This document shows positions 1-64,000 of a stretch of DNA of 64,000 nucleotides, piece by piece (position 1 is the stretch's first letter; every line of letters begins with the position of its first letter). Source of the DNA: Selaginella moellendorffii. Taxonomy: Eukaryota > Plantae > Lycopodiophyta. The notes beneath the pieces are model-generated. The model was given only the letters and a program-made list of their open reading frames with translations, searched no databases and was not told where the DNA came from. The DNA lies in NCBI RefSeq assembly GCF_000143415.4, contig NW_003314268.1:3108559-3172558 (forward strand), in the 5' to 3' direction. The position numbers and the translations under genes were made by a program.

Positions 1-475
1 CAGCATTTATAAAAGGTAGGCTGCCCCAGCTACCATTTCGAGGGCTCTTGCCCTCATCCGTACTTGACCTCTCATGGTTATTATTTCCGGTCTCAAATTC
101 ATGAGCACCAGCCTCAACTATGTGCGGATTATCTTGTGACTTCTTTATTATTTTGGAGTCTGCATTTTTCCCGTGATCCCAACTATAGTTGTTTACCACA
201 ACTACCTTAGCTAGTTTGCTGAGTCAAACGCTCATCCAGATCACATCCTCAACTCTTTGAGGGAAATCTTATACCGTTCCCAAGATCCCGAAGTCATTCC
301 CTTACTAGCCCTTTTCTATCCACCATATCGCTCACAAGTTCACACATGAACTTGAGTGGAGAGCCATGTCCTCTCGACGTGCTACTCCTCGAGGATAGGT
401 CCATATCTAGGACCTTCCAATTCCAATACAAGTGGTGATATACTTGGCCACCAATAAGAGTTGGACTAAGGAACA

Positions 476-487
476 ACTCCGATACCA
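476..487 (-). promoter_or_regulatory. Primer-binding site, tRNA-iMet type (TGGTATCGGAG; one A>G change versus canonical TGGTATCAGAGC)
   Basis: Lies immediately inside the LTR end at 491. Confidence 0.8.
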
Positions 488-1469
488 AGTTGTAAGCGAC
501 TAAATTTTCCATTCTACTTTAGTCACTTAACCACACCTTTGACCACTTGGGGGAGTCTCATTCACAACCTCCTTAAGTCCAATTCAGGACTTGGGACTTG
601 CTAGCCTCGAGGATGGCATCTATGCCACTCATCCCTTGCACTTAGTCCAAGTGCTCCACATGTCCAGTCCCAAGATCGACACCCAAAGGTACCACTGACA
701 TATCGGCCCGTTACGCTAAGGCCATACCCATTCATCTTTGCCGCACTAGTGGTCCAATACCACTTGCATCACAATCCCATCTCTCCAAGATTGGGCCATT
801 CGTCCACAAGTGGTCAACCCAGATCCACTCCTTAGCATCTTAATAGCCTTCCCCAATATCCCTTTGTCAGTTCCTACCAAGTCCCTTTTCTGTCCATGGC
901 CATGTTTGCCGACACTGCCACTAGATCAAGGCCCACAGGCTCGACCACTAGGTCCTATGGTCCTCTGGGACTTCCTCACCATGTGACTGTATCCTTAGTC
1001 ACTACACTAGAGGACTGCTCCTCCTCCTTTCCCCCATTTGGGACTCTGGGGCAACGTTTCGGAACACCATGGGCCTACGCGAGCCCCGTGGGTACTCTCC
1101 CCACCTTCCGCCTTTAGGTGCTCTAGCCATGGGCTTAGAGCGAGGTTCCATTGAGCCACGCCTGGTATCCAAGTAGGTAGTGCCACCCACACTTGGACTG
1201 GGAGCATCGGCCAGTCGATCTCCCGGGGGAACTAGAGCCAGCTCTTGAACACTTGACCAAGCTACCCCACTTGTCGGTCTGTATTCACTCTAGTCTTGGA
1301 CTTCCTAATGGTCAGTTCATCACCCAACACTGGGTCCGGCCTTTCTGGGCCAAACTGGACTTTCCTGGCCAAATTGGCTCCACTGCAGTCCTCCCCCTTA
1401 CTATACTTTTGGAGCTCACCAAACCCCCCAGGGTCTGGGAGACGAACGATTTGGGCTTTCACCCTCTCA

Positions 1470-1880
1470 GACTCAAACTCGGACTCAGACTCGGACTTGG
1501 ACTCGGACTCAGACTCGGACTTGGACTCGGACTCAGACTCAGACTTGGGCTCGGGCTGGGTCTCGGCCTCAGTCTCGTCTTGGTCTCAGTCCCGGTCTCG
1601 GTTTCGGTCTCGGTCCCGGTCTCGGTCTCGACCTTAGACTCCATCTCGGGTCCTTCTCGGACTCCATCTCAGATTCCATCTCGGGTCCATCTCGGACTCC
1701 ATCTCGGTCCATCTCGGACTCCGTCTCGGTCCATCTCGGACTCCGTCTCGGTCCATCTCGGACTCCATCTCAAACTCCGTCTCGGTCCATCTCGGACTCC
1801 ATCTCGGACTCCACCTCGGACTCCATCTCGGACTCCGTCTTGGTCCATCTTGGACTCCAACTCAAGTCCATCTCGGACAC
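1470..1880. repeat. LTR-internal tandem array: GACTCG/GGTCTC hexamers, then 10-12-nt GACTCCATCTCG / GGTCCATCTC units
   Basis: Visible directly. Same array with different copy number at about 18240-18680, 20090-20290, 48620-49140 and 51460-51890. It produces the spurious SD/LG/ET-repeat ORFs. Confidence 0.9.
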
Positions 1881-2109
1881 TTCCACGTGTCATGTGTTGG
1901 TCCTTTTGGGTCCCTTTTTGGAGCCTCGCTTATTGCTCGCTTCGTGCTTGTTCCTCGAGCACTTTGTTGGGAGTTCCACTCCCGCTCTCGACCTTTCAAG
2001 TCGGAGCTTTTAGTCCAAATGTGTTACGCTCGTTTGGCTTTTGTTTCGGCCATTACCACATGGCACCCTTCCAGCTCCACTTTGGGGCCAAGGGATTTTG
2101 TGTCTCACA

Positions 2110-3850
2110 TAATAATCTAACAAGCATAACATGTATGGACTAAAGGTTCTGAATTAGAAAGTCAAAAGTGGGAGTGGAATTCCAAACGAAGTGCTCAAGG
2201 GATGAGTACAAAGTAATCGATGAATGAGTTTTTTAAAAGGGATATAAAAAAAGACTGATATATGGCAAGTGTTGTGATGCATGGAAGTGTCAGAAACGAG
2301 TCTAAAAAGGAGTTTGAGAAAGACCCGAGAAGGATTCTAAGATGGAGTCCAAGATAGACCCGAAATGGAATCTGAGATGGACCCGAGGTGAAGTCCGAGA
2401 TGGACCCCAGATGGAGTCTGAGATGGACCCAAGATGGAGTTTAAAATGGACTTGAGATTGAATTCAAGATAGACCCTAGATTGAGTCATAGATTGTAGCG
2501 CATGTGATCATGAGATGAGATTTGAATATACTGTCACTGTGGATCCTTAAAACCTTGGGGGATACATAGGGATAAAATAAACACTAAGGGCTCTCTCATC
2601 AAGCAATTGCCCCTTTTCTAATTAACGTGTGGTATCGGAGCAAATGGGGGTGAGTGTAGCGCATGTGATCATAGGATGAGATTTAGATATACTGTCACTG
2701 TGAATCCTTGGAATCTTAGGGGATAAATAAGGAGAGAGATAAGGTGCACTACATAAATGGACCCGAGATGGAGTTTGAGGTCGAGTCTGAGATGGACTTG
2801 AGATGGAGTACAAGGTCAAGGCTAAGAAAGATATTGAGACCAAGTTTGAGTTCAAGTTTTAGTTCGAATCCAAGTCCGAGTCTGATAGTGAAAGCCCAAA
2901 GCATTTGTCTCCCAAACCCTAGGGGGTTTGATGAGCTGTGAAAGTATAGTAAGGGGGAGGACTCCAATGGAGCCAATTTGGCCAAGAAAGACCAATATGA
3001 TCAAGGAAGGTTATACTTATGTGTTGGGTGATGATATAATCACTAAGGAGTCCAAGGCTAAAATAAATACAAATAGATAAGTAAGGTAACTTGATGAAGT
3101 GTTCAAGAGCCAGCATTAACTCCCCTAAGAGATTAAATGGTCGATGCTTCCAATTCAAATGTGGGTAGCACTACCTACTTGGATACTTGGCATGGCTCAT
3201 TAGAACCTCGCTCTAACCACATGGCTAGAGCACTCAAAGGCGGAAGGTGTGGGAGAGTACCCACGAGACTCACATAGGACCACAGTGTTTTGAAATGTCA
3301 TTCCAAAGTACTAGATTGTGGAAAGGAAAAGAAGTAGTCCAAGTGGAAGGTGGGGAGAGTACCCATAAGATTTACATATGACCATAGTGTTTCAAAATGT
3401 CATTCCAAAGTCCTAGATTATAAAAAGGAAAAGAAATAGTCCTTTTGTGCTACAGTCATATGGTGAGGAAGTCCTAAAGGTCGGTGGGACTTAATAGCTA
3501 GGCTTTTAAACCTTGACTCAATGGTAGTGTCGGCAAGTATGGTAATGGATAAAGACTTGGTGGGAACTGAAAAAGGGACATTGGGGAAGGGTGTTCCCTA
3601 TGTCTTCTAGCATTTTAAAGATGCTAAAATGTGGTTATGGGATGATCACTCATAGATAAATGGCCTACTCTTTGAAAAATATAGATGGTCTTTGACCACC
3701 AATGTAATATAAATGAATGGGCATGGCTTTAGCATAATGGGTTGATATCAGTCAAGAATAGGACATATGGAGGTGGCAAGCGAAACTCCTCCAAGTGGTC
3801 AAAAGTATTGTTAAGTGACTAAAGTAGAATGGAAAATTTAATTGCTTACA
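2110..3850 (+). mobile_element. Older, degraded family-A LTR in opposite orientation
   Basis: Colinear with the reverse complement of 491-2109 and ends ...AATTGCTTACA at 3850. Contains an about 100-bp tandem duplication (about 3242-3442) and the TRIM insertion. Confidence 0.8.
2494..2753 (+). mobile_element. TRIM (terminal-repeat retrotransposon in miniature), 260 bp
   Basis: Direct repeats starting TGTAGCGCATGTGATCAT at 2494 and 2655; the second ends GCACTACA (2753). Internal TGGTATCGGAGC (2630-2641) and purine tract GGGGGTGAG just before repeat 2. Flanks TAGAT/TAAAT (5-bp TSD, 1 mismatch). Confidence 0.75.
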
Positions 3851-3899
3851 TGATAAAGTGTAAATCAATCAAATACCTTTGTCTAACAGACTTAAAATT

Positions 3900-6350
3900 C
3901 AAGCAAAAGTAAGAAACATATGCTAGAAAAACCTAAAAGTATTGAAACAATTGAGCTTTATAACAAAAAAAAATGATTCAAAAATCTCTAGAATTGTTCA
4001 AAAACTTTGGGAGTGATTTATATAATAATAGCATTAGAAGTTTGTTGATCCAAGCCAACACTTCAAATTGCCATTATAATGCCTAGTTATCTTTGAACTA
4101 TCATATGTTAACCAAAACCAAATGAAAACATATATATGGATGAGTATGGTTTACACAATATAGTATAATTATGCATGATATTTCTTTTACATTAGGACAG
4201 TTTTAACGTTGCACGAAGTAAGATCCTAGCTGCAGGGACGACTTTTCTTCAATCATTTCTGTAAGAGTTAGAGCTTCTCATCAAAGAAGGTGTAGGAGTG
4301 ATATATAGTTTTCCAGGAGGTTTTGAGTCAAATAGTGATAAAATTAGATGTAGGAGATGCCATTAGGAGATAACCAATGCTAGTATTTTATCTAAATTCA
4401 TAAAGCTACATAAAAGGATTGAAAGAATGGTGTTTGAAAAACTAAAACTATAGAGTTGATGGTTTACAAGTCCATCTAAGAGAAGTACAATAAAATAAAG
4501 GGATTCAAGGAAAGTCATTACTATTGAAACTAAAAACACATATTTATAACTAGATATTTTTCTTACTATTTTTGTAACTTGTTTTTGCAGACTCTATATT
4601 TTAGAAGCATGCATCATGGAATCAATACATACTCTTGCAATTAACAACTGCAAGAAAATTAATAAAGAGATTTTTAGAGTCATGATTAAAATTAAAACAA
4701 AGGTAAGGATGATGACTATTCACTCACCATTTTAACAAAATGATATAATGTTAACCACCATAAAATCTTTTTCTTGGCTCATGCAAATGAATAAGGTTTT
4801 CTTTCAATGGTATACTTTATATGTGATAGCTATATTGGTTGGAGATGCCTTGATAGAATAGTTGAGGCTCATTAGATATTATGACCATATTCTATATGCC
4901 AGAGATTGACATTTGAGACCATATGGACAATTAAATCTATTGAATGGAAATTCATATATGTCTATATTAGAGTAATATTTGGGACAAAATCTCACTGAAA
5001 ACATCTTTATTTATGAAGAGCATATAGTGCTAAAAGTGAGTTCCAGGTTTTGTATGAAATCCCCAAATTGAAAATAATATGGTTGAAACATCATAAGAAT
5101 TGTGAACTAAGTTTTGGTATGATTTTTACTTAACTTTTTTTTTTCTACAGATCATTCTTCAAAAGTATGAATTTGCTAAAGGTCAAAGAAACTAATAGGC
5201 TACTACCACTAGAAAGTCTGAAGAAGATCTTAGGATCTTACTTTGTTACACTATAAATAACATAAAAATTGTGCCCTTACAATTTATAGCCTTGTTGTGG
5301 AAAAAAAACAGGGATCCTTAGCTTATGTTTACAAAAAACTAAAATCATTGTTAGCCATTTAATACCAATGATTACAAAATGTAGAGTTATGTTCAGTTTG
5401 GAGAAACTCATAGAAAACAAAAATGGCCCCATCTTTGATGCCAACACAAATGCAATTTGAATATCTAAGTATGTTAAACTATATAGTTTTTATTATGTTT
5501 TTGGTTTGCTTAGAGTAGTGTAGAATATACTTGGATATTCTAGGATATTCCACTATCTAATGATTGTTATTCACTTGAATTAATCTCGTATTTGTAATTT
5601 TATAGATATAATTATAATTTATAAACTTTCCCAAATATTTCCTTGTATATTCTAGTTTATTTAATGGTTGATATGTAATAAGATTAGTCTTTATAAACTT
5701 TCAGTTAATCAATTATATTATTAAATAATAATAAGAAATACTATTAAGCAAACCAAATGTTGCTGCATGCAACATGCAGCAAATTATTATTATTTTACTT
5801 ATCAGAAAATTTATATTATTGAGACTTATTTCATAGCAAATTAGTATAAGAATTCTAATTACAATGTTTAAGGCACTTTGTTTCTGTTTTTTTTTCTTAA
5901 ATAACACATTTTTAGGGTAGATAAATACACTTGATGGCATATTTTAACTCTTGATTTTATGCATTCTGATCATATATACAATCTTAATTTCCAAAAGTAT
6001 TTTCCAACAACAGCAATATAAATTTTAGTTGAGGACATAGTAGAACTTTAAGGAAGGCTCGCCCATATTGTGGAGGTTACATTAATGCAAACTATATAAA
6101 TCAAGTTGTTGGAGAGCATTGATAATGTTCCTAAAACTTTATACTTGAAAGATCCATCTTGTAATTCTTAGTGAATAATATTAATTTTTTTGTTTACTTA
6201 CATAGGGAAGTAAACACTTTCAAGGATGGATGAGTTAAAGACATTGCCATTTGATATTGGATAATATAGGCTTATAATAAACTGGGTAGATTAGATGGTC
6301 GGCTATGACATGAATAATTTGATCAAACTATAATCTATATGAATAATTAT
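3900..6350 (+). pseudogene. Heavily decayed, AT-rich, intron-containing transposase-like remnant (probably hAT); second copy of its 3' part at about 26471-27400
   Basis: Frame-broken peptides LFMKSI, LAYVYKKL, VDKHTRWH and GLPILW...SNC.RA..F...H resemble hAT core and dimerisation motifs. No intact ORF. Confidence 0.35.
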
Positions 6351-6578
6351 ATAGCATATAAACTCTAGAAAACTAATTGGATAACAATGTTTCAGAAAAA
6401 CTATACACTATCTAGGCTATAAGAAAATTATGTGAAAAATCCATATGAAAATGAAAATTTATACATAATGCTAAAAATATATTTAAAAAACAATACCAAA
6501 AGGATAGCCGCACACCAAATTTGCAGGTGGGAAAAGCCGTGTTTGATCGCTTCGTGGAGTCTGGACAGTGGCTCCAGT

Positions 6579-9168
6579 CCGTGTTACGAACACGGCCGGG
6601 ATCCCGGCCGTGTTCACCGTGTTTCACGAACACGGCCATGGGTCGTGTTCCCACAGCCGTGTTCGTGAACAGTGGTCCGTGTTACTAACACGGACTGTGA
6701 TCCCGGCGACCACGGCCGGGATCACGGTCCGTGTTAGTAACACGGACCACTGTTCAGAATATTCTCGTGCAGAATATTCTGGTTTTAGGGCGCACGGCAT
6801 CACACGACAATCCAGCCAGGGCGCACCATTTCAGGGCACAGCAGCAGCAATCCAAGGCAAACAAGCATGGCGTAGCAATCCAGCATATTGCGAAAGCATC
6901 CTTCTTCGCAATGGTGGGATGAGGTAAGTGTTCTTGAGAGCAGGGGGCATGGCCACAAATTATGGTCATGCAAATATTGCCCAATGGTGAACAAACTGAG
7001 TGGTGTTGATCGTGTGCAAGCTCATCTGTTAGGAGAAGGCCCAGGCAGCAAGGATATTGTGAGTTGTCCTCTCATCCCAGGTAACAAGAAAGCGGATTTG
7101 CTCAATATGCAAAAGGTTATTGATTCCGAGAAAGGGGCAAGGGGGAAGAAACGGCTGAATGAATCTGGTGGTGCTTCTATGAGAATGGATGGCAATGTCC
7201 AAGGATTTCCACCGGTGGTATCATCCCAGTCAAGTGGAAGTGGCTGCAGTTCCCTGTTTTTTAGCAAACAGAGTCAAGTCCATATTGTTGATTCGATGGA
7301 TCCTGAGCGGAAGAACCGAGTTGATGTGGCTATCGGAAGATTTTTCTGGAATGAACACATTCCATTTGTCAAGGCTCGGTCACCTTACTTCCTCAACATG
7401 ATACAGGAAGTTGCCAGGCATGGTGTGCCTTATGCACCACCAAAATATGATGATCTCCGGGATAAGCTTTTGGTGAAAGAGAAACGATTCATTGACATTG
7501 AGATGGTGTCCTTGAGGAAGAAGTGGGAGCAGAGGGGTGTAACCATATGCACAAATGGGTGGGCAGATAGGAGGAATCGGCATATCATGGGGCTTGTGGC
7601 ATATAGTCAAGGATGAGGAGCTTTTTTGAAGGCTATCGACATTTCCTTAACAGGAAAAACAGCTGAAAATACTCTGCACTGCTGGGAAGAAGGCATTAAC
7701 ATTGTAGGTGCAGAGAACGTTGTTATGGTTGTGACCGATGGGGAAAATGCAAACAGAGCAGCAGCAGCACTTTTGCAACAGAGGTACCCGAAAATTCAAT
7801 GGGCAGCATGTTTTGCCCATTGCTTGAACAATGCCTTGAAAGACTTTGGTGTACTTCGATGGATGGCAACACTTCTGGAGCGTGGAAAGTCTTTGGTGAT
7901 CTTCGTTAGAAACCACTCTCATATAGTGGCACTGCTGGCGGAGTTTACTCACAAGCGATTGCTGTGTTATTGTGATACCAGGTTCGGCTACAACTTCATT
8001 ATGATGGAGAGGCTGGTGGAGCTCCGAGAAGCTTTACAACAGATGTTCGTATGCCCTGCGTACAGAGCAAGGCTTGAGTTGAAGTCGAGAGCAGGAAGGG
8101 ACAGTTATGCAACGGTTTTTGATGACAGTTTCTGGCAACAGGTTAAGGACATGCTAGAGGTGTCCAAGGATGTTATGCTGCTTCTTCGTGTTGTGGACGG
8201 TGATATATCTGCGATTGGAAAGATATATGAGTGCATGAACAGGTTGGATGCAAGTTTAGAGGAAGGACAGTCGGATTATGGCAGGTACAGGGAACTTCAT
8301 CAGATCATGTCTAATAGGTGGCATGAGTATCACTCGCTCATGCACTCGGTGGCGTACATGTTGGACCCCAAGTTTCAGGAGTATGAAAAGCATGCTAACA
8401 GAGAGGTCATGAAGGACTGGAATGCTTATCTGCTGGCCATGTTTACATCCAGTGAGAGGGATGTGATACGTGATGAGCTTTTAACTTACCGGAGGATAGG
8501 AGGCATTTTCAACTCATATGATGCTAAGGCTGATCGCACTAAGAGGGGAGCTGTACGTTGGTGGGAGGACTATGGTTATGAAACTCCAGCTCTTCAGAAG
8601 TTGGCCATTCGAGTTCTAAGTCAGGCATGCTCGTCATCCTCGGTGGAGAGATTGTTCAGTACTTTCGAGCATGTTTCTTCAAAAAAGAGGAACAGACTTA
8701 CCATGGACAGAACAGCGGATCTGGTTTTTGTGGCTTGCAACACCAGGTTGTTAACCTGCAAAAATGATTGTGATTACGACAAGTTTGTAAGCTACAAAGT
8801 CCTGGAGACAGTTCCTCATCCTGAAGACGAGCTTGAGTCAGGACAGGAAGAGGAAGATGGAGATGATGTCGAAGATCGTGAGATCGAAGATCATGAGGTT
8901 GAAGATGACGATGAGATGCAGGATATTTGAGTAGTTTAAAAGTGTGAAGTAGTTTATGTGCAAATAAAAATATTAAGAATAATATAATAAAATATAGCAT
9001 ATTCCTATAATAATATAATAAGAAATAGAATATAATTTTTAAATAACATATTCTTAGAATATTCAGTAGAATATTCGTGAGCCACCGTGTGCCGTGATCG
9101 TGTTCCATGTTCGGGTTCCTGAAATCTGAGGCTCGTGTTCGTGTTCCGTGTTCGTGTTCGTAACCATG
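6579..9168 (+). mobile_element. hAT-superfamily DNA transposon, full length (2590 bp)
   Basis: 8-bp TSD GCTCCAGT (6571-6578 and 9169-9176). Imperfect TIRs CCGTGTTACGAACACG / CATGGTTACGAACACG. Subterminal CCGTGTT/AACACGG repeats. Empty site with a single GCTCCAGT at 27615-27622 in the duplicate. Confidence 0.95.
6888..8930 (+). pseudogene. hAT transposase (BED-like Zn finger, DUF659-like core, hATC dimerisation domain), inactivated
   Basis: ORFs 6888-7616 and 7626-8930 are in the same frame, split by one TGA. Motifs WSCKYC..H..C, VVTDGEN, CFAHCLN, TRF, WW.DYG..P.LQKLAIRVLSQACSSSSVERLFS..KKRNRL. The first catalytic Asp reads N (TICTNGW). Confidence 0.9.
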
Positions 9169-9429
9169 GCTCCAGTGACTTGGCTTGTGACATGCTCATG
9201 GTCAAGCTCTATTGCCTGTGGAAGGAGCAATCGCTCATTTTGCAAACCATGGCAGCCAAGTTTGGCATTTCCTGGATTGTCAATGGACAAGCAAACAGGT
9301 GGCATTGTAGTGGCTACACTCGGCAGTGCAGCGTGGGAGTAGAGAGAAGATCGAGGTATATTTTCATATCAAAAATTGGAAAACCTGAAAACACCGACAT
9401 TTCTCAAGTGTTTATTGTTGGCTGAGCGC

Positions 9430-10830
9430 CTAAGTGATCTCTAGGAGGCACTTGCGTGCGTTCCACGCATTGAGCGCATCCTGAGGACTCCAGTTGGTGA
9501 CTTGACGACCAACAAGAGTCTTGAGCATGCTATCGTAGAACCTCTTTTGCCCCCTGGCAAGCTCCGCTTCACCGCCAAGGGTAGGCATCTTGTTATACTC
9601 TTGTACCGTCCTGCAAGTCTGTCAATACCAAAGCGCTTGGAAACGCGGCTCTTACCTGATGAAGAAGCGGCGAACCGGGTGAAGACCATTGTGGATTCTC
9701 ATCTTGATCTTAGCGAAGTCCTTCCACGTTTCGAAGTTGTTCTGTAATTCGGTGCGGGTGAAGCTTGGAGTGAATTTCTTCGGATTCGCCTCCATCTTTT
9801 CTTCCGGGAACTCTGCGCACACGACCACAAATAGCTAGACGGGCAGCCGTTTTTGCAGTCATTTACCTTGCAAGCTGGCCTGATCAACCTGATTGTTCTC
9901 CACCCAAACGAAACCATCTATTTCCAGGATTCCGTAATACCAGTCATCCCAGTTATCCTTGTCACCGGCCTAGAAGACGATATGCTCATGATCCAAGTGA
10001 CTAACTATTCTTACCATGGTGGTAACTGGCGGTCTGTAGCTCTTCGGATGCGCTGCTGTCTCCAGAAGTTCCTGTATGGCGTACATAGCTGGCCGGTAGA
10101 GATTCTCGACGCCCGCGTTGCGTTTGAAATCCAACGTCACCTTGAGCCGCAGGCCACGAAGCGTGTAGCGTTTAGTGTACACGTACATCTTCCAATCCGA
10201 ATGGTGCCTCGGAGAAGAATTGCTCGCAGACTGAGGTTTATCAGCAGGTCATCTGTTGAAGAGTCCAAAGACTCTCAGAGTTGGGAAGGTTTTGCGCGTC
10301 AACCTGGGTCGCCTGTCTTCCTTGTCAACCTCATACTGGAGCACAAAGTCCGCAGATGGCGATGACGGGGGCTCCTTTCCAAGTTCGCGGGGCCTTGTAA
10401 AGCGGCCAAGGTTCCGTAGCATCCTGTCCAGTATCGGTGCGACCTGCATCTCTTCTTTGCAATCACCTTGGAACGAAGTCGAGTAGGCCACATCGTTGGC
10501 GATGAGCTTGTTGACGCAATGAAGAGCCTGACATCTCCACGGCAGCAAACCTATCGTATGAGGGCGCTTGCATAGAGAAGAAATGATTTTAACTTTTTTA
10601 CCGTGATCTTTCATGACTAGCAAGTAGCATGCATTGGAGCATCGGCCACTTCAATATGGTTCTCCAATTCAGGTAGGACCTCTAGCACTACCTGTCTTTT
10701 CTGCTCTCCACATATCCTGACCACAGTCCAAAAGAGCCCCGGAATTTCATCTTGTCGAACACTTTTATATTCCCCTCCATTTGAGTAGCAGCTGGAGAAT
10801 AGGCTTCCGGACTTTCCAAGCTGGAAGTTC
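9430..10830 (-). pseudogene. Decayed intronless ORF of unknown family (about 450 codons, several in-frame stops)
   Basis: Minus-strand segments 10688-10850, 10249-10623, 9970-10188 and onward read as one protein-like sequence interrupted by stops (e.g. KVFDKMKFRGSFGLWSGY..., DWYYGILEIDGFVWVEN...). Confidence 0.4.
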
Positions 10831-11251
10831 TGGAGAGAAGCATGGCTATCCACCCACTCTTATAAAGTGTGCAAATTTTTAATTTTTTCCTTGTCAGTTT
10901 ACTAGGGGGGAGTGTATCACATAATTGTTTACCTGAAATCACATTCAAATACTTATCAATCAGTTCTTTCAAACATTCTCTTCTGCTAATGTCAAGATAC
11001 AGTAATATTCTGTTGATATTGAAATCCAAGTAATTCACAAACCTATATCTTGAAATCGAAGTGTTCGGTTTTGAAATATAGATAAGTTCTATAGCTCAAC
11101 TCAATTAAAATGCCTTTGAGCTGCTATCTTAGAGCCGAGAGAAGTTCCACTTTATTTTCAGTCTTGTCTTGGCAAATTTTACCATAGAGAAATCTCAAGC
11201 AGCCAATATAAAACCTTGCAAGAACCCTAATTTCTGGTGGTTATTTGGGCA

Positions 11252-12560
11252 ATGGCCGCAACTGGCGGTGATGTGCCGTCGCGTGGCGGAAATCCGTGGC
11301 GCCATCGAATGCTCGGAATGGATTCCTGGAAGCACGATCGAGATTGAATGCGGGCACATTCCGGCAACAGCAGCAGCAGCGAGGATTTCAAGTGATAACG
11401 GCAGCTACACGACTGTTCACAGAGAGTGGAAGCCGATGGTGAAATTGCGTGGTATAGGGTTCTTGCCTCCTGATTTTCTTGTTTCCTCGCAGCTGGTCCT
11501 GTGGATATCAATTCCAATCTTAGCTTTGTCTTGTATCCCGATCCCAAGCTCCGCGCGAGGAACATCCGCATCAATTCCTTCGATGATAATGTCAAGAAGC
11601 TTATGCTGGACGTGACGTACAGGTATGTTCCTCGCGAATTTCATTACGTTGGCATGCCTTGTTTTCTTGTCTTTCTTTTCATTTTTGCCAGGAGAGATGG
11701 AGTAGGCTTGTCGACTCCACGATTAGGCAAAGGCAAAGGGTATGTTTTCGTGAATCCAATGATTGTCAAGTTTGGGAAAGAGCGAGAAGCTGATACTCTA
11801 GAAGGATGCCTACCTTTTTACGGCGCTCAAGCCGATGCCTAGGTACTATTCCTTTTGTACATAGAGATTCTCTTTTATAACTTGCGTCTTTGTTTCCAGA
11901 GACCGATATCGATCTGAGTTGAAAGCTCAAGATATCAATGATGCTTTATTTCGTTAAAGTGGGATTTTTCATTATCCCACTTATAGTGTGTGGCCACATG
12001 CCATTTTTATAACAACAATAAAAAATTGAAGTTTTAACTTTATAATTTATAAATTAAAAACTTTTCATATGATTTTGTGTTATAATATTGTGAAATATAA
12101 AAAAATAAATTAAAAAACTGATAGAAATATTAATAAATATTAATTAAGTACTAGGAAATGGCATGTGGACACATGCTAATTAATGTCCCACTTTACTGAA
12201 TAAGTCCCACTTTAATGAAATAAAGCTTAACGGGAAGAAATTTGGTACCACCTTCAGGGGCTGGACTGCTCGAATTTTCCGACATGAGTATGATCACCTG
12301 GAGGTAATGTCTCGTTTGTTTTTTTTCTGTGCAAACATCAAGGTGGCCGTGGTATTTGTTCGCACAGGGTGTCCTTTACATCGACCAGATGACTCCAAAA
12401 GCACTGAACTCAATTGGACAAGAACTTTTGGTAAGAGATTCCATAGTTGTATGTGCCCTCATGTCGGCTTTGTTTGCAGAATCTGGAAGAGGAGTTTGAG
12501 AAGAGGTCTGGGACGCCTCGTCCCGATGTGGTTAAAGACAAACTGTTAAGTTTGATCCCG
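11252..12560 (+). pseudogene. PDF1B: Peptide deformylase (PDF1B-type) pseudogene
   Basis: YPDPKLR, DGVGLS, FVNP, EGCL and ARIFRHEYDHLE (HExxH) motifs over GT-AG exons. In-frame stops (TAG about 11840, TGA about 11915) and a MITE insertion. Only the last exons survive in copy 2 (about 27949-28150). Confidence 0.85.
11943..12226. mobile_element. MITE (about 284 bp, AT-rich) inserted in the PDF exon
   Basis: 22-bp TIRs GCTTTATTTCGTTAAAGTGGGA / TCCCACTTTAATGAAATAAAGC (1 mismatch). Removing it restores QDIN-GKK. TSD not clean. Confidence 0.8.
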
Positions 12561-13735
12561 GTCGTCTCCTGTGAAGATGCTCGGTTCGATTACGCGCTCC
12601 GTTTTCAACTAACCGGAAACTTCAGCTGACGAAGAACAATAAGCCTAAAAGCGAATCCAACCGGGCGGTGAGTGCCCTGCTTTTATTTCCATTGTGAAGA
12701 TGGCTAGAAGCTGAACCTTTTCTCCTTTTCTTTTCTTGTGTGATATTGTTTCAGAGTTTCAGAGTTGAGGATCCCGTGCCACACGAACTACCATCTGAAA
12801 GCGATATGGCCGACCTTCATATCATCCTGGTTAACGCTGAGAAGAGAATCAGAGCACTGACTGCCTCCAAAACTACATCGGTGAAAAAGGCCAGAAGAAG
12901 TGTGAAGAAGAAACATGGCCAGCTATGTGAGGCTCCATTGGGCGGGCCTTTTGTGTTGCCTCTCTCGAGGAGCCCAAGGAGGAGCTCTTGTTTTCCTGAA
13001 GTTCTTTCATACCCGACAATGGTTTATAGCAGCAAGGCTGACGCAATGCAGTTCTGAGGAAGAGTTGTGGCCATCACGGGTTGATAAATGGAGGTTTAGC
13101 AGTCCAGATGAAGACCTTTCTATTGGCTCGAGCACTTCAGCAGATTTCGGTCAGATTACCGGTCAGAATTCGGTCTTAAGGAGAGAGAGTTTGGAAGTCC
13201 CATCTCTCGGACCTTTGGGACGACTTCGTTATTCTCCAGGTGCTTTAATTCAAGCAAGATACTCGAGCAACGTTGCGGCAGAAAGAAAGTGCAGCGCTCC
13301 GGGCGAGGAAGTGGTCCGAGTCTTCCGGACGGAGGCGCGAAAATGAGGATATGTCCGGGAAAGCAGGTGTATCAACACAGGGAAGGCCGAGTTGCGACTC
13401 AGGAATTCAAACGCAACAACAGAGGTGGCAGCGAAAGCTCCGAAAGACCAGCGTCCGGAATCGGGAGAAGCAACTAGACGACGGCCAGGATGTTGAGATC
13501 GGCGTGGAAGGCTAGCAGGCAAAGTAAACAGTGTGGGCGCTAACCTCGTGTTTTTGCAAAAACTTGCAGGAGGATACGTGCGGGATTGAAGTTTCCGCGG
13601 TTGCCAAGTTGTTTCCAGAAGGCTTAGCACTCTATAAAATCCTCTTTTTGATAAGGAGTTGTGGTCATGTTTTCAAGCTATCCTCTTATTCTTCTCTTCG
13701 CTCTTGATCTTCGACATTGTGAGGCTTTTTCCAGT

Positions 13736-15471
13736 ATGGGCACTCGTGTCGCAGATGATAGATGCTATCTCGTAGCACACTATACGAGCGTGTGGTCGTA
13801 CCTGTGGCCTCACATCTCGCATTCTTTGGACGTCGAGAGTGTGAACTTGGATTGGAGGGCGAGATTTTCTCTGTTTATGCTCCGGAGCGTGAGGTCTGTC
13901 TCTCAACCGCTGAAGCACTTTGGAAGATGGGTGGAGAAGGCAATTAACCTTTGTGCATCCAATGGAGGAATTCTCAGGACCTTGTATACTCTTTCGATGG
14001 ATCCACAAGGTAACTAGAATTGATTTCACGGTGTTGACTTTTAATTGTGTGCTGTTCTTCCAGCGCTTGTTGATCCTTCCGAGGATTCGGAGAGCTACCT
14101 AACTTTCAACGGCCACATGGAACCAAGAATCAGCCTCCTCCAAGCCCCTTCGTCTCAGCGTCTGTGTCTTTCATGTCCAGACTCCAAAGCGGTAGCAGAT
14201 GTTTGTGCTATGGCGTCTAAGGTTGCGTATGAGAACCCGAAGTTCATCGAATTTGTCGTGAATCAGAATTGGAAGGTAAGTCCAAGCCTTGCACAACCTC
14301 TGACTCCATCAGCTTCTCCTTCGCAGATGCATCTACTAGGAACTTACAACTGTTGGAACGGTAAGAGGTCGCTATCCAGTTTCATCTGACGTTGCCCTCA
14401 CCCTTTCATGCTACAGAGTTTCAGAAAAAAAACTCGACTCAAGCATTCATCTTCGCGGACCGGGAAACTGATGCCGGAGCCATCGTTCTTGCCTTCCGGG
14501 GAACGGAAGCCTTCAATGCATACGACTGGTGCACAGACTTGGATTTCTCCTGGTACGAGCTCCCGCAGCTCGGCCGTGTCCATCTCGGATTCCTCGAAGC
14601 ACTGGGCTTGGGCGACAGGAACAGGATGCAAAGCTTCCAGAGGTTGAAGCAGAACATCTACGAGAACTCGAGGACTCCGTTGTCACAGACTCCAACATCT
14701 GGATTACCCGACTTTGTCCTCAGCGATGAGACGAAGCTGCTCGCATACGACCACATCAGTGCGGAGCTCGTCACCATCCTCCGGAAACACAGAAACGCAA
14801 AGCTCTACATCACCGGTCACAGCCTCGGCGGTGCTCTGGCGACGCTCTTCACCGCCATGCTCTTCTACAACCGGGAAGAGAATCGAGTCTTTTACAACAC
14901 TGAGGACGACGTTGCCAGGAGGCTCGCGGCGCTCTATACGTTTGGCCAGCCCCGCGTTGGGGACAAGAGCTTTGCGTCCGTCATGGACACCAGCTTAAAC
15001 AAGCCAACCATGAGGTACTTTAGAGTTGTCTACAATAACGACATGGTAGCTCGAGTTCCCTTCGACAACTCTCTGTTTGGCTTCAAGCATTTCGGGAATT
15101 GCTGCTACTTCACTTACAACTACTCCCTCCAGGTACTTTACTTCGAGACACTGCTCTCTGTGTAGGATCCATATTAACGTTCTGCACAGATCCTTCCAGA
15201 CGAGCCATTTCGCAATTTCTTCTCCCCGGTTTACATGGTGCTGTCCCGGCTTTACGCGCTGTTCGAGCTCGTCCAGAGCTTCTTCATGAGCTATAGATAT
15301 GGCGGGGAGTTTAGCGAGACGAGGTTGTCCACTGTGGCAAGGATTGCAGGCTTGCTCGTGCCTGGGATCGCCGGCCACAGCTTGGTGAATTACATCAACT
15401 GCGTCAGGCTGGGGCCCGACCATCTCGATCCGGCGTGCCTGCAAAACACGGAGTGGGATAAATCCCAGTAA
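13736..15471 (+). CDS. Class-3 (fungal-type) triacylglycerol lipase, OBL-like; 5 exons, about 505 aa, apparently intact
   Basis: Exons 13736-14009, 14064-14275, 14327-14360, 14417-15132 and 15190-15471 join in frame. Motifs AFRGTE, VHLGF, ITGHSLGGA (GxSxG), YTFGQPRVGD, RVVYNNDMVARVP and catalytic His in GHSLVNY. Confidence 0.9.
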
Positions 15472-16130
15472 GCATCGCAACTTCGTACATGTCAAATAAA
15501 ACTTACACATGGTGTCACTCAGAAAATATATAAAATGAACACAATTACATTGCCTTCAAAACCGAATGCACAATGGAATTCTCTGTATGGAGACAGGGCT
15601 ATTACTGGTGGAAGTGCAAGCATGGAATGAAACCATGCAATTTATCCTTACCACCCAGAAAGGAACCATAGACAAAGCGTTGATGATCGACTCTATCCAC
15701 CTCGACTATGAGTTCCACAAAAGATGGTGGCATGACTGTGTGGCTTGGACTGCTTGTTGCAACCAGATGTCCTCTATTTCTTAACTACAGCTCTAACTCT
15801 ACAATATCTTTCCACTCCAAGATTGCCACTTGTGCAAAGAGTGCTTCCAAGTTGAAAAGGTTGTTGATGACTGTCGAACAACATTGATTCAAACATTCAA
15901 TCCCATGGTTTTCAGAGAAATGGATTAAATGGAAAAGAGGTCATCACACAGTGCCATCTGCTTGTCTTCTTCTACCAATGTGATCGGGCATGCCGGCTGT
16001 GACCTGCCTGTGGCATTTGGAGAGCAAGATGACTCAATGAACTATGACAAACAAGCTGATTCTTTGGAGGTTAGAAGGTCCATGAAGGAGTTGCCTCTAA
16101 ACCCAAGCAATACATTGGTAATACATTGGT

Positions 16131-16876
16131 AACATAAAAAAACTTGCACTAAAATTATTTGAATCTCATCTTTATCTACAAAATTATATTGATACTGATT
16201 TAATAGATATTGATGGAAGAAGTGTTGTTATAAGAATTCAACATTTAGCTGGAAGTACTCCATATTGTTCTACAGGAATTTCAACTGGAAAACTAATTTT
16301 AGGTGGTTCTCTCCAAAACTCAATAAATGAAATAATTAGAAAGGTAATAAATAAAGCTCTTTCTAGTGAATGTTGAATTATGTCTAATAATTATGTCATT
16401 TGATATATATTAGTAACTCGTTAAAAACCCTTAAATTATTTAGAAAATATAAATATTGTTTTCAAATATTTTGAAAATTGTGATATTACTGTGACTACTT
16501 TAAGTGCTGGTTTCTCTGATCATATTTTATATAAAGGTAAATTTTTACAATCCATTGTATGAATGTACTATATATCAAAATGAATTGTAAACTTGCATTT
16601 GTTTCTGGAAAAAATAATTTATTGGAATCTCCAAATAGTGAATATTTTGGAGAGTGTTTTTTAGATTTGTAAAATGATGGAAATTTAGTGTTATATACTT
16701 CTAAACAAAATGTATTATGATCTCCCAATATGTATTGTTATGACAAACCAAATTGTTTACTTTTAACTTATATTACAGTTGAAGATAATTGTAAACTGGT
16801 GAGTTACTTGACAACATATCCAAGCAGAGATTGGTGGACATTAGATTATTCTAAACATATTGGCTGCTTAAGCTAG
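16131..16876 (+). pseudogene. B-type (bulb/GNA) lectin-domain gene, copy 1, 5'-truncated with multiple stops
   Basis: Colinear with 31812-32612 but has TGA/TAA substitutions, including Q>stop in the QxDxNxVxY motif. Confidence 0.75.
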
Positions 16877-16989
16877 AATTGTCTTACTGAATAGAAAATA
16901 ATTTGCTCTTCAAAATGCAATAATATTTACAAGAATTGAAGAATCCATCCTCTTCATTCCTCTTGACCTTCAGAACTAGCAGCCAAGGG

Positions 16990-17037
16990 GGACATGACTA
17001 GAAATCATGTAGGCTTGCCCGCGCAGGTTCGAATCTG
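16990..17037 (+). pseudogene. tRNA-Ser(AGA) fragment (anticodon arm, variable arm, T arm); shorter copy at about 32726-32761
   Basis: CATGACTAGAAATCATGT-GGCTTGCCCGCGCAGGTTCGAATC matches plant cytosolic tRNA-Ser(AGA). D arm and acceptor stem are missing. Confidence 0.75.
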
Positions 17038-17068
17038 ACCATGATTTTCTTCATTTTCTTTTAATCAC

Positions 17069-17416
17069 CTCCACCACTGCCGCCTCTTGTATCCTTGTCA
17101 TGCCGCTCAACGTTCCTCCTCCTCCTCCTCCCGCTGCCACTGTCTTCTTTCTCTTGGCTCACAGTGCCACTGTGGATGCCGGCCTTGAATTTCCTCCTCC
17201 TCCTCCCAGCCTCATCTTTCCCTTCCCGGGCCCCCGGACCAAATGCTCTAGATCACTGCCATCACTAAACTCATCGCTGCCATTGTGCTCCACCATCTCC
17301 TTGACATGCCCCCTCTTGAGATGGAGGTTGAGCTTGTACTCATAGAACTTGTCACAACCTTTGTAAGGGCATGCGAATGGTCGACCAGTGCCGGTTGCTG
17401 CTGCTGCTGCTGCTGG
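17069..17416 (-). pseudogene. Truncated duplicate of the YY1 last exon
   Basis: Matches about 33010-33360 with internal deletions; stop codon and acidic tail deleted; upstream exons absent. Confidence 0.85.
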
Positions 17417-17669
17417 TTAGAGAAAAGCCGGGAAGGGACTCGACAAATGCTCATTCTCTTCTGAACAACGAACACGGTCCAAGCAGCATCCGAAGAATTC
17501 TGGGATGTACAAACCGCGAGACACAAGTGATGAGACAACAATAATGATGGCGACGATGGCTTATCTTCTTCTCTGAAGGAAACAGAAGGGAGGAAAAAAT
17601 CTCCCAGCATCAAGTCTTTGTTGTTTTTGCAAGTGCAGTTCAAGTTCTAGTGGCATTTCCCTCAACCAG

Positions 17670-19101
17670 TGTGACATCTAACTTGCTTAAGGTGGTCGAT
17701 CCAATCAATCTCCTCTATGTATTTATATTATCTCTAATGGGTTTAGTGAGAACTAAACCAAATAAAAGGAGAGAACTACCATAAGTAATTTAATAAGTCT
17801 CTAAGTTGGAGAGACTATGCTCTTTAGAGGATGGGCAAGGTATAGTGAGCCTTTGGTATTAAACTATTGACAAATATTGGCTAGGTGTCAAGGATGAAAA
17901 ATGGTAATCAATGATGAGTTTATTTTATAAAATGGTTTATCATTCAATGAGAATATCAAACTTTGTATATGTGTGGTGGAGTTGGGAGACATAAATCCCT
18001 AAGCCCCAAAGTCAAGTAGAAAGGGTGCCACATGGTAATGGTTGAAGTGGAAGTCCAACAAGCATAACATATATGGACCAAAGGCTTTGACTTGGAAAGT
18101 CGAAAGTGAGAGTGGAACTCCAAATGAAATGCTCGAGGATGAGTACGAAACAATTGATGAATGAGTCTCTAAAAAGGGACACAAAAAGGATTGACATATG
18201 GCAAGTGTCATAATACACGGAAGTGTCAGAAATGAGTTTGAAAAGGAGTCCAAGAAGGACTCGAGATGGAGTCCAAGGACCTGAGATGGAGTTTAAGAAG
18301 GACTTGAGATGGAGTTCGAGATGGACCTGAAAAGGAGTCCGAGATGGAGTCCAAGATGGACCTGAGATGGAGTTTAAGATGGACCCAAGATGGAGTCCGA
18401 AATGAATCCAAGATGGAGTTTGAGATGGACCTGAGATGGAGTCCGAGATGGATCCAAGATGGAGTCTGAGATGGACTTGACATCGAGTTCGAGATGGACC
18501 CGAGGTTGAGTCCGAGATGGACCTGAGATGGAGTCTAAGGTCGAGTCTAAGATGGAGTCTGAGGTCGAGTCTGAGATGGACCTGAGATGGAGTACAAGGT
18601 CAAGGTCGAGAAAGAGATTGAGACCGAGACCGAGACTAAGTCCAAGACCAAGACTAAGTCCGAGACCAAGTCCGATCAAGTCTAATTTTGAGTCCAATAG
18701 TGAAAGCCTAAAGTGTTTATCTCCCAAACCCTAGGGGGTTTGGTTTGGTGAGTTCCAAAAGTATAGTAAAGGGGAGGACTCTAGTGGAGTCAATTTGGCC
18801 AAGAAAAACCAATGTAACTAAGGAAGGTTATACCCATATGTTGGGTGATGATATAACCACTAAAGAGTCCAATGCTAAAGTAAATATAAATAAATAAGTA
18901 GAGTAGCTTGGTGAAGTGTTCAAGAGCTAGCACTAGCTCCCTTAAGAAAGTAAATGGTCAATGCTCCCAATCCAAATATGGGTGGCACTACATACGTGGA
19001 TACCTAGTGTGGCTTATTGAAACCTCGCTCTAGCCATATAGCTAGAGCACCTAAAGGTGGAAGGTGGGGGAGAGTACCCACGAGGCTCGTGTATGACCAT
19101 G
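17670..19101 (+). mobile_element. Family-A element 3' end (internal remnant, PPT GGTGGAGT, 3' LTR from 17983), interrupted at 19101
   Basis: Reverse-complement similarity to 20513-20760 and to the LTR; breaks where the opposite-strand LTR begins. Confidence 0.8.
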
Positions 19102-22100
19102 TGTAAGTGACTAAATTTTCCATTCTACTTTAGTCATTTAACCATACCTTCAAACACTTAAAGGAGTGTCATTCACAACCTTCATAAGTCCAATTCAAGA
19201 CTTAAGGACTTGCTAGCCCCAAAAATGGCATTCATGCCACTCAACCATTGCACTTGGTCCAAGTGCTCCACGTGTCCGATCCCATGACCAACACCCCAAG
19301 GTACCACCGACATACTAGCCCATTACGCTAAGGCCATGCCCATTCACCTTGGTCACACTAGTGGTCCAACACCACTTCTCAAAGATTGGGCCATCCGTCC
19401 ATGAGTGACCATCCTAGGTCCATTCCTTAGCATCCTTAAGATGCCCATAGACATGGGGAACAGCCTTCCCCAATATCCCTTTAACAATCCCCACCAAGAT
19501 CCTTTTTTGTCCATGGTTGTGTTCACCAACACTACCACTGGATCAAGGCCCACAAGCCTGACCACTAAGTCCCACTGTCCTCAGGGACTTCCTCACCACA
19601 TGACCATATCATTAGTCACTACACCAGCGAATCACTACTCTTCCTTTCTATAGTCTAGGACTTTGGGGAGAACATTTCGGAACACCATGGCCCTACGCGA
19701 GCCTCATAGGTACTCTCCCCACCTTTTGCCTTTTGGTGCTCTAATCGTGGGCTTAGAGCAAGGTTCCATTGAGCCATGCCAAGTATCCAAGTAGGTAGTG
19801 CCACCCACACTTGGATTGGGAGCATTGACCATTTGATCTCCCAGAGGAACTAGAGTTGGCTCTTGAACACTTCACAAAGCTACCCCACTTGTTAGTTTGT
19901 ATTCACTCTAGCCTTGGACTTCCCAGTGGTTATCCCATCACCTAACACCTGAGTATAGTCTTCCTGGGCCAAACTGGCATTTCCTGGCCAAATTGGCTCC
20001 AGTGGAGTCCTCCCCCTACTATACTTTTGGAGCTCACCAAACCCCCTAGGGTCTGGGAGACGAACGCTTTGGGCTTTCACCCTCTCAGACTCAAACTCGG
20101 CCTTGGACTCGGACTCGGACTCGGGATTGGGCTCGGTCTTGGCCTCGGTCTCGGTCTTGATCTCGGTCTCAATCTCGGTTTCGGTTTTAGTCACGGTCTC
20201 GGTCTCGGTCTCGACTTCGGACTCTGTCTTGGACTCCATCTCGGGTCCATCTTGGACTCCATCTCAGACTCCATCTCAGGTCCATCTCGTGTTATATGTT
20301 GGTCCTGTTGTGTCCCTTTTCTAAAGACTCTTTTATTGCTCACTTCATGCTCATTCCTTGAGCACTCTGCTGGGAGTTCCACTCCCGCTCTCGACATTTC
20401 AAGTTAGAGCCTTTTAGTCCAAACGTGTTATGCTCGTTTGGCTTTCGCTCCAGCCATTACCACATGGCACTCTTTTGGCTCTACTTTAGGGCTTAGGGAT
20501 TTGTGTCTCACAACTCCACTACCCATAGACGAAGTTCGATGTTCTCATCGAACGATAAACCATTTTATAAAGTAACACTAGCATGTATTACCTTTTCCAT
20601 CCTTGGCACCTAGCCAATATTCATCAACATTTGACACCGAAGGCTCACCATGCCTTGTCCAACCTCTAAGGAGCATAGTGTTTCCAACATAAAGACTCAT
20701 TTGACCACTTCAAGTGGTTCTCTCCCTTTTATTGGTTTAGCTCTGGCTAAACCCATTAGAAACACCTTTTCTAGCTCAATCCCACTACTCATTCTTGAGT
20801 AGTCTCAACTTTTATTGACATAACCAATTCACTTTGGAACTTTTAATTTTGACCTCTTGAAGTCAATTTCCTTGGTGTTTCCAACACCTTTCATTGCACA
20901 TATTATGCAACTTCACTTCCCCATCCTAGGAAGTTCTCCATTTGAGGGCACCATCATCCTCCTTTCTATTTTGTGCCACCTTTGGCACTAAGTTCCAGCT
21001 ATCGTAAGTTGTGCTAGAGCTATTCACGGCCCTATCATTTGGCTACTTTGCTACTCCCTTCTTTGGAGCTTTCACCTTTGCCAACTTGGAGCAATTGGGA
21101 ATCCATTTTTGGAAGCACACTTCCTTTCTCACAATCCGTTAGCATCCAACACATTAATGTCCCATGCCTAACTTTGCCATTTGGATTCCTTCCAATGAAC
21201 TCCATGGCCCACACTTGGCCACTAGTTTTTTTTGCTTTTATCCATTGATTGTTGCACTGAGCAACATAAGATCACTACCTCCATTCTCGAGGTATCCTTT
21301 TGGTTTCATGGCAAAAGCTCTACTTGGCTAAGTCCAGAGGGTGCTCACCCCTAGTAGGTCTCTTTAACATTTTCTGCTACGGGCTTTGTTTATGGCCCAA
21401 CTTTGCAACCCTCCCATAGGTCTTTCCTAGAGACTACTTTTTTGGATTTACTATACCATCATATTGGCACAACTGATTTCCCTTTATGTCCTTCCCACTT
21501 GGTCACCTTGACCAAGCCACACCATTATCAATAGTTCAAATCAACACTTTGAACTAGAAATCATATTCCTTAACCTAAATAAGGACTTTGTCCTTGTTTA
21601 GCCACAAGATCACCTAGTGATCTCATCTTGACCCCTTAACAAATCTACCAATAGAAACTAAGTCCTCTAGACCCTTTTAAATTGTTGACTATGACCCCAG
21701 GGGCATCCCCCACACTTGGCGGTGTGCCCAAGCTAGCCCTTTCGACTAAGGATCCATAGCAACTAAGACTGGGTGTCCCCATTTCATTCACCACGTCTTT
21801 GGTGCCTTTTGTACCAAAGTATTCAAGTTAGATATGCCGAGCTTTCACTCTAAGCAATCTAATTGTGCATCACGACTCTGAGGCATCCCTTGCTTGGCGG
21901 TATGCCCAAGCCAATCTCCTCATTGAAAGTCCATGACCACCAAAATATGAGTGTCTTCATATTCCAAACCATCACCACGCTCTAGTGATTTGGGACTCAA
22001 ACCCAAGCACTAGAGGGTCGGGACTCGAACCCAACCTCCATATATGCATCTACGAACAACATCACACATGATGCCTAGCGTGACTCCCCACACCGGTGCA

Positions 22101-24088
22101 CCAATTTATATCCAAAGCACGCTACGGATCATAGCTTAGGAACCTAGTCCCTCCAAATTGCCAAGTCCTCTCATTTGACAAGTCTATGATCATGCATAGA
22201 CTCCTCCATGTTTGGCCCCATGGGCCACCCCTTTTGAAGTTAACACCTTTAACTAGGGGATTTGTTCCCCTGCATTCTCGCTTAGCAAGTCATCTGACCA
22301 ATGTAACATAGTTTCATGCATAAGCGTGAAAGTCCTTGACCATCGACTTTCATTCAAAATCATCCTTTTGAACACTCGGGAACTACTTCCCAAACCTTAA
22401 TAACATTGCCTTATAGCAAACTTCAAGACCATGCTTTTGCTGTGCCACTCTAATTTCGCGCATTCTATAAACCATTTACATTTGGCTTTCTAGATACTAT
22501 GCCACCTAAAATTGTCTTTGGGAACTTTGAAGGAATTCTATCCCTTAGCTTGTTAAGGCCTCTCCTTTCGCAAGCTTTCTAATTGCTATATGGTCTAGTG
22601 TGGACAATTTTATGCTTTAGACTCTTCATGGCACCACGGTTGCTAGTAATAACATGCTCGAGCGCCCACTTGATTCTTCACTCTCAACTGACATAACCAC
22701 CTTTAGTTATGCTCTTCAATTCCTATGGTTTGGTTCAATCCTCTTACTACTTGCTTTTAGCCTCACACATTTCCTTCGGTTATTTGCCTCCAAACTAGGA
22801 GGATAGATTTGCACTTTCTACCATGCCTTAGCAAGTATTCTTAAGAATGAACCTACCCAATAGCCTAGGGAATGGTTTCTCAATCCGGGTATGTTCACCT
22901 TATAATCCCACACACCAAGATTAATGTTGCTATATATGGGCTTTTATATGCCCATCACTAACCTTTGCCAAAATTCCATTTTTGGCTTTGTTTAATTCGA
23001 GTAGATGGACTTCTTCCGTCATTGCAACATTTGACATTTGGATAGCATCTTTTATTCATCATTCACTAAGGACTTAGTCCCTTGGGCCTTATTTATTGCC
23101 CTCGTGACATCAAACAACACCTCCTGGTGTTCTAGAGTGTTTGGGTGTCCTAATGATGGCATCTTTGCCAATGAGCATTCCCTTTTACGACATTGACTTA
23201 CTATATTGGCACATAAGTAATTTATCCCCCTATAAGAGTATATCTAACTTTCTTATGCCATTAAAAAGTCTTGGGTAGTTACCTACTACCAGTTTAACCA
23301 AATATTTTACACCTTTTGTTTAGTTGCCTCATAGTTATTAAGTCCTACAACTCATTGTTAGTGCTTCCACACCTCCATCATTATCTGGGTCACCACACTC
23401 AAACTATATACCTTCCAGCTTAGGCTATGCCATTTCCATTTCCATTAGGATTCCTTTGGGAAAGGGTTCTCATAAACCCGCCAACTCACATTAAAGCATC
23501 AAACCTTGACACATTCAGTGTCTTCACACCATCGGCTCCATGAGCTTACCTTTATAACACTTCTTACTTGTGTCTATATCCTTGCCAAGACCAATACAGT
23601 TCTTTCTCATGCCAACTATCTGTTAGTACTGAACCATAGAGTTTACTCACAACTTTGTGTCAAAGTTGTTTTCTTCTAGGAACACGTTCCCTACAACTTT
23701 AGTATAGCACATTCCACCATCGATGAGATACTCACTGTTCTCATACTTGGATCCTATGATCCTTCCCAACCTTCATGGGGCACAACACATCTTAGTCCAA
23801 ATGCTTTTAGCAATCCTTAATCATTCGACTCTACTTGAGTCATCTAGCATTTTTGTACTTTAAAATCCAATGACCCATAAAGTCCTATTTGAGGTGCCAG
23901 CTCGTTGGAATACAATTTCTTGTATTCATGTCCTACTCACAAAGACCATCTTTGCAAGTGTCACTCCAACACTTAATGTTGTTCCTTGGGGCACCTTGCC
24001 CCTTTGGACTACTTGTTCATGTGATGAGAATACCAACTCATCCTCTAAGTACACCCCTAACTCCTTGGGTTGTTCCAGCATTTATCAA
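19102..24088 (-). mobile_element. Family-A element: 3' LTR 19102-20512, PPT (GGGTAGTGGAGT) and about 3.6 kb decayed internal region
   Basis: LTR with TG...CA ends and a purine tract adjacent at 20513-20524. Internal region has no intact ORF and I could not recognise pol motifs in it. Confidence 0.75.
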
Positions 24089-26470
24089 CCAAATGGTGTA
24101 CGAAAAGCAGTCTTAAGAATATCTTCTTCGGCCATCGGTACTTGCCAATACCCAGAAGCAAGATCTAGCTTGGTGAACCAACGACTTCGCCCCAGACGAT
24201 TCAAGAGAGATCAGCAGTGTGAGGAAGAGGATACACATCTGGGATCATCACTTCGTTTAACGGACGATAGTCGATGCAGAAACGAATACTCCCATCAGAC
24301 TTTGTCACAAGATGAGGTTCACATGCCCAAGGACTCCGCGACTTCCGAATAACACCCTTCTCTAGCATTTCCTTGACGTTTGCTCGTAAAATCTTGATCT
24401 CCTTGGGTGACCGACGATGAACAGGAACCTTGATTGGACGAGCATCCCCGGTTGGAATCGGATGACGTGTGGCAATCTTGGCCCCAGACGATAAGTCAAA
24501 TTCAAAGAGATCAGAATACTCCTTCATGAGCCGGTCAACTACTGCAACACAAAGATCGTCGGAGGGATCGGAAAAGGGAAAAACAAAACAAGATGGAAAC
24601 ACAAAAGGAAAGAGTGGGGGAACAAAAGTAATGGAAGCAGAGGTAGAAGTAGAGGGACGAAGAGGTATGGAAGTGAGAGGAATGGATGAAACATAAAAAA
24701 GTATGAGACAAGGGGGAGAAGCCTCAAAGTCACACTTGGCATGATTGCGCTGCAACCAATCCATACCAAGAATGAGGTCAAAAGCTTGACTCGGCACCAC
24801 CCGCAACGGCTGCAACTCAAGCTCGAGATCGCCCACACGCACAACCAGGTCCACCTCATCCTGTGCATATGCATGTGTACGGCCATTGCCATAAAGAATG
24901 AAAACTGGTTCTGCCGCACGACGCAAGTGTAAACGACAACGTGTGGCAACAAGTTAAGCAATAGAAGATAAACTCGAACCTGTATCAACCAACACGGAGA
25001 GAATAATAGGAGACCTCTTGTTATAAAAACGAGCTTGGAAAGTAAACACTGGATGAACCGGTGCTGAGTGAACCCCTTGATGATACTCCCGAAAGAAAGA
25101 TGAAGGGGTCACTAACTTATTTGCGCAAGGTCCCTCCGTTACTCACGCGACTCCTCGTTTCCCGGATGCATCTCGGTGTCCAGACCTTCCACTGCAGCAG
25201 CACCCACGGGACGTTGCTGACGCCAAGGTCTCCACCCAGGAAATGGAGGTCGCCAATCCGGAAAACGACGACAACACCGATAAGTATGACCAACTTCATC
25301 ACACGCCCAGCAGCGAACATCACGGCCACGACCACGTCCTCGCACTTGTCCTTGGACTCGAGCAGCAGCAGCATCAACCTCCATTGGAACAGGACCATCA
25401 CCCATAGGAAGTGGAGCGGAAGGATGTGCAGCGAGAAGTGGAAGAGGCGACGTCTCATAACGTTGTGCCAAGAAAAGAGCATCGTCAAGGGTGGCAGGAG
25501 CAAGTGTATGCACAAATCCGACAAGATCTTGACGAAGTGCTGGCCACAACATTCCTAGCTTGATCCACTCCGACATATTTGGCTCCACACGAAGCAAAAG
25601 ACTTCGGAAACGAACACCAAATTGCATCACTGACTCAGATGGCCCTTGGCAAAGACGATGCAATTGTTGGAAAGCATCATCACAATCATCGGCATGTCCG
25701 AAGGTGCGTTTGAAGACATCCGGGAGAACACTCCAATCCCCACGAGTGGCTGTGCTCAAACCATTGTACCACTACAATGCCGTCCCTTGGAGACACGTGG
25801 GAAACTCAGCAACCGTCGAGCACCATCCCAAGAATGATATGTGGCAATCACCGTGAAGTGATCAAACCATGGTATATATCATCCCCAGGATTCCTACGAA
25901 AGAACTCCGGCCGAACGCGAGGATTGGCACCAAGAGCAAGAGGAGTTGGACCACGTGCTGTGAATGTCGCCATCAATTGAGTTTGGTTGTTCAATTGCAA
26001 GTGCATAGCATCAAGCAATTGGACCAACTACTACTCGAGAGTCAAAGGAGGAGATTGCTGATTTGCCATGGAGACGAATGAAAAAGAAAAAGAAGAGAAA
26101 TGACAAAAAACTAAAAGGAAATGGTAGATCTAGACAATGCAAAAGCTAAATCTAAACCAAAATCCTGAAAGGAAAGAACAAAAAGAAGGAAATGGAAAAA
26201 GCTAGATCTAGACAATGCAAAAGCTAGATCTAAACCAAAATCCCAAATCCAAGCACTCCTCAAGGACAATCAAAGGTGCCCCTCACCTCCACCAATGTGA
26301 GTGCTTGGAATATGGAAAGAGAATACAGAAATGTGCATATCAATTAGCCCAAAAACCCTAGCTTATATACAGGAGCGAGTGGTCCAGATTGAAACTAATC
26401 CGACAGCTACCAAAATCCCACTACGCTAATATTAGTATATGGCATCGTAACCGTACACTTGGCCCTCACA
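24089..26470 (-). mobile_element. Ty3/gypsy family B, 5' half: 175-bp LTR (26296-26470), tRNA-Ala PBS, gag, protease, start of RT
   Basis: LTR TGTGAGGGCC...CACTCACA; PBS TGGTGGAGGTGAGGGG. Gag has PVPMEVD and the CCHC knuckle CWACDEVGHTYRCC; protease LVDTGSS and ILGMDWL; RT RFCIDYRPLN, YPLP, LDLASGYWQ, KTAFRTPFG. Several CAG>TAG stops. Confidence 0.9.
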
Positions 26471-29299
26471 GTTTTGATTTGCTTAGAGTAGTGTAGAATA
26501 TACTTGGATATTCTAGGATATTCTACTATCTAATGATTGTTATTCACTTAGATTAATCTTGTATTTGTAATTTTAATAGATATAATTATAATTTATAAGC
26601 TTTCCTAAATACTTCCTTGTATATTCTAGTTTATTTAATGGTTGATATGTAATAAGATTAGTCTTTATTAACTTCCAGTTAATCAATTATATTATTAAAT
26701 AATAAGCAATACTATTAAGCAAACCAAATGTTGCTGCATGCAGCATGCAGAAAATTATTATAATTTTAATTATCGGAAAATTTATATTATTTAGACTTAT
26801 TTAATAGCAAAGTAGTATAAGAATTATAATTACAATGTTTAAGGCACTTTTTTCTGTTTTTTTTTCTTAAATATCACATTTTTAGAGGTAGGCTAGAGGT
26901 AGATAAACACACTAGATGGCATATTTTAACTCTTGATTTTATGTGTTCCGATCATATATACAATTTTCCTATTGGGAGTTTGCTGAGGGAAGTTTATTCT
27001 CCCTCACTATAACACTTTTTTGTGGTGTTTTTATATAGTTTTAGATATGGTTTCACATCAATTTCCCAAAGTATTTTCCAATAACAGCAATATAAATTTT
27101 AATTGAGGACATAATAGAACTTTAAGGAAGGCTTGCCCATATTGTGGAGGTTACATTAATGCAAACTATATAGATCAAATTGTTGGAGAGCATCGATAAT
27201 ATTCCAAAAATTTCATATTTGAAAGATCCATCTTGCAATTCTTAGTGAATAATATTGAGTTTTTTGTTTACCTACATAGGCAAGTAAACACTTTCAAGGA
27301 TGGATGAGTTAAAGACATTGCTGTTTGATATTGGATAATATAGGCTTATAATAAACTGGGTAGATTAGATGGTCGGCTGTGACATGAATAATTTGATCAA
27401 ACTATAATCTATATGAATAATTATATAGCATATAAACTCTAGAAAACTATTTGGATAACAATGTTTCTGTGAAAAATAATTTATATACTATATACCATAT
27501 GAAAATGAAAATTAATACATAATGCAAAAATTATATTAAAAAAACAATACCAAAAGGATAACCGCACACCAAATTTGCAGGTGTGTTTGATCGCTTCGTG
27601 GAGTCTGGACAGTGGCTCCAGTGACTTGGCTTGTGACATGCTCATGGTCAAGCTCTATTGCAGTGCAGGCCTGTGGAAGGAGCAATCGCTCGTTTTGTGG
27701 CAGCCAAGTTTGGCATTTCCTGGATTGTCAATGGACAAGCAAACAGGTGGCATTGTAGTGGCTACACTCGGCAGTGCAGCGTGGGAGTAGAGACAAGATC
27801 GAGGTATAGTTTCAAGAGATCGCGAAAAGATCTTTACATATACTTCCAGCACAGCTATAAAAAATTGGAAAACCTGAATTTCTCAAGTGTTTATCGTTGG
27901 CTGAGCGTGTTCGACAAGATGAAATTCCGGGGCTCTTTTGGACTGTGCTCACCTGGAGGTAATGTCTCGTTTGTTTTTTTTCTGTGCAAACATCAAGGTG
28001 GCCGTGGTATTTGTTCGCACAGGGTGTCCTTTACATCGACCAGATGACTCCAAAATCACTGAACTCAATTGGACAAGAACTTTTGATAAGAGATTCCATA
28101 ATTGTTCGTCCCGATGCGGTTAAAGACAAACTGTTAAGTTTGATTCCGCTCGTCTCCTGCGAAGATGCTCGGTTCGATTACGCGCTCCGTTTTCAACTTA
28201 CTGGAAACTCCAGCTGGCGAAGAACAATAAGCCTAAAAGCGAATCCAACCGAGCGGTGAGTGCCTTGCTTTTATTTCCATCGTAGAAGATGGCTAGAAGC
28301 TGAACCTTTTCTCCTTTTCTTTTCTTGTGTGATATGTTTTCAGAGTTTCAGAGTTGACGATCCCGCGCCACACGAACTACCATCTAAAAGCGATATGGCC
28401 GACCTTCATATCATCCTGGTTAACGCTGAGAAGAGAATCAGAGCACTGACTGCCTCCAAAACTACATCGGTGAAAAAGGCCAGAAGAAGTGTGAAGAAGA
28501 AACATGGCCAGCTATGTGAAGCTCCATTGGGCGGGCCTTTTGTGTTGCCTCTCTCGAGGAGCCCAAGGAGGAGCTCTTGTTTTCCTGAAGTTCTTTCATA
28601 CCCGACAACGGTTTATAGCAGCAAGGCTGACGCAATGCAGTTCCGAGGAAGAGTTGTGGCCATCACGGGTTGATAGATGGAGGTTTAGCAGTCCAGATGA
28701 AGACCTTTCTATTGGCTCGAGCACTCAGCAGATTTCGGTCAGATTACCGGTCAGAATTCGGTCTTAAGGAGAGAGAGTTTGGAAGTCCCATCTCTCGGAC
28801 CTTTGGGACGACTTCGTTATTCTCCAGGTGCTTTCATTCAAGCAAGATACTCGAGCAACGTTGCGGCAGAAAGAAAGTGCAGCGCTCCGGGCGAGGAAGT
28901 GGTCCGAGTCTTCCGGACGGAGGCGCTAAAATGAGGATATGTCCGGGAAAGCAGGTGTATCAACACAGGGAAGGCCGAGTCGCGACTCAGGAATTCAAAC
29001 GCAACAACAGAGGTGGCAGCGAAAGTTCCGAAAGATCAGCGACGACGGCCAGGATGTTGAGATCGGCGTGGAAGGCTAGCAGGCAAAGTACACAGTGTGG
29101 GCGCTAACCTCGTGTTTTTGCAAAAACTTGCAGGAGGATACGTGCGGGATTGAAGTTTCCGCGGTTGCCGAGTTGTTTCCAGAAGACTTAGCACTCTATA
29201 AAATCCTCTTTTTGATAAGGAGTTGTGGTCATGTTTTCAAGCTATCCTCTTATTCTTCTCTTCGCTCTTGATCTTCGACATTGTGAGGCTTTTTCCAGT

Positions 29300-31040
29300 A
29301 TGGGCACCCGTGTCGCAGATGATAGATGCTATCTCGTAGCACACTATACGAGCGTGTGGTCGTATCTGTGGCCTCACATCTCGCATTCTTTGGAAGTCGG
29401 GAGTGTGAACTTGGATTGGAGAGCGTGATTTTCTCTGTTTATGCTCCGGAGCGTGAGGTCTGTCTCTCAACCACTGAAGCACTTTGGAAGATGGGTGGAG
29501 AAGGCAATTAACCTTCGTGCATCCAATGGAGGAATTCTCAGGACCTTGTATACTCTTCCGATGGATCCACAAGGTAACTAGAATTGATTTCACGGTGTTG
29601 ACTTTTAATTGTGTGCTGTTCTTCCAGCGCTTGTTGATCCTTCCGAGGATTCGGAGAGCTACCTAACTTTCAACGGCCACATGGAACCAAGAACCAGCCT
29701 CCTCCAAGCCCCTTCGTCTCAGCGTCTGTGTCTTTCATGTCCAGACTCCAAAGCGGTAGCAGATGTTTGTGCTATGGCGTCTAAAGTTGCGTATGAGCCC
29801 GAAGTTCATCGAATTTGTCGTGAATCAGAATTGGAAGGTAAGTCCGAGCCTTGCACAACCTCCGACTCTCTCCTTTGCAGATGCATCTACTAGGAACTTA
29901 CAACTGTTGGAACGGTAAGAGGTTATTTTTCTCGCTATCCAGTTTCATCTGACGTTGCCGTCTCTCTTTCATGCTACAGAGTTTCAGAAAAAACGCTCGA
30001 CTCAAGCTTTCATTTTCGCCGACCGGGAAACTGATGCAGAAGCCATCGTTCTTGCCTTCCGGGGAACGGAAGCCTTCAATGCATACGACTGGTGCACAGA
30101 CTTGGATTTCTCCTGGTACGAGCTCCCGCAGCTCGGCCGTGTCCATCTCGGATTCCTCGAAGCACTGGGGCTGGGCGACAGGAACAGGATGCAAAGCTTC
30201 CAGAGGTTGAAGCAGAACATCTACGAGAACTCGAGGACTCCGTTGCCACAGACTCCAACATCTGGATTACCCGACTTTGTCCTCAGCGATGAGAGGAAGC
30301 TGCTCGCGTACGACCACATCAGTGCGGAGCTCGTCACCATCCTCCGGAACCACAGAAACGCAAAGCTCTACATCACCGGTCACAGCCTCGGCGGCGCTCT
30401 GGCGACTCTCTTCACCGCCATGCTCTTCTACAACCGGGAAGAGAATCGAGTCTTTTACAACACCGAGGACGACGTTGCCAGGAGGCTCGCGGCGCTCTAT
30501 ACGTTTGGCCAGCCCCACGTTGGAGACAAGAGCTTTGCGTCCTTCATGGACACCAGCTTAAACAAGCCAACCATGAGGTACTTTAGAGTTGTCTACAATA
30601 ACGACATGGTAGCTCGAGTTCCCTTCGACAACTCTCTGTTTGGCTTCAAGCATTTCGGGAATTGCTGCTACTTCACTTACAACTACACCCTCCAGGTACT
30701 TTACTTCGAGACACTGCTCTCTGTGTAGGATCCATATTAACGTTCTGCACAGATCCTTCCGGACGAGCCATTTCCCAATTTCCTCTCCCCGGTTTACATG
30801 GTGCTGTCCCGGCTTTACGCGCTGTTCGAGCTCGTCCAGAGCTTCTTCATGAGCTATAGATATGGCGGGGAGTTTAGCGAGACGAGGTTGTCCACTGTGG
30901 CAAGGATTGCAGGCTTGCTCGTGCCTGGGATCGCCGGCCACAGCTTGGTGAATTACATCAACTGCGTCAGGCTGGGGCCCGACCATCTCGATCCGGCGTG
31001 CCTGCAAAACACGGAGTGGGATAAATCCCAGTATGCATAG
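29300..31040 (+). pseudogene. Class-3 lipase duplicate, pseudogenised
   Basis: AGA>TGA at 29426-29428 in exon 1 and a 2-bp deletion (GAGAACCCG>GAGCCCG, about 29797) in exon 2 relative to copy 1. Confidence 0.85.
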
Positions 31041-31811
31041 CAACTTCGTACATGTCAAATAAAACTTACACATGGTGTCATTCGAAAATATAAAAAAATG
31101 AACACAATTACATTGCCTTCAGAACTGAATGCACAATGGAATTCTCTGTATGGAGCCAGAGCTTTTACTGGTGAAAGTGCAAGCATGGAATGAAACAATG
31201 CAATTTATCCTTACCACCCAGAAAGGAACCATAGACAAAGCACTGATGATTAACTCTATCCACCTCAACTATGAGTTCCACAAAGGATGGTGGCATGTCT
31301 GTGTGGCTTAGACTGCTTGTTGCATCAACTTGGGAGCACTCCTTGCACAAGTGGCAATTTTGGAGTGGAAAAATAGTGTAGAGTTAGAGCTATAGTCAAA
31401 GAAATAGAGAACATCTAATAAATGTTTCTGATGACTGTCAAACAACATTTGGTTTTCAGAGAAATGGATTGAATAGTGAACATTAGCCATGCCATCTAAA
31501 CCCAAGCTTACAAGATATATTTTAATAAAAATAAAAAATAAAAAATAATATTACTCAAGTCTAGGCTATATCATATTAATATATATAAAAATAAACGAAT
31601 CTCTCATATAGCTAGTGGCTTCTAAGTTGTGACAATCACAAAGTTATAAATTAACATATATCATAATTCAAAAATTTAATTTTTGTTTTATTTTCTTTAT
31701 ATATAAAAATAACTCTAAATTTTATTTGAAATTCATTTTTAATGTTTATAATTTTATTTCTATTTAGTTTAATTATAGATTATGGAATTGTATTTGGTAA
31801 AATAGATATAG

Positions 31812-32612
31812 AATAATTCACTTACTGAGGAAGATATTAATACAATTTTAGGTCACATTAAAAGACTTGCACTAAAATTACATGAATCTCATCTTTATCG
31901 ACAAAATTATATTGATACTGATTTAATAGATATTGATGGAGGAGGTGTTGTTATAAGAATTCAACATTTAGCTGGAAGTACTCTATATTGTTCTACAGGA
32001 ATTTCAACTGGAAAACTAGTTTTAGGTGGTTCTCTCCAAAAATCAATAAATGAAATCATTAAAAAGGTAATAAATGATTTATTACTAGCACTTTCTAGTG
32101 AATGTAGAATTGTGTCTAATAATTATCTTATTCGATATATATTAGTAACTCATTGGAAACCATTAAATTATTTAGAAAATATAAATAGAGTTTTCAGATA
32201 TTTTGAAAATTGTGATATTACTTTGACTACTTTAAATGCTGGTTTCTCTGATCATATTTTATATAAAGGTAAATTTTTACAATCCCCAAATCGTATGAAT
32301 ATACTATATATCAAAATGAATTGTAAACTTACATTTTTTTCTGGAAAAACTAATTTATGGGAATCTCCAAATAATGAATATTTTGGAGAGTGTTTTTTAG
32401 ATATGCAAATTGATGGAAATTTAGTGTTATATACTTCTAAACGAAATGTATTATGGTCTCCCAATATGTATTGTTATGACAAACCAAACTGTTTACTTTT
32501 AACTTATATTACAGTTGAAGATAATTGTAAACTGGTAAGCTACTTGACAACATATCCAAGCAGAGCTTGGTGGACATTAGATTATTCTAAACATATTGGC
32601 TGCTTAAGCTAG
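31812..32612 (+). CDS. AT-rich ORF (266 codons open): unknown N-terminal domain plus C-terminal bulb-type mannose-binding lectin domain; start uncertain, possibly a frameshifted signal peptide from ATG 31742
   Basis: Frame is open from 31812 (upstream of the called 32112 start). MQIDGNLVLY = QxDxNxVxY, LWES/LWS motifs and several Cys. Confidence 0.6.
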   Translation, partial: NNSLTEEDINTILGHIKRLALKLHESHLYRQNYIDTDLIDIDGGGVVIRIQHLAGSTLYCSTGISTGKLVLGGSLQKSINEIIKKVINDLLLALSSECRIVSNNYLIRYILVTHWKPLNYLENINRVFRYFENCDITLTTLNAGFSDHILYKGKFLQSPNRMNILYIKMNCKLTFFSGKTNLWESPNNEYFGECFLDMQIDGNLVLYTSKRNVLWSPNMYCYDKPNCLLLTYITVEDNCKLVSYLTTYPSRAWWTLDYSKHIGCLS

Positions 32613-32852
32613 AATTGTCTTATTGAATAGAAAATAATTTGCTTTCCAAAATGCAATAATATTTACAAGAATTGAAGAATCCGTCCTCTTCATTCTTCTT
32701 GACCTTCAGAACTAGCAGCCAAGGTGGACATGACTAGAAATCATGTGGGCTTGCCCGCGCAACCTTGATTTTCTTCATTTTCTTTTAATCACCTTAATTT
32801 GTTTACGCATTTTGTACAAGTAAAACACGCAAAAGTAAAGAGACCAAAGTAA

Positions 32853-34346
<1,494 letters not shown>

Positions 34347-34473
34347 GCTCGTCCCGGGCACGATCAACAGCTCCCCGTCCATCAAACCCTAGAAAGTTTT
34401 GGAAAACCCCCTTTTAACCTTTATTTCCTTTCTATCCATCCATAAACATTAGAGTGGTTTTCCCTCCTAGCGA

Positions 34474-35780
<1,307 letters not shown>

Positions 35781-35858
35781 CGAAATCGCCCAGACGGATC
35801 AAAATCCCATCAAGAAGCGCCCAAGCAGCTGTGGAATCGAGAATCGATAGCTAGACGG

Positions 35859-35998
35859 GCGCCAAAATCGAGAGAAGAGGAGCGCTACAAATCAATCCAG
35901 AGATCGAGAGAGAGAGAGAGAAGGGCGAGCGCTACTAGGGCACTTTCGAAGAGCTGAGATTGTGCTGCTAAAGCTAGCGCCCGCCAACATTTTGGCGC
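35859..35998. promoter_or_regulatory. Two E2F-type sites (GCGCCAAA 35859-35866; TTTGGCGC 35991-35998) in the CDKB divergent promoter
   Basis: Match TTTSSCGS; CDKB1 genes are established E2F targets in angiosperms. Confidence 0.55.
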
Positions 35999-36111
35999 CA
36001 TGTACGAATGGGCCAGTGGCCACCCTAGCTGCGTACGGATAAACATGGACACCAATTTAAAATGGACTTCGAGGTGGGGAATGGTAGAGAAATTCTTGCT
36101 GAGGAGAAGAT

Positions 36112-36996
36112 ATGCAAATCGCCGCTCTTCAATGCTGCGGCCGCCTCCAATTCGCGAGCGCCGCGCGATGGTCGATGCTCCAGGAGAATTGCCCTAGGCG
36201 GAAGATCCCCGCCGCGTTCCTCGTCAACAGCCGGCTCTTCTCGACGCTCCGCCAGCACGACTTGCGAGGCTTGATCGTCTCGGTACGAAGATTTTCTCCA
36301 CTAATCTCATCCATGTTTCGTGATTGCTTCTCGGCAGCGGTCGCAAAGATCCTACGACGATGAATTTCGCTCCACGGCAAGCATTGCGTTGGGACTCCAC
36401 CAGCGCTACAAGAAAGTCGTGCAAGGAGGATTCAGCAACAATCTCCAGGTAAGAACGAGAAGATCAAAGACACGATCAATCAATCGATCAGGAATCCTAT
36501 GCGCAGGATTTCATAACTGCTGTAGTGACTGCTTACGCGATCGGCTGCACGGAAGAAGGCCTGAGAAAAGAGCTCTTGAATTCCAATATCACTTCCAAAG
36601 AGGTAGAACAAGTTCTCGCCATTGTTCTTCACATATTTCTTGTGTTCTTCAAATCTTTTTCCAGGTAGAAGAATGTATACTTTGGGTGATCATCGTCTTT
36701 ACATCGATCATGTCAAGCCCGCCACCAACAGTGATACGATGGTCTACAACTGCGGCAGTTACAGCCGAGTCTCTTTTAGAATGGAAAGGATTTTGTTCCA
36801 TTATCGCCAACGCGTACTACAACAGGGGAATGGCCTGGTAAATAAACTCCATAACTTCAATCTCTCATCTCTTCTCTTCTCTAGGCTACCAGTGAAAACA
36901 CTGCAGCTGGAACAAATGGCGGTGTTAGGACGAGCCGAGGAAGCATCGCTAGTGGCCGATCGGATGCGATTAGCTTTCACAACCTTAGAGGTATGA
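36112..36996 (+). CDS. Conserved plant protein of unknown function, transit-peptide-like N-terminus; about 5 exons
   Basis: Exon 1 36112-36282 splices in frame to 36338 (RSQRSYDD). Later exons DFITAVVTAYAIGCTEEGLRKEL, VEECILW...IIANAYY.RGMAW, LPVKTLQLEQMAV...RMRL.F.TLEV. Confidence 0.7.
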
Positions 36997-37180
36997 TAGC
37001 TCACCACTGGCAATCAAACCGGCTCGATTTTGCGCAGATAGTGTGCCCCCAGTGGCCAAAGAAATGATGGTTTCTAGTCCAAGAGCGAAACATCTGATCA
37101 AGCACAACGCAGTTAGTAAGCGTATGAAGTATTTCTCTTTCTCTTTGCTGCTTTTCTTTCTTACCAGTTCTCAGTCGAGA

Positions 37181-38617
37181 TCAAGCGCCATCGCCAGTAA
37201 ACTCCGCAAGGTGGTCCAAGTCGAGAGTGGCCATCTCAAAGCTCTCCTCCATCTGGACCACCGCAACCTGTTTCTTACTGTCCCGCTCCAGCAGCTTCCC
37301 AATGGATCCCCTCAGCTTCCCTCCAACGACGATCACACGCCCGCCCGGCTTTGGAATCGCGGTCTCCAAGTACTCCTGCTTCACCTCCTCCACAAGATCA
37401 CCGCTCTCGTCCAAGACAATATGGCACACCGTCGGAGCCACCACGTCGATCACGCGCCCCTTCTTGAGGTAGAGCCTCCCGCCTTGAAACCGCTTGCTAA
37501 CGACCCTCACTCGTATTTGGCTCCTCAGCCAGGGCCTCGCTCTCTCGTCGTCACCACCACCATCGCCCCTCTGGATCCTCAGCTCCTTGAGCCTCTTCAT
37601 CGCGTTCTCCTCCTCGACGGAGCCAACATCCGCCAAGTTCTTGGCATCCACCTCCACCGTCTCGCCGCTACCAGCCAGCTTCACCCCCACCACCTCTCCC
37701 GGATTCGCCACCTTGTCCTTGCGACCCAGAACCTCGCCCCTCAGCCCAGCGTGCCTCCCCGAGACGATGGTCATGACTTTGCCACCGTAAACTCCCCTCT
37801 TGGCCCTCTCGACGAGCTTCTCGCCAATCTCCACCCTGTGACGAACCTTCCCATCCGGCCCAACCGGAGCTACTAGATCTGGCTTGGCCTCCCTGCTCTC
37901 GCCCGGCTTGATGACTTTCTTCTTCTTCTCCTCCTTTGGAGCTGGCACTGCCCCGAGACCCAGCCGCTCGGGCCTCCTCACAAACTCGGTGGCCTTGACG
38001 TCCTCGGTGGCTCTCCGCCCAATCCCTCGCCCATCTCTCCAGCCCATCCCCAGCAGCAGCGCCTGCCCAAATTTCTCCACCGGCATCGCATCATAGGCCG
38101 CCAGAGACGCCGACTCGGGGAGGAATTCCAGGTGATCCACCAGCGCTTCCTTGTCCAGCTTCGCGCGGAGCTCGCGAGCTTCCATAATATCCGTCTTGAC
38201 GCTCCCTCCTCCTGCTTTGGACGATCTTACCGACAATCCATACTGGACGCCATCCACGGGGCCGGCGGGAAGAACTTCCCCCACGAATTCCTGGACGCTG
38301 TCCTCCGGCGCGCTCATGAGATTCTTCATCCGCTTCTCCGGCTTCCACGAGTTCTCCAGGCGCGGGATCACCATGGCCGCGCCGCTGGAGCTCGGCTCGC
38401 CGACAACCTGGATCCCAATCTCGTCCACCGACCGCACGAATTCCACGGCCTCGTGCTCGCGATCGGACGAGTTGCTGGTGCCGATCACTCGCTGCCGCTT
38501 GCGACTGGAGATTGAGAATCTTACAGTGCCATTCGCCGTCGTCGCCGTGCCATTCGCCGTCGCCAAGGATTCGTGCGAGGCAGCTGCGAATCCACTCTCC
38601 GCGACTTCCATGCCCAT
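37181..38617 (-). CDS. MOS2: MOS2/GPKOW (Spp2-like) G-patch and KOW splicing factor, single exon, 478 aa
   Basis: PVEKFGQALLLGMGW..G.GIG...RPERLGLGA G-patch; KOW motifs IVSGRHAGLRG and VIVVGGKLRG; WLRSQIRVRVVSK; QEYLETAIPK. Confidence 0.92.
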   Translation of the reverse strand: MGMEVAESGFAAASHESLATANGTATTANGTVRFSISSRKRQRVIGTSNSSDREHEAVEFVRSVDEIGIQVVGEPSSSGAAMVIPRLENSWKPEKRMKNLMSAPEDSVQEFVGEVLPAGPVDGVQYGLSVRSSKAGGGSVKTDIMEARELRAKLDKEALVDHLEFLPESASLAAYDAMPVEKFGQALLLGMGWRDGRGIGRRATEDVKATEFVRRPERLGLGAVPAPKEEKKKKVIKPGESREAKPDLVAPVGPDGKVRHRVEIGEKLVERAKRGVYGGKVMTIVSGRHAGLRGEVLGRKDKVANPGEVVGVKLAGSGETVEVDAKNLADVGSVEEENAMKRLKELRIQRGDGGGDDERARPWLRSQIRVRVVSKRFQGGRLYLKKGRVIDVVAPTVCHIVLDESGDLVEEVKQEYLETAIPKPGGRVIVVGGKLRGSIGKLLERDSKKQVAVVQMEESFEMATLDLDHLAEFTGDGA

Positions 38618-38804
38618 CTACAAACCCTAGCTAACCCTAAAATCTTAACCCTTTGTATGAACTCTAGCATTTAACTGCGCAATCGATTTACTGTGAGATC
38701 TGACAGTAGTTCTTTCTCAAGCGAGCACTCCATTTTATATCTGAAGAACGCGGAAAGATCAAAACCTTTCTATGCTAGAAAATTCCAGGTTGTTTAGATC
38801 TATC

Positions 38805-40418
38805 TCACCTTTCATCGGATTCCCAGTAGCACAAACTTGTGGGAGTTGGATCCCTCGACGCCGATGAAAATCTTGGAACTTTGTTCGATTGAGCAGCCTG
38901 AGAAGAACACATGTATGAGAGATTGTTGAAAAGATGGAACTTTTTACCCGGAGTTCACAGTAGAGCTGGTAAATTCTATGCCTCATGTCCGAATGAACTA
39001 AAGCGTTCTCGGTTTCCTTCATAAGATCTGCTGTCGACCAAACTTTCTCCATGTCGTAAAACTCTTTCTTTAGAGACTGCCAAGGCCGCAGAGAAGATTT
39101 TAGAGCTTCAAAGCTTTTTCAAATCAATGGTTACCTTGCGATGCCTTAGCCGGTTTCCTTCAGCGATCCGTAAAGTGTTCCGAAGAGATCTAAAGATGAT
39201 GGGATCTTGCATTATATGCTGGATGACGCGCTGCTCGAGATCCTCCCTCGTGTCGTGATCTTCCAAAGTTTTCACAATCCACGCATTGTCTTCGTCTATC
39301 TTCGAGAACCTCCATCTCAATCAACAAAAAGTGACACTTTTATCGTCTTACCTTTTTCTCCTCCGCAACTTCCTCCTCGCTTGGAGGCTCAGGCTCTGCC
39401 TCCTCCATTTCCTGAAAAGGAACAATGAAAAACTTGACATAGAAACATCAATTGGCGTACATCTCTCTTCCGACGAAAAGCATCGGAGTTGTCAAGGAAA
39501 GTTCCTGTGATCGACTGGCGAAATCCTGTGTCGTTCAAGAATCTAAGCGAGAAAACCACAAAACATAATCCATCGCCTCCCAGAACTAAAAGAACTTTAG
39601 ATGCTTACCTGCGAACTGATGCCCGTTGCGCTGCAAATGACTTAAACCTGTCCTTCTTCTTATAATTTTCCAACTTCTCTTTCTCCAGTATTTTCTCAGC
39701 TCTCTTCTGCTTCACTTTCAGCTCATATTCCTTCTCTGTTCAAAGCATTTCCTTTAGAATTCGATTTTCAAATCAGATCGCTCACTACTACCTTTCATTG
39801 GCCTGAAACGCGTCGGGAAGCATGTCTAGTAAACAAACTCACTCGTTAGTCCTCTCCAGTGACACGACCTTGATGAAACTCACGAATTCCATCAGAGGTG
39901 TTTGCAGATAGTGAATGTCCAATCCAACGAAATCTAGACATCATAGAATCAGGCACACACTATCTGCAAACCCTCTGGATGAAAACTTTGTTGCCTAGAT
40001 AGCTTTGGAACTTTTGACAAGAACTCCTGTTCGTGGCAATGGAGTGACACCCTTTCTAGCCGAGACCAAATTTACAGTAGCACAGCCTGAACATAGAAAA
40101 TAAAAACCAGCAAAGAAGGAAAAGTAAAGTTTCACGAACCTTGACGATGATGTGAGTCTTTCGCTTCTGGAGGCTCCTGGAGAAATCCCGGACATTCTTG
40201 GCCCCATCCGATGCCTCAGCGGTGGCGGGCCGCCCGAAGCTCCACATCCGGAGGCTGGCGACGCTGGGGACATCGCTGAGACTGAATTTGAGGCTCCGCC
40301 GCCCATAGAATCGCGACTTTTTCGACCCGGCCGAGGACGCCGATCGCAGCGACGCCGTCCGAGATGCGATACGAACACTGCGGCTGCTCGCCGTCCTGTC
40401 GCTGCTGGAATCGGCCAT
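38805..40418 (-). CDS. Multi-exon gene of unknown function (Ser/Arg-rich N-terminus, acidic patch); exon model incomplete
   Basis: ATG 40418, repeated GT-AG-bounded open segments (e.g. FVGLDIHYLQTPLMEF, EMEEAEPEPPSEEE, WRFSKIDEDNAW, MEKVWSTADLMKETE). No family recognised. Confidence 0.45.
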
Positions 40419-40597
40419 TGCTTCTTCTTCTTCTCGCGCGAATCGATCAAATTCTAGGGCTCCAAGAGACAGAGCGCTTTTAAACGGACGGCCAGGATTT
40501 AATTCAGTCCTAACGGCTAGGATCGCTTCGGGCGCTCTTTGCCCTAATCGATTCTTCTTTCGTCTTCGTGGCGAGTCCGGGAGCGCGAGGAGCAGCG

Positions 40598-42003
40598 ATG
40601 GCGACGCCGCGGCCGGCCGTTGCGCAGATCCAAAATTTCAAGCAGGAGAGGAAGCTGACCAAGTGTGTGACCTGCGGCAACACGGCAATGGGCAAGTATG
40701 CGAAAATTTCTCTAGCTCAGTGTGGTGATTTCTCAGGGATTCTCTCTTCTAGATGTGATTTCCGAGCTTGCGGGACGTGCTGTGTGAGGGCTAAGAACCC
40801 CTGCCAAGCTCACGGTAAGTTGAAAATTCTCTTGGTGGGAACTTGGGAAGTATGTTTTAAATTTTTTTTTCTTCTTCTCTTCCTCTCAGGATTTAAGCAA
40901 GCTACAGGGCCAATGACTCCTTCTACGCCGGAGGTTTCACAGCCTCGTCCAGCGCAGTTTCAGTGGGCTCCTGGAATGTAAGTTTCATTTCTTGTCGGCT
41001 GAAACCAAAGAACTAGAAGGACTCAAGGTGGTTTGCTCAGGGGAATGTCACCATACATGAGGCCTCCAAATGGACAAGTTTCATCTCCTTACATGAACCA
41101 GATGATGCGATACCGTGTCCCTTACACGTCTCCGATCGTCCGGATGCCGGCGCCTCCTCCAGTGGAAACCGAAGATCAGAAAGAGGCGCGGCTGGAGAAA
41201 GCTCGAAAGAATTTCATCTACGCACAGAAGGTAAGCTTGTATCACCTTGACCACCGAGTTTTTACGTTGTTTTCTTCTAGGAAGCGCTCATGATAAACTC
41301 GTGGAGAATGATCAAGATGAGAGCGTACGCAGACGCAGATCTTTCCTTTGAAGACGAGGCCTTCGATCGTTACATGCGAGCTTCTACGTTGTTGGAAGGC
41401 GTGGTAGGACTCGACGAGAGGAACGATACAGTAACGGAGGGCATAGCGGATACAAGACAGGAAGATTCACTACAGGCCGCAGTCTTGGCCAGGCATGACT
41501 CGAGGAACAGCGAACTCCAGAGACAAAAGCTCCAAAAGGCCATCGCCAAGAGCTTTTCAAAGCTCCGGAAGAAGGAGTCGGAGTCGGAGAGCATGCTAGA
41601 GATTCGCGAGTTCAACCAGCAGGCAGGGATCGGCCGCAGGGACACGAAACGAATGAAGGTCCAGACTCCGGATGGAAAGGAGTGCTTGCGTCGGATCAAC
41701 GCGTGGGAGGATCTCTTCGAGGGAATCGGGTCGTTCTCCAGCTCCGGAGAGATGAGGAACTACCTGGAGCAGTTCTCGACGAGAGAAGCGAGCAAAGGCG
41801 AGCAAGTAAATCCCGCTGCGAGCGGTGCCATGGAGGAGAAGAGCTCGAAGATCCCGCCAGTGCGAAGATTGGTCACCATTCTCATGAAGCAAAAGCAGCA
41901 AGCGCCAGTGATCCCAGAGACGCAAAAGGAGATGGAACTTTCGGACGAGAGCTTGAGCAAGGTGTACGATAATCTCGAGAGCTACACGCTGGAAGCGCTG
42001 TAA
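40598..42003 (+). CDS. Plant-specific Zn-finger protein, At1g32730-like (CxxCGNxA..C..C..CC...NPC..H plus EAFDRYM domain)
   Basis: KCVTCGNTAMGK|CDFRACGTCCVRAKNPCQAH and INSWRMIKMRAY...EDEAFDRYM...LLE over about 5 exons. Confidence 0.7.
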
Positions 42004-42091
42004 CATCCATTGCTAGAGCTAAAAACTATCATTGCGAGAAACACTAGAATATGTCTCGAGATAGAAAGAAAGAACGCCATAGTCAAAGAGG

Positions 42092-42121
42092 GTGCCACGT
42101 TAGTGCCACGTTAGTGCCACG
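42092..42121. promoter_or_regulatory. Three tandem 11-bp units GTGCCACGTTA (ABRE ACGTGGC on the minus strand) upstream of a TATA-like TTATAAG
   Basis: Direct repeat about 85-115 bp upstream of ATG 42206; two units have the full ACGT core. Confidence 0.6.
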
Positions 42122-42205
42122 ATTCATGTTTGTGGGAGTTCTTATAAGAACTGGGCTCGTTTGATCTTATCTCGCCGCACCACAGGAAAGGATCGATCGC
42201 GATCC

Positions 42206-42472
42206 ATGGCAAGTTTTGGGAGGGTAGCGCTTGTTTTGTTGTTTGCTTTGCTCGCGAGTGAGATCGCCTATTGCGCTTACACTCGCCCCCCTCGCTGCAA
42301 GGATCTTCCATTCGCGTGCCGAAAGGACGCGACAGGGAATTACAATGGGATTTGCGAGTGCGCGTGCTGCAATGGTGGGCTTCCAGGCGGAAATTCGCTC
42401 TACTGCGACAAGAAAGCGGTGAGAGAGATCACGACTCGATGCGCCACGACCAAGTGTGCTTGTGGGTCTTGA
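42206..42472 (+). CDS. Small secreted cysteine-rich peptide (88 aa; signal peptide plus 10-Cys mature domain, defensin-like CxC end)
   Basis: MASFGRVALVLLFALLASEIAYC signal; mature C-x6-C-x11-C-x-C-x-CC-x11-C-x11-C-x4-C-x-C. Confidence 0.75.
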   Translation: MASFGRVALVLLFALLASEIAYCAYTRPPRCKDLPFACRKDATGNYNGICECACCNGGLPGGNSLYCDKKAVREITTRCATTKCACGS

Positions 42473-42543
42473 AATTTCATGTAAATGGACGGCTTCGATC
42501 CGTTAAGCTTTCGAATTATACGGTCCAGATTTGCTAGTAATTC

Positions 42544-44706
42544 ATGAATGGGCAGCACAGCGGAGATTCGAGCGCGGTTTCGCGAATTCGATCGTGCCGG
42601 ACGCTGTCACAGGCCAAAGATCTCCACGCCGAGCTGCTTAAATCATCACCCGGGATCACAAACACTTTCCTCTCGAATCTTCTGCTCCAAATGTACTCGC
42701 GATGCGGGAGCGTCGACCTCGCGAGGCAAGTCTTCGATTCCATTCCGTCCAGGAACGATTACAGCTGGGCGCTGATGCTCACGGCTTATGCCCAGAACGG
42801 GAATCTCCACGATGCCAGAAATCTCTTCGACCGGATGCCCGAGAGGGATGTGGTCACCTTCAATGTCATGCTTAGCGCGTATGCCCAGCAAGGGCATCTG
42901 GAAGATGCCAGAAATATCTTTGACGCGATGCCGGAGAGGACGCTTATCTCGTGGACAGCCATGCTTTCGGCATATGCCCAAAGAGGGCATCTGAAAGAAT
43001 CTGTGAATCTCTTCACCAGGATGCCTGAGCTTGACACGGTATCTTCCACAATGATGCTCTCCGCGCTGTCGAAGCGGGGAAAGCTCGCACAGGCAAAACG
43101 AATCTTTGACGAGATGCTCGAGAGGGATGTGTTCTCGTGGAACGCGCTGCTGGCAGGATATTCCCAAAACGGCCAACTGGATGCCGCGTGGAGCCTCTTC
43201 AAATCCATGCCGGCCAGGAATCGAAACCAGATCACCTGGGATACTTGCCTGACGGCTCTACTCGAGGGAGGGCGTTTCGAGGAAGGTAGCGCCGTCTTCC
43301 GGCAAATGCCCGCCCGGAGCATCGTGTCGTGGACGGCGATGCTGGGCGCGCTTGCGGAGGCGGGCAGAACCGACCAGGCAAAAGAGATATTCGACAGCAT
43401 CCCGGAGAGGGATCTTGTGTGCTGGACGTGCATGCTGACGGCATATGCCCATTTCGGGGATATTGTGGCAGCTCGCCGCATGTTTGATTCCATGCCCGAG
43501 CAGGACATGATCGCCAAGAACGCCATGCTGGCGGCATATGCCGGCAGTTCTCAGCTAGATCAGGCCAAGGGGGTGTTTGACGGTATGTCCGAAAGGAATC
43601 TAATCTCTTGGAACTCCCTGCTCATGGCATATGCCGAGAACAAGGAGTTTGCCTTGGCAAAGAGCCTCTTTGACAAAATGCCCGAGAGAGATGTGCTGTC
43701 GTGGAACTCCATGCAAGCAGCGTGCTTGCAAACCAAGCGCCAGGATGATGCCACGCGTCTCTTTTCGTCCATGCCGGAGACGAACTTAGCGACGTGGACT
43801 GCCATCCTGGCTGCAAATGCCGGATCCGGGCATCTTGACAAGGCAAAACATTTGTTTCAGAATATTCCCGAGAGGAGCGCCGCGAGCGCCACCTTTATGA
43901 TCGACGCCTATTCCGAGCGAGGCAACCTGGAAGAGGCCAAGAAAATATTCGATGAGATGCCCGAGAAAGATGCCATCGCATGGACCTCCATGCTGGTGGC
44001 ATATGCCCGGAGCGGGCATATTGACGAGGTAAAGAGCGCGTTCAATGGAATGCCCGAGCAAGACACGGTCGCCTCGACGGCGATGCTCTTCGCGTATGCC
44101 CGGAACGGGTATCTCCAGCAGGCCGAGGAATTCTTCGCCGCCATGCCCGAGAAGGACATCGTCTCCTGGAACTCGATGCTCGTTGCCTACAGCCACAGCC
44201 AAAGCCTCTCCAGAGCAAAGGCCTTCCTGCTCGCAATGCCAGACCGCGACACCATCTCCTGGAACTCCATCCTTGCGGCGAATTCTCACAAGGTTGGCGA
44301 AGGTAGCTTCGAGCAAACGATGGAGCTGTTTTGCAGCATGTCCATGGATGCCGTCCCAGCCGACGACGCCACTTTCATCTGTGTTCTTCTCGGCTCCAGC
44401 CATGGAGGCCGCCTCTACGACGCGCGCCAGTGCTTCGTGTCCATGGGCTTCGACTTTGGAGTGCCAGCCACCAAGCAGCACTACTGCTGCATGGTGGATC
44501 TCGTGGGTCGGGCCGGATACTTGAGAGACGCGGAGGAGCTCGTCGAGACGATGCCGTTTGTTCCAGATCTCGTGGAGTGGACGTGCTTTCTGGGAGCTTG
44601 CAAGACCCAAAAGCATCGAGGGAGCGGTGCTACGAGAAAGCTCGACCTGCACAAGCCGCAAACTTATGTTATGGCTTCCAACCTTTGTAGTCAAGAAATC
44701 GTTTAG
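42544..44706 (+). CDS. PLS-class PPR protein with a long run of 31-aa repeats and a truncated E domain (organellar RNA-editing factor type), 720 aa
   Basis: Tandem (A..IFD.MPERD..SW..ML.AYA..G) repeats; terminal TFICVLLGSSHGG, HYCCMVDLVGRAG, MPFVPD..W..FLGACK; no DYW domain. Confidence 0.93.
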   Translation: MNGQHSGDSSAVSRIRSCRTLSQAKDLHAELLKSSPGITNTFLSNLLLQMYSRCGSVDLARQVFDSIPSRNDYSWALMLTAYAQNGNLHDARNLFDRMPERDVVTFNVMLSAYAQQGHLEDARNIFDAMPERTLISWTAMLSAYAQRGHLKESVNLFTRMPELDTVSSTMMLSALSKRGKLAQAKRIFDEMLERDVFSWNALLAGYSQNGQLDAAWSLFKSMPARNRNQITWDTCLTALLEGGRFEEGSAVFRQMPARSIVSWTAMLGALAEAGRTDQAKEIFDSIPERDLVCWTCMLTAYAHFGDIVAARRMFDSMPEQDMIAKNAMLAAYAGSSQLDQAKGVFDGMSERNLISWNSLLMAYAENKEFALAKSLFDKMPERDVLSWNSMQAACLQTKRQDDATRLFSSMPETNLATWTAILAANAGSGHLDKAKHLFQNIPERSAASATFMIDAYSERGNLEEAKKIFDEMPEKDAIAWTSMLVAYARSGHIDEVKSAFNGMPEQDTVASTAMLFAYARNGYLQQAEEFFAAMPEKDIVSWNSMLVAYSHSQSLSRAKAFLLAMPDRDTISWNSILAANSHKVGEGSFEQTMELFCSMSMDAVPADDATFICVLLGSSHGGRLYDARQCFVSMGFDFGVPATKQHYCCMVDLVGRAGYLRDAEELVETMPFVPDLVEWTCFLGACKTQKHRGSGATRKLDLHKPQTYVMASNLCSQEIV

Positions 44707-44732
44707 TTTTCTTTAGCAACCGAGAACTTGCT

Positions 44733-46004
44733 CTACTCGGTGATCTCTTCGCGATCGTGGAGGAGGACATTGCTCGGCCACTCCACAATCTTGTCGAAGT
44801 ACTTGGCAGGGACACACTGCTCAAAGCCTTCCGTGAGCACCACCCCGTTTTTCGAGACGTAGAACTTCATCCCGTCCGCCATAGCTCGAGCAGCGTTTAC
44901 AAAGACGAGAGCATCGCAGCTGCCTCGCATTCCGCTCACGACTTCCCCGGCTCCGGGCAGGCCAGCCGCAAAGTGGACGTGCTTCCTTCCCATCGTCTTG
45001 AGGCCATCCCGCAAGATGCCCGGCAACGCGTGCTTGAAAGTTCCATGGACACACACCGCCAGCATGTTATCGTCTATGGAGATCTCTTCCAGCAGATCGT
45101 CGCTACAAACGGCATCGAGCAGCGTGTGCCCCTGGTTTGCTCGAATCAGAAGCTCGCCACTCTCGTCCACCATCGTCGCGAGCCTCTCCTTGGAGTTCTG
45201 CTCCACGGCCTGGAGCACCTCCTCCACAGTGTGCGCGCTCAGTGGAACCTTGGACCGCGTTGTGAAATCCAGCCGGAGGAGGTCCGCCACCTTGCAGAAG
45301 CCATCGCTGCGCATCTCCAGGTTGAGCTCCGCAGCTCGGTGCCTCAAGATCTTGGTCAGTGCCCGACCCAGAGCGTTGATCCGGCCACTTCCCTCCACCT
45401 GGTGGCCTTTCATCTTGGTTTCGCCGGTCTGATGATCGCTATCTCGCTCTTGCTGCTTGAGCACATTCATCACCTTCTTCCCAAACCTTGCATGGATCAC
45501 TGGTCGCACGTCCTCTACTTCTTCCTTGGAGAGCTCCTCGAGGACTGGAATTAGATCCAAAAGCCCGCGATCAGTACTGAGATTGTGCCTCTTGAATCGC
45601 GAGACGAGGACCAAGTTGTCCGGATTCAGCACGCACTTGGAGCTCGTGTCGTCGACGATGATCACTCGATTTAGGGGCCGCTCGAGCACCGCCAAGTCCT
45701 TCACTTTGCCCCCCTTCTTGCACGAATCCAGGTAGAGCCTGCGGCTGAAGAACTCCTTCGCGGGATCTAGCACGTCCAGAATCGTCTCTGCGCGGCGCTG
45801 CGCGCGCGACGTGAAGGCCACCACATCGAAAAGCTTTGCCATTCTCTCGAGAAACTTGCTAAGATGCGGTCGCTTGAGGATCATCGATCGCCCGAGCTCG
45901 TCGCCTTGGAGACGGATCGCGGATCCCACCAGCTCGGGACTTACACGGGCATTGATCTCACACATGAGCGTGCCGCACACGTCTAGCACCAGCGTCTTCG
46001 CCAT
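44733..46004 (-). CDS. Fusion protein: N-terminal NIF/FCP1-SCP-like HAD phosphatase domain plus C-terminal Tpt1/KptA RNA 2'-phosphotransferase; single exon, 423 aa
   Basis: HAD part: KTLVLDVCGTL, KRPHL..FL, FTS, LDP..F..RLY.DSC, KDL...R.L..VIIVDD. Tpt1 part: LTKILRH, DGF..V.DLL, KER, IRANQGH, HGT, GL..MGRKHVHF, SGMR, FYVS.NGVVLTEG. Confidence 0.9.
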   Translation of the reverse strand: MAKTLVLDVCGTLMCEINARVSPELVGSAIRLQGDELGRSMILKRPHLSKFLERMAKLFDVVAFTSRAQRRAETILDVLDPAKEFFSRRLYLDSCKKGGKVKDLAVLERPLNRVIIVDDTSSKCVLNPDNLVLVSRFKRHNLSTDRGLLDLIPVLEELSKEEVEDVRPVIHARFGKKVMNVLKQQERDSDHQTGETKMKGHQVEGSGRINALGRALTKILRHRAAELNLEMRSDGFCKVADLLRLDFTTRSKVPLSAHTVEEVLQAVEQNSKERLATMVDESGELLIRANQGHTLLDAVCSDDLLEEISIDDNMLAVCVHGTFKHALPGILRDGLKTMGRKHVHFAAGLPGAGEVVSGMRGSCDALVFVNAARAMADGMKFYVSKNGVVLTEGFEQCVPAKYFDKIVEWPSNVLLHDREEITE

Positions 46005-47859
46005 TAAGAACCCTAAGGCTTAGGGTTACATGTAAAACCTTAATAATTATCGATTGTGAGAAATTAATGTCAATGAGATTTATTTATTTTCTAGAAGATA
46101 AATACCATATATTTATACATAATTTTAAAATATAATTACAAAATCTACAATAATAAAGAGGAATTGGCTGCCGAATCCATCCAATCAAAGCCATCAAATG
46201 GGGGGTAATTTGGTAAATATCAGTTTTTAATTGTGTGTCCTGAAATATTTTTGCAAAGTTTGGGCTGGCCAATGGGCACATGGCATGGCCTGGGCTGGGG
46301 AAAAGGTGTGAGCTACACCTGTTTGTTTGTGCACTACAAGAGGGATAAAACTCTCCTTTTACTGCAACTCCTCAGCCATGAAGTTTCCAAGGGAAGCAAG
46401 ATAGGAGGTGGCCACTGACTAGCATTGCTGAGGCCCAAAAGCTTGCATTGCTCCAGAAACCCAAAGATTGGCACTTCTATTGTTGTGCCCAATGCCATGA
46501 GGATTATGCTGGGCATTACAATGAAAAATTGCTTGGCATGTTGTTTGTCAGCCACTGGCACTAGAGGAGGGGCATTCATGGCTTACCTGCTCCTTATTGT
46601 GGCAAATCCGCATGGTCATCAGGATGATAAGTTTTTTACTTTCTTTACTAGATGAATTCATGGGTGTAGAGATTAGGACACTGCATGTTGGGTGCTAGCT
46701 CGACTTTGATAGTAAGTTCTATTTCTTGCTAATTGTGATGCCCATGGGAAGTGTGGTCTTGTGGCAATGCACAGTGCTCTTGCTAATCCAAGTTGTACTA
46801 GACTATGTATGTCTTTGGTGGCATCACCAGATTAAAATCCAAAATTGGTATAGATCTGCATTTTGTTTAATGGTTTCCCAAGAGAGTGAATTTATTTTTA
46901 ATTCCTTATGAATAAAATACACGGAAGCTTATAATATTTGAATATTTTAGGTTAAAATTAACTTTTATAATTTAATATAACAGTATTTATAAATATAATA
47001 AGAAAATTATATTTTAAACAAGATGGCCTATTTAGATATCACTAAAACATATGGAATCTAACACCAAGTGATTGATATACAAAATGTGGGTTGGTTTATT
47101 TTTATCAGAGTGTAAGACGATCAAAGTTCTAATTGTTAATACAAACAAAATAAACAACTTTAAGAATAAAAGTATTTATTATATTTTTATATGTAGCCTT
47201 AGATATTTCCTAACTGCAAACATAGTTTATTTGAACATAATACTATGGAATAAAATATTTGAATTTACAGTTTCTATAACATATATACTTATAAAATATA
47301 TTATTAATAATTGTTTTCTTGGATGGATCTGGGTAGTAATATATTAATGTTCCTACACATTTGTTGTTTTATATTCTAAGAAAAATGCATAATTAAGTAA
47401 TGTCTTGCTAATAAATAAACTAGTAATAATTATTCTTAGTAATTAATCTCTTTTTAATAAAATTCTAAGGCAAGTTTATCCTAATTTCCATATAACATAT
47501 TATTAATAATAAAAATTTTATTTTTCACATTTTTTTGAGTTGGGTATTTTTCTAAATATATTTTAATTTCCAAAAGAAATTGTATCTAACATTTTTTATT
47601 AATGAATATTTATTCTTACTTATGCCTAGATATTATCAAGTTTATAAGAGCAAAATTGTTGCCTTTTGGCTGTCGTTGTGGAGCACACTCATCATTCTCT
47701 TGCTGGAGTTGGATTTGGAGCTGCTTCACGCACTCATACTCCTACAACAGCAAGACTTCCTCATCACACAACTGCATCCTTGATCTCTACACAAAAAGAC
47801 TCTTCCTCTTCCTTTTCACGTTAAAACCTTGGGACAACATTTTGAAATACTGTGGCTCT

Positions 47860-50352
47860 ATGTGAGCTTCGTGGGTACTCTCCCCACCTTCTGTTTTTGG
47901 GTGCCCTAGCCATTTGGCTAAAGCAAAATTCTAATAAGCCACACTAAGTATCCAAGTAAGTAGTGCTAGATAACTTGGTGAGGTGTTCAAGAGCCAACTT
48001 TAACTCCCTTAAAAGATCGAATGGTCGATACTCCTAATCTAAGTGTGAGTTGTTTGTCTATCTGTATTCACTTTAGCCTTAGACTCTTAGTGGTTATATC
48101 ATCACCCCTCACATAGATATAGCCTTCCTTGGTCACACTGGCTTTTCTTGGCCAAATTAGTTTTCGAGTCCAAAGGTGAAAGCCTAAAGTGATCATCAAG
48201 CAGTTTAGTGAGCTCCAAAAGAATGGTAGGGAAGATTCCAATGGCTTGGAGTACTAGTCTCAGTCTTAGTCTCGGTCTTGGTCCTAATCTTGGTCCTCAT
48301 CTCGGACTCCTTCTCATACTCCATCTTGGACTTTTTTTCGGACTCAGTCCCGAAACTTCCATGTGTCACAACACTTGCCATGTGTTAGTGTGAGACACAA
48401 ATCCCTAAGCCCCAAAGTGGAGCCGAAAGAGTGCCACATGGTAGTGGCCGAAGCAAAAACCAAACGAGCATAACACGTTTGGACTAAAAGGCTCCAACTT
48501 AAAAGGTTGAGAGCGGGAGTGGAACTCCCAACGGAGTGCTCAAGGAACGAGCATGAAGTGAGCAATAAGCGAGGCTCCAAAAAGGGACCCAAAAGGACTA
48601 ACACATGACACGTGGGAGTGTCCGAGATGGAGTCCGAGTTGGAGTCTGAGATGGAGTCCGAGATGGACCCGAGTTGGAGTCCGAGATGGAGTCTGAGATG
48701 GACCCGAGATGGAGTCCGAGATGGACCGCAACGAAGTCCAGATGGAGTCCGAGATGGAGTCCGAGTTGGAGTCCAAGATGGAGTCTGAGATGGACCAAGA
48801 CGGAGTTCGAGATGGAGTCCGAGATGGACCTGAGATGGAATCTGAGATGGAGTCCGAGATGGACCCGAGATTGAATCCGAGATGGAGTCCGAGATGGACC
48901 GAGATGGAGTTCGAGATGGAGTCCGAGATGGAGTCCGAGATGGACCTGAGATGGAATCTGAGATGGAGTCCGAGATGGACCCGAGATTGAATCCGAGATG
49001 GAGTCCGAGAAGGACCCGAGATGGAGTCCGAGGTCAAGACCGAGACCGGGACTGAGACTGAGACCAGGACCAAGACCGAGACCAGGACCGGGACCGAGAC
49101 CGAGACTGAGGCCGAGGCCGAGTCCGAGTCCGAGTCCAAGTTCAAGTCTGAGAGGGTGAAAGCCCAAAGCGTTCGTCTCCCAGACCCTGGGGGGTTTGGT
49201 GAGCTCCAAAAGTATAGTAAGGGGGAGGACTGTAGTAGAGCCAGTTTGGCCAGGAAAGGCCAGTTTGGCCCAAGAAGGCTGTACCCAGTGTTGGGTGATG
49301 AGCTGCCCACTGGGAAGTCCAAAACTAGAGTGAACACGGATCGACAAGCGGGGTAGCTTGTGAAGTGTTCAAGAGCCGACTCTAGTTCCCCCAGGAGATC
49401 AACTGGCCGATGCTCCCAGTCCAAGTGTGGGTGGCACTACCTACTTGGATACCAGGCGTGGCTCAACGGAACCTCGCTCTAAGCCCATGGCTAGAGCACC
49501 TAAAGGCGGAAGGTGGGGAGAGTACCCACGGGGCTCGTGTAGGGCCACAGTGTTCCGAAATGTTGTGCCAAAGTCCCAAACAAGGGAAAGGAGGAGGAGT
49601 AGTCCTCTAGTGCAGTGACTAAGGATACGGTCACATGGTGAGGAAGTCCTAGAGGACCATGGGACTTAGTGGTCGGGCCTATGAGCCTTGATCTAGTGGT
49701 AGTGTTGGTGAACACGGCCATGGACAGAAAAGGATCTTGGTGGGGACTGTTAAAGGGGATATTGGGGAAGGCTATTCCCCATGTCTGCGGGCATCTCAAG
49801 GATGCTAAGGAGTGGATCTAGGATGGTCACTCATGGACGGTTGGCCCAGTCTTTGAGAGATGGGACCACAATGCAGATGGTGTTGGACCACTGGTGTGAC
49901 CAAGGTGAAGGGGCATGGCCTTAGCTTAACGGGCCAGTATGTTGGTGGTACCTTGGGGTGTCGAGGACACGTGGAGCACTTGGACCAAGTGCAAAGGTTG
50001 AGTGGTGGGGATGCCATTCTCGGGGTTAGCAAGCCCATGTCCAAAATAGGACTTATGGGGGTTGTAAGTGAGACTCCCCCAAGTAGTCAGAGGTGTGGTT
50101 AAGTGAGTAAAGTAGAATGGAAAAATTAGTCACTTACAATTAGTTCTTTTTGTGTCTAATTTTAAAGACTCATTCACCAATTGCTTCATGCTCATTCCTC
50201 GAGCAATTTGTTTAGAGTTCCACTCCCACTCTTGACTTTCTAAATCGAAGTTTTTGGTTTAAACATGTTATGCTCATTGGACTTCTGTTTCAACCATTAT
50301 CATGTTGTACACTTCTCATTCCACTTTGGGGCATAAGGATTTATGTCTCACA
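47860..50352 (-). mobile_element. Degraded family-A LTR (47860-48388 and 50144-50352), split by a younger solo LTR
   Basis: Sequence on either side of the insertion is contiguous in LTR coordinates and ends TGTCTCACA at about 50352. Confidence 0.75.
48389..50138 (+). mobile_element. Family-A solo LTR
   Basis: TGTGAGAC...CTTACA; TSD GTTAG/ATTAG (1 mismatch). Confidence 0.88.
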
Positions 50353-50457
50353 CATTTATAAAACTTTTAGATGAGGATTCCATATCATCAATGATTACTG
50401 TATTTGATATTCAATGTCCCCAATGTGCAAAACAAGATTTCCCTTTTCTTGACAAGG

Positions 50458-52112
50458 TGTAAGCAACTAATTTTTCCATCCTACTTTAGTCACTTAACCA
50501 CACCTCTGACCACTTGGAGGAGTCTCATTCACAACCTCCTTAAGTCCAATTTAGGACTTGGGACTTGCTAGCCCCAAAAATGGCATCCATACCACTCATC
50601 TTTTGCATTTGGTCCAAGTGCTTCATGTGTCCAGTCCCAAGACTGACACCCCAAGGTACCACTGACATACCAGCCCATTACGCTAAGGCCATGCCCATTC
50701 ACTTTAGTACCACTGGTGGTCCAACACCACCTACATCACAGTCCCGTCTCTCAATGACTGGGGCATCTATCTAGGAGTGACCCTCCAAGATCCACTCCTT
50801 AGCATCCTTAAGATGCCCGTAAATAGAGGGAACTGCCTTCCCCAATATCCCTTTTACAATCCCCACCAAGTCCCTTTTCTGTCCATGGCCGAGTTTGCCT
50901 ACTCTGCCACTAGGACAAGGCCCATAGGCTCGACCACTAAGTCCCACTGTCCTTTAGGACTTTCTCACCACATGACCGTATCCTTGGTCACCACACTAGA
51001 GGACTGCTCCTCTTTCATTCTACAATCTGGGACTTTGGGACAACATTTCGGAACACCGTGGCCTTATGCAAGCCTTGTGAGTACTCTCCCCATTTTCCAC
51101 CTTTGGGTGCTCTAGCTATGGGCTTAGAGCGAGGTTCTGTTGAGCCACGCCAGGTATCCAAGTAGGTAGTGCCACCCACACTTGGACTGGGAGCATCGAC
51201 CATACGATCTCCCGGGGGAACTAGAGCCAACTCTTAAACACTTCACCAAGCTACCCCGCTTGACAATCTGTATTCATTCTAGCCTTGGACTTCCCAGTGG
51301 TTATCCCATCACCCAAAACTTGGGTACAACCTTCCTGGGCCAGACTAGCCTTTCCTAGCCAAACTGGCTCCACTGGAGTCTTCCCCCTACTATACTTTTG
51401 GAGCTCACCAAACTCCCTAGGGTCTGAGAGATGAACACTTTGGGCTTTCACCCTCTTAGACTCGAACTCAGACTCGGACTCGAACTCAGACTTGGACTCG
51501 GACTCAGGTTGGGGCTTGGTCTCGGCCTCGGCCTCGGTCTCGGTCTCAGTCTTGGTCTCGGTCCCGGTCTCGGTCCTGGCCTCGGTCTCGGTCTCGACTT
51601 CGGACTCCATCTCGGGTCCTTATTGGACTCCATCTTGGATTCCATCTCGGGTCCATCTTGAACTCCATCTCAGGTCCATCTCGGACTCTATCTCAGACTC
51701 CATTTCGGGTCCATCTTGGGTCCATCTCAGACTCCATCTCGGGTCCATCTTGGGTCCATCTCAGACTCCATCTCGGGTCCATCTTGGGTCCATCTCAGAC
51801 TCCATCTCAGGTCCATCTTAAGTCCACCTCGTACTCCATCTCGGGTCCATCTTAGGTCCATCTCAGACTTCATCTCAGGTCCATCTCGTGTCATGTGTTG
51901 GTCCTCTTGTGTCCCTTTTTCTAGAGACTCTTTTATTGCTCACTTCATGCTCGTTTCTTGAGCACTCCACTGGGAGTTCCACTCCTGCTCTCAACCTTTT
52001 AAATCAGAGCCTTTTAGTCCAAACGTGTTACACTCATTTAGCTTTCACTTCAGCCACTACCATATGGCACCCTTTTGGCTCCACTTTGGGGCTTAGGGAT
52101 TTGTGTCTCACA
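50458..52112 (-). mobile_element. Family-A solo LTR inserted in a decayed family-B pol
   Basis: TGTAAG...CTCACA with perfect 5-bp TSD CAAGG (50453-50457, 52113-52117). Confidence 0.92.
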
Positions 52113-52117
52113 CAAGG

Positions 52118-53400
52118 TTCTTGAGGCTTAAAAGATTGAGTTGTGAATTCAAAAGTTTCACGATAGGTTTGAGAATTTTGTATTACTTATATCATGATGA
52201 CTTGCTATTTCAACATTTACATTTTTAATATTGCCTTAAAGATGGTCTTCTTTATTTTGTGGAGGTGGATTTTGATGATCATTTATGGCTAATGATGCCT
52301 TCAATCTTTATTCCATGCTTTCTCCACATTTACCATGATTCTCATGTTTTAGATGTGTATATGAGACATCGCCGTATGACTAAAAAGTTGCATAGGTCTT
52401 TCTATTAGCCGGAATTGCAATATAATGTTATCTGGTATGTATGTAGCTACATTTGGTGCCAAGCTCATAATACTCCCCCTCATGCTGCAAAATGATGGTT
52501 GGAGTTAATTGTAGTTTCCCGTTCGTTTAAGTTGGTGGCATTTGATTTAATGGGGTCTTTTCCACGATCGACTGTTAGTAATGAGTATATTATTATTGTT
52601 TTTGACTACTTGACTTGTTAGGTGAAAGTTGATACTTTTGTTAATGCATCTATAACCACTGTTGAATACTTCCTCCTCAATCGAGTGATGTTTCAGCATT
52701 CTTATTCGGAGTGGATTCTTATAATGGTCCCACATTTATACCGGAGCTATTTCATATTTTGACGTTTTAGTTGGGGATATGCCACACTTTCATCGAGTGT
52801 TTGTCATCCATAATTAGATGGTTTGGTAAAATAACTCATTTGAACCTTTAAAAGGATGATTGCGAAGTACGTGAACTTTTAGTATTTAGATTGGGATGGT
52901 TATTTGCCGTCTCTTCATGTACAAATGGGATAACAATAGCATTACAACTTCCATCATCGTCCACTTGCGGAATACAAAGTAGAGGACTTGGTGTTAGTCC
53001 ATTTTCTCAATCTTACAGTATGTGGTTTATCTAAGGGAGTGGAAAGGACCATATTAAGTGTTACAGCAAGTTTGACTACAACTTTATGAGGTTCAACATG
53101 ACATCTAACAGGTTGATCCTTCAAAAATTATGCATGTGTAGTGGCTAAAATGCTTCGTACAAAGGGATCAAGAATAACTAACACCATCTATAGATCTACC
53201 AATGCCTCTTCTTAATGTTCCTTTAAATTTTGGCCCATCCATGAAAGAATCCTAATGGTCTTACATCATTCCAAAAGGAGGGGATGATATGAAGTCCAAG
53301 TGTATAGCTATAATGCTATATACTAATATTAGTATAATGGGATTTTAGTAGTGATTGGATTATTTTCAATTCGAACCACTTGCTTTTATATATAAAGTAC
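52118..53400 (+). mobile_element. Old, decayed family-B integrase, PPT and partial 3' LTR (LTR continues at about 59248-59312)
   Basis: Colinear with 57700-59170 but with many C>T/G>A changes. Confidence 0.8.
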
Positions 53401-56400
53401 TGTGAGGGCCAAGTGTACGGCTATGATGCCATATACTAATATTAGCGTGGGATTTTAGTAGCCGTCAGATTGGTTTCAATTTGAACCACTCGCTCCTATA
53501 TATAAGCTAGGGTTTTTAGGCTAATTAATATGCACATTTTTTGTATTCCCTTTTTATATTCCAAGCACTCACATTGGTGGAGATGAGGGGCACCTTTGGT
53601 TGTCTTTGAGGAATGTTTGGATTTGGGATTTTGGTTTAGATCTAGCTTTTGCATTGTCTAGATCTAACTTTTTCCATTTCCTTTCTTCTGTTCTTTCCTT
53701 TCAGGATTTTGGTTTAGATCTAGCTTTTTGCATTGTCTAAATCTAACATTTCCTTCTAGCTTGTCGTTTCTCTTCTTTTGCTCTTTCTTCGTCTATCTTC
53801 ATGGTAGATCAGCAATCTCCTCCTTTGACTCTGGAGCAGTAGTTGGTACAATTGCTTGATGCTATGCGCTTGCAATTAAACAACCAAACTCAGTTGATGG
53901 TAGTGTTCATGGCACATAGTACAACTCCTCCTACTCTTGGTGCCAATCCTCGCGTTCGGCCGGAGTTCTTTCACGGGAATCCTAGGGATGATGTGTACCA
54001 TTGGTTTGATCACTTCACAATGATTGCTACATATCATTCTTGGGATGATGCTCGACATTTACGTGAGTTTCTCATATGTCTCCAAGGGATGGCGTTACAG
54101 TGGTACAACGGCTTGGGTGCAGCCACTCGCAGAGTATAGGGCTTATGAAGGTTGTAAGTGAGACACTTCTAAGTGGTTGAAGGTATGGTCAAGTAATTAA
54201 AGTAGAATGGAAAATTTAGTCACTCACAATTTCATTATTAAAGTAAAAATACTTAATTATATTGGCCCCTAAAGCTTTAGATATATGGTTGTTCATCACG
54301 CAAGAAGTTTTATGGTTAATATTAATGCCCTTTTATAAGTTCCTCTCCCTTCTTTAATCTATTCTCTTATTCCTAATGAGTTTATTGTTCTAATATCTAT
54401 GGATTTTTTTGAGGAGGATTCTATACCATCAACAATTGTTATTCAGTATTTACAAGGTACAGAGCAAACTTTGCCTTCTCTGATGAGGTTTGTGAAGCTC
54501 AAAAGGTTGAGCCATGGATTTAAAGGCTTTGTGATGGGTTTGAAAATTCTGCATTACTTGCTGATGATTTACCATTTTGGCATTTACATTCTCAATATCA
54601 CATTGAAGATGATTTCTTTTATTTTGTAAAGATGAATCCTAATGATCATTTATGGTTGGGTGGTGCTCTCAATCTTTATTTTATGCTTTCTCTATATCTA
54701 CTATGATTCTCTTATTTTATATGGGTATATAAAACATCATTGTGTGATTGAGAAGTTGCATAAGTCTTTTTATTAGCCAAAGATACGACATGATATTATC
54801 TAGTATATATGTAGTTGTATTTGGTGTAAAGCTTGTAATACTCTCCCTTATATTGTGGAAGGATAGTTCAAGTCAATTGCAATTTTTTGTTTGTTTGAGA
54901 TAACCATTTGGATTAGGATGGTTATTTGTTATTTCTTCTGTATGTATATGTGATAGGGGTACAGAATTCTATTGGTGCTTTACCATATAAAATTTTATAT
55001 GGTTATAATCTGATACTGCCAATAAAGTTGAGTTTACCTTCATAATTGTCGTAAATTGCTAATGCTAGATCTTGGGATCAATATTTGATAAGCATTATTC
55101 CACTTATCTAAGTAGAGCTTCTTGAACACTTGGGCCACATACAAGTGGAACAATAACAATGCTACAACTCCCATCATTGTCCACCCGTTGTAATGCACGT
55201 GGTTTTTACCCTTTATCCTAGGGTGATTTACTATAGGATAACCACGAAGCGAAACCTAAACCCTCCATATGCCACATGTCCAAAGGATAGTGGTGTGGAA
55301 CCCAAGTTTCAAGGCCTTGGGCCATTGAATGAAAGAACAGTGCCAAACTCCCAAGCATAGAGCCAAAGAGCAATGACATTGGAGCATGGAACAACTCTCG
55401 AGCATATAGCCCAAGGAGTGAAGGAACAAGAGCACGGAGCTACTTGGAATAGTCCTAGAGTATCTAGTATCCCAATACCAGGACTAGCACGCAAAACAGA
55501 GCCAAATAAAGTTTAGCGCTATTTCAGCATATCGATGGCTTAACGTGAGGACATGGGTACTCCACCAGCTAGCATGGTGTGGAGCTTGCGCAGAACAAGG
55601 ACAGGCACACAAGCAAGAGTTAGACTCTACCTTAGGTTGGTCAGCCATGCCCGACCTACCCGCTATCTCTACTATACATTTGGAACCCTCTACATGCCCC
55701 TCCCCCCCCCTTTGAAGAACACACGCTTTGGGCTCACCCCAAGCCTCCCTTAGTATCAAGAGTTAGTTTCTGGGACAAACTCGAAATTTACTAAATATGG
55801 AATATCCTTATATTGCAAATTTAGACACGGAACGAACACCATTGTGTTTAGGACAATCTCTACATTCCGTAGATATGCTAAATGAGCAAATCTTGACACT
55901 TTCTATAAATAGCATTTATGACCGTAATGAGACCAACATAAAGGGTATGATAGCGAGAGTGTTTAGCAGACACAGTAAGCTATCATCTAGCGAATATTGA
56001 GGGACCAATCTCAATATTGTGGGGGTTCCTAACACTAGCAAGTGCAAGTCAATGAATGAGTTTTTCTAACGAGGTCAAGTATACTTGACTAATAGCACTT
56101 AGGAATTCCGTCCTTATGCTCATTTGGTCAAGTGCACACGTGAAGACCAATTTCTCAACTAGTTTAGGTAGAGACTAAAAAAGGGACTAGCAATACCGAC
56201 CTCTTGCCATCGTGGCAATAAGGAAAGAATATTTTAAAGGACTAGCCGACAAGTAATTTTCGATACCCGAAGTCACATTCACGACACCTACAAAATATAA
56301 AGTGGATGATTTAATGCTAGTCTATTTTCCCAATCTTACAATATATAGTTTATCTAAGGGGATCATTGTTCAGTAAAAGGGAGTATATTGAGTGTTGCGA

Positions 56401-59243
56401 CAAGTTGGAGATGGTACATGGTTTGTTTAAAGGGCTTTTTGTTCAATATAAGAGACTGTATCATGTATTGCGACAAGTTAAATCACAAGTTTATGAGGTT
56501 TAGCATAACATTCAATAGATTGATCCTTTAAAAATTGTGCATGTGTAGCAACTTAAACACTTAATACAAAGGGATTAAAAATAACTAGCACCATCTATAA
56601 ATCTATCTGTGCCTCTTCTTGATATTCCTCTAGATCCCAGCTTGTCAACTAGAGAATCCTAACTGCCTTCTATCCTTCCAAGAGGAAGGGATGATATGAG
56701 CTCTAAGTGTATAGTTAAGATGCTGTATACTAATATTAACATAATGAATTTTGATAGTCATTAGATTGGTTTCAATCTAGATGATTTACTAGGTGACTGC
56801 TGACTTCATTGATGATGTCTTGATCCACTTGGAGGGGACATGGGAGGAGCACGTTCATGATGTTTGTAAAGTGTTGGATCGGCTACGTGACATTGGTTTA
56901 AAGTTGAAGCAGTCGAAGTGTGTGTTTGGGTCCAAGGATACAACTTATCTTGGGTACCGTATTTCTCATGAGGGTTTGGAAGTTGATCCTGACAAACTTG
57001 TGGCTGTTCTAAAGTTCCCTACTCTAAAGTGTGTGAATGATGTGCAGCACTTCTTACACCGTTGTGAGTATTGCTGAAGTCATCAACATCATCTTTTATT
57101 TGGTCTCTGGATTGTGAGCGGGCATTCGGGGATCTCAAAGAGCTGTTGACGACTCCTCTAGTTTTGGCATATCCTGACTACACTTGACCTTTTATTTTGC
57201 GCGTGGATGCTTCTGACATTAGTCTTGGAAGTGTGTTGATGCAAGAGAGCTCGAGTGTGCCTGGTCAGCGCCATCCCATTGCATATATAAGCCGTACATT
57301 ACAACCAGCGGAAATGAACTACTCTATGACAGAGAAGGAGTGTTTAGTAGCAGTTTGGGGTTTTGAGAAACTTCATGCATATCTACATGGTTCTCAGACG
57401 TTACTTGAAGGTGATCATGCTGCTGTTACTTCATTATTGAAGCGGAAGAACCTGATTAGTTATACTGCTCAATGGGCTTTAAAGCTTCAGATATATGATT
57501 TTGATGTTCATTGCCCAAAGAGTTCTATAGCTGAAGCTAATGCCCTTTCTCGAGCTCCTCTTCCTTCTCCATTCTCTTCTCATGTTTCTGATAAGCCTGT
57601 TGTTCCAGCCTCTGTGGATTTTTTAGACGAGGATTCTATGCCGTCGGCTGTTGCTGTCTTGACGTTCAGTGTCCACAAGGCACTGAGCAAGATCTACCTT
57701 CTCTTGATGAGGTTCGTGAGGCTCAAAAGATTGAGCCGTGGATTCAAAGGCTTCGAGATGGGTTTGAGAATCTTGTCTCACTTGCTGATGACTTGCCTTT
57801 CCGGCATTTACATTCTCAATATCGCCTTGAAGACAGCCTTCTTTATTTTGTGAGGACGGATCCTAATGATCATTTACGGCTGGTGGTGCCTTCTATCTTT
57901 ATTCCGCGGTTTCTCCATGCCTACCATGATTCTCCTGTTCTAGGTGGGCATATGGGACATTGTCGTGTAACCGAGAAGCTACGTAAGTCTTTCTATTGGC
58001 CAAAGATGCGACGTGATATTATTCAGTATATGCGTAGCTGCGTTTGGTGCCAAGCTCGTAATACTCCCCCTCGGGCTGTGGAAGGATGGTTGGAGTTAAT
58101 TGCAGTTTCCCGTCCATTTGAGTTGGTGGCGTTTGATCTTATGGGACCTTTTCCACGGTCCACTGCTGGCAATGAGTATGTTATTATTGCTTTTGACTAC
58201 TTGACTCGTTAGGTGGAAGTTGGTGCTCTTGCTAGCGCCTTTGCAACTGCTGTTGGATACTTCCTCCTCAATCGAGTGGTGTTCTAGCATTCTTATCCAG
58301 AGCGGATTCTTTCGGATAATGGTCCCGCATTTATGGCTGAGGCATTTCATGTTTTGATGTCTCGGTTGGGGATATGCTACACTTTCACGAGTGCTTATCA
58401 TCCACAATCAGATGGTCTGGTGGAACGGCTCGTTCGGACATTCAAAGGGATTGCGAAGTATGTGAACTTTCAGCATTTGGATTGGGATGGTTATTTCTGC
58501 ATATGTCATAGGGATGCAGAGTTTTGTTGGTGATTCACCATATAAACTCCTATATAGTCATGATCCAATATTACCAACGGAGCTGGGTTTACCTTCGTGA
58601 TTGCCACGAGCTACAGATGCTAGGTTATGGGATCAGTATTTAACGAGCATTCTTCCACTTGTCCGAGCGGAGTCTACCAAATACTTAGGCCGCGTACAAG
58701 TAGGACAACAACGGCAGTATAACTCCCATCACCGTCCACTTGCAGAGTACAAAATTGATGATTTGGTGTTAGTCCGTTTTCCCCATTTTACGGTACGTGG
58801 TTTATCTAAGGGGCTCTTTGCACAATGGAAAGGACTGTATCAGGTGTTGCGACAAGTTGGACCACAAGTTTATGAGGTTCGGCATGACGTCCAGCAGGCT
58901 GATCCTCTAGAGATTGTGCATATGCAACGATTAAAACGCTTCATACAAAGGGATCAGGAATAATTAATACCACCTATAGATCCACTAATGCCTCCTCTTG
59001 ATGTTCCTTTAGATCCTGGCCCATCTACAAAAGAACCCTGATGGTCTTCCATTATTCTCAGAGGAGGGGATGATGTGAGGGCCAAGTGTACAGTTATGAT
59101 GCCGTATACTAGCGTAGTGGGATTTTAGTAGTTGTCGGATTGGTTTCAATTTAGACCACTCGCTCCTATATATAAGCTAGGGTTTTTGGGTTAATTGATA
59201 TACACATTTTCTGTATTCCCTTTCTATATTCTAAGCACTCACA
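53401..59243 (+). mobile_element. Ty3/gypsy family B element with both about 170-bp LTRs (53401-53572, 59074-59243), internally rearranged
   Basis: 4-bp TSD GTAC; PBS TGGTGGAGATG (tRNA-Ala); PPT GAGGAGGGGATGA. Gag fragment, then RT (FIDDVLI), RNase H (VDAS..LGSVLMQ, EKECL) and integrase (H..GH..C..C, DLMGPFP, SDNGPAF, ER..RT). No chromodomain seen. Nested debris at about 54135-56780. Confidence 0.9.
55186..56284. mobile_element. Unclassified about 1.1-kb non-coding insertion (possible solo LTR of a third family)
   Basis: Interrupts a decayed family-B integrase at CCACC|TACAAAA with CACC repeated on both sides. Confidence 0.5.
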
Positions 59244-59457
59244 GTACATAATTAATTACTTAATTAATTAATATGCACATTTCTATATTCCATTTCCCTA
59301 TTCCATGAACACATATTATATTAATAATAAATAAAATTTTATTTCAAATAAAAAAGCTTAAAAGGAATATTTTAAACTATATCTCAATATTCTAAATATA
59401 TTCCTTAAAAGTTTGTACTATGCACAAAAGGTGAGCTAGAAAATATAACTTTACCTA

Positions 59458-60291
59458 CTAGACACCTCCTAGTCCCCAGCCAGCATCTAGCAACTTTGTA
59501 AGTTCATCGTCTTCTTCCTCCTTGTCTTCTTCCTCCTTGTCGTGGCCATGATCTTCGACAATCTTGTCCGCCACAAACTCTTGATCCACAACCTTTGCTT
59601 CCACAAACGCGTGGTTTTCTTCTTCTTCTTCTACTTCTTCTTCTGATTCTTCTTTGAGCTTCCCTCCCTGGAGATCATGGTTTCTCACCTCGCTGTGCTC
59701 CACCAGCCACTTGGAGATCCGGTCAAGTGCCAGGGCCTCGCCCAGTCCATGGAAAACAGGTGAGACCAAGCCCGAGCCCGGGAGCTTGTGGACAATGTTC
59801 GTCACGGGATCCTTGTATTCCACCCAGATGTCGGCGGCAGAGCCAACGATCCCTCGTTTCTGAAACTCACCCGCGATTTTCCTGGGGTAGTTGATCACAT
59901 CGATCGCGCTGTGGAGGCATGTCTCGATGGCCTCGCCAACGACATAGATCTGAAAAGAAAAAAAAAAAAGTGGAAGACAATGAATCGAACTTCCATACGA
60001 AAAAGACAAAAGAAATTACTCGATCATCCAGGAATTTGAGAAGATCGAGCCCTTGGGTCCCCGCAGCATGGAAGATCGGCTCTAGGAAATTTTCGGCCAA
60101 GGCGATGGACGGACCCAGAGGCCTGGGAAGCTCGACAGCTTTGGTGGCGGCATATCGCGCCAGGACAAACGCTCTCTTCCCCAAATTCTGGAGCAGTTTT
60201 GGCTGCTGCTCCTTGACGAAAATCTGCCCGAGAAACCCCCATCAATCAATCCAGAATCTAGAGCAGCAAAATTTACCTCCTCGTCTTGCAT
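59458..60291 (-). CDS. REF/SRPP (lipid-droplet-associated, LDAP-like) protein with acidic C-terminal tail; 3 exons
   Basis: Micro-exon MQDEE (60291-60277) splices in frame to IFVKEQQPK...; LLKFLDDR and KIAGEFQKRGIVGSAADIW.EYK.P resemble REF-domain segments. Confidence 0.6.
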
Positions 60292-62559
60292 TGCAAGCGT
60301 CCGACTGGGGCAATCGCGAGCATGCAAGTGTCACGACCTGGAAAAAAATCTCCCGATAAGCGCATGAAATTATGTGGAGAGAAACGAGTCGATTTCGGAC
60401 CCTAGAACCCAGAATCGCATGGATCCACTCACCGATTTCCTGCCGACCGATCGATCGCTGAGCTTCCCTCCCAGGGCTGAGCGGGCGCGCGCCGACCCCA
60501 AAACGGTCACTCTGCAAATTATAAACACACAAAATGCTGGCTCGCTCTAAAACGAAGAACGCGACACTGAATTAAAAACTAAAAGGAAGAGGATATTTAA
60601 AGGACACGTGTTCGGTTTGTACTACGTTTCTTTTCTTATTACTAAAGCTTAGGATCTTGGAACAATTTCCGGCGCTGTCCACGATTTTTATCATCTCTGA
60701 AGCCATTGGAAGTTGAACATGATGGACATGTTTCGCAGCTACTGAATGACGTCAACGCCTGGAGTTCTGTCAGACACGCAACACAGCTACCACTTTCTTC
60801 GGATATGATGTTTTTGCTTTTAGTGATGAACTAATCCTTAGAGGGAACGATGACAAGATTTGAGTTCTTCTCAACCAAGTGGACGCTCAACGTCTGTCCT
60901 ATCGTACATCCTGACCCGTTACTTCAGCAGTCCATTAGAGTACATGGAGCTCTTATGTGGTCCAGTGATTTCTGAATATCAGCCACTGTTGGTGATTTTT
61001 GTGTTGTGGTGACAAGATCATTCTAAGCAAAGGACTGTTTGACCTGGAAAAGGAGTGATTTCTTCTTAGTTTTTCATTATCATACTTCTTCTTTATGATC
61101 GCAGCAAAAGTATATGCAAAACAGCTTACTATAATCCGTCGGTCTCGGGTGCCACAAGACCCTGTAAATAGCTGATGGATGAATGAATGAATATTTCATC
61201 TGGCATTTAAAGCAACAAACAGGAAGCTTGGTAGTGAATTGGGTATAGAGGTGTTTGTATTTCGCGTGTGCAAATTATATCCTTCTCTTACAAGTGCCAA
61301 AAGGGGACTTGCACACATTGATGCATTTCTGTGCACAATATTGACAGCTTTCATTGTCTAAGGCAATTCCAGTATGTAGTATGACATGCTCACTTAATGC
61401 TAATCATGATTCTAACTCCTGGAGACAATATTTGCTATAATCTGAGTTGTCATATCATTGCTACAATCTGACTCCTGGGGCTTTGTTTTCTAGGTTATGT
61501 CAAGCTCATAGAACAACATTAGTTTGACTTGGTTGCAAATCAAAAGTTTTAACTCAAAATCAATTCATTGTTAGATAAAGTTATAATTTAGAAATTCTTA
61601 TTTTCACTAGTTTTTAATGAAAAAATAAGAATTTTTAATTATTTACTATTTGACTCTAAGGTGTTTGCTGCCTATCTATATTGCTTTACAACTTGTGGCC
61701 TATAAAATGAAAAAATGTAGAGAGTTCATTGAAATCTTTTGTACTAAATAGCCAAAGCTTAACTCTCTTAGAAATTCATAAACTTCAACTTCTATAACAA
61801 TGTCAGTATTAATCTGAAACTAATTCACATCCAACATAAAAGGCATTTCTTGTAACTCTAGTGGAAAAGGTAAGTTCCAATGTTTGACATTTAAACTGTG
61901 CTCTTTGAATATCTTGCTTAATCAGTTCCTCTCTACAAGTAAAATGAAGTCTCCTCTTCATTGTTAATGATAAACAAAGTTATAATTTTACACTTGTAAA
62001 TTGAGTAGTTTATCCTTTCCTACAGGTTGAAGTATAGGTTCATCATCATAGATGTAACTTTGAACCTTTGTTATCAATATTTTGGCTGAAATGGTTATTT
62101 GTGTAGTCTACTGAACTAAATCTTTAATCATTTTAAAGTAACATTCCATAAAGAACATCAACCATGAATAACATGGTCCTACTAACTCAACCTCCTCTAA
62201 AATTGTATATCTTATAATTTAATGTGAATTGCTCTAGAATTGTAGATATACTTGCTTATTCATTTGGTTGAATAGGTTGAGCTAATAAAACCATGATACT
62301 CATGATCGAAATTCCTCATATGTCACATTCTCAACAATATAAATAACTAAGTGTACTTGTTATGGATATTGTTGGAAGTTTAGTTTCTAGCAAATAAATT
62401 CTTATCCTAAAAGTAGTGTTAGCAAACATTACGATGATCAAAGAGGGACTTAATAAGGTCAAAGAAAGGATCTTAAAGCATTCTAAGGGTATTATAGAAT
62501 AGTTATAAGATTGGATGTTTTAATTTTGATAAGATAATGAGAATGGATATAACTTAAGG

Positions 62560-62760
62560 CATAAGAAGCTAGTGTGTCACTGGTACATTTGAAGTGGGAT
62601 TCAAACACATAAAGCACTTGAACTAAGTGTGTGGCTTAATGCCACTTTTAGGTCTAAGTTAGAATGAAGACCTATAAAAGTTATAAATAAAACTCATTCA
62701 AGTGGTCAATAATGTAAATAAGTGATTAAAGTAGAATAGAAAATTAAGTCACTTATACTA
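62560..62760 (+). mobile_element. Degenerate family-A LTR fragment
   Basis: AAGTGATTAAAGTAGAATAGAAAATTAAGTCACTTA matches the LTR terminus. Confidence 0.6.
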
Positions 62761-64000
62761 ACTTAACTCAAAGGGTAAATTGTCAAAAAAGTGGGGCTTT
62801 CCTTACTCTCAGAAGAAATTAATTTTCAAATTTTGTATAAATTTAATAAATTTTAAGCAACAAAAAAAATAACTTTCCATTAAAGTTTAATTATAAGGGT
62901 TTATTTATTTCCTTCTTAAATTGGTTAAAGATTTTAGGATATAAAAAGTTTAAATCTAAAAACTTACACCCATAAAGCACAAATTTTCCCTCTCTTGATC
63001 CATGTATAAACCAGCTGCAAGATAGGCACAAATTTCAAGAGAGAGAGATATTCATTAGCCACTACAAAATTGAAAGCCTAGATAATTAATATTATATCAA
63101 AGACATATTTTTTGATAAGCCATTATAAAATTAAAATTTTGAATAATCAATACTAGACCAAGACACATAACTCAAAATCAAGCATGTGATCCAAAAAATC
63201 CCATAAAATGCCAATACAGCATATTGCTAACTATAATTTATGTTTGCTAGCATATTTTATAGTCCAAAGGATTATTTATGATAGGTGAGTGCAGTTCTTA
63301 CTAGCATCTGAGGAAGCTGTTATAGCTAAGAAACCTCTATCCTAATTACTCTTCAATAATGTGTATATATTTTAGGTGGGTTGAAAGGAGGAAGTATTCA
63401 TTCTTGTTCATAAGTTGGAGTGTTGAACTTATAGAATAGCTAGAAAAATATATTTAAACTAAAAGTGATTATTTCATATATTTGTATTTGTTGTTGCACT
63501 TATCAACTATAGAAGTGATTGTTGCATCAGGGCTGCACTAGGAAACTATATATTTGTGGTATTATTATCATTGTACCAGGACTCTTGATCACAAACATCA
63601 TTATTTAGTTGATTGTCCTTACTATTTGATGCTATTCTTCTTATGAAGCCTAGATATGGTTGGAATGAGCATGTGGTTTTAGCAAATATGCCTCCTCAAT
63701 AACACATCTTCTATGACTGTGTGAGAAAGAAAAAGAAAAAGTAGGAGACAATGTGTACCCTTAAAATAGGGTAATGGTTTATTTGCTCATGCTCATAAAC
63801 CCTGCCCAACTTATCACTTGCAATTGTCACTTTTAAATCTAAACTCAACCCAAGTGTATTTGTGAACATATCATAGATGCACTAAAAAACTGTGGTGTGG
63901 TTGTCATTGCATTAAGACTTTTGGTCATAAGCATCATTGTTTGGCTGATTGTTATTATTTCGACATTCTTTAAGGCTGTTTTTGCTCTTTGAATCACTAC

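What the first reader, a model, noticed from the sequence alone, without database searches (positions are those of the whole stretch)
44733..46004. Intronless HAD(FCP/SCP)-phosphatase-Tpt1 fusion: a candidate two-enzyme RNA-end / ADP-ribose processing protein
Seen: one uninterrupted 423-aa ORF joins a complete NIF/FCP1-like HAD domain (about 46004-45490) through a short polar linker to a complete plant-type Tpt1 domain (about 45385-44760). The Tpt1 Arg-His-Arg-Arg catalytic tetrad appears present (ILRH, KER, MGR). HAD motifs II-IV (FTS, KDL, VDD) and the nucleophile Asp are kept, but DxDxT reads DVCGT (general-acid Asp to Cys). Established: Tpt1 moves the RNA 2'-phosphate to NAD+, releasing ADP-ribose-1'',2''-cyclic phosphate, and can ADP-ribosylate phosphorylated nucleic-acid ends; FCP/SCP enzymes are pSer/pThr phosphatases. 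I know of no described plant protein with this architecture. Inference: a lineage-specific chimera that either couples phospho-protein (e.g. Pol II CTD) recognition to RNA 2'-P removal or ADP-ribosylation, or handles phosphorylated ends and by-products; the altered HAD may be a substrate trap.
Basis: partly seen in the sequence, partly recalled or inferred. Interest (0 to 1): 0.85.

Follow-up and report, generated by a model that had tools for sequence, protein, structure and literature searches.

The report
Expressed phosphatase-like–Tpt1 fusion gene in spikemoss
A spikemoss (Selaginella moellendorffii) gene joins an SCP/NIF-type phosphatase fold that lacks one catalytic aspartate to an apparently intact RNA 2'-phosphotransferase (Tpt1); it is transcribed, conserved on both haplotypes and not described in any searchable paper, so it is a rare natural Tpt1 fusion worth a bench test.

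Summary
Window 44733-46004 (-) is one intronless 423-aa ORF with a full NIF/SCP-type HAD domain (residues 3-167) and a full Tpt1 domain (211-393).

- **Organism and annotation:** Selaginella moellendorffii. The exact protein is already in NCBI nr. Older JGI models split it in two.
- **Seen before:** this scan met the other-haplotype allele earlier (s1-334468), with a similar reading.
- **Expression:** contigs from three independent studies cross the domain junction, and the upstream spacer is uncovered.
- **Constraint:** both haplotypes keep the ORF (423 and 424 aa). Omega is about 0.22, from only 12 substitutions.
- **Tpt1 half:** the Arg-His-Arg-Arg tetrad is intact (R221, H222, R274, R340).
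- **HAD half:** it keeps D8, T65, K102 and D118-D119, but motif I reads DVCGT, so the general acid/base Asp is lost.
- **Fold:** the AlphaFold model shows two confident domains on a disordered linker.
- **Relatives:** a second S. moellendorffii gene (530 aa, both active sites degenerate) and decayed copies in two Adiantum ferns share a single fusion origin.

Most likely this is an active Tpt1 paralogue tethered to a catalytically impaired, phosphate-binding SCP fold. That function is inferred, not shown. I class it as a new variant of known kinds, of moderate to high interest.

The parts
44733..46004 (-). Complete intronless CDS (423 codons plus stop) of the NIF-Tpt1 fusion gene
   Evidence: ORF list. 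The exact protein is in NCBI nr/EukProt as P0121. A 424-aa allele lies on the other haplotype.
45504..45998 (-). NIF / FCP-SCP-type HAD domain, residues 3-167
   Evidence: Pfam PF03031, 128.7 bits. Foldseek TM 0.78 to human Scp1. pLDDT is mostly 80-97.
45969..45983 (-). Degenerate HAD motif I, D8-V9-C10-G11-T12 (canonical form DLDET). The nucleophile Asp is kept; the second Asp is Cys.
   Evidence: Sequence and alignment to named small CTD phosphatases. The other haplotype has the same motif.
45393..45440 (-). Inter-domain linker, residues 189-204, predicted disordered
   Evidence: AlphaFold2 pLDDT below 50 for residues 189-204; pTM 0.55.
44826..45374 (-). Tpt1/KptA RNA 2'-phosphotransferase domain, residues 211-393
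   Evidence: Pfam PF01885, 179 bits. Foldseek TM 0.87 to mouse and human TRPT1.
45339..45344 (-). Codons for R221-H222, the first two members of the Tpt1 tetrad
   Evidence: Aligned to R16-H17 of RslTpt1 7kw8. Roles from PMC6097658.
45183..45191 (-). Codons for K272-E273-R274 (K-x-R; the third tetrad member is R274)
   Evidence: Aligned to K62-K63-R64 of RslTpt1 and to Lys66/Arg68 of CthTpt1 in PMC6333775.
44985..44987 (-). Codon for R340 (in MGRKHVHF), the fourth tetrad member
   Evidence: Aligned to R119 of RslTpt1.
46005..46064 (-). Transcribed 5' leader (the minimum extent seen)
   Evidence: Contigs are collinear with the genome up to 46049 (X11) and 46064 (X3). No coverage from 46070 to about 48600 except one 32-nt piece in X11 (46617-46648).
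46110..46117 (-). TATA-like TATAAATA in the AT-rich upstream region; a candidate core promoter element
   Evidence: Read from the sequence. It lies about 46 nt upstream of the furthest contig end. Its function is inferred only.

Best explanation
This is a real, expressed, selectively maintained S. moellendorffii gene. It encodes a Tpt1 paralogue carrying an N-terminal SCP/NIF-type HAD fold on a flexible linker.

The HAD half keeps the phosphoryl-acceptor Asp, the phosphate-binding Thr and Lys, and the Mg-binding acidic pair. It has lost the second Asp of DxDxT, the general acid/base. It is therefore probably a very poor phosphatase, or none at all, and acts as a phosphate- or phosphoprotein-binding (targeting or regulatory) module.

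Housekeeping tRNA-splicing Tpt1 activity is presumably supplied by the two free-standing Tpt1 genes in the same genome, so this fusion is a specialised extra copy.

Shown: gene structure, transcription across the junction, intact ORFs on both haplotypes, residue conservation, folds, and a single origin of the fusion family. Inferred: catalytic competence of the Tpt1 half, impairment of the HAD half, and a binding or targeting role.
For: - **One ORF with two full domains**.
- **Transcription across the junction.** Single contigs span 44856-45999/46049 in runs from three separate studies. Apart from one 32-nt piece in X11, the 2.5-kb AT-rich spacer is uncovered in all four runs.
- **Constraint.** The haplotypes are 423 and 424 aa and differ by one in-frame codion... 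see note: one in-frame codon. Omega is 0.22 overall (NIF half 0.16, Tpt1 half 0.30). The 1 kb upstream is only 90% identical, with 17 gap openings. Among transcript contigs there are 8 synonymous and 5 non-synonymous SNPs.
- **Tpt1 active site.** The tetrad, K272, the H320-G-T322 block and R360 are all present by alignment to solved Tpt1s. Roles come from PMC6333775 and PMC6097658.
- **HAD active site.** Motif I is DVCGT, while T65, K102, D118 and D119 are kept. In Scp1 the first Asp is the phosphoryl acceptor, and the second helps bind the metal and is the likely general acid/base (PMC3215212).
- **The +2 position varies in the family** (C, W, R, R).
- **Fold.** Mean pLDDT 84.8, linker 189-204 disordered, pTM 0.55. 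TM 0.87 to TRPT1 and 0.78 to Scp1.
- **Free-standing Tpt1 genes** P0125 and P0144 exist in the same genome.
Against: - No biochemical data exist for either half.
- The runs are only guessed to be RNA, and contigs cannot show transcript starts. An internal start giving a Tpt1-only product (Met179, as in the old JGI model) is not excluded.
- Omega rests on 12 substitutions.
- A flexible linker and pTM 0.55 give no sign of physical coupling between the domains.
- The sister gene has lost both active sites yet keeps its ORF, so the family's function need not be catalytic at all.
- The fern copies decayed, so the fusion is dispensable in at least one lineage.
- No binding partner for the HAD half is identified. 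The CTD-binding pocket residues of Scp1 were not checked.
Confidence: 0.6

Rival explanations
1. It is a true two-enzyme protein. The HAD half is still an active phosphatase despite Cys10 and works in the same pathway as Tpt1. For example, it might remove the phosphate from ADP-ribose-1''-phosphate, the downstream product of Tpt1 plus a cyclic phosphodiesterase. It might instead trim RNA 2'/3'-terminal phosphates, or dephosphorylate the Pol II CTD.
For: - The nucleophile Asp, T65, K102 and D118-D119 are all kept, and the NIF half has the lowest omega (0.16).
- HAD and other phosphoesterases are found next to NAD+-dependent RNA-repair modules in phage systems, and a viral KptA-Nudix fusion is read as by-product processing (PMC9503650).
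Against: - The second Asp of DxDxT is the proposed general acid/base and helps bind the metal in Scp1 (PMC3215212). It is Cys here and W or R in relatives, so no conserved replacement exists.
- The NIF family lacks the cap domain usual for small-molecule HAD phosphatases (my own knowledge of HAD classification).
- No fixed domain-domain geometry is predicted.
Confidence: 0.2
2. The fusion has no special function. The Tpt1 half is simply a redundant third Tpt1, and the HAD half is a passenger slowly decaying after a chance fusion.
For: - The catalytic Asp is lost.
- The sister gene has degenerate motifs and a higher omega of 0.54.
- The fern copies are pseudogenes.
- The linker is flexible.
Against: - The NIF half shows fewer non-synonymous changes than the Tpt1 half (2 N and 4 S; omega 0.16) and folds with high confidence.
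- The fusion predates the split of the two Selaginella paralogues (about 45% identity), yet the ORF and the HAD motifs II-IV persist.
Confidence: 0.13
3. The locus yields two separate proteins, as in the original JGI models (131-aa NIF fragment and 245-aa Tpt1 starting at Met179), through an internal promoter or internal initiation. The fused polypeptide would then be minor or absent.
For: - The JGI models EFJ20672.1 and EFJ20673.1 split the ORF.
- Contigs cannot define transcript starts (note).
Against: - No stop codon or spacer separates the halves.
- The JGI NIF model is itself partial: it starts at Met41 and lacks motif I.
- Contigs are continuous from the 5' leader through the junction.
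- The same fused frame is kept in the paralogue and was ancestral in the ferns.
Confidence: 0.05

Closest known systems
Tpt1/KptA/TRPT1 RNA 2'-phosphotransferases (yeast Tpt1, Runella and Clostridium thermocellum Tpt1, human TRPT1)
   Same: The C-terminal half is a full-length homologue: PF01885 at 179 bits, 36-37% identity and TM 0.87 to mammalian TRPT1. It keeps the Arg-His-Arg-Arg tetrad, the K-x-R lysine and the HGT block.
   Different: It carries an N-terminal 200-residue SCP-like domain. It is a third Tpt1 gene beside two free-standing ones in the same genome. Its activity is untested.
Schizosaccharomyces pombe Tpt1-Yae1 (PMC12810181)
   Same: It is a natural Tpt1 fused to an unrelated domain. 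That paper states that all Tpt1 enzymes studied before were single-fold units, so fusions are rare.
   Different: The partner domain differs (Yae1, at the C-terminus). The S. pombe protein is the only, essential Tpt1 of its organism, whereas this gene is an extra paralogue with an N-terminal partner.
Small CTD phosphatases Scp1/CTDSP1, CTDSPL2 and plant SSPs (FCP/SCP family, NIF domain)
   Same: The N-terminal half has the same fold (TM 0.78 to Scp1) and 31-37% identity to named members. It has the insertion domain and motifs II-IV. Its nearest outside relatives in the tree are CTDSPL2-like proteins.
   Different: The DxDx(T/V) signature is broken (DVCGT). There is no N-terminal extension. The fused NIF domains sit on a long branch of their own (SH-aLRT 100, stem length 0.84).
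Tim50 and other NIF-fold pseudo-phosphatases
   Same: Tim50 shows that an SCP-like fold can work as a binding module without phosphatase chemistry. UniRef labels the relatives 'TIM50' automatically. Tim50 structures match at TM about 0.7.
   Different: The protein starts three residues before motif I, so it has no mitochondrial presequence or membrane segment. Scp1 and Scp3 score higher than Tim50. The nucleophile Asp is retained.
Bodo saltans virus KptA-Nudix fusion (PMC9503650)
   Same: It is a KptA/Tpt1 domain fused to a phosphoesterase-type domain, and is interpreted as processing ADP-ribose derivatives.
   Different: The partner fold differs (Nudix), the context is viral, and the partner active site is presumably intact.

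Membership tests
Tpt1/KptA RNA 2'-phosphotransferase (PF01885) | Profile match above the curated threshold over the whole domain | tested here: met
   179 bits against a cut-off of 26; profile positions 5-177 of 177.
Tpt1/KptA RNA 2'-phosphotransferase (PF01885) | [quoted passage not shown] | tested here: met
   R221, H222, R274 and R340 align to R16, H17, R64 and R119 of RslTpt1. The tetrad is defined in PMC6097658 and PMC6333775.
Tpt1/KptA RNA 2'-phosphotransferase (PF01885) | Bilobed fold (winged-helix RNA lobe plus NAD+ lobe) | tested here: met
   The AF2 model of residues 205-423 has pLDDT mostly above 80. Foldseek gives TM 0.87 to 7yw2/7yw3 and 0.79 to 6e3a.
Tpt1/KptA RNA 2'-phosphotransferase (PF01885) | NAD+-dependent removal of RNA 2'-phosphate, or ADP-ribosylation of phosphorylated ends | not testable with these tools
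   This needs an enzyme assay or yeast tpt1-delta complementation.
FCP/SCP (NIF, PF03031) Mg-dependent protein phosphatases | Profile match and HAD/SCP fold with insertion domain | tested here: met
   128.7 bits against a cut-off of 21.8, profile positions 1-160 of 160. TM 0.78 to Scp1.
FCP/SCP (NIF, PF03031) Mg-dependent protein phosphatases | DxDx(T/V) catalytic signature (nucleophile Asp plus second Asp) | tested here: not met
   Motif I is D8-V-C10-G-T12 on both haplotypes; the second Asp is Cys. It should therefore not be filed as an active SCP phosphatase.
FCP/SCP (NIF, PF03031) Mg-dependent protein phosphatases | HAD motifs II (Thr/Ser), III (Lys) and IV (acidic pair) | tested here: met
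   T65, K102-D103 and D118 are invariant in the 12-sequence alignment. Position 119 is D or N.
FCP/SCP (NIF, PF03031) Mg-dependent protein phosphatases | Phospho-Ser/Thr (CTD) phosphatase activity and the CTD-binding hydrophobic pocket | not tested
   The pocket residues named in PMC7281111 were not mapped, and activity needs an assay.
Tim50-type import receptor (NIF-fold pseudo-phosphatase) | N-terminal presequence and membrane anchor preceding the NIF-like domain | tested here: not met
   The protein begins MAKTLVLD, only three residues before motif I, and an in-frame stop lies six codons upstream. The 'TIM50' label on relatives is an automatic UniRef name.

The most novel reading that the evidence does not exclude
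The dead-looking SCP fold is a phospho-epitope reader (for example for the phosphorylated Pol II CTD or another phosphoprotein). It would deliver an active NAD+-dependent RNA 2'-phosphotransferase/ADP-ribosyltransferase to a specific site, which would be a phosphorylation-guided RNA-end modification system. In addition, the gene family may have arisen inside the Selaginella lineage and reached Adiantum ferns by plant-to-plant horizontal transfer, where it then decayed.
Probability: 0.12. Interest if true: 0.8.

Novelty: new variant of a known kind. Interest (0 to 1): 0.58.

Why it matters
Until 2026, Tpt1 enzymes were regarded as single-fold, stand-alone units (PMC12810181). What they do outside tRNA splicing is an open question in the field (PMC6333775, PMC6573784).

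A naturally selected fusion of an apparently competent Tpt1 to a phosphatase-derived fold is a Rosetta-stone type clue. It suggests a link between Tpt1 chemistry and a phosphorylated partner or product, and it is directly testable with standard assays.

The family also offers three contrasting states: a gene with a competent-looking Tpt1 half, a paralogue with both sites degenerate but the ORF retained, and decayed fern copies. The fern copies sit inside an otherwise Selaginella-only Tpt1 clade, which makes this a candidate case of lycophyte-to-fern gene transfer.

If the fusion proves functionally neutral, it remains a minor lineage-specific curiosity.

Tried and rejected
1. **Assembly or annotation artefact: rejected.** Two haplotypes carry the ORF, there is no intron, and contigs cross the junction.
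2. **Common architecture: rejected.** All two- and four-stretch hits among the best 150 of the exhaustive search were checked with Pfam. They are tandem Tpt1-Tpt1 (P0129, P0130, P0131, P0134, P0145, P0148), 4x NIF arrays (P0151, P0192), Tpt1 split by inserts, or Tpt1 with unannotated N-terminal extensions. Only P0136 and P0236 are NIF-Tpt1.
3. **Word-indexed search with the HAD half alone.** It gave one distant hit. A profile of three NIF halves gave only generic SCP-like proteins plus the A. nelumboides fragment.
4. **Metagenome scans.** A junction-motif DNA pattern (the positive control in the window worked) and a protein-based scan both found nothing.
5. **First combined alignment (A3).** It mixed the two domains and was discarded. 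A4, made from domain-cut pieces, was used for folding.
6. **Retrogene origin inferred from intron loss: not supportable.** The free-standing Tpt1-B also has its whole Tpt1 domain in one exon.
7. **Orthology of the two fern loci by flank alignment: not shown.** Only the gene region aligns, at 73%.
8. **Primary paper on Scp1 D98A.** It is not held, so a review was cited instead.
10. **Search limits.** The 50%-identity representative library can hide fusions under Tpt1-only representatives, and the word-indexed search misses relatives below about 50% identity. Absence elsewhere is therefore not proven.

Full report
**Observation.** Window 44733-46004 on the minus strand is one uninterrupted 423-codon ORF. 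An in-frame TAA lies six codons upstream of the ATG, and the upstream region is sharply AT-rich with a TATAAATA at 46110-46117. Pfam finds a complete NIF/FCP-SCP HAD domain (residues 3-167, 128.7 bits) and a complete Tpt1/KptA domain (residues 211-393, 179 bits). NCBIfam agrees at the subfamily level.

**Organism and annotation status.** The closest database proteins are from Selaginella moellendorffii. The exact 423-aa sequence is already in NCBI nr and EukProt. The original JGI annotation split the ORF into a partial 131-aa NIF model and a 245-aa Tpt1 model starting at Met179. This scan had already met the allele on the other haplotype scaffold (s1-334468), and that follow-up reached a similar reading. 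No searchable paper mentions a NIF-Tpt1 protein or a Selaginella Tpt1.

**Expression.** Twenty public runs hold the stretch. Their contig totals (20-57 Mb) are transcriptome-sized, but they are only guessed to be RNA. I laid four runs from four studies on 44100-50000.
- In X1, X4 and X11 a single contig runs from 44856 to 45999 or 46049, across the domain junction at about 45385-45490.
- In X3 three overlapping contigs tile the same span, up to 46064.
- In all four runs the AT-rich 46070-48600 spacer is uncovered apart from one 32-nt piece in X11 (46617-46648), as expected for RNA-derived assemblies.
- Contigs cannot define transcript ends, so an additional internal start is not excluded.

**Selection.** The second haplotype scaffold carries an intact 424-aa ORF with one extra in-frame codon, which is also seen in run X11.
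- Between haplotypes there are 7 synonymous and 5 non-synonymous differences. Omega is 0.22 overall, 0.16 in the NIF half and 0.30 in the Tpt1 half.
- The neighbouring PPR gene has omega 0.28.
- The 1 kb upstream is only 90% identical, with 17 gap openings.
- Across the transcript contigs there are 8 synonymous and 5 non-synonymous SNPs.
- The counts are small, but the pattern is that of a constrained coding gene in both halves.

**Active sites.** Alignment to solved Tpt1 structures puts R221-H222, K272-x-R274 and R340 on the essential R16-H17, K62-x-R64 and R119 of Runella Tpt1. H320-G-T322 and R360 fall on its H99-G-T101 and R137. The residue roles come from PMC6097658 and PMC6333775. So the Tpt1 half looks catalytically complete.

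In the HAD half, alignment with named small CTD phosphatases shows the canonical DLDETL replaced by DVCGTL. T65, K102-D103 and D118-D119 are kept. In Scp1 the first Asp is the phosphoryl acceptor. The second contributes to metal binding and is the proposed general acid/base (PMC3215212; also PMC7281111). Loss of this residue should cripple phosphomonoester hydrolysis, although phosphate and Mg binding may persist. That last step is my inference from general HAD enzymology.

**Structure.** AlphaFold2, run on a domain-cut alignment of 86 sequences, gives mean pLDDT 84.8. There are two confident domains, a disordered linker at residues 189-204 and pTM 0.55, so no fixed orientation between the domains is predicted. 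Foldseek matches mammalian TRPT1 (TM 0.87) and human Scp1 (TM 0.78).

**Relatives.** An exhaustive phmmer search of 1.84 billion representatives, followed by Pfam checks of every multi-stretch or N-terminally extended hit in the top 150, found only two other NIF-Tpt1 entries.
1. *A second S. moellendorffii gene.* It is an intact intronless ORF of 530 or 534 aa on its two haplotypes (RefSeq XP_002987040.2). It has an acidic METKV-repeat linker and degenerate sites in both halves: motif I is EVWDL, and the Tpt1 motifs read LRQ, TKKL and PMYLVM in place of LRH, K-x-R and GRxHVH. Its omega is 0.54.
2. *An Adiantum capillus-veneris locus.* It needs at least three frame changes to be read through. 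A profile search added an A. nelumboides locus with an in-frame stop and an early end of similarity.

Both fern copies lack one nucleotide in the same TGC codon of DGFCK. A shared ancestral frameshift is therefore the simplest reading. Their flanks do not align, and the gene region is 73% identical.

**Origin.** In a careful ML tree of Tpt1 domains, the fused copies (this gene, the Selaginella paralogue and the Adiantum relic) form a clade with support 98/96. That clade is sister to the free-standing Selaginella Tpt1-B (97/88). With weak support (59/87), all Selaginella Tpt1s group together apart from other land plants. In a quick tree of NIF domains the four fused halves form a clade with SH-aLRT 100 on a long stem, the two Selaginella genes pair (95), and CTDSPL2-like proteins are the nearest outsiders. 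Both halves therefore point to one fusion event that predates the Selaginella duplication. The fern copies, nested in an otherwise Selaginella-only clade, fit either lycophyte-to-fern transfer or ancient paralogy with many losses. Taxon sampling here cannot decide between these.

**Mechanism.** The best-supported reading has two parts.
- An active Tpt1 paralogue performs NAD+-dependent 2'-phosphate removal or ADP-ribosylation of phosphorylated RNA ends.
- It is tethered by a flexible linker to a catalytically impaired SCP fold that still has a phosphate-binding pocket and serves as a binding, targeting or regulatory module.

Three observations argue against a special role for the Cys and for loss of phosphatase chemistry:
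- The +2 position varies in the family (C/W/R/R).
- No inter-domain contact is predicted.
- The paralogue persists as an ORF without either active site.

The low omega of the NIF half argues that the domain is still needed. The rivals are a genuinely bifunctional enzyme (for example acting on ADP-ribose-1''-phosphate or RNA end phosphates; compare the HAD and Nudix associations in PMC9503650), a functionally neutral fusion, and separate products from one locus.

**Comparison and novelty.** By sequence, residues and fold, the protein is a member of the Tpt1 family. By homology it belongs to the NIF fold family, but it fails the DxDx(T/V) test and should not be called an SCP phosphatase. It is not a Tim50. 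The only characterised Tpt1 fusion is S. pombe Tpt1-Yae1, published in 2026 as the first exception to single-fold Tpt1s. This is therefore a new architectural variant of known families. It is already present as an uncharacterised gene model, and it is restricted, as far as these databases show, to Selaginella plus fern relics.

**Limits.**
- The runs are only inferred to be RNA.
- Substitution counts are small.
- The protein libraries hold only predicted proteins. The 50% clustering can hide fusions under Tpt1-only representatives, and the word-indexed searches miss distant relatives.
- Plant genomes could not be searched at the DNA level.
- The two metagenome scans were empty, and the pattern's positive control in the window worked.

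Noticed in passing
window 42544-44706 (+): An intronless 720-aa PPR gene converges on the fusion gene. Only 26 nt separate the two stop codons, and a 410-nt contig (44473-44882) spans both 3' ends in all four runs, so the two transcripts probably overlap antisense at their 3' ends. The arrangement is the same on the other haplotype (L005).
   Followed up: partly
L004:3001-5711 (S. moellendorffii scaffold GL377566.1): The free-standing Tpt1-B gene (P0125), the closest relative of the fused Tpt1 domain, lies tail-to-tail with a poly(ADP-ribose) glycohydrolase (PARG) gene and overlaps its 3' end. This puts two ADP-ribose enzymes side by side. PPR genes flank the pair.
   Followed up: no
L002:5001-6593 and L006:2001-3605: The paralogous NIF-Tpt1 gene (530 and 534 aa) has an acidic METKV-repeat linker that varies by an in-frame 4-codon indel between haplotypes. 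Its HAD nucleophile and three of the four Tpt1 tetrad residues are lost, yet both ORFs are intact (omega 0.54). It is a candidate double pseudoenzyme.
   Followed up: partly
L001:4677-5911 (Adiantum capillus-veneris chr CM043944.1) and L003:5001-5800 (A. nelumboides): These are decayed NIF-Tpt1 copies in two ferns. They share a 1-nt loss in the DGFCK codon. The annotated fern models (KAI5083648.1 and the 113-aa P0285) are fragments. The A. capillus-veneris model uses a predicted intron that removes conserved Tpt1 residues. This could be lycophyte-to-fern transfer.
   Followed up: partly
proteins P0129, P0130, P0131, P0134, P0145, P0148; P0151, P0192: The representative library holds proteins with two to four tandem complete Tpt1 domains, and others with four tandem NIF domains. 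Their origin is unknown (the library gives no names).
   Followed up: no
proteins P0135 (Diphasiastrum), P0137 (Psilotum), P0139 (Riccia): The Tpt1 proteins of a clubmoss, a whisk fern and a liverwort carry N-terminal extensions of 240-330 residues with no Pfam match.
   Followed up: no
window 44757-45554 (+): A 265-aa antisense ORF lies inside the fusion gene and is also open on the other haplotype. I take it for a by-product of the GC-rich coding strand and have no evidence that it is a gene.
   Followed up: no
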